A DNA stretch of 46,357 nucleotides from a virus. Taxonomy: Duplodnaviria; Caudoviricetes. Under the pieces are notes generated by a model. The model did no database searches, was not told where the DNA came from, and saw only the letters and a program-made list of their open reading frames with translations. Shown one piece after another: positions 1 through 46,357 of the stretch; the stretch's first letter is position 1, and each line of letters opens with the position of its first letter. Position numbers and translations under genes: made by a program. The stretch covers positions 1 to 46,357 of the IMG/VR virus record IMGVR_UViG_3300033067_001263; one strand, written 5' to 3'.

Positions 1-77
1 CTATAAAGCTCATTTGGCGTTTTCCAATTATCGGAATGTTTTAGACTTCTATTTTTCAATCAATCCCTCCTTCCACA
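1..77. repeat. Exact 77-nt overlap with 45780-45856 (left boundary of assembly bubble)
   Basis: Base-by-base identity CTATAAAGCT...TTCCACA, then the copies diverge (GTA vs AAA). Confidence 0.95.
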
Positions 78-489
78 GTAGATGCGCCAATTCTGCAGCT
101 GCGTTTGCTGCGGCTTGACCTTTCTTAAATAATATCCTGTCTATGATTTCATGAACATCGCCATCATCTAATACAATCGGCTCGGTTTGACAGTACCATT
201 TTTCTATGTGAACACCTTGTATGTTGTGCCATCTAAGTTTCAAATTTAGATCCGGCAAAACAGCCAGTATTTTGTCCAATCGATACGATAATATGATTTC
301 CTCTCTCAACTTATCATGCCAAGTATACTCAGCATCTACAAATACAAACTCAGTCCAATTACCAGCACCATCAGTATATTTATACTCTGACTTATAGTAA
401 GCATCAGCCTCAACCCCAGCCATCAAGCCCGTCTCGGCTAATAGCTTGCTTGCTTCTAGTGAGGTGCAGAGGTCTTCATTGGTTGTCAT
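49..489 (-). CDS. Hypothetical early protein, allele A of a hypervariable gene
   Basis: ORF 49..516. Likely start is ATG 489, after SD AAGGGAG and overlapping the stop of the upstream gene. Homologous to 45828..46292. Confidence 0.8.
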   Translation of the reverse strand: MTTNEDLCTSLEASKLLAETGLMAGVEADAYYKSEYKYTDGAGNWTEFVFVDAEYTWHDKLREEIILSYRLDKILAVLPDLNLKLRWHNIQGVHIEKWYCQTEPIVLDDGDVHEIIDRILFKKGQAAANAAAELAHLLWKEGLIEK

Positions 490-554
490 GAACACATCTC
501 CCTTGTATGTTCCCAATCCTCTGTTATAGTTCTATAGCCAATAAAACTCATATT
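478..554. repeat. Exact 77-nt overlap with 46281-46357 (right boundary of bubble)
   Basis: ATTGGTTGTC...CTCATATT is identical at both places. Confidence 0.95.
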
Positions 555-713
555 AAGTAATTGACCATAAGTTATCTCAGGAAACGAGCCGAGTACCCAG
601 TCTCCTTTAACCAACTCTCTACAAACATAGGGCTTAGAGGATTTACTAGGCTTCTTCATTCCAGTAATTTTAATTAGTTCGTTTTTGTCGCTCAAATAAA
701 AATACTCTTTCAT
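486..713 (-). CDS. Hypothetical protein
   Basis: 75-aa ORF in a tightly packed - strand operon; its stop overlaps the next start. Confidence 0.65.
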   Translation of the reverse strand: MKEYFYLSDKNELIKITGMKKPSKSSKPYVCRELVKGDWVLGSFPEITYGQLLNMSFIGYRTITEDWEHTREMCS

Positions 714-885
714 AACTATTCCAGCCCCTTTTCTTTGTTAGATTGATTTTTTAATGTCATTTTTTAATTTCTCCAAAGCCATGATTACTTCTTTTGTTTT
801 GTTCATGTGAGCATCTATGAGTATCATCGTGATCCTGTTAAGTAAATCGTATTCATTAAGTTTATAATTTTCACTCATAACCATC

Positions 886-1026
886 TATCTCCTCTTCTTG
901 TCCAGTCGCTTGATCTAATTTTCTTCTAATCAGATCTAGTATCTTTTCGCGGTCTTTGCCCGTCGCGTTGATGATAGTATCTTCGGGCGGGTCAAAGCCG
1001 TCTATAACTCTAGTATTTATGCTCAT
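886..1026 (-). CDS. Small hypothetical protein (46 aa, MSINTRVIDGF...)
   Basis: Hand-translated; ATG overlaps the stop of the methyltransferase (ATGA coupling). Confidence 0.5.
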
Positions 1027-1748
1027 CTTAGTTTACCGATCCTATACAATTTCTCCGTCTTAGTCTTACTCTGGGTTTGGTGCGCGTTGATCGTTATCTC
1101 CATTTCCCATAGTAACTCAAAATCATCAGGCGCATAATAATCACTAACATAAATTACCGCGCCTTTGTTTGCTGTCTCTCTGCACCATTTCCAGAACTCC
1201 CGATGATCGAATTTCCAGCGAGAGCCCCTGTATTCCAGTCCTTCGTAATATGGCGGGTCGCAATAGAATAAATTGCCTTGAATGAACATAGGGTGATCCC
1301 AGTATTTATAATTGTGAGTATAAAATCTAACATCTTGCAAGAATTCCATTTGTTTAAGCAAATTATTTTTAGCTTCTAGGCATCTGTTTCTATCGGGTTC
1401 GTTAGTGCCTGCATAGCCTGCAAACCAATCCCCGCTAAAACTGCAGTTATGCCCAATAAACCCGATAAAATGTTTTGCAAAATAATTATTTGCGCGGTTC
1501 GCTTTGATCCATTCGTATTGCTCTTTTGTGATAGTATCCGGTGGTATCCAGCCCTTTTTAAGCGCGTTCCACATTGCCATTAAATAAGGGTTTCCATCTG
1601 CAGCAATTCTATCTCGGTGTTTAATCTTGTCGATCATGTTACAACCTCCGCAAAATGGCTCAATGTAAGTTCGAGCCTTTGCTAGATCTTGCTCCATAAA
1701 TGGAATAAGATACTTCGCTAATTTAGATTTTGATCCTAAGTATTTCAT
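1023..1748 (-). CDS. DNA adenine methyltransferase, D12/Dam-like class
   Basis: N-terminal KYLGSK, SAM-binding YIEPFCGG and catalytic YCDPPY motifs. Confidence 0.9.
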   Translation of the reverse strand: MKYLGSKSKLAKYLIPFMEQDLAKARTYIEPFCGGCNMIDKIKHRDRIAADGNPYLMAMWNALKKGWIPPDTITKEQYEWIKANRANNYFAKHFIGFIGHNCSFSGDWFAGYAGTNEPDRNRCLEAKNNLLKQMEFLQDVRFYTHNYKYWDHPMFIQGNLFYCDPPYYEGLEYRGSRWKFDHREFWKWCRETANKGAVIYVSDYYAPDDFELLWEMEITINAHQTQSKTKTEKLYRIGKLR

Positions 1749-1890
1749 TCCTGCGCCATCTTTAAATAGTCTCTGATCATCTTCCTTAGATAACTTGCAA
1801 AGCTGCTTTTCTCTGTCAAGTTTCTAAGCTTATCGGTCTTCTGCTTCTTCAAAATCAGATACTAAGTTCACGATTTCGTCTGTATATTCG

Positions 1891-2214
1891 CTAAGCTTTA
1901 ACATGCCTCAAATAATCCTCCCTCGCATATTGTGCGCATTTCTGTTTCTGTGCGCTTTCAATTGTCTCGATTACTTCCTCTTTGACCATATTAAGGTATT
2001 TCTCTGCCGCTTCTGCTGCTGATAAATGCTCCTTGTGAGAGATGATACACGCTCCAGTTACAAAGATGCTATTAAGCGCTCGCATAACTAAGAGTGCTAG
2101 TACTGGGTCAAATTTCATATCATCATGTTGTTTTAAAAACTTCCCAACAATTTTATTTGCCCTTCTGCATTGTGCTTCTGATCTAGTTTCTTTTTTTATT
2201 TTTATTCCTAACAT
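1891..2214 (-). CDS. Hypothetical protein
   Basis: 107-aa ORF with SD GGGAG upstream. Confidence 0.6.
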   Translation of the reverse strand: MLGIKIKKETRSEAQCRRANKIVGKFLKQHDDMKFDPVLALLVMRALNSIFVTGACIISHKEHLSAAEAAEKYLNMVKEEVIETIESAQKQKCAQYAREDYLRHVKA

Positions 2215-2325
2215 TTTATTTTCTCCCTTTGATTGGCTTATCGTAGTAAGCCGCTATACTATTGACCGTTTGTTCTTGTACCCTCCGCGCTTGCTTGCGT
2301 TTTAGATACCGTTTGATTTGTGTTC

Positions 2326-2535
2326 TCATTCTATTTTTGCCTCCCTAAATTTATCGAAAATAAACCATTGATGACCCATCTTAACCGCTTCATAGCCCGG
2401 TGGTAACATCGCTTGTCTGCCCTTGGTGTCAATTGTCCCACGACATGCGGCTCTAATGTATTCTGCTGACCAATTGGTGATCTCCTGAAATTCCTTGACC
2501 GTCATTAGCTCTCGTCCTAGTCTATCTGTAATCAT
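2326..2535 (-). CDS. Small helix-turn-helix DNA-binding protein (excisionase/MerR-like)
   Basis: LMTVKEFQEITNWSAEYIRAACRG...AVKMGHQWFI fits a winged-HTH pattern; SD AGGAG. Confidence 0.6.
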   Translation of the reverse strand: MITDRLGRELMTVKEFQEITNWSAEYIRAACRGTIDTKGRQAMLPPGYEAVKMGHQWFIFDKFREAKIE

Positions 2536-2696
2536 TTAAAAATCTTCTCCTGTAATTTTATTAATTATCCAAGGTGCTGCTGCCATACATTGTTTTTGTA
2601 GGCTTAAGCTTACAATAAAAGTTAGCCCGTTATGATCTTCAAGTTTATTATTTTTGATTATATAAAAAAGATTTTCAAGTATTAAATAGTCCTGTC

Positions 2697-2945
2697 TCAT
2701 CTCTCCACCTCAAACCCAATATCCTGGATTTCTGCATCAGGTATAACCCCGCGTTCAGTTACCATCGTAATATTCTCTAGCGCTAATTCAATCCTAGCGC
2801 GCAGATCATCATCGCTTATATACTGGCTCAACTCAATGATAGTACCTACTTGCTCCCGTAGATACGTAAGCTTGCGCTTCTTTGTCGGCATTGCAATTGC
2901 GCCATTCATTGCTAATAAACTAAATATGATTGCCCAGATTTTCAT
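2697..2945 (-). CDS. Hypothetical protein (hydrophobic N-terminus, or internal start at MPTKK)
   Basis: ORF coupled to the upstream stop (TAATG). Confidence 0.55.
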   Translation of the reverse strand: MKIWAIIFSLLAMNGAIAMPTKKRKLTYLREQVGTIIELSQYISDDDLRARIELALENITMVTERGVIPDAEIQDIGFEVER

Positions 2946-3133
2946 TATGCTTGTTCTCCTATTTTATTTAGATGTCCTCTAATCTTCCCTGGATTTTTGC
3001 ATAAGTCGTCAAGTAAGATCAAAACGTTTGCTAAGTCATTGCCCGCGTTTAAATAGCGGTTGATGATCTTGGGAATATGCTCGATATCCGCTAATAATTC
3101 TCCGTATCTATTCAATAAAAAATCCTGGTTCAT
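2945..3133 (-). CDS. Hypothetical protein
   Basis: 62-aa ORF, translationally coupled on both sides. Confidence 0.6.
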   Translation of the reverse strand: MNQDFLLNRYGELLADIEHIPKIINRYLNAGNDLANVLILLDDLCKNPGKIRGHLNKIGEQA

Positions 3134-3642
3134 TATTTGCCCTCGCTTTTATATAAAACTACATGCGCTAAATTACAGTTATCGGTTCGATATGGGTCTT
3201 TAACTAAGATCCCGTCAATTCCTAAATGCTGCGCAATCTCACACCATCTAGCCGTATCCCTAAGATGTAAGTCCGCTTGAAAATTAAGCAATTGATCAAC
3301 TGGATTATTGTCTGAATGCTTATAAATCGACTCTGTCCATTTGCCCGCTGCCGTGTATTCGTCCTCGTCCCAGTTTGATAACGCGGTTTGATAAAGATCC
3401 ATGTCAATTGATGATAGTTCCGCGATCCAACTGGCGATATTCTCGCGCGTGAAAAAATTAGTATACTCATTACGCAAAATTCTATAATCGTCCGTATCAA
3501 TTTCAAATTTATTTATTCCGTAATGGCTTGCATCTTCTTCGCTATTGCTGAAATAAAAACCTAACCCGTAAGCAATCCGTGAATAGTCATAGTTTGGATT
3601 TGGTTCTAGTTTGTTGTGATTTGTAAAGTGATATAGTTTCAT
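3133..3642 (-). CDS. ADP-ribosyltransferase-fold protein (ART-PolyVal-like)
   Basis: LYHFT...YGLGFYFS...A.HYG...GIDGI...VVLY matches the strand order of H-Y-x ARTs. Confidence 0.6.
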   Translation of the reverse strand: MKLYHFTNHNKLEPNPNYDYSRIAYGLGFYFSNSEEDASHYGINKFEIDTDDYRILRNEYTNFFTRENIASWIAELSSIDMDLYQTALSNWDEDEYTAAGKWTESIYKHSDNNPVDQLLNFQADLHLRDTARWCEIAQHLGIDGILVKDPYRTDNCNLAHVVLYKSEGK

Positions 3643-3986
3643 TGTTGTTGCTCCTTATAGTCATCACTACTAAAAATCGGGATATTATACTCTTCATTGC
3701 TAATTCGCAAAAATTCTTCCGTGGTATATTCTGGGCGTGGAAAAAAAATACTCGGCTTTTCCCAATCAGTTATATATTTATCCCAGTGGATATGCTTTAT
3801 AACGTCCTCGTATTTGGCTTTTGAAAAATCGAGAACTGGAAGATTTGGATATTTGGTAATTGTCTCCACGCTATGCCCTTCGCGAGTGGCTCGATGTGAT
3901 CCAGTCTTATCATGATCGTGTTGAAAATGTACGGTGTATATCCCTGGACTATATGAGATTGTCGCAAATAGTGCTTTAGTTTCCAT
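3639..3986 (-). CDS. Hypothetical protein
   Basis: 115-aa ORF with SD AGGAG; coupled to the next gene. Confidence 0.65.
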   Translation of the reverse strand: METKALFATISYSPGIYTVHFQHDHDKTGSHRATREGHSVETITKYPNLPVLDFSKAKYEDVIKHIHWDKYITDWEKPSIFFPRPEYTTEEFLRISNEEYNIPIFSSDDYKEQQQ

Positions 3987-4000
3987 TATTCCTGCTCCTT

Positions 4001-4189
4001 TTAATCTAATCCTAAAATCTTTGCCATGCGCTCACCTTCTGCATAAGCTTCTCTTATGTTTTGTATTATTTTCTGTTCTTGGCGTATGTTTTCCTTGCGC
4101 ATCTCGCGCCTAATCCAAAAAGCAAACATAATCAAAATGATAGTTGCTATCCCTAAGAAAATTGATTGCTGCATCATCTGTTCTGGCAT
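4001..4189 (-). CDS. Small membrane protein with one TM segment
   Basis: Likely start MPEQMM after GGAGG; hydrophobic SIFLGIATIILIMFAFWI followed by a basic tail. Confidence 0.6.
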   Translation of the reverse strand: MPEQMMQQSIFLGIATIILIMFAFWIRREMRKENIRQEQKIIQNIREAYAEGERMAKILGLD

Positions 4190-4431
4190 TATTGCACCTC
4201 CGTTAGTTCTTTTATTTTCAGTTCTGTATCTGTCTTCCAAGTAATAGGGTGGCTAGGCTCTCCGTCTGCTGAACATCTAAACCATTCAGCATTAGACATA
4301 TCAGGCTTAACAAGTTCTTTGGTCTTAAACTGACCATTGCTTTTATAAAAGCCGTATATCAACCCCTGAGCTGTTTTAAATAAACGCCTTGCGCTATCCC
4401 AGTGTTCAATTTCTTTTAGTTCTATTTGCAT
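4189..4431 (-). CDS. Hypothetical protein
   Basis: Part of ORF 4189..4467; likely start MQIELKE. Confidence 0.55.
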   Translation of the reverse strand: MQIELKEIEHWDSARRLFKTAQGLIYGFYKSNGQFKTKELVKPDMSNAEWFRCSADGEPSHPITWKTDTELKIKELTEVQ

Positions 4432-4432
4432 C

Positions 4433-4759
4433 TTACCTGTCTCCTTCTGTTGCACCTGAAAAATCAAGCGCTTCTATTTTCTCTCCTGCTGCTATTAACT
4501 CTTTCTTTGCCGCTTCAATCTCTTCCGCGTAATACCACCGGCTGCCGATCTCTACTAACTCGGGATTAGTGTTAAGCCATGCATTCATCGCCTTGTCATA
4601 TCCGTCTGGATCAACTGCCGCAAAGATCGCGGCTTCTGAATAGCTCACGCCTCCGCAAATTTGTACCTTTCCGTAGCTTGTCAAAAGATGCTCATAGAAC
4701 AAATTTTCCTCGTCTACAAAATCACAATTGTCGGCCGCTAACTCGTCAATTAAACTCAT
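4433..4759 (-). CDS. Acidic hypothetical early protein
   Basis: Likely start MSLIDE after GGAGG; very D/E rich. Confidence 0.65.
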   Translation of the reverse strand: MSLIDELAADNCDFVDEENLFYEHLLTSYGKVQICGGVSYSEAAIFAAVDPDGYDKAMNAWLNTNPELVEIGSRWYYAEEIEAAKKELIAAGEKIEALDFSGATEGDR

Positions 4760-4893
4760 TAGATTAACCTCCAACTTCTTACACAAAATGCATAACCTTG
4801 CAATTCAATCTCTGCAATCTCACGCGCTTCTATACCCTTGTCCATGCACAACGCATAGATCGTCTCTTCAATTAGTTCTAATAAATTTCGCAT
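4759..4893 (-). CDS. First gene of early operon (44 aa, MRNLLELIEE...)
   Basis: Hand-translated; SD AAGGAG lies downstream of the promoter, and the stop overlaps the next ATG. Confidence 0.6.
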   Translation of the reverse strand: MRNLLELIEETIYALCMDKGIEAREIAEIELQGYAFCVRSWRLI

Positions 4894-4922
4894 AATTTCT
4901 CCTTTAAAGTTCACCTACTATA

Positions 4923-4951
4923 GTTATACCATAGTTTTATTGTCGTATCAA
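4923..4951 (-). promoter_or_regulatory. Sigma70-type early promoter
   Basis: TTGATA, 17-nt spacer, extended -10 TG-g-TATAAC, then SD AAGGAG and ATG 4893. Confidence 0.75.
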
Positions 4952-5059
4952 TATTAATATTGCAATCTTTATAATCTCTTTATAATTCATAGCTTTATTA
5001 ACTGCTTTTAATCCTCAGACCTGGTTTTAATCCCACTCAAAAATGATAGTATCTCATCA

Positions 5060-5900
5060 CTTTATTATCTTTAAAAGTGGTATTATTTTCGATATTACAT
5101 TGAATGAGATTTTCCGCACCAGGTCTAGGTTTTTCAGGGCTGGTCTGTCCACTATTTTATACCTTGCTGTAATTATCTTATCAAGTCGTCGTCTTTACAT
5201 AACCGCAGTGGCTCTCAAACCCAGTCAACGAGTGCGTCTCACCTTATTACCTTTTTTTGACCGTTTTTAGGCTCAGTCCTGAAAGCGAGTTCTTCCTTCA
5301 CTGAACAGTGTTCAATAAATTTTTTGAACAAAAGTAATTTTTGAGCTGGCCGCACCCTATTTGGTCGTCTAATTTCTATATTATTTAAAATAATAGTAGT
5401 AGTAGTAGGGCAATTTTTCGCCTGGTTGAGCCAATCTGCCTAATGTGTATGCACAGGACGACCTTATTATCTTTTGTCGTCAAAAGTCGAATTGTTGTTG
5501 TGCCACAAGGGCTCTATTCAAGATAAGATAGACGACTAAATGTTATCCAAAAAACTGAAGTGGTCGACCGGGGGTATGTAAGGATCGCGTAATTCCAGAC
5601 AGATAACACGAGTTTTCTTAGATAATATCGTATTCTAAAGAACAAGCCTAAGATAATTGGATCACCATTCAAGATAATTGGATCACCATTCACAATAATC
5701 TAGTCAAGTAACTTCCAAGGGTAAACCCTCGCACGTATATTGGTGTTCAGATAATAGATATGTAATTTCGCGCCTCGCAAACCCAGTCGCTGAGCGCGCT
5801 TCAGAGCCCTGTTTTTCTTTTGTTTTGAATATGTATATCGCTCGCGCGATGGCATGCCGACGCAATCCAGTCAGTGACTGGGTTTGAGCTTTTTTCTTTG
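5060..5900. other. Large non-coding region between divergent arms; candidate replication origin/packaging region
   Basis: No credible ORF. Oppositely oriented TTATCT/AGATAA hexamers, GTCGTC/GACGAC motifs, a 21-bp tandem repeat and a strand-composition switch. Confidence 0.55.
5650..5691 (+). repeat. Perfect 21-bp tandem duplication AAGATAATTGGATCACCATTC x2
   Basis: Direct reading: 5650-5670 and 5671-5691. Confidence 0.95.
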
Positions 5901-6020
5901 ATACACCCCCCCCGATGAAATCTCACATAAGAATTTTTCTTTTGTTTTGGGGTTATATACCACCCAAAAAAAATATATATGCCAAAAAAAGTAACCATAT
6001 TTTTATGGTATGATAAAGAA

Positions 6021-6815
6021 ATGAAATTTAAGGAGCTGGAGAGATTTGAGAAACTTGCGTTACGGAAGCAAAGTTTAAGCGGATATGATCGAATAACGCC
6101 TGATGAAGAAATCGAGTTGGAGGAATTGCGAGGAAAAATTTTTGAGAATGCTGGGGAAAGTAGTAGCAATGCGGGATTTGTAGTTGTGAGTAATTATAAG
6201 TGGATTTACAAGCCGTATTTGGAATTAATCGAAGCCGGTCAAATGGAGAAGGATACGGGATTGGAGGAGCAGATATATTGGGAAGCATTGAAGTTGATTG
6301 AGGAGCATGTAGGCGAGAATGGGTCCCGGAAATTAATAAACGAAGATTATTTTCGAGTGCTGAGTCATTTTTTGCAAGCGAATTTGATAAGCGGGATTTG
6401 GAAGAATGATAAGGAATGGTTGGCGGAGCCGATTACTGGCAAATGGGGAATTTTGCGGAAGCGATTGCGTGAGAAGGTATTGGAATTGAGTCGGGAGCGA
6501 ATTGGAGAGTCGCTGGGGGTATTGGGAACGAAGGTAGAAGATCGGATTGAGCCAATTTTTAATAAGGTGCTGAAGGTAATTAACAAGGAATTGGACTCAA
6601 ACCATTTGAGTAGCGAGGAAGCGATAAAGCTGTTTAATAAGCTGAGTGGATTGATGGCGGAGATAAAGGGCGAGAAGGTAAAAAATGATGGAGTGCAGGT
6701 AACGCATAACAATGTATTTGTAAAAATTTTGAATGAAAAGCGTCCAGAGGATCGCGAGAAGTTGCGCGGAGAGGCGATTGAATTGCTGGAGGGCGAGGGA
6801 TATATGCTTGGGTAG
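6021..6815 (+). CDS. Putative terminase small subunit / helical DNA-binding protein
   Basis: First gene of the + arm, upstream of TerL; helical and charged. Start placed at ATG 6021, 6 nt after extended -10 TGgTATGAT. Function from position only. Confidence 0.45.
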   Translation: MKFKELERFEKLALRKQSLSGYDRITPDEEIELEELRGKIFENAGESSSNAGFVVVSNYKWIYKPYLELIEAGQMEKDTGLEEQIYWEALKLIEEHVGENGSRKLINEDYFRVLSHFLQANLISGIWKNDKEWLAEPITGKWGILRKRLREKVLELSRERIGESLGVLGTKVEDRIEPIFNKVLKVINKELDSNHLSSEEAIKLFNKLSGLMAEIKGEKVKNDGVQVTHNNVFVKILNEKRPEDREKLRGEAIELLEGEGYMLG

Positions 6816-7089
6816 CGGAGAGCAAAACCAATGGAAGCATTTTAAGAGTCGCGTTAAAGAGCGATTGGGAATTGATAATTTGACCTTTGATGAATGTTTG
6901 CGAATAATCGCGGATATTCAATGCGGGAATGGGCAATTGATAAAAAAGTTATCAAGTTATCGAAGAGTATATCGAGTGAAGTTGCGTGACGTAATAGCAG
7001 ATGTAATCTACAATAACCGTTATAAGAATTTTGTAACAGTATTCCCCGCGCAGTGGAATAAGTTTGGAGGAATAGATAGAAGTGATTAG
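6808..7089 (+). CDS. Hypothetical basic protein, possible BECR/DUF4258-like fold
   Basis: TTG 6808 after GAGGGA; HFKSRVKER...FVTVF pattern. Confidence 0.5.
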   Translation: MGSGEQNQWKHFKSRVKERLGIDNLTFDECLRIIADIQCGNGQLIKKLSSYRRVYRVKLRDVIADVIYNNRYKNFVTVFPAQWNKFGGIDRSD

Positions 7090-7351
7090 AACAACGGACG
7101 CATTACTGCATTTTTTGAAGATGTATCCAAAGCATCGTTATGCAGATATAGAACGTCGTCGGGAACATGATTTGTATGTGGCAATTCAATGCTATTGGAA
7201 TTATGCAGATATCGAAGAATTTGAGGAAGTAAATCCGGAATTGGCGCAAGGAGAGGATTGGGAGTCCACAAAAGATTTGTGGTATGAATTTGATAAGCTG
7301 GGACCGGAGGCATTAGCGGAAGTCGCGATTGAGTTATTGGAGGGCTTATGA
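7082..7351 (+). CDS. Hypothetical protein
   Basis: 89-aa ORF, GTG start after GGAGG. Confidence 0.6.
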   Translation: MIRTTDALLHFLKMYPKHRYADIERRREHDLYVAIQCYWNYADIEEFEEVNPELAQGEDWESTKDLWYEFDKLGPEALAEVAIELLEGL

Positions 7352-7509
7352 GAGAAGTTGAATTTCAGATGCTGGTGGAGATATTTACGGTATGGGCGCG
7401 GGATAATGATGTAAAGGCAAGCGATGAAAAATGGAATGATCTAACCCGCAGGCTTAAAAATTACTATGACTATAGTGTGGAACAATTAGATGCAGCAAGT
7501 AATCACTAA
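7348..7509 (+). CDS. Small hypothetical protein (53 aa, MREVEFQ...)
   Basis: Hand-translated; SD GGAGG and ATGA coupling to the previous gene. Confidence 0.55.
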   Translation: MREVEFQMLVEIFTVWARDNDVKASDEKWNDLTRRLKNYYDYSVEQLDAASNH

Positions 7510-9061
7510 AAATCCTGCATTGCAAGCGATTGCAAATGATCCCGAAAAATTAAAGCAACGCGTAAAATTGTGGAGCGAAAATTTTTTGTTATGGTTTTTT
7601 GATTGCGTTTATACCAAGGACGAAGGTGTTGGTGAAGAGCGGCTTGCTCCGAAGTTTGAGTATATAAAGCATCTGCATGAAACGATTGAAGCGGAGCGGA
7701 TTACATGGGTAGAAAAATCGAGGCAGCAATTTGTTACTTGGTATATGGTTGCAAGATATTTATGGAAGCTAATGTATGCAAAGGATATCAGATTGATTTA
7801 TGGATCTCGTGTTGAAGATGATGTTCAAGATGTAATTAATAGTAGATTTAAAGAAATGTATGATCGGCTTGATCGCGCGTTTCCAATCCCAAATTTAGTT
7901 TTTAGAAGTCTGTCGATTACAAATCCAATGCGCGGGACAATCATGAAGGGAATGAGTTCCAGCGGAGAAGGTTCCAGAGGAAAGACTGGTGCAGAATTAT
8001 GGTTGGACGAAATTGCATCGCAAAAAGATCAAGAAAAAACAATTCGCGCTTCATTGGAGTCGATTAACGCACCGGGAAGTAAAGTAATCGGGGTTACGAC
8101 TCCGGATACAGAAGAGCGAGCGCAGTATATTAAGCGATTGATCGCAAAGTCAATTGATAAGAGTATCCCGGTACAAATAATGAGTCGCGGAGTTGAGAAG
8201 TTGTATAACACGCAAGGACATTGCATTATACGAATTCATTACAATGCGCACCCAGATAAAGATGATGCATGGAAAGAAGCAAAAATTAAAGAGATCGGAG
8301 AAGTAAACTTTTCAATTGAACATGGACTGAATTGGGATATCGCGAAAGGAAAGCCCGCGTTTTGGGGATTTGATTTAACCCGACACGAAAAACGATTGCG
8401 ATTTGATAATTATCAGCCTCTATTAATCGGGATTGATCCCGGCTTTGGACACCCGTCTTATACGATGGCGCAAAAAACGATGCAGGGCAAATGCAGAATT
8501 TTGCATTCAGTAACAAGAGAGCGAACTGGAATGACTGAACTCTGTCAGCAGATAGAGAAAGATATTATTGAAAAGTTTGAGGGACATGAAGATTTTTATT
8601 TTTATATTGATCCAGCTGGAATGCGCAAGAGTGGACAAGGCACTGAAAATTCTGGAGATGCGATTGCGGCATATTTCCCAAATTATGCAGATCGAATTTT
8701 CCCGGCCCCAGTAACCAATCCAAATGATCGGGCACTTTTGATTAATAACTATTTTCAGCAGGATATGATCGAAGTCGAAACTAGCTGTGGCGAATACTAT
8801 GATTGGGAAGGGAATGTCGAAACCGGTGCTTTTGTTTTTATGCTAACAACGGGTTATCACCTTAATAATCAGGGAAAGGTAGTTAAGGATAATAAATGGG
8901 ACCACTTTGCGGATAGTTTTGGGTATATGTTTATTCAGTGTTTTTATACTGCAGATCAATTACAGCAAGTATCCAAGGCAACTTTTCAGGTTAGGCCAAC
9001 TTACTATGATAAGTTGATTTTAAAGCCGCAGAAGCCAAAGAGTAGTTTTCTGCCAACTTGA
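7490..9061 (+). CDS. terL: Terminase large subunit
   Basis: Walker A-like EKSRQQFVT, Walker B LWLDE, motif III VTTP, and RNase H nuclease motifs IGIDPG, YIDPAG and DHFADSFGY. Confidence 0.92.
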   Translation: MQQVITKNPALQAIANDPEKLKQRVKLWSENFLLWFFDCVYTKDEGVGEERLAPKFEYIKHLHETIEAERITWVEKSRQQFVTWYMVARYLWKLMYAKDIRLIYGSRVEDDVQDVINSRFKEMYDRLDRAFPIPNLVFRSLSITNPMRGTIMKGMSSSGEGSRGKTGAELWLDEIASQKDQEKTIRASLESINAPGSKVIGVTTPDTEERAQYIKRLIAKSIDKSIPVQIMSRGVEKLYNTQGHCIIRIHYNAHPDKDDAWKEAKIKEIGEVNFSIEHGLNWDIAKGKPAFWGFDLTRHEKRLRFDNYQPLLIGIDPGFGHPSYTMAQKTMQGKCRILHSVTRERTGMTELCQQIEKDIIEKFEGHEDFYFYIDPAGMRKSGQGTENSGDAIAAYFPNYADRIFPAPVTNPNDRALLINNYFQQDMIEVETSCGEYYDWEGNVETGAFVFMLTTGYHLNNQGKVVKDNKWDHFADSFGYMFIQCFYTADQLQQVSKATFQVRPTYYDKLILKPQKPKSSFLPT

Positions 9062-9072
9062 TTTTTAAAAGT

Positions 9073-9083
9073 TATGGTATATT
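9073..9083 (+). promoter_or_regulatory. Extended -10 promoter candidate (TATGGTATATT-GAAAAT)
   Basis: Same motif class as 4923-4933, 6004-6014, 13554-13564 and 42487-42497; located intergenically. Confidence 0.55.
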
Positions 9084-9107
9084 GAAAATTAAAGGCAGGA
9101 AAATATT

Positions 9108-9668
9108 ATGGTAGATTTTATAAGAGACGCGGAAATAACAGCTTTAATCACTTCAGATGGTGCAGCAGCGATGGGCACTGGAAATGGCGAAGCGCAAAAG
9201 ATAACTCAGGCAATGGGTGGCGGATTGGCTTTGGTCTATGACAAAGAAAACGCTCAATTGTATTCAGGAGTTGGCAGTGTACTAGCAGGTTCTGTTCTTT
9301 GCTTACAATATGAATACGATTTTGCATTGCATGGTGGTGCAGTTGGCGAAATTGTAGTCGATGGTCCAGCAATCCCACCAAACTTCTGGATTTTAAATGG
9401 TGTTGCAATCGTAAAAGATGCAGTAACTTCTGGAGGTTCGGCAACTGTTTCAATTGGTACTAAGACTGGTTCTGTTGATAATCTTTTAGCGGCAACCGCA
9501 AAAGCATCTTTAACAGATGAAGCAAAGTTCCTATTGGTCCCAGATTTTGCAACTGTGGCTGACTCTATTGTTGAAACTGCAGAACGTTTACCAATCATAG
9601 CGGTAGCGACTGCAGCACTTACAGCAGGTAGAATTAAGTTCGCCCTGATGGGTATCGTAGTTAGCTAA
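9108..9668 (+). CDS. Putative virion decoration/cement protein
   Basis: A/G/T/V-rich beta protein, YDFALHGGAVG...VTSGGSATVSIG pattern typical of phage head accessory proteins. Confidence 0.55.
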   Translation: MVDFIRDAEITALITSDGAAAMGTGNGEAQKITQAMGGGLALVYDKENAQLYSGVGSVLAGSVLCLQYEYDFALHGGAVGEIVVDGPAIPPNFWILNGVAIVKDAVTSGGSATVSIGTKTGSVDNLLAATAKASLTDEAKFLLVPDFATVADSIVETAERLPIIAVATAALTAGRIKFALMGIVVS

Positions 9669-9672
9669 GATT

Positions 9673-10131
9673 ATGGCGGTCAAAAGAAAAGAACGTTTAC
9701 TGAATGCGGTCCCAAGCGCAACGCCTGGGACCACTTATTCAGCGTGGGTTAATACCGAGAATTTTAAAAACTTTTCATTCGTTTTGCGAATGGGGGGCAG
9801 TGATTATACAAGCACTGATGTTGCGGATACAATTGATTTTTGGATTGAAGCAAGCGATACGAACGACTCCGCGCAGGCTTATTACAAGCGTCGCGCTTTG
9901 AGTTTAACAAATGCACAGACCGGTACGGTTGCTAAGAAGTTTACTCAAGTTACTGGAAATACTCCATTACCTGCTACTCCTGCAAGTTATACAGATACGA
10001 CTTTAAGGCAGCAATGGGATTATAAAAGCCCGAATGTTGATGAATATGTAAGATTAGCTTATACAACTGCGAGTAATCCAGAACTTCTTGGTACAGTAAT
10101 AGTGGACATGTACGCAGACGAAGAAGTATAG
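9673..10131 (+). CDS. Putative virion structural protein
   Basis: Beta-rich, T/S-rich 152-aa ORF in the morphogenesis arm. Confidence 0.5.
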   Translation: MAVKRKERLLNAVPSATPGTTYSAWVNTENFKNFSFVLRMGGSDYTSTDVADTIDFWIEASDTNDSAQAYYKRRALSLTNAQTGTVAKKFTQVTGNTPLPATPASYTDTTLRQQWDYKSPNVDEYVRLAYTTASNPELLGTVIVDMYADEEV

Positions 10132-10139
10132 GAGGCGCT

Positions 10140-12491
10140 TTGAAACAAAAAATTGATCCCGCATCAATAACCCCCGAGGTGAAAAAAGCACTTGCGGATT
10201 GGCTTTATATGGTGCTGGATAAATCCTTTACACGCAAGGATTACGATTATAATAAATTTAAACTAGATTGCGCACTAAAAAAGAAAACGGTTAGGCAAGC
10301 GGTTGTAGATGGAGATCTTACTGCATCAGGAATTGATATTGATTATGCAAATCGAGTTGAAGGCGCAGATCTAAATGAAGCCTATGTCTCTGATGAATTT
10401 TCACATTTAAAAACCCCAGTTTTACTAAAAAATAATAAGAAGGTTACTGAGAAAGTAAGAAATATTTGCTTCCCTCTTTCTGGCAATCAAATTGGGATTA
10501 GCCGACAGTATGATGAATTTTTTGATACGAATTCGATTAGCGATTTTCTTCCAACTGCTGATAATTGCTGGAATAAGATCCTGGAGTCAGAGAATTCAAA
10601 TTTTCAATTTCAGTCAGTCTATGAAAGTATCCTTGATGAAGGATTAACGCATTCAGTTTGGTCAATTGATCATGAATATGATGATCTTAACGAAGTAGTA
10701 GAGCCGCTTGCTCCTGGAGTGCAGAATATTGGATTGTATCCAGAGCAATCAGATTGGCGCAAATCAAATCGTTGTTTTTATGTCGATGTAAATTTTAATC
10801 AGTTGGTGGGAAGAGAGGATCTTGATCAGGAGATACTTCAGAAGATAAAGCCGCAAGTAATTGATAGCAACCGAGAAGCAAATGGTACTAAGCGAGCGCA
10901 CCAAAATCAGGCACTTGTTCCATTCGGCAAAGTTAGATTAGTTAAGTTCTTTTGTCCAAGCGTGTATCTTGATGTTGGTGAAGAAAGTTATTATGCAGAA
11001 GGCATGTATGTAGTAGCGCTGATTAATCCACAGTTTGATCCAGTAGAAGAATTACCAGAGCATCATAATTTATATTTGTTAAAAATTGCAGTCGATGTAC
11101 CTTTGGATAGAAGCGGATTGTTATTAGGCACTCCAGTTGTAAACCAACCTAATCAATTTTTCAATTTGGGTTTGTTTTATCCTTGGCTAGATCACCAAAA
11201 AGCAGCAAACGGATTTTATGCAAGTGCAACTAGACTTGCCTCGTATCTAACAACTGGACCATTCAATTCAGAGAAATCGGGCTTTGGCTCAATTAATAGT
11301 GAAGACGAAGATATGTCCACAGGCTTTAGGCCGTTTCAGATATTAAAGAATAAAAAATATACTTCTGTCTTTGATGCAAATCTTGTTAATTTTATTGAAA
11401 CAGGATTTAACACGATTAATAAGCTTGAGAAAGATGTTCAGGAGGGATTAGGATTTACTTCTCGTCCTGATGGCGTTGTGAATACCGGGGAGAATATCAA
11501 CGGCATTGTAAACATGGACGACCCTGGCAATGTGGCAATGGTTGGGTATGCAGTTCGCTTTAATCAGCTTTGCTATATCCCAAGCTTGTTTACCCGAGTA
11601 AGAAATACTCAGCAGATTTTATTGGTGCAGATCTATAGCAAGCTTGATGAGATTAAAGAATTGATGACAATGGATATTGGAGAGGCGATGGATATGATGC
11701 CTCCTGATGAGATGATAGTAGAGCAGATACTAGAAGAGAATAAGCTATTCAAGAGACTGGTTAATACTTCTGGGATTAAAGCAAAGTATCGCGAATTTTA
11801 TAAAAAACGTCAAAAAGAACTTATAGAAAATCAACAGATTTCAATGGAATTAATGTCAATGGAACAGCAAGCGATGCAACATTTTGCATTTGCGAATAGT
11901 CCGATTGATATTAGGCAATTACCTCCCCCTGAAGAGTCGTATGAAATTGTTGATGGAAGAGAAGTAAGAGTTGAACTTTCTCCTGCTGAAAAAGAAGAGC
12001 GCAAGCAAGCATGGTTTGCAAACGAACAAGCGCGTCGCAAAGAAGCTGATATGCAGGGCAATATGACATTGCTAGAAATTCGCAAGCGTCAATTAGCGAT
12101 TGAAGATATCTCTGAAATTCCTCCATTGAGTAATGTTTTGTTGTTTAACATGCTGACTGCTCCAATCGAAAATTCTGATATTAAAATTGCAGGAGTTTTG
12201 GCCGCATTACTCAAAAATCTTAACGATAGAGATTTGATGAATATGGTTGAATACTTGAAAGTTATTCCTCAAAATGTTTCTGATGAAGTTGATTACTTCA
12301 AGATGTTTAATTTGTTTACCAAAGGCGACGCGGTTACGTTTGATACAATTCGCAAAAGTGAAGCTCAGATTGCGCGTGAAGAAAAAGCGCGTCAAAATGA
12401 AGCAGATTTTCAAAGACAAGTTTCAATTGAAATGGCAAAAAATCCAGGTGCGCAGCCTCCACAGATAGGATCAGGAAACACACCGACATGA
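10140..12491 (+). CDS. Portal (head-tail connector) protein
   Basis: 783 aa, TTG start after AGGAGG, between TerL and scaffold/capsid. Q/E-rich coiled-coil C-terminus (IRKSEAQIAREEKARQ) as in podoviral portals. Confidence 0.75.
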   Translation: MKQKIDPASITPEVKKALADWLYMVLDKSFTRKDYDYNKFKLDCALKKKTVRQAVVDGDLTASGIDIDYANRVEGADLNEAYVSDEFSHLKTPVLLKNNKKVTEKVRNICFPLSGNQIGISRQYDEFFDTNSISDFLPTADNCWNKILESENSNFQFQSVYESILDEGLTHSVWSIDHEYDDLNEVVEPLAPGVQNIGLYPEQSDWRKSNRCFYVDVNFNQLVGREDLDQEILQKIKPQVIDSNREANGTKRAHQNQALVPFGKVRLVKFFCPSVYLDVGEESYYAEGMYVVALINPQFDPVEELPEHHNLYLLKIAVDVPLDRSGLLLGTPVVNQPNQFFNLGLFYPWLDHQKAANGFYASATRLASYLTTGPFNSEKSGFGSINSEDEDMSTGFRPFQILKNKKYTSVFDANLVNFIETGFNTINKLEKDVQEGLGFTSRPDGVVNTGENINGIVNMDDPGNVAMVGYAVRFNQLCYIPSLFTRVRNTQQILLVQIYSKLDEIKELMTMDIGEAMDMMPPDEMIVEQILEENKLFKRLVNTSGIKAKYREFYKKRQKELIENQQISMELMSMEQQAMQHFAFANSPIDIRQLPPPEESYEIVDGREVRVELSPAEKEERKQAWFANEQARRKEADMQGNMTLLEIRKRQLAIEDISEIPPLSNVLLFNMLTAPIENSDIKIAGVLAALLKNLNDRDLMNMVEYLKVIPQNVSDEVDYFKMFNLFTKGDAVTFDTIRKSEAQIAREEKARQNEADFQRQVSIEMAKNPGAQPPQIGSGNTPT

Positions 12492-12495
12492 CAAG

Positions 12496-12735
12496 ATGAC
12501 AACAATGACAAACGAAAAGCCACTAACTCCAGAAGAAAAGATCAAAGATGCAGTTAAAAACATCAAAGATATCTGCCCGACTTACTGGCGGACCATTGAA
12601 AATATGTTTATTAAAGAGGTAATTCCGAGTCTTGATGGACAAAAGGATCAGGCTGATTTGGCCTATTCGTATATCCAAAAAGGCACGATTGCGTCTATAA
12701 TGGAGAAGTTGGACATAAAAGTTGGAGGAAATTAA
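12496..12735 (+). CDS. Small protein between portal and scaffold
   Basis: 79-aa ORF at a position conserved in many podoviruses. Confidence 0.6.
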   Translation: MTTMTNEKPLTPEEKIKDAVKNIKDICPTYWRTIENMFIKEVIPSLDGQKDQADLAYSYIQKGTIASIMEKLDIKVGGN

Positions 12736-12736
12736 A

Positions 12737-13549
12737 ATGACAGATATGGTTGATACTCAAGAAATTGTTGAAGATGTAGTACCTGCAGATGATGTAGCTA
12801 CTGAAGAGCCTGCAGTTGAAGATGTAGAAGAAACAGGTGCAGATGATGCAGTTGCAGAAGAGCCTGCAGTTGAAACTTATACACAAGAGCAATTGCTTGA
12901 AGCAATGGCTTATGCTCAAAAAGAGACACTGGAAGCGATTAGGAAAGATCAAGAAGCAGCAAATGCAGCGAATAAAGTTCCAGAGACACCGGTTGCACCA
13001 AAGCAAAATGTTATTGAAGAGACTCTAACAGATGTTCTTGGGGATATCCCAGATGACACGGTGCTTACTGGCGCTGATTTTAAAGTGCTTTTGACTAAGG
13101 TCTTCACTACGATTGAAGCTCAAGGTCGTCAGCAAGCAGAAAAATCAGAAGTTAGAATTGCGGAGCAAGGCACTAATAACTATGCCAAAGAATATGTACC
13201 AAAAATGGTTGCATATTATAAATTAGACCCTAATTCTATTGAAGCTGAATATATTGAAAATTCGTTTTATTCAATTTTAAATCAAGCGAAAGCGAAGCAT
13301 GGAAATACAGTAGTAGCAGTTCAAGAAGCGGCTACTCAGCACATGCTAAGAATGAAAGAAAAGTTTGGAGCAAAGACAAAGATCCCGGCAAACAAGTTGC
13401 CTCTCGATAAAAAAATCGCAGCAGGTAATAATGTTAAGCCCGAGGTAAAGGCAAAAATTGAGGTTGATAATGCAGCATTAGCAAAGAAACTTCAAGACGG
13501 TACTTTATCTTGGTCAGAAAAACTGAGACTTATCAACTCCAGAAAATAG
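12737..13549 (+). CDS. Capsid scaffolding protein
   Basis: Acidic disordered N-terminus with EEPAVE repeats, helical body, directly upstream of the capsid gene; start after GGAGG. Confidence 0.75.
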   Translation: MTDMVDTQEIVEDVVPADDVATEEPAVEDVEETGADDAVAEEPAVETYTQEQLLEAMAYAQKETLEAIRKDQEAANAANKVPETPVAPKQNVIEETLTDVLGDIPDDTVLTGADFKVLLTKVFTTIEAQGRQQAEKSEVRIAEQGTNNYAKEYVPKMVAYYKLDPNSIEAEYIENSFYSILNQAKAKHGNTVVAVQEAATQHMLRMKEKFGAKTKIPANKLPLDKKIAAGNNVKPEVKAKIEVDNAALAKKLQDGTLSWSEKLRLINSRK

Positions 13550-13553
13550 AAAA

Positions 13554-13564
13554 TGTGGTAGATT
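13554..13564 (+). promoter_or_regulatory. Extended -10 promoter candidate for capsid gene (TGTGGTAGATT-GAAAAT)
   Basis: Intergenic; shares the downstream GAAAAT with the 9073 site. Confidence 0.55.
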
Positions 13565-13585
13565 GAAAATAAGGACAAAAAAACT

Positions 13586-14827
13586 ATGACACACCCAGTA
13601 ACAGGCGCAGCACAATACAATTCTAAATATTTATCAGAGGCAGCTTTTAAAACAATAAAAGTTAATAGCCGGATTTATGCTCCATTCTTCTCCAATCACA
13701 TGGAGATGGCGAGCAATGTAACGGCAATTGCTAAATGGGCAGATAAAGTTAAGCCAACTAACGTTGCGACACTTTCTTCTGCTTATACGGCAGGCAGCGG
13801 TACGATGGTATTCGCGGCTCACTCTACGGTTAATGATTATCGTAAAAATGTAATTCCGCTAGTCAGTGAAATTCAGACACCGAACGGTGGCGCTAGATAC
13901 AGACTAGATGCTTATGATCCAACTACTAGAACAGCAACAGTTACGTTCCTTGGCGGTACTGATAGCAGTCTTGCTTCTGGTGTTGAAGTTAAGTTCTTAA
14001 GAGTCAGCGGAATGGGCGATAAGCCAATTTCTCACAATGACGCTTCAGTATTTGGTGGTGGAGATTATAACTATTACAGTTATTTCAACTACAACTTTGA
14101 AGTTGCAGACGATATGAAAAATGGTCTTTTCAGACTTGATATCAACGAATTTTCTATCGATCACCAAATTGATATGAATATGGACGATGCTTATGCAAAC
14201 TTTGAGCATAAGATATTCTGGGACCCTAGACTTGCTGGTGGTTCAGAACAAGCGGCTCGTATTCCAGATGGTACTAATGGTGGCGGATATGGCTCTCGCG
14301 CAGGTGGAATTATTACACTCGGTAGAGCAAGAGGATTGTACGAAGTAGACTCTAGCAATGCTCCGTTGTCTGTGAATATGATCAGAACAGATATCAGACA
14401 GCTTAGATTGAATACAGCGTTTAACACGCCTAACTCAATCGTAAAAGAAACAGGCATCAAGGCGATCAAAGCTTATTGCGATAAAGCGCTATTCCCTGAA
14501 ATCGGCAAACTTGCTGAACTTCAAGGACATGCAGCAGCAATGCTTAGTAAAGATGAAAAGCTTGATGGAATTCTTGGTCTATCTTGCCATAAGATCCTTG
14601 CTGATGATGTTATCGTTGCTTTTGAAGAAACAGACGGACTTGGCGATAGATCAATATTTTATGAGACACACCCAGAAGATATTAGAGTTAAAGTAATTCA
14701 CTTTATGGACTCTATTGATCTTGCTAAGGTTGCAGCAACTACTAAGCAAATGTGCGAAAACGCATTTACAGTTGAGTTTGATTGCCCTTGGAGATCTGGT
14801 TTAAGAACTAAAGTTGGCTCATTGTAA
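13586..14827 (+). CDS. Major capsid protein
   Basis: 413 aa, follows the scaffold gene; composition and an inserted beta-domain fit an HK97-fold capsid. Assignment mainly by synteny. Confidence 0.75.
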   Translation: MTHPVTGAAQYNSKYLSEAAFKTIKVNSRIYAPFFSNHMEMASNVTAIAKWADKVKPTNVATLSSAYTAGSGTMVFAAHSTVNDYRKNVIPLVSEIQTPNGGARYRLDAYDPTTRTATVTFLGGTDSSLASGVEVKFLRVSGMGDKPISHNDASVFGGGDYNYYSYFNYNFEVADDMKNGLFRLDINEFSIDHQIDMNMDDAYANFEHKIFWDPRLAGGSEQAARIPDGTNGGGYGSRAGGIITLGRARGLYEVDSSNAPLSVNMIRTDIRQLRLNTAFNTPNSIVKETGIKAIKAYCDKALFPEIGKLAELQGHAAAMLSKDEKLDGILGLSCHKILADDVIVAFEETDGLGDRSIFYETHPEDIRVKVIHFMDSIDLAKVAATTKQMCENAFTVEFDCPWRSGLRTKVGSL

Positions 14828-14850
14828 TTTAAACGGTAGGAGGAAATAAT

Positions 14851-15345
14851 ATGCCAAGAACTCATAAATCGTTAAAAGAACGGTTCGATACAAAATACCA
14901 TGTTTTAGAAAATGGTTGCTGGCAATGGACTGCTAATATCTCTACTAATGGATATGGGCAGGTTACGAAAGCAGGAAAAAGTTATCGTGCGCATAGAATT
15001 GCTTACGAGTCTTACGTGGGAGCAATTCCAGAGGGCATGGTAGTTTGTCATAAATGCGATAATAAACTTTGCGTAAATCCTGAGCATTTATTTATAGGCA
15101 CTCAAGCTGAAAATATGCAGGATATGACTCGCAAAGGCAGAGGGCGTACTGGAGAGAAAAACGGGAAAGCTTTTTTGTCTGATGAGCAAGTTCGAGAAAT
15201 TAGGGAAAAATTTGCTAATGGATCTACTCCAAAGCAATTGAATGAAGAGTATAATTTGGGCAAGGGTTCTATTTATAATATTATTAACAATAGAACACGC
15301 GTACAAAAAGCAAACAACAAGGAGGTGTTATTTTGCCATTTGTAA
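14851..15345 (+). CDS. Free-standing HNH homing endonuclease
   Basis: GCWQWT...GYG...AHRIAY...[16 protein letters not shown]...N, followed by a C-terminal HTH. Confidence 0.92.
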
Positions 15346-16133
15346 CAAAGTCAGGAGGTTTACGACTTGACGATGGAGTCGTTGAACTTCATAGAAATGA
15401 AAAAGGTGAAACAATTCCAGGTAACGGGATTAAAGTAAAAACTGTTGCTAATATTAGTGCAGTTGGATTAGATCAAGAGTCTGAAGAATTCAAATTAGCA
15501 GTCGCTCGCGGTAATCCAATGCCAAATGGGACATCTTGGTCTACAGTCCCAGTTTTTATTTTGGATTGTCGTAGTTTTGATAAACCAGCTTGGGAGCGCT
15601 TTATTCAAAAGTTTGAAAAAGGGCTAGAGCCTGGAAATACCAGTCCTACGATAGTTTATGAGCCTGCAATATACGACATTGTTGATCTTGAGTATGGCAA
15701 GCGTGCATTGCCACTTTGGGTAATTAAATGGCTTAATGACAGAGGGATTTATGATAAAGCTGTAAACGAAACCAAAGTAGAGTCAATTCATAAAAAACTT
15801 ACTCCTGCTCAATTGTCTTTGATTAAAAAAGCGATCAAAGAAAGAATTGAACAAGAAGATCCAGATGTGGTTAAGCTTCGTGATGAGGCTGAGAAAAAAG
15901 CAAAATTAGCAGAAAAAGCTCGCAAAGAAGCAGAAAAAGCAGAAAAAGCAAGGCTTGAGGCGGAGGCAGCAGCAGATGCAAAAGAAGCGGAAGATAAAGC
16001 AAAAGCAGATGCAGAAGCAGAAGAATTAGCTCGTCAATTTGAAGAAGAACAAGCAGCAGCGGCAGAAGCAGAACAAGCAAAAGCTGAAGCAGAGGCAAAG
16101 AAAGAAAAAGCAGGAACAGCGAGCAAAAAGTAG
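15333..16133 (+). CDS. Hypothetical protein with long A/E/K charged helical C-terminus
   Basis: TTG start after AAGGAGGT embedded in the 3' end of the HNH gene. Confidence 0.7.
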
Positions 16134-16138
16134 TATGA

Positions 16139-16843
16139 ATGCCAAAAACTTATCTAGATGTAATAAATGACGCACGAGATGAGATCACACCTGGCACAAT
16201 ACCGCTTAGTCGCTTAACTGATACTGACGCTGAAGTAAAAAGATCTAGAAGTTGTATTCAGCGGGCTTTACGCGATCTTTTAGCGCGTCATCTAGCAATT
16301 CCATCAGAAAGCAAAATTGGGACCGTAACAACGACCACAGGCAATGCTCTGCTTACTAATTTGATAAGTGATCCTTGGGATACCAAGATGGTCATGGAAA
16401 TGCACTATCTAGATACGACACAAACGCCTAACGTAAGAAGGCGTGTTCTTCCAATTACTGAAGCTCAATCAAAAGATTTACTGCTTTTGACTTATACGGA
16501 TACGACTCCAAGATATTATTATCAAAAAGGCAATAATCTATATCTAGTACCGGTTCCACAAGCGGCCTATTCGATTGATATTAGATACAACAGAACAGTT
16601 CCGTTGATTGCAATTGAAGATTTGACAACTCAGCTTGATCTTGATAATGAAGGAATTCTTGTTTTGACTGATCTTACAAAAGCTCATCTATTGCAGGGGA
16701 AAGATCCTGAATGGGAAAAAATTCTCGGAATGGCACTGAAGAGTGTTGATGTTTACTATGAAAGATTGAACTATGGACAAAAGAAACAAGGGGTCAATGG
16801 TACAATGAAAGTACAGATTAATCGAGCAGACTGGAGCTATTGA
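16139..16843 (+). CDS. Head-tail adaptor (tail tubular protein A-like)
   Basis: TYLDVIN...PRYYY...LYLVPVP...YSIDIRY pattern of podoviral adaptors; synteny. Confidence 0.75.
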   Translation: MPKTYLDVINDARDEITPGTIPLSRLTDTDAEVKRSRSCIQRALRDLLARHLAIPSESKIGTVTTTTGNALLTNLISDPWDTKMVMEMHYLDTTQTPNVRRRVLPITEAQSKDLLLLTYTDTTPRYYYQKGNNLYLVPVPQAAYSIDIRYNRTVPLIAIEDLTTQLDLDNEGILVLTDLTKAHLLQGKDPEWEKILGMALKSVDVYYERLNYGQKKQGVNGTMKVQINRADWSY

Positions 16844-16844
16844 T

Positions 16845-17483
16845 ATGGATTGGAATACTTTATTTGGTTATGGTGGTTTTGGCGGATATGATCCCTGGGC
16901 TGGAATAATGCAATCAATGGGCGGTTATGGCGGCTACGGAGGCTATGGAGGCTATGGAGGCTATGGAGGCTATGGAGGCTATGGCGGCATGGGCGGTTTT
17001 GGTGGCTATAATCCTTGGGGAATGTATGGTGGCATGGGCGGCTACGGAGGCTATGGAGGTTACGGAGGCTATGGCGGCATGGGCGGAGACGGTACGCCGC
17101 TTGAGTCGATACTAGAAGGCATGTTTAAAAAATATTTCCCTGATGCAACTCCTGGAGAGGCTGTTACAGATACGTCTTCTGGTGGTGCGAGTAATGAGGC
17201 AGCGACGGGGACCGATGCAACAACTACAACAACGGATACCACAGCAGATACGACGACTAAGACTAAGCCTGATTTTAGGTTTGGTAAGGACTATGGTAGT
17301 AAATATCTTGAAACAGGCGAATGGGGCGAAAAAGGATTGGCACAAATGCAGGAAGCTGGCTATAAAGATGAAGCTGATTTTATGGCAAGTGAAATGGGGC
17401 AATCCCTTCAAAAGAAACGTGATCAGATCGCAAGCAATACTAACAGAATAGATACGACCCGCAGAACATCAACAAGACGATAA
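16845..17483 (+). CDS. Gly/Tyr/Met low-complexity (GGY repeat) protein
   Basis: N-terminal ~80 aa of (GGY)n/GGM, a T-rich linker and a small globular C-terminus; tightly packed against both neighbours. Confidence 0.8.
   Translation: MDWNTLFGYGGFGGYDPWAGIMQSMGGYGGYGGYGGYGGYGGYGGYGGMGGFGGYNPWGMYGGMGGYGGYGGYGGYGGMGGDGTPLESILEGMFKKYFPDATPGEAVTDTSSGGASNEAATGTDATTTTTDTTADTTTKTKPDFRFGKDYGSKYLETGEWGEKGLAQMQEAGYKDEADFMASEMGQSLQKKRDQIASNTNRIDTTRRTSTRR
16920..17087 (+). repeat. 9-bp coding tandem repeats (GGAGGCTAT-type) encoding GGY
   Basis: Direct reading; two blocks separated by FGGYNPWGMY. Confidence 0.9.
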
Positions 17484-19135
17484 TGGTAGATATTTATAAT
17501 AGTAAGACCTTTACTGTTAATCAGTTTAATGGGCTGAACTTAAGAGATGGTCCTGACTATCTGCCAATTGGGGACACGGTTAGAGGCAAGAATTTTGAGC
17601 TTGCAACAAGTCGTGTTTTAAAAAAGCGTAAGGGCATAACAAGTCTTTATTCAGAATATACTTTTCCAGAACACGCTTGGCGTGCAATGGATTATTATAC
17701 TGATCGTCGAGAGGTTCCATATTATTTGGGGGTATCCTATCCTCATATTGATTTAATAACCCCTGGTTCTGGTTTCTCAACACCAATCTTTTCTGGTTTA
17801 GGTGGCATGGGTGTTGGTACTTTTATTGAAGGTGATATTGGCGATGCCATGTGGGTAGATAGCTCCAATGCTCCTGTCTATATCAACAATGGAGTTGCAA
17901 CTCAGCTATCTTGGCCTCCAGTTTATTCTAATCAAAACAAAAGTATTCTTAATGAAATGCCAAATGCAATTGCAACTAATCCAACGACATTCGGTGTTGA
18001 TATCGGGTATCCTTCTCTGGGAGTATATTTTGAGGGCAGATGGTGGTTAGCGGGTGATCCATTACAGCCGCAAAGACTTTATGCAAGCCGTTTACGCAGC
18101 ACTAATTTTGCTGATAATACTGACAGCGCACGAATTGATGTAGCTTTCTTTGTTGATTTATTTTCTAATTCTCCGATTGTCGGAATGAAAATTATCAACA
18201 ATAAATATTTAATCGTTTTTTGTCGCAATGAAATGCATCTGATCCAAGGAAAATTTCCTCCGACTGCGCTTGCTCCTCAGCCGGTCATTACGATTGAAGC
18301 ATTGAGCAAAGATGTAGGTTGCATTGGAAGATATGCATACTGCGAAAAAGGTGATAATGATATCTTTTTTATTTCTAATCGGAAAGCACTTTATACAGCT
18401 ACTTCAACTGAGAATTTTCAAGATGTTAGACCTTATGGACTCTCTGAAAAAATCTATCCAATCTTTAATGACATTTCTTATCAGCGATTTACTCGAGCAA
18501 GATTAATCAATGACAATATCAAAGGCGAGCTTCAGCTTTGGCTGCCTGAAGATGATCGTACTTATTATCCAAATAAGCGATATGTTTACAATTATTCCAG
18601 AGATCCAAATACTCCGACCTGGGGAGAAGATGAGGGCTTCCCGCTTTCCTTGCGAGGTGCTTTTCTTGATAAGGTTAAAAACAAAGTAATTCTAACTGGG
18701 CGTACAAAAGTCTATGAGAATGGCACGGGATTGACCGATGACGGTGAGACAATTGCCTTAGCCTATGAAATCTCACCTTTGGACTTTGGCACGCGTGATC
18801 AAGAGAAGAAGATACTTAAGGTGATAATTACTTATCGCTTGAGAGAAGCAACTTCAGGCAGTATTACTTTTGAGCATGTTTGGGACAACGGTAAAAAAAG
18901 TGGAATTATCAAAAAAGATCTAACTCCAACCATTGTGGCAAAGTATGGCACAGGTAAATATGGAGCTTCGGTTTATGCATCTAATGCAGGCGATCCGATA
19001 GATCAGATAGAATTTGAAATTTTAGAGCCTCAAGGTGTAGTAATGAAGCCATATATTACATGTGAGTCTGAAGGCGACCTCGAAATAGTAGATCTGACTT
19101 TCAGGTATCTCGAATTTGGCAAATCTAAAGTATAA
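17483..19135 (+). CDS. Tail nozzle / stabilisation protein (tubular B, P22 gp10-like beta-propeller)
   Basis: FNGLN...LKKRKG start, GRWWLAG...RLYAS, VGCIG motifs; 550 aa; synteny. Confidence 0.8.
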   Translation: MVDIYNSKTFTVNQFNGLNLRDGPDYLPIGDTVRGKNFELATSRVLKKRKGITSLYSEYTFPEHAWRAMDYYTDRREVPYYLGVSYPHIDLITPGSGFSTPIFSGLGGMGVGTFIEGDIGDAMWVDSSNAPVYINNGVATQLSWPPVYSNQNKSILNEMPNAIATNPTTFGVDIGYPSLGVYFEGRWWLAGDPLQPQRLYASRLRSTNFADNTDSARIDVAFFVDLFSNSPIVGMKIINNKYLIVFCRNEMHLIQGKFPPTALAPQPVITIEALSKDVGCIGRYAYCEKGDNDIFFISNRKALYTATSTENFQDVRPYGLSEKIYPIFNDISYQRFTRARLINDNIKGELQLWLPEDDRTYYPNKRYVYNYSRDPNTPTWGEDEGFPLSLRGAFLDKVKNKVILTGRTKVYENGTGLTDDGETIALAYEISPLDFGTRDQEKKILKVIITYRLREATSGSITFEHVWDNGKKSGIIKKDLTPTIVAKYGTGKYGASVYASNAGDPIDQIEFEILEPQGVVMKPYITCESEGDLEIVDLTFRYLEFGKSKV

Positions 19136-19142
19136 TGAAATT

Positions 19143-20435
19143 ATGGTTAGCGCATCAGGAGCATTAGGCGGAGCAGCAACAGGAGCAAGTATCGGCTCTC
19201 TGGTTCCAGGAATTGGTACAGCTATTGGCGCTGGGGTTGGTGGACTGATTGGATTATTTGGCGGTGGCGGAAGTGGTGGGGCGGCAACAGCTCCAAGCGG
19301 TCCTTTATTTACTCCAGAAATGTTACAGCAATTATTAGCAGCAAGTCGAGGTTATTTAGGTTCAGCAGAAAATATTTATGGGACTCCAAGTATGGGACCT
19401 GGTGGAATTTCTACAAGTCAAGCTTCTAGGATTAATTCTAGCGATATGAAAAAAGATGCGTTTATAAAATTTCGCATGAGCAAAGGCGATACGCTGGAGC
19501 AGGCTACTCAAAAAGCAAATCAAGTTACTTCAGATCCGTCTGTTCGTTTTAAACACAAGAAGGGATTTGTGAATGCCATTCAAGATGGGCAGTTTGAAGA
19601 TCTTTCATTAACCGGACAGGGCGGAATTCAAGCAAGAGAAAAATATACTCCTGGCGGAGTGCAGGCTTCTAGCGAAAGTGAGATGCTTCGTAATTTTATA
19701 GAGAATTTACAGGCTCAGTCTTTTAGTGCAGTGTCTGGATTGCCATCAGCGTATAGGGCTGATGAGAATAGAGCTTTGGCAGTAAGAAATCCTTTGACTG
19801 CTTCGATCCTAGGACAAGTAGGCAATATAAATGAATTAGGGCTCACTGATACAGAGCAAGCTAATTTAGATGCAATCAATGATTACTATAAAAAAGAATG
19901 GGGTGGGATTGTTGATAAGACAACAAGCGATTTTATTGCGGGAACCGAAAATACTGGATTTGGTTCAAGTAGTATTGCGCCTAGATTGTATATGGATTTA
20001 GCAGGTAAACCACAAGCTGAGTATGCTTCTGATATTGCAGCGAAACTCGCGATGCAATATAACGACATGCTGGGCTCTAGAGCAACTAGGCAGAATACGG
20101 CTCTTACTGGGACTATGAATGCGTTTAATACGATTGGTAAACTTGGTAATGCGGACAATATAATGGGGCTTGCACAGTCTCCTGGTAATTTTGGATTGTT
20201 TACAGATCCTACAGCAGCAGCACTAGCAGCAGAAATTCAGCAAGCGAATATTGGTAATCGAGCTAAAAATCAAGCTATGTATCAAGAAGCGTTGAGTATG
20301 CCAGTTAATTTTATGGGGTCGTCAGAGGGTCCAGATTTAAGTCAATCTGTTCAAGGATTGATGCCTTATATGCCAAGTATATTAAGTGCTTTCAATAAAA
20401 AAGGCGTATCAACGGTTCCACCAGCAACTAAATAG
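19143..20435 (+). CDS. DNA ejection (internal virion) protein
   Basis: Gly-zipper N-terminus GALGGAATGASIGSLVPGIGTAIGAGVGGLIG; start placed at ATG 19143. Confidence 0.75.
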   Translation: MVSASGALGGAATGASIGSLVPGIGTAIGAGVGGLIGLFGGGGSGGAATAPSGPLFTPEMLQQLLAASRGYLGSAENIYGTPSMGPGGISTSQASRINSSDMKKDAFIKFRMSKGDTLEQATQKANQVTSDPSVRFKHKKGFVNAIQDGQFEDLSLTGQGGIQAREKYTPGGVQASSESEMLRNFIENLQAQSFSAVSGLPSAYRADENRALAVRNPLTASILGQVGNINELGLTDTEQANLDAINDYYKKEWGGIVDKTTSDFIAGTENTGFGSSSIAPRLYMDLAGKPQAEYASDIAAKLAMQYNDMLGSRATRQNTALTGTMNAFNTIGKLGNADNIMGLAQSPGNFGLFTDPTAAALAAEIQQANIGNRAKNQAMYQEALSMPVNFMGSSEGPDLSQSVQGLMPYMPSILSAFNKKGVSTVPPATK

Positions 20436-20446
20436 GAGACAATATA

Positions 20447-20989
20447 ATGGCAAAAATTCCAAATTATTTAGCGGGGACTCAGAAAATATTTGATACCCAA
20501 GCGCAACAGATGGCTAATCAAGGGGCGATTAAGCAAGGGCTTTCATTGGCCAACTCTTTCGCAGATCAAGCAAAGCTAGATAGACTAAGAAAAACGATTG
20601 ATGAGCAATATAAGAATTATTATGGGATAGGCATGGACCCTGGTGCAGATCCATCAATTACAGCAGGTGCGTTGCAAAACATGAACCAGCTTGATATGTT
20701 TGGGGCTTCTCTTGATTTTAGAAATGTAAACGAAGCGGGTGATTTATATAAGCAAATGATGGACGGTCGTCCAGATATTTCTAAGATGCTTAGTGATCAA
20801 GCAATCGCAAAAATTAGAGCTGATGCGTTAGCTAGAATTGCAATAGCAAAAAATGCAAGCCAAGAAAAAATTCAAAGGGATAAAAATATCAGTTCAGGAC
20901 CGACAGGATTGCCTGCGGATACAGGGTTGTCAGGCGGAGATGCAATGGAAGCATTGTTTTTCGATGATCTTCTTTACGGGGGGCAATAA
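20447..20989 (+). CDS. Putative ejection protein
   Basis: Q/A/M-rich helical ORF between two ejection genes; SD AGGAG. Confidence 0.6.
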   Translation: MAKIPNYLAGTQKIFDTQAQQMANQGAIKQGLSLANSFADQAKLDRLRKTIDEQYKNYYGIGMDPGADPSITAGALQNMNQLDMFGASLDFRNVNEAGDLYKQMMDGRPDISKMLSDQAIAKIRADALARIAIAKNASQEKIQRDKNISSGPTGLPADTGLSGGDAMEALFFDDLLYGGQ

Positions 20990-23900
20990 GTGGCGTATAA
21001 CTTAGGCGCAGCAGTAAACGATATTCGCTATACCGGAAGCAATGCCCTTGAGGGAATAGTACGTTCTGTTCCAGATTTTTTTTATGGACTAGATGAAACT
21101 GCACAAAAAGCAGTAGCAGGAGTTTACGCAGGGCTTGCTTCTTCACCGGCTTTACTGACTCCAGAGCAGGATTATGAGGCAAGATATCTTGAAGCCTTTC
21201 GAAATGATTTAGCAAGGCTTGAGCAGTTTGATAAACAGAATAAGACTCTGGGCGCGATTATTTCTGAGAATGTTGGAAATCCTTTGGCGAATTTATCGAA
21301 CAGTTTTTTTCGAGCATTAGAAGGTGATGAGAGCAAGATTACAAATGCGGCCGTCAAGAAAGCAATCGCTCAGACGGTTGGAGGTTTTATTGCTCCCGCT
21401 CCTGGTGCGGCAGCATTACAAAAAGCAGGAAAGCTTGGAGGCTCATTACTTAGTCAGATGGGCAAAGGCGCAATTATTGGCACTGGCTTTGGGGCAGCTA
21501 CTGGTGGTACGGCTGAAGACTGGAAAGGATATGCAGGCAATGTACTGTTCGGCACAGCAGCAGGTACAGCAGCTCCAGCGTTAGGTGCTGGACTCAATCG
21601 TACTTGGGACTATGCAAAGGGCACTGCTAATCGTGTTCAGGCGAATGTTCAGAGAATGACACAGGATCGCAATACGCAAGCGATGCGAGAAATTAAAGCC
21701 GCGCAAGATGGGATTATTCAAAAGAAAAATGCGCAAAAGCAAGCGCAAAAACCAGTTCAAGCTGAAAGTCAAGCTCCTGCAACAAAGACGCAAGTACAAA
21801 GAAATCCGCAAAAGATTGCGCAAGAAGCATGGGATCAGGAATTTGCAAAGATAGAAAAAGAGACGGGGCGTAAGCTCACATCTGAACAAAAAGAGCGTTT
21901 CAAGGCAGATGCAGAGAAGAAGCTAGTTAAGCAATCTCAGACCCAAGCTCGCAGACAAATTGCATCTCAGAAATTAAAAGAGTTAAAAGCGCAGACAGAA
22001 TTTGAAGGACTGCAAGTCCGTAAAGCTGGTGTTGAACAGCAACTTGGGCGTATTAAAGAGTTCTTGAAAGAAAGACCTAAAAAGCTTTTGCCATCAGAAA
22101 AACAAAAAGCAATTAGGAATAAGATATTGCGGGCTCAACAACTGCAACGAAAGTTACAAGAAGCACAAAAACAAGCGGAAGTATTATCCAAAGATCAAAT
22201 CCAAGAATTGACAGGGTATCGTTATGAGGAACAAGATTTGCCCGCTTTAGTGGAGTATTTGCAAGCAGAAAAATCTCAAATGGAAAGTCAATTGAAAGAA
22301 TTGAATTTTAAATATGAACGAGCAAAATTAGAACATGGGACTATTGATGAATTAGTTGGAGACAAGGACTTAGATACAGGCTCTTTGGCTGATGCTGAAA
22401 CTAAGGCTCTAGCTAATACTTATGGTACTCGTGCTGATATCCAGAAAGTAACTAAAATGATTGAAGCTAAACAAGCTGAAATCAAGAAAGTACAAGATGT
22501 AATTAAGGCTGGGATTACTAAAAGAAGCCCACAACGCCCCCCAGTTGCAGATATTGAAGCGTCTAAAAAGATGCAACAAGAATTGCGAGTGGAGATTTTA
22601 AAGTCTAAGCAAAACATTTCAAAATTACTTGAAGAGAAAGCTAAGGTTAGGCCAAAAGTTGAAGAGGGGTATGATGGTAGCACTGAAAGTGCAATTGCTG
22701 AAGTTTTGAAGGACTTAAAGAAGAAGGGTCAAAGGATTGATCGTAAATCTTTTTTAGGTTTTGCAAAGGGCGCTGATCCTAATCTTGCAAGAACTTATTT
22801 GACGGCTAAGCCAAAAGGAAAGGATAATCGTGCTTATTATACGCCTCCTGAAAATGCAAAAACTTTAGATCAAATAAATGAACAAGTAACAGAACAATTA
22901 GGAAGAGAGGGAGACTCAACGCACGGTTGGCAGGAAGAGATCGTTGATTTTATGCAACGCTATCCTAATACTCCAAAAGAATTCTATAAAGATCGTGCTG
23001 TTCCGCAATATGAAAGAACTCTTGGCGAGATAGATCAAGCGATTGCAAAAGAAGGCGAGAATATAGCCGGGATTGAGCAAACAATTCAGGATATTGGGGT
23101 AGATCAACCGCAATTATCAAGGCAAGAGATTGCAGTTAAAAACTTTCTGGAAAAGCAAAATAAAGCTCTAAATCGTGCAAGAAAAATTCAAAGAACAAAA
23201 GTTAATAAAGATGCACGTAGGTCTCTTGGAGTCGAAGATCCAACTCCAGATGCATTGAAATCTGAAGTAGCAAGACTGGAAGCTGAGCGACAAGCAATCG
23301 CTGAAGAAGAAGCGACATTAAGTAATAGATTGATAAAAGAAGCTCAGGACTTCAGTGTTAAGGCAACTAGCTCAGAACAGTTCTTGAAAGATCAGGGATT
23401 GTCTTATGCTGGATTTGATAGTGATGGGAAGATGACGGTTGCGTCTTTTGATGCAATGCCTGCATCTCCTAGAACATATCAATTTAGAAAAAATGGCACA
23501 GATTTTTCAATTAAAATTAGTCAAGAAGGTAAACCGGTAGAAATAAAAAGAGATCCAACTCCGGTTGAGAAAAAATGGGAAGATGCTCAGAATGGTGTTC
23601 ATACACAGATAGATAGGTTGTTTGGACTGGCTGATGAGCCTCCGATCATAACAAAAGAAAATACAAAAGCAGAGGCTCCTGTCTCTGATAAATCAAAACC
23701 AATCGAAAACAATAGCTGGAAACTTCCTGCAAAGAGTGGCACGAGAGAGTACATGCAACCAATCCAGAATGTAGTAGATGAAATTTCGCCTAATCTGGGC
23801 AATAAAGTAGCACAGCTTGAAGCGGACATTGTTAATGATCCGGTTATTCTATTTAAGGAATTAGCAGATACTGTTGGATATCGCCAGAAGGGTGAATTTG

Positions 23901-26134
23901 ATCCAAAGAAATTCCATGCTTATCTCAAAGGTATTTTTGGTGATAGTAGAAAAAGTTATGTTAATGCGGATACTCAGCCTGAAAATTTAACTCCTGAGCA
24001 AACTGATCTGTTGATTAAGATGCAGCCTTTCTTTAACAAGCATAAAGCGGAGCTAGAAGCGGCTGGAATTGATTTTACTCAATTCGTTAATGGACTGTAT
24101 GCACCAAGAGAACGCAAATATAATGTTTGGTATAACAAGCAGCCCAAATACAAAGATGGCACAGGTAGTTCACAAGAAGAGATTGTTCAGCGCATCAAAG
24201 ATACTGAAGGCGATTATTTCGATAGTGATATGGTGATGGACGAGCTTGCTAAGGAAAGAAAGTATAAAGAAGTTCCAGATGATGCTCTAGATGAATATCA
24301 CGAGGGTGCGGACTCGATCTTTATAAGAATTAAAAAAATTGCAAAGCAAAGAGCATTAAACAAGTTTTTTGGCAATGAATTAAAGCAAGGACAAGGACAC
24401 AGGGTCTTAATTGAAAAGATGCTTGATGAAGAAGGGATTACGGGTGCTAATCGCTATGACGCACAATTAGCTCTTGAAAGACTTTTTGATAAGACTCCTT
24501 ATACTGATAATCCATTTATGAATGGTTTGAATTGGCTAAGATATGCCTTTACTCTGGGAAGACCATCAACTGCAGTCAAGCAGCCGATCTTAGGCGGAGT
24601 GAGATATTCAGCAAGATTTGGGATTGAGAATTTTCTTAAAGGATTGAACGCATCTAATGATCCTCGTTTTCAGGCGCACATGGCAAGTATCATGGGCGAT
24701 ATCGAGAAGCAGGATATTGGCAGCAAGCTCAAATTAATGGACAAGGCCGCAACTGGATTGTTTCGTTTATCAAACCAGAAGGAAGCCTCTCTGGGAATGA
24801 GTTCTGCGTATCATGCGTTAGTTGAGAATTCAGCAAAAGCAACGCAAGGGAAAGCACCAAAGTCTTTTACTGATTATATGCAAAGAAGATACGGAGATGA
24901 TGCTCAAGCAAAAATCCAAAAATTGGCAGCACAAAAAGGCAAGAAATATACTGGATTAGATAAAGATATTCTTGATGCGACGTTTACTTATGCAAGAGAT
25001 AGAGGCTCGTTAGCAATGACAAAGGCTGATAAAGTTTCAGCATCTCTTGATAAGAATAATTTGCTTAAGCGCGAATTCTATCGCTTATTGACTTATGGAT
25101 TTAAGAATACAAATACAATGGCAGATATGACCTTTGGAGAAATTAAGCGAGGCAATCCAGCAGAAGGTTTCAAGAATATGCTTACTCAAGTAATGATCCC
25201 AGTTGGAATTGAGGGATTGATGGTTGATGCAATAATGAGAACTGGCTCTGGCGCTCAGTCTTGGGCAGCAAGTGGGGATATTGAAGATTTTGGCAGAGGC
25301 TATGAGCGTGGTGGGATAGCTAGAACTGTAGAGAAGGTTAAAGACTCATATCTAGGAATTGTTCCTTTCTTGAGCAGATATAGTTTAGATAAGCTTTTTG
25401 ATCCGCAAGCTCAAGGTGAAGCAATAATGGATATGGTATTTAAGGGTACTGGCGGTATTGTGAAGACAGCAACGCAATCTGGGCAAGCAACAATCGCTGG
25501 ATTAGAGGCAAGCAATCGAGAGAACAGAGCGCCTGATTTTACTGGTGCGTTTCAGCCTGATCTTAATCCTGCTCTTAAAAAGCTTCCTCCGCAAGTATTA
25601 ACTGAGACTTATTACAATATCGTTGATCCTTTGCTGAGAGGTGATAGCGCTCAGGTTGTATTAGACGAAGCAGAGATTTTGAAGCGCGAAGAAGGTGAAA
25701 CTCCGCTTGGTAAATTAACTAAGCAACAAGAGCTTATTAAAAAGCATAGAAACGCTGGGGTTCCAGAAGCGTTACTTGGAACTAAGAAAGGTCAGGCGAT
25801 GTATAGTAAGCTGACCAATAAGAAGTATCAAGAGCAATTAAAGATAACGCATACTTTTGATACTGCAGAAATTGCTCGTGGGTATGAATTAACTAGAGAT
25901 ATGACTCCAATGTCTCCTGAAGAAAGAATGGCGCATTTCAAGACTTTATCAACGAAAGAGCAAAAGGCTTTTTATGGAGCGATGCTTGACAAGGCAACAA
26001 AGGCTTATAGAGATGGTAAGATAGAAAGAGCTACATACGAAAGGGTTAAAGCGACTGCAATAAGAGAAGGGTTTCCAACTGGAATACAAAGTATGCAAAA
26101 AGCAATCAATAAGGTGGTAGGCAGTGGTCAGTAA
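20990..26134 (+). CDS. Large internal virion / ejection protein (1714 aa)
   Basis: Gly/Ala membrane-insertion segments near the N-terminus, long coiled coils, position after the nozzle. No enzymatic motif recognised. Confidence 0.7.
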   Translation: MAYNLGAAVNDIRYTGSNALEGIVRSVPDFFYGLDETAQKAVAGVYAGLASSPALLTPEQDYEARYLEAFRNDLARLEQFDKQNKTLGAIISENVGNPLANLSNSFFRALEGDESKITNAAVKKAIAQTVGGFIAPAPGAAALQKAGKLGGSLLSQMGKGAIIGTGFGAATGGTAEDWKGYAGNVLFGTAAGTAAPALGAGLNRTWDYAKGTANRVQANVQRMTQDRNTQAMREIKAAQDGIIQKKNAQKQAQKPVQAESQAPATKTQVQRNPQKIAQEAWDQEFAKIEKETGRKLTSEQKERFKADAEKKLVKQSQTQARRQIASQKLKELKAQTEFEGLQVRKAGVEQQLGRIKEFLKERPKKLLPSEKQKAIRNKILRAQQLQRKLQEAQKQAEVLSKDQIQELTGYRYEEQDLPALVEYLQAEKSQMESQLKELNFKYERAKLEHGTIDELVGDKDLDTGSLADAETKALANTYGTRADIQKVTKMIEAKQAEIKKVQDVIKAGITKRSPQRPPVADIEASKKMQQELRVEILKSKQNISKLLEEKAKVRPKVEEGYDGSTESAIAEVLKDLKKKGQRIDRKSFLGFAKGADPNLARTYLTAKPKGKDNRAYYTPPENAKTLDQINEQVTEQLGREGDSTHGWQEEIVDFMQRYPNTPKEFYKDRAVPQYERTLGEIDQAIAKEGENIAGIEQTIQDIGVDQPQLSRQEIAVKNFLEKQNKALNRARKIQRTKVNKDARRSLGVEDPTPDALKSEVARLEAERQAIAEEEATLSNRLIKEAQDFSVKATSSEQFLKDQGLSYAGFDSDGKMTVASFDAMPASPRTYQFRKNGTDFSIKISQEGKPVEIKRDPTPVEKKWEDAQNGVHTQIDRLFGLADEPPIITKENTKAEAPVSDKSKPIENNSWKLPAKSGTREYMQPIQNVVDEISPNLGNKVAQLEADIVNDPVILFKELADTVGYRQKGEFDPKKFHAYLKGIFGDSRKSYVNADTQPENLTPEQTDLLIKMQPFFNKHKAELEAAGIDFTQFVNGLYAPRERKYNVWYNKQPKYKDGTGSSQEEIVQRIKDTEGDYFDSDMVMDELAKERKYKEVPDDALDEYHEGADSIFIRIKKIAKQRALNKFFGNELKQGQGHRVLIEKMLDEEGITGANRYDAQLALERLFDKTPYTDNPFMNGLNWLRYAFTLGRPSTAVKQPILGGVRYSARFGIENFLKGLNASNDPRFQAHMASIMGDIEKQDIGSKLKLMDKAATGLFRLSNQKEASLGMSSAYHALVENSAKATQGKAPKSFTDYMQRRYGDDAQAKIQKLAAQKGKKYTGLDKDILDATFTYARDRGSLAMTKADKVSASLDKNNLLKREFYRLLTYGFKNTNTMADMTFGEIKRGNPAEGFKNMLTQVMIPVGIEGLMVDAIMRTGSGAQSWAASGDIEDFGRGYERGGIARTVEKVKDSYLGIVPFLSRYSLDKLFDPQAQGEAIMDMVFKGTGGIVKTATQSGQATIAGLEASNRENRAPDFTGAFQPDLNPALKKLPPQVLTETYYNIVDPLLRGDSAQVVLDEAEILKREEGETPLGKLTKQQELIKKHRNAGVPEALLGTKKGQAMYSKLTNKKYQEQLKITHTFDTAEIARGYELTRDMTPMSPEERMAHFKTLSTKEQKAFYGAMLDKATKAYRDGKIERATYERVKATAIREGFPTGIQSMQKAINKVVGSGQ

Positions 26135-26894
26135 ATCGGATATTGTTGATAATATACCTGCACTAAGCAATTTGAATACTGTTGCAGATGGTGATACGGT
26201 TTCAGCGAATATTGAAAATATCAATAATCAGACATTGATGAACAAGGTAATTCTTCTTTATCAATTTGTTCGTGATGATGCAGTTGGTTTAGAAGATGAT
26301 CAAACTTTTGATGGATTAATTACTTTTGATGGCGGTATTAAGGTTGGTGATATTGGGCCGCTTACTACTAATGGCAATATAATTCTAAGCCTTGGTACTG
26401 GAGCAATCTATATTGGCAGTGCTACTGCGGCAAACCAGCTTCTCAAGAAAGCTGATATTCAAACATTGATTAATTCTGCTTCTGGTGCAGTAGTAATGAT
26501 TGGAGCGACTAGTGGAGTTGATGGAGTAGCAGGGCTTGTTCCAATCCCAGTTGCGGGCAAAAATCTTTCATATCTTCGAGGAGATGCAACTTGGGTTGAT
26601 CCGTTTTCTTGGACTCAAAAGACGAGTAACTTTACTACTGCAGCAAGTGGCAAATATAAATGCACTTCTGGAGTTACAGGTATAACATTACATGCTCCAG
26701 CAAGTGGTGCAGAGGAATTTGTAATTAAGCCTGAGATTGGTAATAGTTTTCAAACAAATCCAATCACACTAACAGGTGCTATGAATGTAGGCGGAGTTGC
26801 AGCGGCAAGCTTTCCACTTAATCAAAATGTAGTTTATAGGTTCACGACGAATGGAACCGATTATGATGTATCAGCGGAGCAATTAGCGAGGTAA
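26124..26894 (+). CDS. Tail fibre / fibre anchor protein (no signal peptide)
   Basis: GAT...G.AGLVP.P.AG...YLRGDATW motif common in phage fibres. Confidence 0.7.
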   Translation: MVSKSDIVDNIPALSNLNTVADGDTVSANIENINNQTLMNKVILLYQFVRDDAVGLEDDQTFDGLITFDGGIKVGDIGPLTTNGNIILSLGTGAIYIGSATAANQLLKKADIQTLINSASGAVVMIGATSGVDGVAGLVPIPVAGKNLSYLRGDATWVDPFSWTQKTSNFTTAASGKYKCTSGVTGITLHAPASGAEEFVIKPEIGNSFQTNPITLTGAMNVGGVAAASFPLNQNVVYRFTTNGTDYDVSAEQLAR

Positions 26895-26896
26895 AT

Positions 26897-27349
26897 ATGA
26901 AACGAATAATATTAGCAATACTGTTAGGAATAGGGTTATCGGCACAAGCGTTTACGTTCTTTGGCGGAGATGTGCCAGCAGGAGCGGGAAAGCTTCAGTT
27001 TGGTGCTGAAGTTGGATTAACGAATGGCACTCCTGCAACAGTTCTTTCTATAACCAATAATGATGGAATTCTTTGGGGATTTGCGATGAGATGGGTTTCT
27101 GGTGGCACTGGTGCTGGTGAGACACTCGTTAAGGTTAATAGAATTACAGTCGATGGGGGAAGTCCTGATATCTATAATGGTAATCTAGCTGTATATTCAG
27201 CCTCTGCTACTTATGGTGATAATCATTTAAGACAGCCTTTTTCTTTCGCGCCTGTTAGGTTTACTAGCTCGATAACTGTAACTTTTATAGAGTCCAATAG
27301 TTCTAATGACGCAAAAACGTATCTAACACCAATTTGGTCAAAATATTGA
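26897..27349 (+). CDS. Signal-peptide-bearing beta protein in the tail block
   Basis: MKRIILAILLGIGLSAQA|F has basic n-region, hydrophobic h-region and an AxA site. Confidence 0.7.
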   Translation: MKRIILAILLGIGLSAQAFTFFGGDVPAGAGKLQFGAEVGLTNGTPATVLSITNNDGILWGFAMRWVSGGTGAGETLVKVNRITVDGGSPDIYNGNLAVYSASATYGDNHLRQPFSFAPVRFTSSITVTFIESNSSNDAKTYLTPIWSKY

Positions 27350-27369
27350 TTTGAGGTTATAATAAAAAT

Positions 27370-28119
27370 ATGAGTAACGATACAGGTATTATTTATTCAG
27401 ATGTGAACTCCAATGTGATGTTTACTGTTGATGCGCAGAATAGGCGCATTGGGATTAATACTGCATTTCCTACCGTTCCATTTGAGGTAACTGGGAATGC
27501 AAAGATTACAGGCAATCTTGAAGTAACTGGAGATCTTGCTGTTGATGATTTAGCGATTGATGATGCAGTAATTGATCAAGCAACTATTACGACTTTAATT
27601 ACAAGCAGTGCTATTACGAATAGTGCGAATGTTGGGACTGCTAATACTGGAGTTACTGCAGTTGAACGCGGAGATGGTCGTCAGCATCAAACGGTTTTAA
27701 CTTTTACTAATCTTGCAGTTGGTTCTGCAACTGGCGCGGCAAATTTAGCTTTCGGTAAATTACTTTATACCTTACCTGCAGGGGTTCAAAATTATAAGGT
27801 TGCATATATGAATGTAACTTTGACTGGTGCGGCAGGAATTGTAGCAGATACTCCAGATGTTGGGATTGGTACAGTTATTGGCTCTGGTGCGGTTGCGGTA
27901 CTTGGTGGAACTGCAACTTTTGAAGATATCATCACTGGTCAAACATCTGGTGCGATTGATGGTACTAATGCGATTATTGCAAATGATAATACTGTTGATT
28001 TGTTTAGGAATACAGCAGATGCAAAAACAGTTCACTTAAATGTTGCTGATGGTTGGGCAGCAGCAGGAGCAGTTACTGCCACAGGCACGATTGTTCTAGA
28101 ATGGTCCACTATAGTATAA
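27370..28119 (+). CDS. Virion structural / fibre-like protein
   Basis: RIGINT..P...FEVTG motif, T/A/G-rich beta composition. Confidence 0.65.
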   Translation: MSNDTGIIYSDVNSNVMFTVDAQNRRIGINTAFPTVPFEVTGNAKITGNLEVTGDLAVDDLAIDDAVIDQATITTLITSSAITNSANVGTANTGVTAVERGDGRQHQTVLTFTNLAVGSATGAANLAFGKLLYTLPAGVQNYKVAYMNVTLTGAAGIVADTPDVGIGTVIGSGAVAVLGGTATFEDIITGQTSGAIDGTNAIIANDNTVDLFRNTADAKTVHLNVADGWAAAGAVTATGTIVLEWSTIV

Positions 28120-28131
28120 GGAGATAAATAA

Positions 28132-28296
28132 ATGTTAGGAAAGAAAAATAACGCAAAACCAGTACCTCGCGGTAAGCCTATTAAAGGTGGTAAATCGCCA
28201 TCTGTTGGAGTTCGTCCAACAGAGATGGAAGGTAGATTTGGCAAACCGGGTATTGGAAACGCAAAACCAGCGCCTCGTGGTAAAGCAAAGCGCTAA
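28132..28296 (+). CDS. Small very basic K/R/G/P protein (54 aa, MLGKKNNAKPVPRGK...AKPAPRGKAKR)
   Basis: Hand-translated, below the ORF-track cutoff; SD AAGGAG; internal repeat NAKPxPRGK. Confidence 0.7.
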   Translation: MLGKKNNAKPVPRGKPIKGGKSPSVGVRPTEMEGRFGKPGIGNAKPAPRGKAKR

Positions 28297-28301
28297 AGGT
28301 T

Positions 28302-28342
28302 GGAGTAGTTCGGCACTGTTAGCGGCAGTGCCTGAACTCTCT
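28302..28342 (+). other. Intergenic ~18-bp bulged hairpin without U-tract
   Basis: GGAG.AGTTC-GGCACTGTT agc GGCAGTGCC.GAACT-CTCT. Confidence 0.6.
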
Positions 28343-28359
28343 GCTAAATGGAGGAAATT

Positions 28360-28608
28360 ATGGCAGAAAGAAATTACAAGAAAGAATATCAAAATTATCA
28401 AGGCAAACCGGAGCAAATAAAAAATCGTGCAAAAAGAAATGCAGCGAGAGCAAAAATGGAAAAAGCAGGAAAAGTTCGTAAAGGTGATGGAAAAGATGTT
28501 GATCATGTTAAAGGTGTTGGAGCCGGCAACGGGAAAAGCAATCTAAGGGTTCAGCCTAAATCAACAAATAGATCATTCCCACGAAATAAAAATGCAGGCA
28601 AAAGATAG
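28360..28608 (+). CDS. Small HNH-like nuclease-fold protein
   Basis: RNYKKEY...GDGKDVDH...NLRV...NRS, a widespread podoviral small HNH family; start after GGAGG. Confidence 0.8.
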   Translation: MAERNYKKEYQNYQGKPEQIKNRAKRNAARAKMEKAGKVRKGDGKDVDHVKGVGAGNGKSNLRVQPKSTNRSFPRNKNAGKR

Positions 28609-28615
28609 GTGAATT

Positions 28616-29014
28616 ATGGCAGACGCACATGTAGAAACTGAAAGTTTATGGCTACCAACTGATCAAACGTTGGCTACTGGTATTAGGGTTACAACGATAA
28701 CAGTAACGACAACGCATCGCTCTTTGGATTATTTGCTAAATGCGGCTGTTAGCGGAAGAACTTCTTTACCTGGCCGCAGAAAGCTGATCTTACGTAACTT
28801 AGACTCTACCAATCCTTTCTATATTACAGAAAGCGCTACTCAGACAGACACAGATGGCTGGGACGTACAGGAAGGCGCAGATATAAGTTTTGATGCAAGT
28901 CCGACGTTTACAGGGAACGTCGCAAGAATTAGCGATGTAGATAAAGGTGGCGGTGGCTTTTATCTAGTTTGCGACTCTGGAACGATTTCAGTAAAAGTAT
29001 TAGAGGCAAAATAA
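28616..29014 (+). CDS. Putative virion structural protein
   Basis: Beta-rich 132 aa (RRKLILRN...FYI...VKVLE). Confidence 0.55.
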   Translation: MADAHVETESLWLPTDQTLATGIRVTTITVTTTHRSLDYLLNAAVSGRTSLPGRRKLILRNLDSTNPFYITESATQTDTDGWDVQEGADISFDASPTFTGNVARISDVDKGGGGFYLVCDSGTISVKVLEAK

Positions 29015-29916
29015 TGAATATAGAAACCACAAAAAGAGATCCCTTTAAAGGTCAAAAAGGTGAGCCTGGTAAACCTGGGCTTGGCATTCAATCCTGGGAA
29101 CTCAAGGGTCATGGAATTAGAATAATTCTTACTGATGGCAGAGAAATTATTTTTGAAGATCTTCGTGGACCGCAGGGCGAGGCAGGTAAAGCTCCAGCGA
29201 TAGAAGATATTGCTCAAGTCGTTCTTAATGCAATTAAGCTTCCTAAGGACGGAGTTGATGGCAAGGACGGAATAAGCCCAGATCTAGAAAAGATTATCGC
29301 GGAAGTTTTAAAAAGAATTGAAATTCCTGCTCCTAAAGATGGAATAAGTCCAGATCCAGAAGATATTATTGCGGAGGTTCTAAAAAGAATTGAAATTCCT
29401 GCTCCCAAAGATGGTAAGAATGGAACGGACGGAATAAGTCCAGATCCAGAAAAGATTATCGCAGAGGTTCTAAAAAGAATTGAAATTCCCGCTCCTAAAG
29501 ATGGAACTGATGGTAAAGATGGAACTGATGGTAAAGACGGCAAAGATGCGCCATTTTCTACTTGGGTTAAAAACTATGATGTGCAAGGCAGTACAAATAT
29601 AGAAAATCCTTCTAATGTAATTTTCAAAATAGACTTTGATCAAGATACTGCTTATGGTGTAACTGCAAAAATTATTGCTCGTGGACCAAGTAAGCTAAAT
29701 TTCTTTTATGCAGAGAAGCATGGTTTGTTCTATAAAGATCCGAAAGGCTCAGTAGTTCGTGCGGATAGTGATGTTGCTGTATTTAGTCCGCGCAGATCTA
29801 ATCCTGCATTGAATTTTGAAATTCAATCAACGCTGACTGGAATACAGGTAATCGCTTTTGGACTTGAAGATGAGGAGATTTCATGGAAAGGCGAATTATC
29901 AATTGCATCTACTTAA
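29014..29916 (+). CDS. Collagen-like repeat protein
   Basis: Gxy runs (GQKGEPGKPG, DGKDG) and three 24-aa repeats; ATG 29014 is coupled to the upstream TAA. Confidence 0.75.
   Translation: MNIETTKRDPFKGQKGEPGKPGLGIQSWELKGHGIRIILTDGREIIFEDLRGPQGEAGKAPAIEDIAQVVLNAIKLPKDGVDGKDGISPDLEKIIAEVLKRIEIPAPKDGISPDPEDIIAEVLKRIEIPAPKDGKNGTDGISPDPEKIIAEVLKRIEIPAPKDGTDGKDGTDGKDGKDAPFSTWVKNYDVQGSTNIENPSNVIFKIDFDQDTAYGVTAKIIARGPSKLNFFYAEKHGLFYKDPKGSVVRADSDVAVFSPRRSNPALNFEIQSTLTGIQVIAFGLEDEEISWKGELSIAST
29266..29499 (+). repeat. Three 72-bp coding repeats (DGISPDxExIIAEVLKRIEIPAPK)
   Basis: 29266-29337, 29338-29409 and 29428-29499. Confidence 0.9.
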
Positions 29917-32351
29917 TACTTTTAGTATTTTTAGGACTTGATGCAAAAGCAAATTTAATAGATACCAATAAGGTTTCGATACAAAATTTATATCCGAAAG
30001 GCTTCACAAGTCAGTGCTTGAAAATGAATGGCTCTGCTGTTACTTGGGGTTCTTGCGGCTCTGGTGGTGGTGGTGGACTTAGTAATGTAGTCATCAACAA
30101 TGGTGATCTTTTTACTACGATTACCAATGGTACTCTGGCGACTAATGGTACAACGCTAATCAGGGTTTCTAACGGAGCAATTTTTAATGGATCTCTTTTT
30201 ACTACTTATTTCAATACTAAAAGCACTACTAACCTAAGCGAAGGTACAAATCTTTATTATACTGGTGCGAGAGTTAATGGAGATATTAGCGACACTATTG
30301 GCGTAACTACCCAAGCTTACGATGCAGACTTGTCAGCGGTTGCAGCTCTTTCTGGGACTGGATTTGCTGTTCGTACAGCATCTAATACTTGGACAACAAG
30401 GAATATTTCTTTTGATAATGGTATAACACTAACTAACAATGGTGGAGTTGCAGGCAATCCAAGAATAACTCAGGATCTAAGACTTAGCACATATACAAAC
30501 GATAGCAACTGGAGCGCAGAAGCTAATGGTGGCACAATGCGCTCAATACAAATCACCACTGATAATGGTATTACCTCTAGTGTAACTGGCCTAAGCGGTA
30601 ATGGCGGAGCTTTGAGATTGTCTAATAATTTAGCTTTGAGTACATATACCAATGATGCAGGTTTTTTAACTGGTAATCAGACTATAACTTTATCAAGTGA
30701 TGTTACTGGGTCAGGCACAACAGGAATTACAACAACGATTGCTAATAGTGCTATTACTACTGGCAAGATTAGCAATGGTGCGGTTGGCACTGTAGATTTG
30801 GCTAACAGCTCTATTACCTCAGGCAAAATTCTTAATGGTACAATCCTCGTGGCTGACATTGATAACGGCACTCACGGCTATTACATGAAGTCAGTGAACG
30901 GTTCTGTAGTATGGGCAACTGCTGGTAGCTCTGATGCAGCGACTCTAGACGGATTAGACTCAACACAATTTTTAAGATCTGATACTTCTGATAACTATAC
31001 TTCTGGGACTTTGACATTAGATGCTGGTACTACTTTTGATGTCAATTCTACGGCTGTAAGTATTGCTGACACTAATATCTCCTTTGACGGTGCTTCCACT
31101 ACCTTTACTGGTACTGGTGCTATGACTATTACTCCTGGTGCTGGTACTAACTTCTTGGTACAGCAATCACAAAATGGTACAACACAGTTTAAAAACAGTT
31201 CTGGATCAGTTATAGCTATTTTAAACTCTACTAGTTCTTATGGTAATCCTAGTGTTACCTCTATCTTTGGGGACTCTGTAATTAAGTTTCAAGAAAACGG
31301 CAGGACTCAATGGGCAATAGGATTCAAAGCCAATGGTGATACATTCAGGATTGATGATAGCGGACTGTTTGCTAATAACCGTTTTGTAATGAAGAATGAC
31401 GGCAATGTAGGTATTGGTATTGCAACCCCAGTACATAAACTTTCGGTAGCTGGCACTATTAATGCTACTGGTAATATAACTGGTGTGAACCTTTCTGGTA
31501 CTAATACTGGAGATCAGACGATAACCCTTACTGGTGATGTAACTGGTTCAGGCACTGGATCTTTTGCTGCGACTATTGTCAATAATGCGGTAACCTCAGG
31601 AAAGATTAGCAATGGTGCTGTTACTTCGGCCGATCTAGCCTCTAGTGCTGTTGGGACTTCTAATATTGCGGCCAATGCGGTTACATCAGCTAAGATTTCA
31701 AATGGCACTATTATTGGTGCTGACCTGGCAAATGCTGATTTTGGTTCATTCACTGTATCTTCTGGAACTGCCACTATAGATGCCAACTCGATAACATCAG
31801 CAATGATAACTAATGCGACCGTAGCTACAGCAGACATTGCATCATCAATAACTTTGACTACGCCTAATATTGGTGCTGCCACTGGAACAAGCTTAACTCT
31901 CACGGGGAAAATGGTTGCTGGTACAAATGTCAACGGCACAACGTTCAATGCTACAAAGCTCTTAGCAAGTGGCACTTTCAATGGCGTGAGCTTAAATGTG
32001 AGCAATGGTGCAGCTTTTTTATCAGTTAAAAATATTGGCAACGGTGGCACGACAGAGGCTTTTGATTTTACTAAAGCAAATAAGTTTATTATGGCTTTAA
32101 ACGCATCTACTTGTGCTATTAGTGCAAGCACTGACCCAAGAGGCGCAACGTCATTGCAGTTAATGATACAGCAAAGGGCAGGATCACAGACGGTAACATG
32201 GACTGCTTGCGGCTCTGCTAGTGGCTTCTGTTGGCCTGGCGGTACAGCACCAACGCTGACAACATCAGCTAACGCAATAGACGTAATTAGCTGCTTGTAT
32301 AACCCTACAAAAGATAGGTACTATTGCAATTCGAGTTTAGATTTTAGATAA
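29883..32351 (+). CDS. Long tail-fibre-like protein with N-terminal signal peptide
   Basis: Fibre motifs NLSEGTNLYYT, QAYDADL, TLDGLDSTQFLRSD, GNVGIG, ITLTGDVTGSG, VTSAKI repeats and WPGGTAPTLT. N-terminus MERRIINCIYLILLVFLGLDAKA|N. Confidence 0.8.
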   Translation: MERRIINCIYLILLVFLGLDAKANLIDTNKVSIQNLYPKGFTSQCLKMNGSAVTWGSCGSGGGGGLSNVVINNGDLFTTITNGTLATNGTTLIRVSNGAIFNGSLFTTYFNTKSTTNLSEGTNLYYTGARVNGDISDTIGVTTQAYDADLSAVAALSGTGFAVRTASNTWTTRNISFDNGITLTNNGGVAGNPRITQDLRLSTYTNDSNWSAEANGGTMRSIQITTDNGITSSVTGLSGNGGALRLSNNLALSTYTNDAGFLTGNQTITLSSDVTGSGTTGITTTIANSAITTGKISNGAVGTVDLANSSITSGKILNGTILVADIDNGTHGYYMKSVNGSVVWATAGSSDAATLDGLDSTQFLRSDTSDNYTSGTLTLDAGTTFDVNSTAVSIADTNISFDGASTTFTGTGAMTITPGAGTNFLVQQSQNGTTQFKNSSGSVIAILNSTSSYGNPSVTSIFGDSVIKFQENGRTQWAIGFKANGDTFRIDDSGLFANNRFVMKNDGNVGIGIATPVHKLSVAGTINATGNITGVNLSGTNTGDQTITLTGDVTGSGTGSFAATIVNNAVTSGKISNGAVTSADLASSAVGTSNIAANAVTSAKISNGTIIGADLANADFGSFTVSSGTATIDANSITSAMITNATVATADIASSITLTTPNIGAATGTSLTLTGKMVAGTNVNGTTFNATKLLASGTFNGVSLNVSNGAAFLSVKNIGNGGTTEAFDFTKANKFIMALNASTCAISASTDPRGATSLQLMIQQRAGSQTVTWTACGSASGFCWPGGTAPTLTTSANAIDVISCLYNPTKDRYYCNSSLDFR

Positions 32352-32360
32352 GGAGAAATT

Positions 32361-32780
32361 ATGAATAAAGCAGAATTAGTAGAAAACTTAAAATCAAGAG
32401 TGGTGGACATTATCAGCGAGAGTGGAGCTAGATCACTCAATGCAAACATAGATGGCAAGCGAGCTGCGGAGTATAGCTATCTTGTCAGATATGCTAAAGG
32501 ATTAAGTTTAAGTGGTGAGGAATTAGTCAATATCGTTGTGTATAACGAGGGGCAAGAAAATGAAACTGCTTACTACGCACACGGAGCTAATGAAACATTG
32601 CCTGGTGGGAAGAACGACTACCAAATTATGATCGAATTAGCCAATCAAATTGATCCTAATGTAATTGTTTTAGATGAGATTGCTGATGGCGTTTGGAAGA
32701 TACAAAACTCAGACGGTTCTATTAAGCTAGTAACACTTAACAAGGATAAAACAGGCTTTATTGCAATCGCAAGCAAATGA
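32361..32780 (+). CDS. Hypothetical protein, possible fibre chaperone
   Basis: 139-aa ORF with SD AAGGAG directly after the fibre gene. Confidence 0.6.
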   Translation: MNKAELVENLKSRVVDIISESGARSLNANIDGKRAAEYSYLVRYAKGLSLSGEELVNIVVYNEGQENETAYYAHGANETLPGGKNDYQIMIELANQIDPNVIVLDEIADGVWKIQNSDGSIKLVTLNKDKTGFIAIASK

Positions 32781-33904
32781 GAAGATGGATAGCACTATTA
32801 CTAGTTTTATTTATTTTGCCAGCAAAAGCTGCTTGGTATAACAACTCATGGCAGAAACGAATTAAAGTAACGGTTAGGCATGCAAACGTAGATGCGGATT
32901 TAACTAATTTCCCAGTTTACCTTAACCTAGATGATTTTCCAGATAGTTTTTTTGATGATTGTTTAGCAAATGGAGCTGATCTTAGGATAACCAGTTCAAA
33001 CGAAACAACTGAATTAGCAAGGGAAGTAGTATGGTTGAGTAAGACAAGCAATCAAGGTGAGCTTTATTTCAAGGCTCCGAATCTATACAATTCTACTAAC
33101 GCAGATTTTTATTTATACTACAAAAACCCATCAGCAACTCAGTATGGAGAGGGTGATACTTACGGAGCTGAGAATGTTTGGACTAATGGGTATAAAGGTG
33201 TTTGGCATCTACAAGAATCTACTGGCACTACATTAACTGATTCAACCGCGTCTGATGCAGACATGACTACTAGTGGTTCTCCGACTTTATCTGCTACAGG
33301 GAAGATTGGTAAGGGTGTAGATTTTGAAGCGAGTTCGTCTCAAAGAGCTACAAGCACTGATGCTGATCTACAGATAACTGGAGATCACACGATACAAGCG
33401 TGGGGCAACAACGAATCATTTTCAAACAGCTCGGCAGGTACTACTATTGCATCTTGGGGTGAAAATGCTGCTGGCAAGCGTAGAATGATAATTGCTGATG
33501 GGGCTAACTTTGCTCCACCTCGATTGCGTTATAGTTCTATGGGTGGTGATTTTGGTTCAGGGACTACCAGTCTAAGTACATCAACTTGGTATTTCTATGT
33601 AGGTACTGTTGCGAGTGGTTCTGGTACTGTATATGTGAATAAAACTTCTAATGGTACGGGCTCACCTACACTTAATGCTTGGTCTTCTTTTAATGCAGTA
33701 ATTGCATCAACGCCAGCAGCGACTGGTGAATATTATGACGGTATTCTAGATGAAGTAAGATTTTCAAACGTAGCAAGAACTTCTACTTGGCTCTCAACGG
33801 AGTATAACAACGTAAACAGTTCTTCTACTTTCTATAGTCTCGCTGCTGCAGAAGATGTACCAGAAACAGCCAGTGATGCGATATTTTACGGGGTTGAATT
33901 CTAA
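32777..33904 (+). CDS. DUF2341 + LamG/ConA-like lectin domain protein with signal peptide
   Basis: W...W.KR..TV, LTNFPV, GADLRIT, YLYY.NP, GVWHL.E, GKIG and DGILDEVRFSN motifs. N-terminus MRRWIALLLVLFILPAKA|A. Confidence 0.8.
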   Translation: MRRWIALLLVLFILPAKAAWYNNSWQKRIKVTVRHANVDADLTNFPVYLNLDDFPDSFFDDCLANGADLRITSSNETTELAREVVWLSKTSNQGELYFKAPNLYNSTNADFYLYYKNPSATQYGEGDTYGAENVWTNGYKGVWHLQESTGTTLTDSTASDADMTTSGSPTLSATGKIGKGVDFEASSSQRATSTDADLQITGDHTIQAWGNNESFSNSSAGTTIASWGENAAGKRRMIIADGANFAPPRLRYSSMGGDFGSGTTSLSTSTWYFYVGTVASGSGTVYVNKTSNGTGSPTLNAWSSFNAVIASTPAATGEYYDGILDEVRFSNVARTSTWLSTEYNNVNSSSTFYSLAAAEDVPETASDAIFYGVEF

Positions 33905-33910
33905 GGTATA

Positions 33911-34432
33911 ATGCAAAAATTAGCTTTAATCGCAATTATAATCACCATTGCCACAGTTCATGACGCAGGCGCAAGACCAATTAGGCACTACGTCAAATTT
34001 ACAGGATTTGATCCTGTTCTAGCCGAGCAAATTAAAATTGAATTGGACTCTAAGATGGCGAGATATTTTGATTTCAAGTATGTTGATAATCTTGCAGAGA
34101 CAGGCGGTATAAATATTATTTACACTGATGATTTTCCTAAATGCTTTAATACTGTTTTTGGTTCAATTTATAACAATAATTATGAACGATTGCCCTTGAT
34201 GCAAGTTGTTATCAACAGCTCTTGCATAGAGCCTTATCAAGAAGTCAATAAAGTTAATGCTTTCTTTAATGCGATTAATCACGAAGTTAGATGTCATGCG
34301 GCTTCTGGTATTAAAGAACATATGCCATCTAACGGCAAGATAGATCTATGCGATCCAAAGCTTAGTACCGCAAAGATATATTTTACTAAGCGAGATTTTG
34401 AATGGATCAAAAGCAATCTAGACGAAATATAA
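33911..34432 (+). CDS. Secreted zincin/matrixin-like metallopeptidase candidate
   Basis: Signal MQKLALIAIIITIATVHDAGA|R; HEVRCHAASGIKEH; C-terminal FT.RD...I helix. Confidence 0.55.
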   Translation: MQKLALIAIIITIATVHDAGARPIRHYVKFTGFDPVLAEQIKIELDSKMARYFDFKYVDNLAETGGINIIYTDDFPKCFNTVFGSIYNNNYERLPLMQVVINSSCIEPYQEVNKVNAFFNAINHEVRCHAASGIKEHMPSNGKIDLCDPKLSTAKIYFTKRDFEWIKSNLDEI

Positions 34433-34936
34433 AGAGTCATTTACTCTGCCGAATTTACGAAGTTTTTCTTTGATAAACTCTCTCTGGCTGCCTGAAAAAT
34501 ATAGATCCGCTTCTCTTGCATGGCGAGCTAATACTGGTGGGTTCTTGCGGTCCCATTTAAGGAACTCGTCTATAATCAATAGATCATTTGGATCAAGGTT
34601 AATTCTCATACTAATCCCAGTTCTGGAGCCGTTTCTATTAACTAATGCTTGATGTCCGAGGTTGTATAAAAAGCTGCAAAGCGCATCAAATTGATTTTGG
34701 TTTAATTCTGATTTAATGTGGATAGAAATATCAGGATAAACAACTTTTTCAAGATAGTCTTCTAAGTATTCATAGGCTATTTGTTCAGTAATTGGGCTAT
34801 CTCCGATATTGACTTTTCTACCATCTGGATAAAGAGTGGTTCCGATGCCAATGGTAGTTACTCCACGGTTGCAGTAATAGGGGGTTAGACTTAAACCTTC
34901 TTGGTCTGCAAGGAATTTTTTGTTTTGCATTTGCAT
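34418..34936 (-). CDS. Endolysin, GH24 phage lysozyme
   Basis: EG......YYC..GVTTIGIG (E-x8-C-x5-T triad), LNQNQFDALCSF.YN.G, and R..READLY. Confidence 0.92.
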   Translation of the reverse strand: MQMQNKKFLADQEGLSLTPYYCNRGVTTIGIGTTLYPDGRKVNIGDSPITEQIAYEYLEDYLEKVVYPDISIHIKSELNQNQFDALCSFLYNLGHQALVNRNGSRTGISMRINLDPNDLLIIDEFLKWDRKNPPVLARHAREADLYFSGSQREFIKEKLRKFGRVNDSLYFV

Positions 34937-34938
34937 AA

Positions 34939-35262
34939 TTAATGTAATTGAAATCTAAGTTTAATAAGAAAGACTAGAAGTCCAAGCGCTCCTGCAAGTG
35001 TCCATTTCCAAATACTTAGTCGCTCTATTTTCTTTTCAGCACTGTCAAGTCTTTTTTCTATGTCCTCAAGTTCTGTAAGTTTGGTCAAGGCAATTGCAGT
35101 TTTATGGCTTTCCTCTTTGATCGCTTCTAGCGTATCGTTAATTCGCATTAGCCAATCTTTGAGGTCGGCATGATTTACGTGAAGCACGCTAATTCTTTCT
35201 GCAACTACTTGCATATCTGTTTCGAGCTTATTTACCCTTACATCAAGTGTACCATTATCCAT
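34939..35262 (-). CDS. Holin-like / XhlA-like coiled-coil protein with C-terminal TM
   Basis: Coiled coil followed by WKWTLAGALGLLVFLI; adjacent to the endolysin. Confidence 0.6.
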   Translation of the reverse strand: MDNGTLDVRVNKLETDMQVVAERISVLHVNHADLKDWLMRINDTLEAIKEESHKTAIALTKLTELEDIEKRLDSAEKKIERLSIWKWTLAGALGLLVFLIKLRFQLH

Positions 35263-35264
35263 AA

Positions 35265-35654
35265 TTATTTCCAGCCTTTGTTTTTAGGGTTTGCCCTATT
35301 CCAAATCCTTACAGCAAGCCACATTTGCCATGCAAGTGGACCCCAAACGCCTTCATGTTCGCAAAGTTCTCTGAAAATCTTATGGGTGTCTTTTTGGCTT
35401 CGCTCCTTAGTTCTGCAATAATGATCATGAATTATTGCTGCTTCTTCGGTATCACCGGCAAATGGGTCTCCAACGGTAGGAAGATACTTGAATCCAGGGG
35501 GTAATGATTTACCATCAGTAATGGTTCCTTCTGGTACAAACCAAGTATTTCCTTGATCGTCAAGGACTCCAAAAGGTGCTAATGTTCTCTTAAATTTGTT
35601 ACCAGGCAGGGACTCTGTCTTTAAATTACCATGCGTGTATTCAACAACTGCCAT
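35265..35654 (-). CDS. DUF1353-family protein
   Basis: VPEG.ITDGKS.P...AAIIHDHYC...AVR pattern; start placed at ATG 35654. Confidence 0.8.
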   Translation of the reverse strand: MAVVEYTHGNLKTESLPGNKFKRTLAPFGVLDDQGNTWFVPEGTITDGKSLPPGFKYLPTVGDPFAGDTEEAAIIHDHYCRTKERSQKDTHKIFRELCEHEGVWGPLAWQMWLAVRIWNRANPKNKGWK

Positions 35655-35700
35655 ATTACGATTATAATAGGACTTTTTCAAATTGTGTTAAGATGAGAGT
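35655..35700. promoter_or_regulatory. Back-to-back -10 boxes, each 6 nt from an ATG
   Basis: Minus strand TATAAT(35666-35661)-cgtaat-ATG; plus strand TG-t-TAAGAT(35689-35694)-gagagt-ATG. Confidence 0.6.
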
Positions 35701-36174
35701 ATGTTGGTTGGTGGAATTGACCCTGGACGTGAGGGTTTTCTTTGTGTTTTAAACGATAAAAATGAGCCGATTTTTTATAAATTGCCTTATGAAAACGGTG
35801 AGTTAAATATCCCAATTTTTGAGGCCGCAATCCAGTTGCTAGATGTTGTTTTTGTTGAGATGCCGATTGGTGGTGCTTTTGCTAATAAGAATACCCGGGA
35901 TCGGGATTTTGGAGAACTGCGTGGCTTGATTAGGCGCGTAAGTGCTTTTATAACGATAATGCCAATGGTGTGGAAGAAATACTTTGGACTTGATGGGGAT
36001 AAGAAAAAATCAATCGCATTGGCGCAAAAATTATATCCAGATGCAGATTTGAAATACTATACTCCCGGTGGTAAGCCTACCGATAAATTTGATGACAATA
36101 AAGCAGAGGCGTTACTTATTGCGCACTTTGGGAAGTCTAACGCGATGCTGCAGAGTAATAATTCTAGTCTCTAG
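35701..36174 (+). CDS. RuvC-like Holliday junction resolvase
   Basis: GIDPG, VFVE, P.VWKKY, and DD.KAEALLIA motifs. Confidence 0.85.
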   Translation: MLVGGIDPGREGFLCVLNDKNEPIFYKLPYENGELNIPIFEAAIQLLDVVFVEMPIGGAFANKNTRDRDFGELRGLIRRVSAFITIMPMVWKKYFGLDGDKKKSIALAQKLYPDADLKYYTPGGKPTDKFDDNKAEALLIAHFGKSNAMLQSNNSSL

Positions 36175-36345
36175 TTTATCTGCGATACGTAGCTTGGACA
36201 TGTGTTTATAGCTTTGAAAATAATTTTCATTTTCGTCCATCTCTTTAGCAATCAAATGGAATAAATCGCTGTATTCTTTGAGCATCGCCTCAAGTCTTTC
36301 TTGCTTTCTTGTTTTCTTTGGGGTATTAGAATTCAACTTCAGCAT
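36112..36345 (-). CDS. Hypothetical protein
   Basis: 77-aa ORF with SD AGGAG, overlapping the primase end. Confidence 0.55.
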   Translation of the reverse strand: MLKLNSNTPKKTRKQERLEAMLKEYSDLFHLIAKEMDENENYFQSYKHMSKLRIADKLETRIITLQHRVRLPKVRNK

Positions 36346-39094
36346 CTCCTGAGTTATTTACTGGTAGTGTTTGCTGAGTTCCCCCTTCGGTTTCATATCT
36401 AAAATAAGTATCAAATGGAAGCCTAATTCCTTTTTGTGATCTCTGTCCAATGCAATAGAATGATTGATTTGGAAGAGTCAGTGGCAGGCGTTTGAGGACT
36501 GCGTTCCAGTTGTAGTAATGAGATGTGCCTGCAAGCTTGTTTGCGAGTAATTGATTTTTGCCTGCAATATAAACATACCATTGTCTCTCTTCTAGTTTTA
36601 CTGCAATTCCATAAAGCCCGAGTCCTTTTGCGATTTGGCGGGCATGTTCTTTGCGGTCCATGTGATGACTATTTATGTTTTCAACGTAGTCGTTAATTGC
36701 TCCAACGATTGTACTTGTGAATTTGCGAGCGCTCTCATCTTCAATGGTAATTGGGATTTCGCAAATAAATTTAAGTAGTTCTGTTTGTGTTGTTTCATCT
36801 TCTTTTTGCTGTGTGATTGTTGCCCAGATTGCATTGTCTAATAATGCGTTGATTGTTGCGTCGTCGTTTTCCATGATCTCTCCTACTTCCGGTATAAAAG
36901 CTGCTGCTGCTGCAAGGATTAATCCATAAGTGTCTCCTGCTCTGCCATCTGCTCGTTTCGCAATTTTCTGTTTTAATATACGGTAATTATGCATTATCGT
37001 TGGCAGAAGTGCAAAGCTAGTTGCAATGAATTTATCTGAGATTGCTTGATCCGCGAGTTCTCCAACAAGTCCTCCTTCTCCTCCTTCTCCAAAGGCTTTC
37101 GCAAAGGTATAAGACTCATCAAAATAGGGTTGCATAAACTCAGGTGCATCTGCTCTAAATCCAGGGATTGATTCGTGTAAGGTTTCAATTAGAACTTCTC
37201 TGGAGATATCCGCTTCATTGCCCTTTGGTTTAGTTGTACCTGCTTCAACCATCATAAATCTAGGCTTGAATACTTGTGCGCGTCCTGATGATGATCCTCT
37301 GATAATCGTTCCTTCTGAGTCTGAGCAAGAAGCACGCTTTAATCCGTTAATCTTTTCTCGTTCAATATCAGCAAGCTTGTTTTTTAACTCTGACTCGTCA
37401 AACATGACCGGGCGGGCATCACAAATAAGTCTTTGTCTGATAGCCGCTTCTGTGGGCGAGTCTTGTATATCCTCCAGAAACGGGCCTAGAAGTGTTCGAT
37501 AAAAGCGGAACATTGATGTTTTGCCCGATCCTCTTTGTCCTAACATAAACTGATGCGGTCGCCATCTTAAGCAACCTGAGAGTGGAGCAAGAACAACCCA
37601 GCCAATGTAGTAAAGCATCATAGATGTATTGGCGGTATTTGCGACGGTAAAGATCCGCAATAATTCTTTTCGTTCTGCTGTTGATAACTGTTTATTAAAA
37701 TCGAATTCACTGCTTACAACTGGTGGGCGTGATTGATAAATGAATTCAGTCTCAAAATCAGCAAAGCTAGTAAGCTGTTGATTGACATAAAGCCTAGTTC
37801 CTGCGTGAAATACTAAGCGATCTTTATCTTTCCAAAAGCCTGCGCCTCGGATTTTTCGTTCGTCATAAACGCCTTGATCTTTGCAGGCTCTAACGATATC
37901 GGGGATAATATCGTCCATGTCTGGCTTGACTCCATATTCATCTTTCCATTGCTCCCAGTCTGCCCAGAATTGCAATTCTTGTTTTGTAATACCTCCAGAT
38001 CCAACGGCTTTTACTTCCTGGACATATACTTTTTTAGTTTCTTCCATATGCCAATGCATGACATAGCACTGACCTGCCAAAAATCCAAGTGGTCTGATAA
38101 GTCGTTTAATTTTTGCATTTCTGTCAAATGGTTCTGATTTAGGTAGTTGCTGAGTAGCTTTGATTAATTCAGCAACATCATCATCAAAATCAAAAGTTTC
38201 TTTTGTAAGATCTCCAAGATCCCATTTAGGTGGTCTAGTTACTTCTGGAAGAATGATTGTAGCTTTACAAAAACCTTTGATCTTGTCATAGATTTGTCCC
38301 ATCTTTTTGATACCGACATCATCGTTATCTGGAAATAAAAAGACTTCTTTCCCCTGCAAGAAGGACCAATCAGTATTTAATGCTGTGTTATTTGATGCGC
38401 CTCCTACCCAAGTAACCACAGAATAGTTCTGGGTGGCTTTAGAGCAGAGATCTGCAGATTTCTCACCTTCTACTAGGAGAACTTGATTTTTATCGAGCTT
38501 GGAGCAAAAGGCAGGGCGATTTTGACCGATCGTGCCCTGTATCCAACCCCGATCTGTGTAAAGGACTTGGTGTAGTGTCTTATCTTTTTTCCTGCCAATA
38601 TAGCCTACACGTTGTCCTTGAGGGTCTTTCCATTCCCAAAAGTATTGGTATTCAACGGTTATTGGCTTATTCTTTGCCTGTGATAGTAATGTGATAGTAG
38701 CTCCTAGCTTATAATTGAGCGTGGGGGCAGGAAAAATAAAAGTATCAATTCCTCCAACCGGTGATACATCTTCCTGCTTCCCGTTTTTCTTTTTATCTGA
38801 TAGTCCCAGATATTTTTTTACACGCTCAATAGCTTCTCTTGCAGAGATACCTCTATGGTTAATCAGAAACGATAGTCCGTCTCCTGCCTGTCTACCTTGG
38901 TGTCCGTAGTTGCAATACCAAGTTCCATCTCCGCGTTTATCATCAAAGCGATAGCGGTCGGTTCCATCATTGCAGATAGGGCAAGGCTGAGATTTGTTAG
39001 ATAGCTGTGAAGTAGTTAAGCCGCACTCGCGGGACAAGAAGTCCTTCCAGTACCCTCTCATTCTATCTTTTAGTTGCTGTAGCGTTTCTTCCAT
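36326..39094 (-). CDS. P4-alpha-type primase-helicase (Zn ribbon + TOPRIM + P-loop ATPase)
   Basis: CPIC..GTDRYRFDD..G.GTWYCN; VEGEKSAD and FPDNDDVG; Walker A GQRGSGKTS and Walker B MFDESE. Confidence 0.9.
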   Translation of the reverse strand: MEETLQQLKDRMRGYWKDFLSRECGLTTSQLSNKSQPCPICNDGTDRYRFDDKRGDGTWYCNYGHQGRQAGDGLSFLINHRGISAREAIERVKKYLGLSDKKKNGKQEDVSPVGGIDTFIFPAPTLNYKLGATITLLSQAKNKPITVEYQYFWEWKDPQGQRVGYIGRKKDKTLHQVLYTDRGWIQGTIGQNRPAFCSKLDKNQVLLVEGEKSADLCSKATQNYSVVTWVGGASNNTALNTDWSFLQGKEVFLFPDNDDVGIKKMGQIYDKIKGFCKATIILPEVTRPPKWDLGDLTKETFDFDDDVAELIKATQQLPKSEPFDRNAKIKRLIRPLGFLAGQCYVMHWHMEETKKVYVQEVKAVGSGGITKQELQFWADWEQWKDEYGVKPDMDDIIPDIVRACKDQGVYDERKIRGAGFWKDKDRLVFHAGTRLYVNQQLTSFADFETEFIYQSRPPVVSSEFDFNKQLSTAERKELLRIFTVANTANTSMMLYYIGWVVLAPLSGCLRWRPHQFMLGQRGSGKTSMFRFYRTLLGPFLEDIQDSPTEAAIRQRLICDARPVMFDESELKNKLADIEREKINGLKRASCSDSEGTIIRGSSSGRAQVFKPRFMMVEAGTTKPKGNEADISREVLIETLHESIPGFRADAPEFMQPYFDESYTFAKAFGEGGEGGLVGELADQAISDKFIATSFALLPTIMHNYRILKQKIAKRADGRAGDTYGLILAAAAAFIPEVGEIMENDDATINALLDNAIWATITQQKEDETTQTELLKFICEIPITIEDESARKFTSTIVGAINDYVENINSHHMDRKEHARQIAKGLGLYGIAVKLEERQWYVYIAGKNQLLANKLAGTSHYYNWNAVLKRLPLTLPNQSFYCIGQRSQKGIRLPFDTYFRYETEGGTQQTLPVNNSGDAEVEF

Positions 39095-40512
39095 TTGTTC
39101 CTAAGCTGGAGTTGCATTTCTGCCCAGCCGTTTTTGTAATTTAATTTCTTAGCCAATGTTCGATAGTCATCAATAGTTCTGCATCTGCGTTTCATCTCCT
39201 TGATTTGTTCTTTAGTGAAAATATTTTTCTTGATTTGTTTGCCTGGCTTATAAAAATCGGTGATTTTCTCAAGCTGTCCATCAGTATGCTGTATTTCAGT
39301 CGTTTCGAATATTTCTTGATTACCGCACTTGGGACATTGTTTAACTTTTTTAAGATCGTAAAGATGAGAACAACTAGTGCAGTTAATATATTTCTTGTCG
39401 CTTTTTTGTTTATTGACCTTATCCTTTGGTGGTCTTCCTGCAAGATCCCATTCGCGTTCATCATCAGGACTGCCATGCTCTTTCCAATTTTCTACGTGAT
39501 CAAAGATGCAACAAAGATCTTCTTCGGGCGTAACATTCCAGTTCCTACGTAGCCCTCTGCCTACCATCTGAAGAAAAAGAGTAAGGCTTTTAGTCGGCCT
39601 CAAAAGAAAAATTCCTTTACAGGCAGGTACGTCAAATCCTTCGGTAATCAAATTGACATTTGACAGAACTTTAATTTCTCCTCTTCTGAAGCTATTAACA
39701 ATTTTAGCTCTTTCGGACTTTGGTATCTTTGAGTCAATATGAGCGGCTGGAATTCCAGCTGCTTTGAATTCATTAGTAACTTTGATGCTATGTTTTATAT
39801 TTAAACAAAAGCATATAGCGGGTTCTCCGTCAATGTATTTCTTATAGTGTTCTACTGCTTTACCAAATATAGTAGTCTTATCAATTTCTTCGCCTAGTTC
39901 CTTTGGATTATAGTCTCCCGCGAGTGTATGTACTGCTTCAAAATTAATTCCTGACTTCGGTGCGTAATAATCAAATTTGCAAAGATAACCTAGCTTTATT
40001 AATTCTGCAACTGAAATTGAAGTTACTAATTTGTCAAAGATTGCATCAAGTCCTTTGCCATCTAGTCTCTCTGGAGTTGCAGTTAATCCGATCATTGGCG
40101 TATTTTTGTAATGCTCTAGAATTTCTAGATTGGTTTTTGCCATTGAATGATGGCATTCATCATAGATGATTAGATCAAATGGGATATTCAGTTTTGTAAG
40201 CCTGCGTCCCAGCGTTTGAGTGCTTGCTAAGTATAATTGCTTGTTCTTGGTGAAGGGATATTCTGCAGAGATGTAGCCATATTGAAGCCCTGCTTCAGTT
40301 TGAGCTTTGGCCGTTTGTTCTATTAGTTCTTTCAGGTGTACCAGAAAAAGAACTTTGTTGCCCTTTGCTAGGGCTCCTTGAATGATATGCGTAGCAATTA
40401 CAGTTTTGCCCATGCCGGTAGGAGCCTGCAGGCATATCTTTTTATAGCCTGACTTAAATGCTTCTCTGACTTTTGTAACTGCTTCCTGCTGGTGCGGGAA
40501 TAGTTCCTTCAT
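39070..40512 (-). CDS. SF2 DEAD/DEAH-box helicase with C-terminal Zn finger
   Basis: APTGMGKT, DECHH, LTATP, TEGFDVP, QMVGRGLR, CxxC...CxxC. Confidence 0.93.
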   Translation of the reverse strand: MKELFPHQQEAVTKVREAFKSGYKKICLQAPTGMGKTVIATHIIQGALAKGNKVLFLVHLKELIEQTAKAQTEAGLQYGYISAEYPFTKNKQLYLASTQTLGRRLTKLNIPFDLIIYDECHHSMAKTNLEILEHYKNTPMIGLTATPERLDGKGLDAIFDKLVTSISVAELIKLGYLCKFDYYAPKSGINFEAVHTLAGDYNPKELGEEIDKTTIFGKAVEHYKKYIDGEPAICFCLNIKHSIKVTNEFKAAGIPAAHIDSKIPKSERAKIVNSFRRGEIKVLSNVNLITEGFDVPACKGIFLLRPTKSLTLFLQMVGRGLRRNWNVTPEEDLCCIFDHVENWKEHGSPDDEREWDLAGRPPKDKVNKQKSDKKYINCTSCSHLYDLKKVKQCPKCGNQEIFETTEIQHTDGQLEKITDFYKPGKQIKKNIFTKEQIKEMKRRCRTIDDYRTLAKKLNYKNGWAEMQLQLRNKWKKRYSN

Positions 40513-40515
40513 GTA

Positions 40516-40734
40516 TTAGTCTGCTCGTTTTAAATTTATCTGCCTAGGGTCAATTGATTGGTCGCCTCGGTTGATCGCGGGTAAGATTTGTGCCAGCACT
40601 ATAATGGCTGTTTCGTATCTTACTTTGCGACTTGCGGGAAAGGTCATTGCTTCTATAACCTTTCTTTCTGCTTCCAGCGCCTCCTTTGAAAAAACCAGGG
40701 TGGTCTTCTCGATCAATTCGTGTTCTTCTCTCAT
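40516..40734 (-). CDS. Hypothetical protein
   Basis: 72-aa ORF abutting the recombinase stop. Confidence 0.6.
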   Translation of the reverse strand: MREEHELIEKTTLVFSKEALEAERKVIEAMTFPASRKVRYETAIIVLAQILPAINRGDQSIDPRQINLKRAD

Positions 40735-41658
40735 TTATGCTTGTCCTTTTATCTGTGCGAGTCTTTTCTTTCGTTCATCGTTTAACACCTTTCTCGCCTC
40801 GGGTGTTAATGTAAACATTGAGTTTAATGTATTAGCTGCATCTGCAAGATCTGCCATTGTCTTGCATTCGCGGATTGTTTCAACCCAGATATCAACTTGA
40901 TCGGGTGGAATGATGGGTTTTTCGTCAGGCTCATCTGGTTCTTGCGGTACGGACTCTTCTTTATCTTCTGGAGCTTCTTTGAGTTTTTTGTGCATTACTT
41001 TTGCTTCTCCCAGTGTTAGGACCTTACCTGCTGAAGATAGCTTTTCTTCGGGCTCTTTTGTCTTTGGCTCTGCTTTAACATTGTTAAGTGTATCAAGCGC
41101 TCCATTATCAACTGGTGGCTCTTCAAAGTTTTCTTCAGGGATATAAATATCACTGAGTGCTTCTGGACAAGCTCGTCTCCAAGCTGCGGCTTCAATGTTC
41201 TTTTCAAACATGAAGCGCAATTTGGTCTTCCACATCGGCATGTCGCGGACTGTTTCTTTTGCGTATAGCTTTGGTGAAATAAACGGACATCTTTGACCTT
41301 GCACCATTCGATAAACAGTCATCTGTCCCCATTCTGGAACTTCCATTTCTTGCTTTTGGATTACCATTTTAACTTTGTTTTTAGACCATACAATTGAGTC
41401 ATTGCCTGCGGCTCCTGCCCTTGCTGCAATTGATCTAATCGCTCCGATAGTAAGCATCGGGGTAAAGGTTTTACCTCCTTCTCTGCTATTGAAACTAAGC
41501 ACTTCAATCATTGTGCAAGCTGGTTTAATATCGTGTGCTGCACACATGTCTAAAATTCGGTCATAGACATAATCAGGATATTTACCATCTTTGGCATCTT
41601 TGTTTTTGAATGCTCGTTTAATCTCGCTCAGTATTTGTTCTCTATCTTTATCTTCCAT
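40735..41658 (-). CDS. Single-strand annealing recombinase (Bet/RecT-like)
   Basis: IGAIRSIA.R, PEW...VYR, W......M..K..EA.A.R.A.P....IY..EE; directly after the exonuclease. Confidence 0.8.
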   Translation of the reverse strand: MEDKDREQILSEIKRAFKNKDAKDGKYPDYVYDRILDMCAAHDIKPACTMIEVLSFNSREGGKTFTPMLTIGAIRSIAARAGAAGNDSIVWSKNKVKMVIQKQEMEVPEWGQMTVYRMVQGQRCPFISPKLYAKETVRDMPMWKTKLRFMFEKNIEAAAWRRACPEALSDIYIPEENFEEPPVDNGALDTLNNVKAEPKTKEPEEKLSSAGKVLTLGEAKVMHKKLKEAPEDKEESVPQEPDEPDEKPIIPPDQVDIWVETIRECKTMADLADAANTLNSMFTLTPEARKVLNDERKKRLAQIKGQA

Positions 41659-41667
41659 TGTGATCTC

Positions 41668-42468
41668 CTATTTGTTACTCCATGCCGGCATGTTGATCTG
41701 TTCTATTTCTTTATGAGAATAGAATTCTCCAGTTTCAAATGCCTCTTTAAGTTTCTGCATCAACTCTTTGCGCTTGCTAAGTCCCTGGGATAGCATCTCT
41801 GGAGTTGGTGAAAAAAGTCTGAACAAGTAAGGCTCTTGTTTCTCCTGTGTAATAAACAAGAATGTTGGGAATAGATCGTCGCCTCTTTCCTGTTTGATTG
41901 CTTCTGAATATTGGGCAGATGCTATATCGTAGCGATATTGTCCAAAGTTGCTATCAATCTTGTAGTCCTCTAGTTTCTCTATAGACTTCAAGTCGATAAC
42001 CAAATTATGCGTCTTTGAATAAGCATCTAGCTTGGCTTTACATTCAAGTCCTGTCTCTGGATCAATCCAGCAAATCTCTTTTTCAATTTCTAGATCAGTG
42101 ATTGAGAAAATAAATTTCATTTTGGCGACTAGATCAGGTGCGACATAGTCCGAGCTTGTTAATGCTTTGACCATTGCAAGAGCCGTATCTCTTTGATCGA
42201 TTGAAATCGTCTGCAACTTAAGTGCTTCAGCTTGCGCTTTTGCTTCTTTACCTTCTTTCGTGCGTCCGTCGTATGGGTTAATAAAATAACGTTTAGTAAA
42301 CTCCTGCGGCTCAAGGGTAAGCGTGTGATAGACATTTCCAAAGACCATTGCTGCCGTTTGCTCTTGCTCCTTGTCGATAGTGTCCCATTCGTATTTGAAG
42401 CGCTCCAGGCTTACTGCTGCTTTTTTAAGCAAACTATTTGATATTTTGCGTTGATGATAGTAATTCAT
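41668..42468 (-). CDS. RecE/exonuclease VIII-like PD-(D/E)xK nuclease (DUF3799-like)
   Basis: ISNS.LK, FG..YH...LEP, E.EI.W, CKAKLD, IDLK, Y.....QY motifs. Confidence 0.88.
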   Translation of the reverse strand: MNYYHQRKISNSLLKKAAVSLERFKYEWDTIDKEQEQTAAMVFGNVYHTLTLEPQEFTKRYFINPYDGRTKEGKEAKAQAEALKLQTISIDQRDTALAMVKALTSSDYVAPDLVAKMKFIFSITDLEIEKEICWIDPETGLECKAKLDAYSKTHNLVIDLKSIEKLEDYKIDSNFGQYRYDIASAQYSEAIKQERGDDLFPTFLFITQEKQEPYLFRLFSPTPEMLSQGLSKRKELMQKLKEAFETGEFYSHKEIEQINMPAWSNK

Positions 42469-42486
42469 AAATTTCTCCTTGCTATC

Positions 42487-42497
42487 GTTATACCATA
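42487..42497 (-). promoter_or_regulatory. Extended -10 promoter of the recombination/replication operon
   Basis: TATGGTATAAC is identical to the 11-mer at 4923-4933; followed by AAGGAGAAATTT-ATG. Confidence 0.7.
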
Positions 42498-42547
42498 TTT
42501 ATATGTTAAAATATGTATTTGTCCATAAAATTATATAAAATTAATCT

Positions 42548-42700
42548 TTAAACTCGGGCTAGTAATCTGCCTGTGTTTCTATACTTTTCTTTGATCTCGT
42601 GGTAGATCATGTAGCCTAGTGCTATTTTAACGCCAAGAATGTAAAGTCCGAAGCCTGGATTTTTAGCAAAAAAATTTGTATATAACTTCAGTGCTTCCAT
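42548..42700 (-). CDS. Small protein with one hydrophobic segment (50 aa, MEALKLYTNFF...)
   Basis: Hand-translated; TAAGAT-agagtt-ATG leaderless-type start. Confidence 0.5.
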   Translation of the reverse strand: MEALKLYTNFFAKNPGFGLYILGVKIALGYMIYHEIKEKYRNTGRLLARV

Positions 42701-42736
42701 AACTCTATCTTAATACAACTATGTTATTTAGATATT

Positions 42737-42785
42737 GACACTGATCCCCCATCGAGAGCCTGTTATTTGGGCTCTCGGTAGTGTC
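42737..42785. terminator. Intergenic hairpin, possible terminator or processing site
   Basis: CGAGAGCC/GGCTCTCG core closed by GACACT/AGTGTC; only a weak U-tract on +. Confidence 0.4.
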
Positions 42786-42786
42786 T

Positions 42787-42972
42787 TTATTCGCTATCTC
42801 TTTCCTCTTCTGCCTCTAAGGCATTTCTCAGTAATCCCAGGTTATTGCTGGCAGTCCATCTATAGACATGTACCCAGTCTCCCTCTATTTTGACGATATC
42901 TCTATCTGGGTTGAATTTTATAATTCTTAAAAATTCTTGATATAAAAATTCTGATTTATCTTCTTCTTTCAT
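42787..42972 (-). CDS. Hypothetical protein
   Basis: 61-aa ORF. Confidence 0.5.
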   Translation of the reverse strand: MKEEDKSEFLYQEFLRIIKFNPDRDIVKIEGDWVHVYRWTASNNLGLLRNALEAEEERDSE

Positions 42973-42977
42973 GGTTT

Positions 42978-43046
42978 AAAAATAGGGCAGGCGAGAAACT
43001 GTGTTCTAAGGTTACTCAATAGGGTGAACTATAAACCTGCCCATAA
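42978..43046 (-). ncRNA. Candidate ~70-nt small RNA or attenuator
   Basis: -10 TAGAAT (43058-43053), closing stem GGGCAGG/CCTGCCC, then a T5 tract. Confidence 0.35.
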
Positions 43047-43225
43047 CTAATAATTCTATCTCACATTGTAATTATCAACTGATCTCAAGAGATTGCGATC
43101 CTTTCTCCATTTGATCAAGCTGCGGGTATCTGGTCTTCGTTTTGCTTCGTCGCGATAGATTAATCGACGGTGCTGTTCAAGATCCAAAAACTCTTGTTTC
43201 ATAAGTAATTTTATTAAGAATTTTA

Positions 43226-43618
43226 TCATGCTTTATGCTCCCCTTGTACCTTGCGTGCCACTCGGCTATCGTGCCTTGATTGTTGCCACTGAAGCGCCTC
43301 TTCAAGTTTGGTGATAGTAATTGAGTTTTCTCTGCAAGCAAATTTACCTCCTGCTGCAGTCTGAAAGAATTGCAATCTTTGGATTACCGCTAAGATCACA
43401 TCTTCAGTAAAAGCTCCATTCGGCTGAATTGCTTCTGGATAAGTATTCTTGTCATAGTCCCAGCCAAGCGGGCCGTCTTGCCAACTGATTTGTAATCCAA
43501 TCCCTGTAACATTCCCTCCTGCGGGGTTTCCGTCTGTATTCAATGTATTGCTGCAGTAGATGGGATTAGTCCATCTTTTTTGCAGTTTTTCTCCATGTGC
43601 GGTTTCGTTTGTATTCAT
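43226..43618 (-). CDS. tad1: Tad1-family anti-Thoeris/anti-CBASS nucleotide sponge
   Basis: ISWQDGP...NG...EDVI..V..RL..FQ...G.FACREN...ITKLEEAL.W...R...R..R.V.G matches the Tad1 core as I recall it. Confidence 0.8.
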   Translation of the reverse strand: MNTNETAHGEKLQKRWTNPIYCSNTLNTDGNPAGGNVTGIGLQISWQDGPLGWDYDKNTYPEAIQPNGAFTEDVILAVIQRLQFFQTAAGGKFACRENSITITKLEEALQWQQSRHDSRVARKVQGEHKA

Positions 43619-43760
43619 TCGTTTCTCTCCTTTTATTAATATCGTTAAAAATCTCTGTAACTAAGTCAGCGTACATTCCCCCAAGGGTTTTTCTAGATAT
43701 TACTACAGCCCTCCTCTCCAGATACTCCGCAACCTTGTTGTCTATGTCATTGTTTGTCAT
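43566..43760 (-). CDS. Hypothetical protein
   Basis: 64-aa ORF with SD AGGAG. Confidence 0.5.
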   Translation of the reverse strand: MTNNDIDNKVAEYLERRAVVISRKTLGGMYADLVTEIFNDINKRRETNEYKRNRTWRKTAKKMD

Positions 43761-44103
43761 TATCGTCTTCTCCTAGTTTTTCCAATGTTTCTTTTGACCA
43801 GTAATTTTGAAATTCTTTAAATTCAATAATTTCCCCTTTCTTTATTACTAGTAGCCTTTGTAAATGAGCTGCATCATTTTTAGACATTCCCTCTGCTACT
43901 ATAATTTTATCTAGGTTCATGGCTTCAAATTTTTCAGGTGAGTCTTGTAAACTCAAAAATCTAATAATAAAATACGGTGTTTCAATCATGTGGCAATATC
44001 CATAAGGGCTTCTTTTATATAGTCTGCCAAAATTAAAAGGATTGTGTTTTAAGTCTTTATGCTTACTAACTAAGTATAGATAGTGATATTTGTTACCTAT
44101 CAT
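43747..44103 (-). CDS. Hypothetical protein
   Basis: 118-aa ORF with SD GGAGG, coupled start. Confidence 0.6.
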   Translation of the reverse strand: MIGNKYHYLYLVSKHKDLKHNPFNFGRLYKRSPYGYCHMIETPYFIIRFLSLQDSPEKFEAMNLDKIIVAEGMSKNDAAHLQRLLVIKKGEIIEFKEFQNYWSKETLEKLGEDDNDKQ

Positions 44104-44465
44104 TATTTCCCCTCCTCCAGTGAATTCTCTTCAAGAATTCTGATTATTGCGCTTGCCAAGGCGTTTTGGGGTTCTGAGTCAATACCAATAGATTTGCCAT
44201 CACGATCCCAATAATCAAGCATAAAGAATTCCCCTCTAAAAGCTAGTCCGTTAGCTAAAAAATCTACTTCCTCTGGCTGAGTTTTCATATACATCAAAAG
44301 ATCGTAGCAGTCGTAGGCTTTTGGGTCTTTGTAACAATTAATTCCGAGAGAGTTGTACCACTCTCTTGTTATAGAGTTATAGTACCCACAATGCGTCTTC
44401 GAGTCAAAGTTCAGCTCGTTTAGCCTTTCTGATAGTTGATAATTTGTTACTTTTGTTTCAGTCAT
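44103..44465 (-). CDS. Hypothetical protein, probable distant paralog of the hypervariable junction gene
   Basis: VTNYQLSERL.E...YY...AY..YDLL...QNALA.AI..IL.E parallels CTSLEASKLL.E...SY.LDK.L...NAAA.LA.LL.KE. Confidence 0.55.
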   Translation of the reverse strand: MTETKVTNYQLSERLNELNFDSKTHCGYYNSITREWYNSLGINCYKDPKAYDCYDLLMYMKTQPEEVDFLANGLAFRGEFFMLDYWDRDGKSIGIDSEPQNALASAIIRILEENSLEEGK

Positions 44466-44637
44466 TTGGTTCCCTCAATCCTAACTTCAATTCAATGTCA
44501 TAGATCTCATTACTGTAAGAATGCCATGACGAACCTAATTCTGGGTCATCTTCTGCATTTGGTGGAAATTTAGAAAAGCCTACTTCTAAGGCTACCAATT
44601 CAAGAACCAAATTTTTTTGTTCATCATTTAACCTCAT
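44458..44637 (-). CDS. Hypothetical protein
   Basis: Likely start MRLNDEQ after AAGGAG within ORF 44458..44703. Confidence 0.5.
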   Translation of the reverse strand: MRLNDEQKNLVLELVALEVGFSKFPPNAEDDPELGSSWHSYSNEIYDIELKLGLREPND

Positions 44638-44869
44638 AGTCAAAATATTCTCCTTCATGAAAATAAAATAGGTCGTAGTCTTTGAGCCAGTCTTCAAAAT
44701 CACCTACTGGCATTCTTCTCCCGCCAAGGGTAATAATTAAACCTATCCCTTTCTCAGGGTGCATCATAAGTCTAAGTATTTCCATCTTTGCAGAAAAAAT
44801 ATCACTTAAATCAAACTCAATAGTTTCGCCTGTTCCACGGTGGACGGCTTTGAAGAAGGGCTTAGTCAT
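44624..44869 (-). CDS. Hypothetical protein
   Basis: 81-aa ORF, SD GAGGT, ATGA coupling. Confidence 0.6.
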   Translation of the reverse strand: MTKPFFKAVHRGTGETIEFDLSDIFSAKMEILRLMMHPEKGIGLIITLGGRRMPVGDFEDWLKDYDLFYFHEGEYFDYEVK

Positions 44870-45258
44870 GAGTTCACCTCATCTACAAATAAGTAGCCCT
44901 CACTAACCCTTATGCGCACAGCTTTATCTTTACAGAATAAAAGCAACTGATATAAAGTTACATCTGCATCTTCTGCTTTGATTTCAATAGTTCGATCACC
45001 GCTAGCGGGTTCATAGGTCAATTCAAAAATATCTGGCTTGCAGGGGTAGATTTCACCTTTAACTCCTTTAATAATGTAATCACCGTAACTGCCCCTCATC
45101 TGACCTTCTAGAGTATTGATGATGCAGTAACTTTGTTCATCTTCACCGTAAGTAATAATTTCATTCGTGCTAACCTTGTCCTGAAACCAATCAGGTACAC
45201 AATCTACCCTGAACTTAAATGCTTCAATTATTACTGCTCTTTTTCTATATTTCATCAT
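44866..45258 (-). CDS. Conserved phage protein, KYRK...TLEG...GDYII.GV.GE.YPCKPDIF..TYE (PGDYG-like) family
   Basis: Motif recognised as a widespread phage family of unclear function; SD AAGGAG. Confidence 0.8.
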   Translation of the reverse strand: MMKYRKRAVIIEAFKFRVDCVPDWFQDKVSTNEIITYGEDEQSYCIINTLEGQMRGSYGDYIIKGVKGEIYPCKPDIFELTYEPASGDRTIEIKAEDADVTLYQLLLFCKDKAVRIRVSEGYLFVDEVNS

Positions 45259-45273
45259 TCTCTCCTTGTTTAC

Positions 45274-45400
45274 TTACTCAAGCCAATAGGCTCGGTGCTG
45301 ATTGTGCTAGAATTCACTCCCTCTTCGCTATCTAACTACTTCACTAGCATTTCGTTAGCATTTGCGGGATACAACCAGCACCCAGACTATTCTTTACTCA
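45274..45400. other. Structured intergenic element: 21-bp imperfect inverted repeat flanked by TTACTCA direct repeats
   Basis: 45285-45305 pairs with 45371-45391; TTACTCA at 45274-45280 and 45394-45400. Confidence 0.6.
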
Positions 45401-45838
45401 CTTGTCATGATGGCTCCTTTTAAAAATGACTATCATTGAGTCGTGCATACCGCACCTGTTGGTAACAAATTCCCCCTTGGTATTTTTGCCCTGGAACTTT
45501 ACTCGACCTTTTAGAAACCTAATCTCGTATTTATTCGGCAAAATAACTTCATGAAAAATTTTAGTACTGGTAGAAACAGGTAATAACATTACACATAATT
45601 TGCCTTTTAGACTTTCCTCTAATGCCTTTCTAATAAACTGTTCTTTTAATTTTCTAGAATATGGTGGATTGATAAAATTCCTCTCACCCCATTCTATTGC
45701 TAATCCATCAAAAGGTATCTCTCCGTCTATAGAGTATGGACATGGGTCAAAATCAAATTTAAATTCTTTATCTAAAATACTATAAAGCTCATTTGGCGTT
45801 TTCCAATTATCGGAATGTTTTAGACTTCTATTTTTCAA
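45398..45838 (-). CDS. Phage N6-adenine DNA methyltransferase (small Dam-like family)
   Basis: D.W.TP, F.FDPC, DGL..EW, FINPPYS, VMLLP..T.T..F, IRFLKGRVKF. Confidence 0.9.
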   Translation of the reverse strand: MKNRSLKHSDNWKTPNELYSILDKEFKFDFDPCPYSIDGEIPFDGLAIEWGERNFINPPYSRKLKEQFIRKALEESLKGKLCVMLLPVSTSTKIFHEVILPNKYEIRFLKGRVKFQGKNTKGEFVTNRCGMHDSMIVIFKRSHHDK

Positions 45839-46292
45839 TCAATCCCTCCTTCCACAAAAGATGCGCCAATTTTGCGGCTGCATTTTGGTCTGCTTCTAAG
45901 AAAGTTTTAACCCAAAGATGAATAAGATTGGCTGACAGATTAATCAAATAAAGCTCATCCTTAATAAAAGCATTTTCATTGTGGAGTTTAATTAGATCAC
46001 ACTCTATAGAAGTTCTATTGTGGGACTGTGAAAATAACCACTCTGCGCTCTTACTCAAAACAGCCAGGGTTTTGTCCAATCGATACGAAAGTACAGTATC
46101 TTCTTCGCATATAGACCAAAATTTATTAGGCGCTTCTACAAATGTATATTCTTTCTCTTCTGGGAAATCTATACTCCATGTAATTGTTTGCTTACACCAA
46201 GCACCATCCGCCTCAACCCCAGCCATAATGCCCGTCTCGGCTAGCATCTTCGATGCGTCTAGTGAGGTGCAGAGTTCTTTATTGGTTGTCAT
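45828..46292 (-). CDS. Hypothetical early protein, allele B of the hypervariable gene
   Basis: Same N-terminal, central and C-terminal blocks as 49..489, but different intervening segments. Confidence 0.8.
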   Translation of the reverse strand: MTTNKELCTSLDASKMLAETGIMAGVEADGAWCKQTITWSIDFPEEKEYTFVEAPNKFWSICEEDTVLSYRLDKTLAVLSKSAEWLFSQSHNRTSIECDLIKLHNENAFIKDELYLINLSANLIHLWVKTFLEADQNAAAKLAHLLWKEGLIEK

Positions 46293-46357
46293 GAACACAT
46301 CTCCCTTGTATGTTCCCAATCCTCTGTTATAGTTCTATAGCCAATAAAACTCATATT

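Follow-up and report, generated by a model that had tools for sequence, protein, structure and literature searches.

The window, the whole 46,357-nucleotide stretch of DNA analysed here, holds a gene module with fibre homology in the receptor-binding slot, after the tail and ejection genes. It begins on the plus strand with a leaderless 256-aa fibre (26124..26894), which lies directly 3' of a large ejection-type protein and occupies the same slot in the related phages L088 and L009. It is followed by a 150-aa protein (26897..27349) with an 18-aa Sec-type leader (26897-26950) and the mature start FTFFGG, a leaderless 249-aa fibre- or spike-like protein (27370..28119), a leaderless 132-aa protein conserved in L088 (62%; 28616..29014), and a leaderless protein with collagen repeats and a C-terminal domain (29014..29916), which precedes the exported fibre at each of the four loci. 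Next comes an 822-aa mosaic fibre (29883..32351) with a 23-aa Sec-type leader (29883-29951); its start falls within the upstream gene, and its C-terminal hub domain (32004..32348) is predicted to form a T4-gp10/XD-like β-sandwich. A leaderless 139-aa protein (32361..32780) lies between this fibre and a 375-aa DUF2341+LamG lectin-like protein (32777..33904) with a Sec-type leader (32777-32830). Then follows a 173-aa protein (33911..34432) with a 21-aa leader, four cysteines and an HExxxH motif, and a lysozyme (PF00959) and a holin candidate (107 aa, one C-terminal hydrophobic stretch) are encoded on the minus strand (34418..35262). No integrase was found among 46 ORFs scanned. The window ends hold two copies of one gene, which have diverged and do not establish an exact terminal repeat; the record is classed linear.

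The original prediction held that the proteins starting at 26897, 29883, 32777 and 33911 carry cleavable Sec signal peptides, and the four ORFs and their N-termini are present as described. Their best 10-residue hydropathy within the first 35 aa (3.04, 3.24, 3.68 and 3.30, respectively) makes them the four most hydrophobic N-termini of 69 ORFs examined; the next scores 2.58. That ORF (2697-2945, minus strand) is a fifth leader-like one, outside the module. Signals were called by a heuristic rule of our own, not by SignalP. Among the ORFs of the window the rule flags only the four proteins and 2697-2945, and it flags 5/1771 internal positions. By the same rule, the four proteins show the features of Sec/SPI substrates: a basic n-region, an uncharged h-region, small residues at -3/-1, no lipobox and no later transmembrane (TM) segment. 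No later TM-like stretch occurs in any of them (best 19-residue mean 0.53-1.11), in agreement with the earlier statement that the 822-aa and 375-aa proteins lack C-terminal anchors and lipoboxes. The residues after the predicted cuts are F, N, A and R, and do not follow the Gln rule of Bacteroidota. GAGGT, GAGGAG and AAGGT precede the starts at 26897, 29883 and 33911, and the start at 32777 overlaps the stop of the upstream gene (ATGA). The neighbours at 26124, 27370 and 29014, said to lack signals, are leaderless by hydropathy, as is 32361. Real starts downstream of the leaders had been named as evidence against the prediction; no in-frame start lies between the fibre leader and the conserved mature motif.

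Whether homologs in related phages keep the signals had been posed as a check; the fibre and lectin leaders are indeed kept in L007, L009 and L088. L088 has the whole head-tail module in common with this phage, and also the mature N-terminal motif of the 822-aa fibre; leaders persist in phages whose head modules are unrelated. A terminase search of five related records was empty, two of them having ORFs read as terminases by size and position, and no relatives were found in the viral contigs searched with the 150-aa protein or the capsid protein. A homolog on a 4.2-kb contig with the label Caenarcaniphilales is too weak a basis for host assignment. Leaderless orthologs occupy the same slots in other phages (L088:4008, L052, L069 and L174), and the leaderless 27370 product has a leader-bearing homolog in L009 (35% over 174 aa, E 2e-10). 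At other loci, a leader-bearing neighbour accompanies 3/3 leader-bearing lectins versus 7/68 leaderless ones (p=0.002), and leaders travel together from the hub gene to the next gene in 3/5 versus 0/61 cases. Because the leaders are conserved in relatives, modular, co-located in the same loci and co-occurring with cysteine pairs, we regard the predicted export of the leader-bearing proteins as well supported.

Both domains assigned to the 375-aa lectin were matched. The protein has a single cysteine and a short hydrophobic C-terminal tag. Its leaderless homologs begin exactly at the predicted cut, giving leader+AWY and bare MAWY forms; such a coincidence of mature domain and cut is seen for the lectin only and is suggestive for 26897. 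The 119 lectin homologs comprise 29 with a hydrophobic leader, 19 without, 70 unclassified and 1 other, and no match was found among cultured phages. Most cellular homologs are Patescibacteria proteins that begin with a leader or an anchor (about 56/72 record titles; 24/30 called genes), and the cassette neighbours are nearly absent beside them (0 linker matches, 1 hub locus of 72).

The fibre similarity of the 822-aa protein was upheld by a phrog_892 match and by tail-fibre matches of its C-terminal domain. This hub domain matches annotated, leaderless tail fibres of cultured phages, with 34% identity to cyanophage SS120-1 CYYG_00030 and 30% to Erwinia phage M7 gp041. In SS120-1 the hub-ending gene lies directly 3' of the internal virion protein, which is also the position of T7-type fibres, and the next gene is annotated as a virion structural protein. 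The predicted hub fold aligns best with the Pa223 capsid-spike domain (Z 8.1, rmsd 3.0, 98 residues aligned), followed by a KP1 baseplate chain (Z 7.4, rmsd 3.2, 99 aligned) and CBA120 TSP4-N (Z 6.8, rmsd 3.7, 101 aligned), both below the bar of Z 8 set by the tool. These fold scores are middling, and the ranking drops to Z 4.1 after rank 7. Foldseek with the hub model gave no match at E<=0.001, and a PDB sequence search with the hub profile gave chance matches only. The structural model suggests that the hub folds like T4-gp10/branching domains. In 43/66 cases a leaderless hub is followed by a gene whose product starts with a short tag. Among relatives, the exported fibres vary in their mature N-termini, and the 822-aa protein shows no conserved virion anchor.

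The fibre has an odd number of cysteines (45, 58, 744, 776, 783, 804 and 815), of which C804 and C815 lie on the two strands of the last hub hairpin in the predicted structure. This pair is present in 12/15 leader-bearing versus 3/124 leaderless hubs (50%-identity representatives), or 17/22 versus 6/125 by a looser rule, in a set that was retrieved by a profile seeded with three leader-bearing, Cys-pair sequences and whose kin are not independent. The leader label is scattered over a Cys-masked hub tree (13 changes, at least 3 forced). That the pair tracks the leader points to hub folding in an oxidising compartment. Disulfides are not the reason for all leaders, since the lectin has one cysteine, the 150-aa protein none and the fibre an odd count; five leader-bearing hub fibres also lack the pair.

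The 150-aa protein is a predicted β-sandwich that resembles small uncharacterised viral proteins, and its slot is filled in L009 by a Gly-rich protein with a leader and in L088 by a leaderless protein. The 139-aa protein always lies between fibre and lectin in relatives, and one distant homolog (L067) bears a leader; its model (pTM 0.56) gave no convincing fold match, which shows neither novelty nor function. The 173-aa protein had been called a peptidase and a co-exported maturase. HExxxH is present, but the peptidase label found no confirmation: no Pfam family matches at E<=1, and the hhalign probability against the relatives' matrixins is 0.7%. A matrixin or metzincin identity was discarded, given the HEVRCH spacing in place of HExxHxxGxxH and no PF00413 match, and the maturase role was rejected, the protein having no family match and being absent from the relatives' cassettes. 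L007 and L009 do encode true leader-bearing matrixins, but these lie outside this slot, on the opposite strand and surrounded by small genes of early type.

According to the textbook view, tailed-phage particles are completed in the cytoplasm. Cleavable leaders are found on virion proteins of filamentous phages, whose pIII and pVIII are retained in the inner membrane and are assembled as the particle is extruded; the proteins described here share the leaders but lack TM segments and come from a lytic tailed phage. The earlier claim that no such system is described holds insofar as we found no account of Sec-exported tailed-phage fibres in a search of mostly open-access literature. It needs qualification for cultured Cellulophaga phages: phi10:1 gp091-094 and phi18:3 gp085-087 carry a structural annotation based on MS/MS, and each of these seven proteins bears a leader by our heuristic rule, although MS of purified particles can include co-purifying proteins. 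As here, the Sec-type leaders belong to late genes, consecutive in these phages, whereas the remaining virion genes tested are leaderless. In contrast to the four proteins here, they have Gln after the cut, following the Bacteroidota rule, and few cysteines; comparison of phi10:1 revealed no homology to this phage, and no paper discussing these leaders was found.

Branched receptor-binding systems with a T4-gp10-like branching/XD domain and a docking peptide are described for KP32, K11 and KP34 (PMC13352976), and CBA120 TSP4-N belongs to one with a T4-gp10-like domain (PMC8825819). The resemblance lies in a fibre with a gp10/XD-like domain, predicted in our case, and after it a partner bearing a short tag at one terminus, and in interchangeable distal adhesins behind a fixed anchor. 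The accessible text of both papers does not describe export, whereas here hub and partner bear Sec-type leaders; the hub, with its Cys pair, and the lectin tag are also C-terminal. The SS120-1 and M7 fibres share the C-terminal hub domain but have ordinary cytoplasmic N-termini and no hairpin Cys pair. Bdellovibrio MAT fibres, in the accessible text of PMC10769870, are likewise mosaic and phage-like, start with a signal peptide and differ in their tips. A cell encodes them and displays them on its surface, whereas our gene lies in a late operon of a phage genome, and by description they have a conserved ~130-aa β domain after the leader, a region not conserved among the relatives here.

The sequence data suggest that in this uncultured short-tailed phage three proteins of host-recognition type, together with an unrelated neighbour, carry leaders resembling secretion signals. 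As relatives keep these leaders, the host-recognition parts are likely to leave the cytoplasm and would become part of the particle only at cell burst. We consider it probable that an otherwise standard receptor-binding system of hub and docking peptides is at work here, and that its outer components (822-aa fibre, 375-aa lectin, 150-aa knob) leave the cell interior and would dock on the particle at lysis. The first option in the original prediction is thereby the best reading: export of outer fibre parts gains good support from the conserved, modular leaders, their folding outside the cytoplasm is likely, and docking at lysis stays conjectural. One late operon interleaves leaderless anchors or adaptors (26124, 29014, 32361) with leader-bearing partners. 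Host Sec and SPase I would, on strong grounds, export and cut these partners, with putative fibre disulfides C45-C58 and C804-C815. Folded in the periplasm, the outer parts would use short peptides at their termini to dock onto anchors made in the cytoplasm, once lysis brings the two compartments together. With moderate confidence, the gp10-like hub may bind the C-terminal tag of the lectin, and the FFGG start exposed on the 150-aa protein may bind the C-terminal domain of 26124. By position only, 26124 is a candidate tail anchor, and this domain a candidate dock for 26897; searches of viral and metagenome contigs with it recovered only L009 again. The collagen-repeat protein 29014 is a candidate adaptor and could hold the fibre N-terminus. 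Most tentatively, the exported parts might join the particle after holin action or after release. The site of the fibre may be the head instead of the tail. A point against this scheme is that the 139-aa linker has no leader, even though both of its neighbours are exported.

The exported proteins might instead never join the particle and act as soluble or surface-bound receptor-covering decoys, which would keep progeny from re-adsorbing to debris or exclude competing phages. We regard this as unlikely, though a serious contender: export is well supported, the fibre anchor is not visible, most cellular lectin homologs carry leaders or anchors, and PMC10367356, in its accessible text, takes leader-bearing prophage genes as host-surface modifiers. 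Such decoys would leave host binding to short leaderless stubs, and they sit poorly with the missing integrase, with four proteins that have neither membrane anchor nor lipobox, and with cellular homologs that lack the cassette neighbours. The second option of the original prediction, decoys or adhesins, keeps some standing but is the weaker one, because the phage looks lytic, the genes occupy its receptor-binding slot, and orthologs in that slot can be leaderless.

Late decoration of finished heads is established for T4 Hoc/Soc and lambda gpD, which counts for a reading that makes the fibre, the lectin and the knob exported head decorations, either spikes or fibres, which attach to completed capsids once the cell has lysed and aid adsorption, with the tail completed in the cytoplasm. 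The hub finds its closest structural match in a capsid spike and the 150-aa protein resembles small viral β-sandwich proteins, but the spike Z lies within 1 of tailspike and baseplate domains, the sequence matches of the hub are annotated tail fibres, and the SS120-1 gene directly follows an internal virion protein; we consider this reading improbable. Least probable of all is that the leaders are non-functional relics of a recently tapped bacterial surface-protein pool, or that translation begins behind them. Secreted DUF2341-LamG proteins are common in cells, and the fibre gene does start inside its upstream neighbour. Against this, the leaders persist across unrelated head modules, the Cys pair tracks the leader, an in-frame start before the mature fibre motif is lacking, and GC content and GC3 of the leader-bearing genes match those of other late genes.

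Returning to export and late docking, we incline slightly towards a general form, in which many uncultured tailed phages split assembly between cytoplasmic anchors and linkers and periplasm-stockpiled, disulfide-locked fibres and lectins, lysis arms the particle, and lineages switch the route of a single part by acquiring or shedding its leader. Maturation of outer receptor-binding parts in the periplasm would make infectivity dependent on when lysis occurs and on the Sec and disulfide systems of the host; annotation would then mistake these fibres for secreted host factors, and their expression in the cytoplasm would likely yield misfolded protein. The cultured Cellulophaga phages permit a direct test. 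At this locus, L009 and L088 provide matched pairs of one adhesin with and without a leader.

The window spans an entire virus record of 46,357 bases. It reads as a lytic-looking short-tailed phage, since no tube, sheath or integrase gene was found among its 46 scanned ORFs. Along it lie a terminase gene (7490), genes for an SU10-type adaptor (16139) and a tail protein (17483), and a 1714-aa ORF (20990) called ejection-type by its size and position. A lysozyme gene follows on the opposite strand, downstream of the leader-bearing fibre block. Four proteins of this block were claimed in the original prediction to carry Sec signals: a 150-aa protein (26897), an 822-aa fibre (29883), a 375-aa DUF2341+LamG lectin (32777) and a 173-aa protein (33911). 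The four N-termini were confirmed as described: their hydropathy ranks 1-4 of 69 ORFs and no later transmembrane stretch follows. A heuristic rule (net positive n-region; nine uncharged residues with mean hydropathy ≥2.2; small residues at -3 and -1) picks out five ORFs of the window, these four plus an early one, along with 5/1771 internal positions and 41/999 ORFs at other viral loci. The fifth ORF (2697-2945, minus strand, 82 aa) sits among small early-type genes; the related viral loci L007 and L009 also have several small early ORFs with leaders. The first 34 bases of the 822-aa fibre gene overlap the collagen gene (29014..29916), and GAGGAG stands upstream of the fibre start. The related locus L088 repeats the overlap, the leader and the mature motif, and a further sequence, P0148, repeats the leader, the motif and C45/C58. 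Judged from sequence, the fibre, the lectin and the other leader-bearing parts are very likely to be exported. The fibre (29883-32351) also contains 29 N-x-S/T sequons, or 3.5 per 100 aa versus 0-2.1 in other late proteins, an excess that may merely track Asn/Ser/Thr content.

Retention of the signals in related phages was likewise observed. L007, L009 and L088 keep one gene order: the collagen protein comes first, then a fibre with a leader, a 130-aa linker without one and a lectin with one, and L009 has an additional leaderless gene ahead of the fibre. L088 has the entire head-tail module in common with the window at 24-42% identity; the head genes of L007 and L009 gave no match to the window's. 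Two further fibres with leaders have a C-terminus nearly the same as that of the 822-aa fibre and unrelated N-termini. Among 119 homologs of the lectin, a hydrophobic leader precedes the first conserved Trp in 29 and a MAWY-type direct start is found in 19 (70 were unclassifiable by the pattern used, and 1 was other); in the alignment, the bare starts coincide with the predicted cut of the 375-aa lectin. The predicted leaders are thus modular and conserved. They also travel together: a leader-bearing neighbour is present at 3/3 other loci with a leader-bearing lectin versus 7/68 with a leaderless one (p=0.002; 82 sources examined, 10 without a called lectin gene excluded). At the same time the predicted leaders are labile at the level of single genes. 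The leaderless 249-aa protein (27370) has an L009 counterpart with a leader, and a distant L067 homolog of the leaderless linker (32361) bears one. A Gly-rich adhesin behind the candidate anchor, the leaderless 256-aa fibre at 26124 in the window, has a leader in L009 (868-2148) and none in L088 (4008-5234), with 56% identity over the N-terminal part; the two form a matched pair suited to experiments. The C-terminal domain of the candidate anchor ahead of the adhesin comes in different versions in the two phages. Leaders on distal fibre genes also occur in L067 (5643-9213), L046 (5534-9300), L198, L208 and L214, some of which show a long-tail-type gene order.

The C-terminal domain of the 822-aa fibre (residues 708-822), here the hub, has matches in 22 records to cultured-phage proteins annotated as tail fibres, leaderless in 2/2 checked. 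With 39,490 representatives at E≤0.001, the domain counts as very common. In its model (pLDDT 83.6), strands 92-100 and 105-114 form a terminal hairpin, across which C804 would face C815 by strand register. VIA-align returned seven matches at Z 6.0-8.1 before a drop to 4.1: a Pa223 capsid-spike domain, a tailspike domain, a KP1 baseplate chain, CBA120 TSP4-N (twice), StcE(132-251) and one other. The same entries lead the Foldseek list, where none reaches E≤0.001. The XD domains of TSP4-N are described in PMC8825819 as having the T4 gp10 fold and mediating tailspike binding, and PMC13352976 reports that the second receptor-binding protein of KP32 reaches virions only with a branching domain and a docking peptide. 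A short MF-type tag starts the next gene in 43 of the 66 viral loci with an adjacent gene after the hub; a lectin-like end tag was seen by eye on the next genes of L170, L171, L174, L187 and L198, just two of them caught by the pattern. We infer that the hub and a tagged partner would constitute a hub-and-tag system.

The hairpin Cys pair occurs in 12/15 leader-bearing versus 3/124 leaderless proteins (p=3e-12) of the best 150 representatives (C-terminal domain in 144, five without a Met start dropped), and one of the three has an evident leader overlooked by the rule. The contrast is 17/22 versus 6/125 when the rule is loosened and three labels are set by hand, and 8/10 versus 0/79 among another 89 locus proteins, near-copies included. 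On a quick, poorly resolved Cys-masked tree, the leader label takes 13 changes, at least three forced by well-supported branches. Because the pair goes with the leader and the label is scattered on this tree, the sequences support a hub that would fold in an oxidising compartment. The Cys counts of the lectin (1), the 150-aa protein (0) and the fibre (7) point against a general disulfide reason for export.

The suggestion that a co-exported peptidase acts as maturase did not hold up. The 173-aa protein (HEVRCH, four Cys) matches no Pfam family, and profile comparison shows no resemblance to the true matrixins of L007 and L009, which are leader-bearing metalloproteases (PF00413) of the early region (L007:8199-8822, L009:11183-11800, both minus strand). 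No similar gene lies behind the lectin in L007 or L009, and the L088 sequence ends before that slot. The 173-aa protein probably serves in an accessory role after export and does not act as a maturase.

The exported proteins could instead be secreted decoys or surface modifiers acting outside the particle. Cellular lectin homologs, mostly from Patescibacteria, carry a leader or N-terminal anchor in 24/30 cases with a callable gene, so the lectin domain tolerates export. PMC10367356 mentions five prophage genes with leaders but no known function and takes them as possible host-surface modifiers and not virion parts. However, the linker occurs in none of 72 cellular lectin loci and the hub in one; the cassette is therefore a phage arrangement. 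Cultured Cellulophaga phages offer a particle precedent: phi10:1 gp091-094 and phi18:3 gp085-087 are structural from MS/MS according to their record annotations, with leaders on 7/7, and none was found on six other MS-annotated phi10:1 proteins or eight other phi18:3 structural proteins tested. The phi10:1 proteins showed no similarity to the window's, so this precedent is an analogy. We consider it likely that the exported parts join the particle, on tail or head, and lean towards the tail. The literature searched, which covers few subscription journals, gave no description of an export route for tailed-phage fibres; the novelty is the proposed route, the parts themselves being of known kinds.

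An HNH endonuclease gene (14851-15345) is inserted directly behind the probable capsid gene and is not at the corresponding site in the relative G006. A basic 86-aa HNH-like ORF (28348-28608) within the fibre block has a near-identical version in L088. A RuvC-like resolvase gene (35701-36174) is the lone plus-strand gene amid minus-strand genes. Diverged copies of one gene stand at the two window ends (49-516 and 45828-46319, both minus strand) and share their flanks, forming an imperfect repeat and not an exact terminal one.
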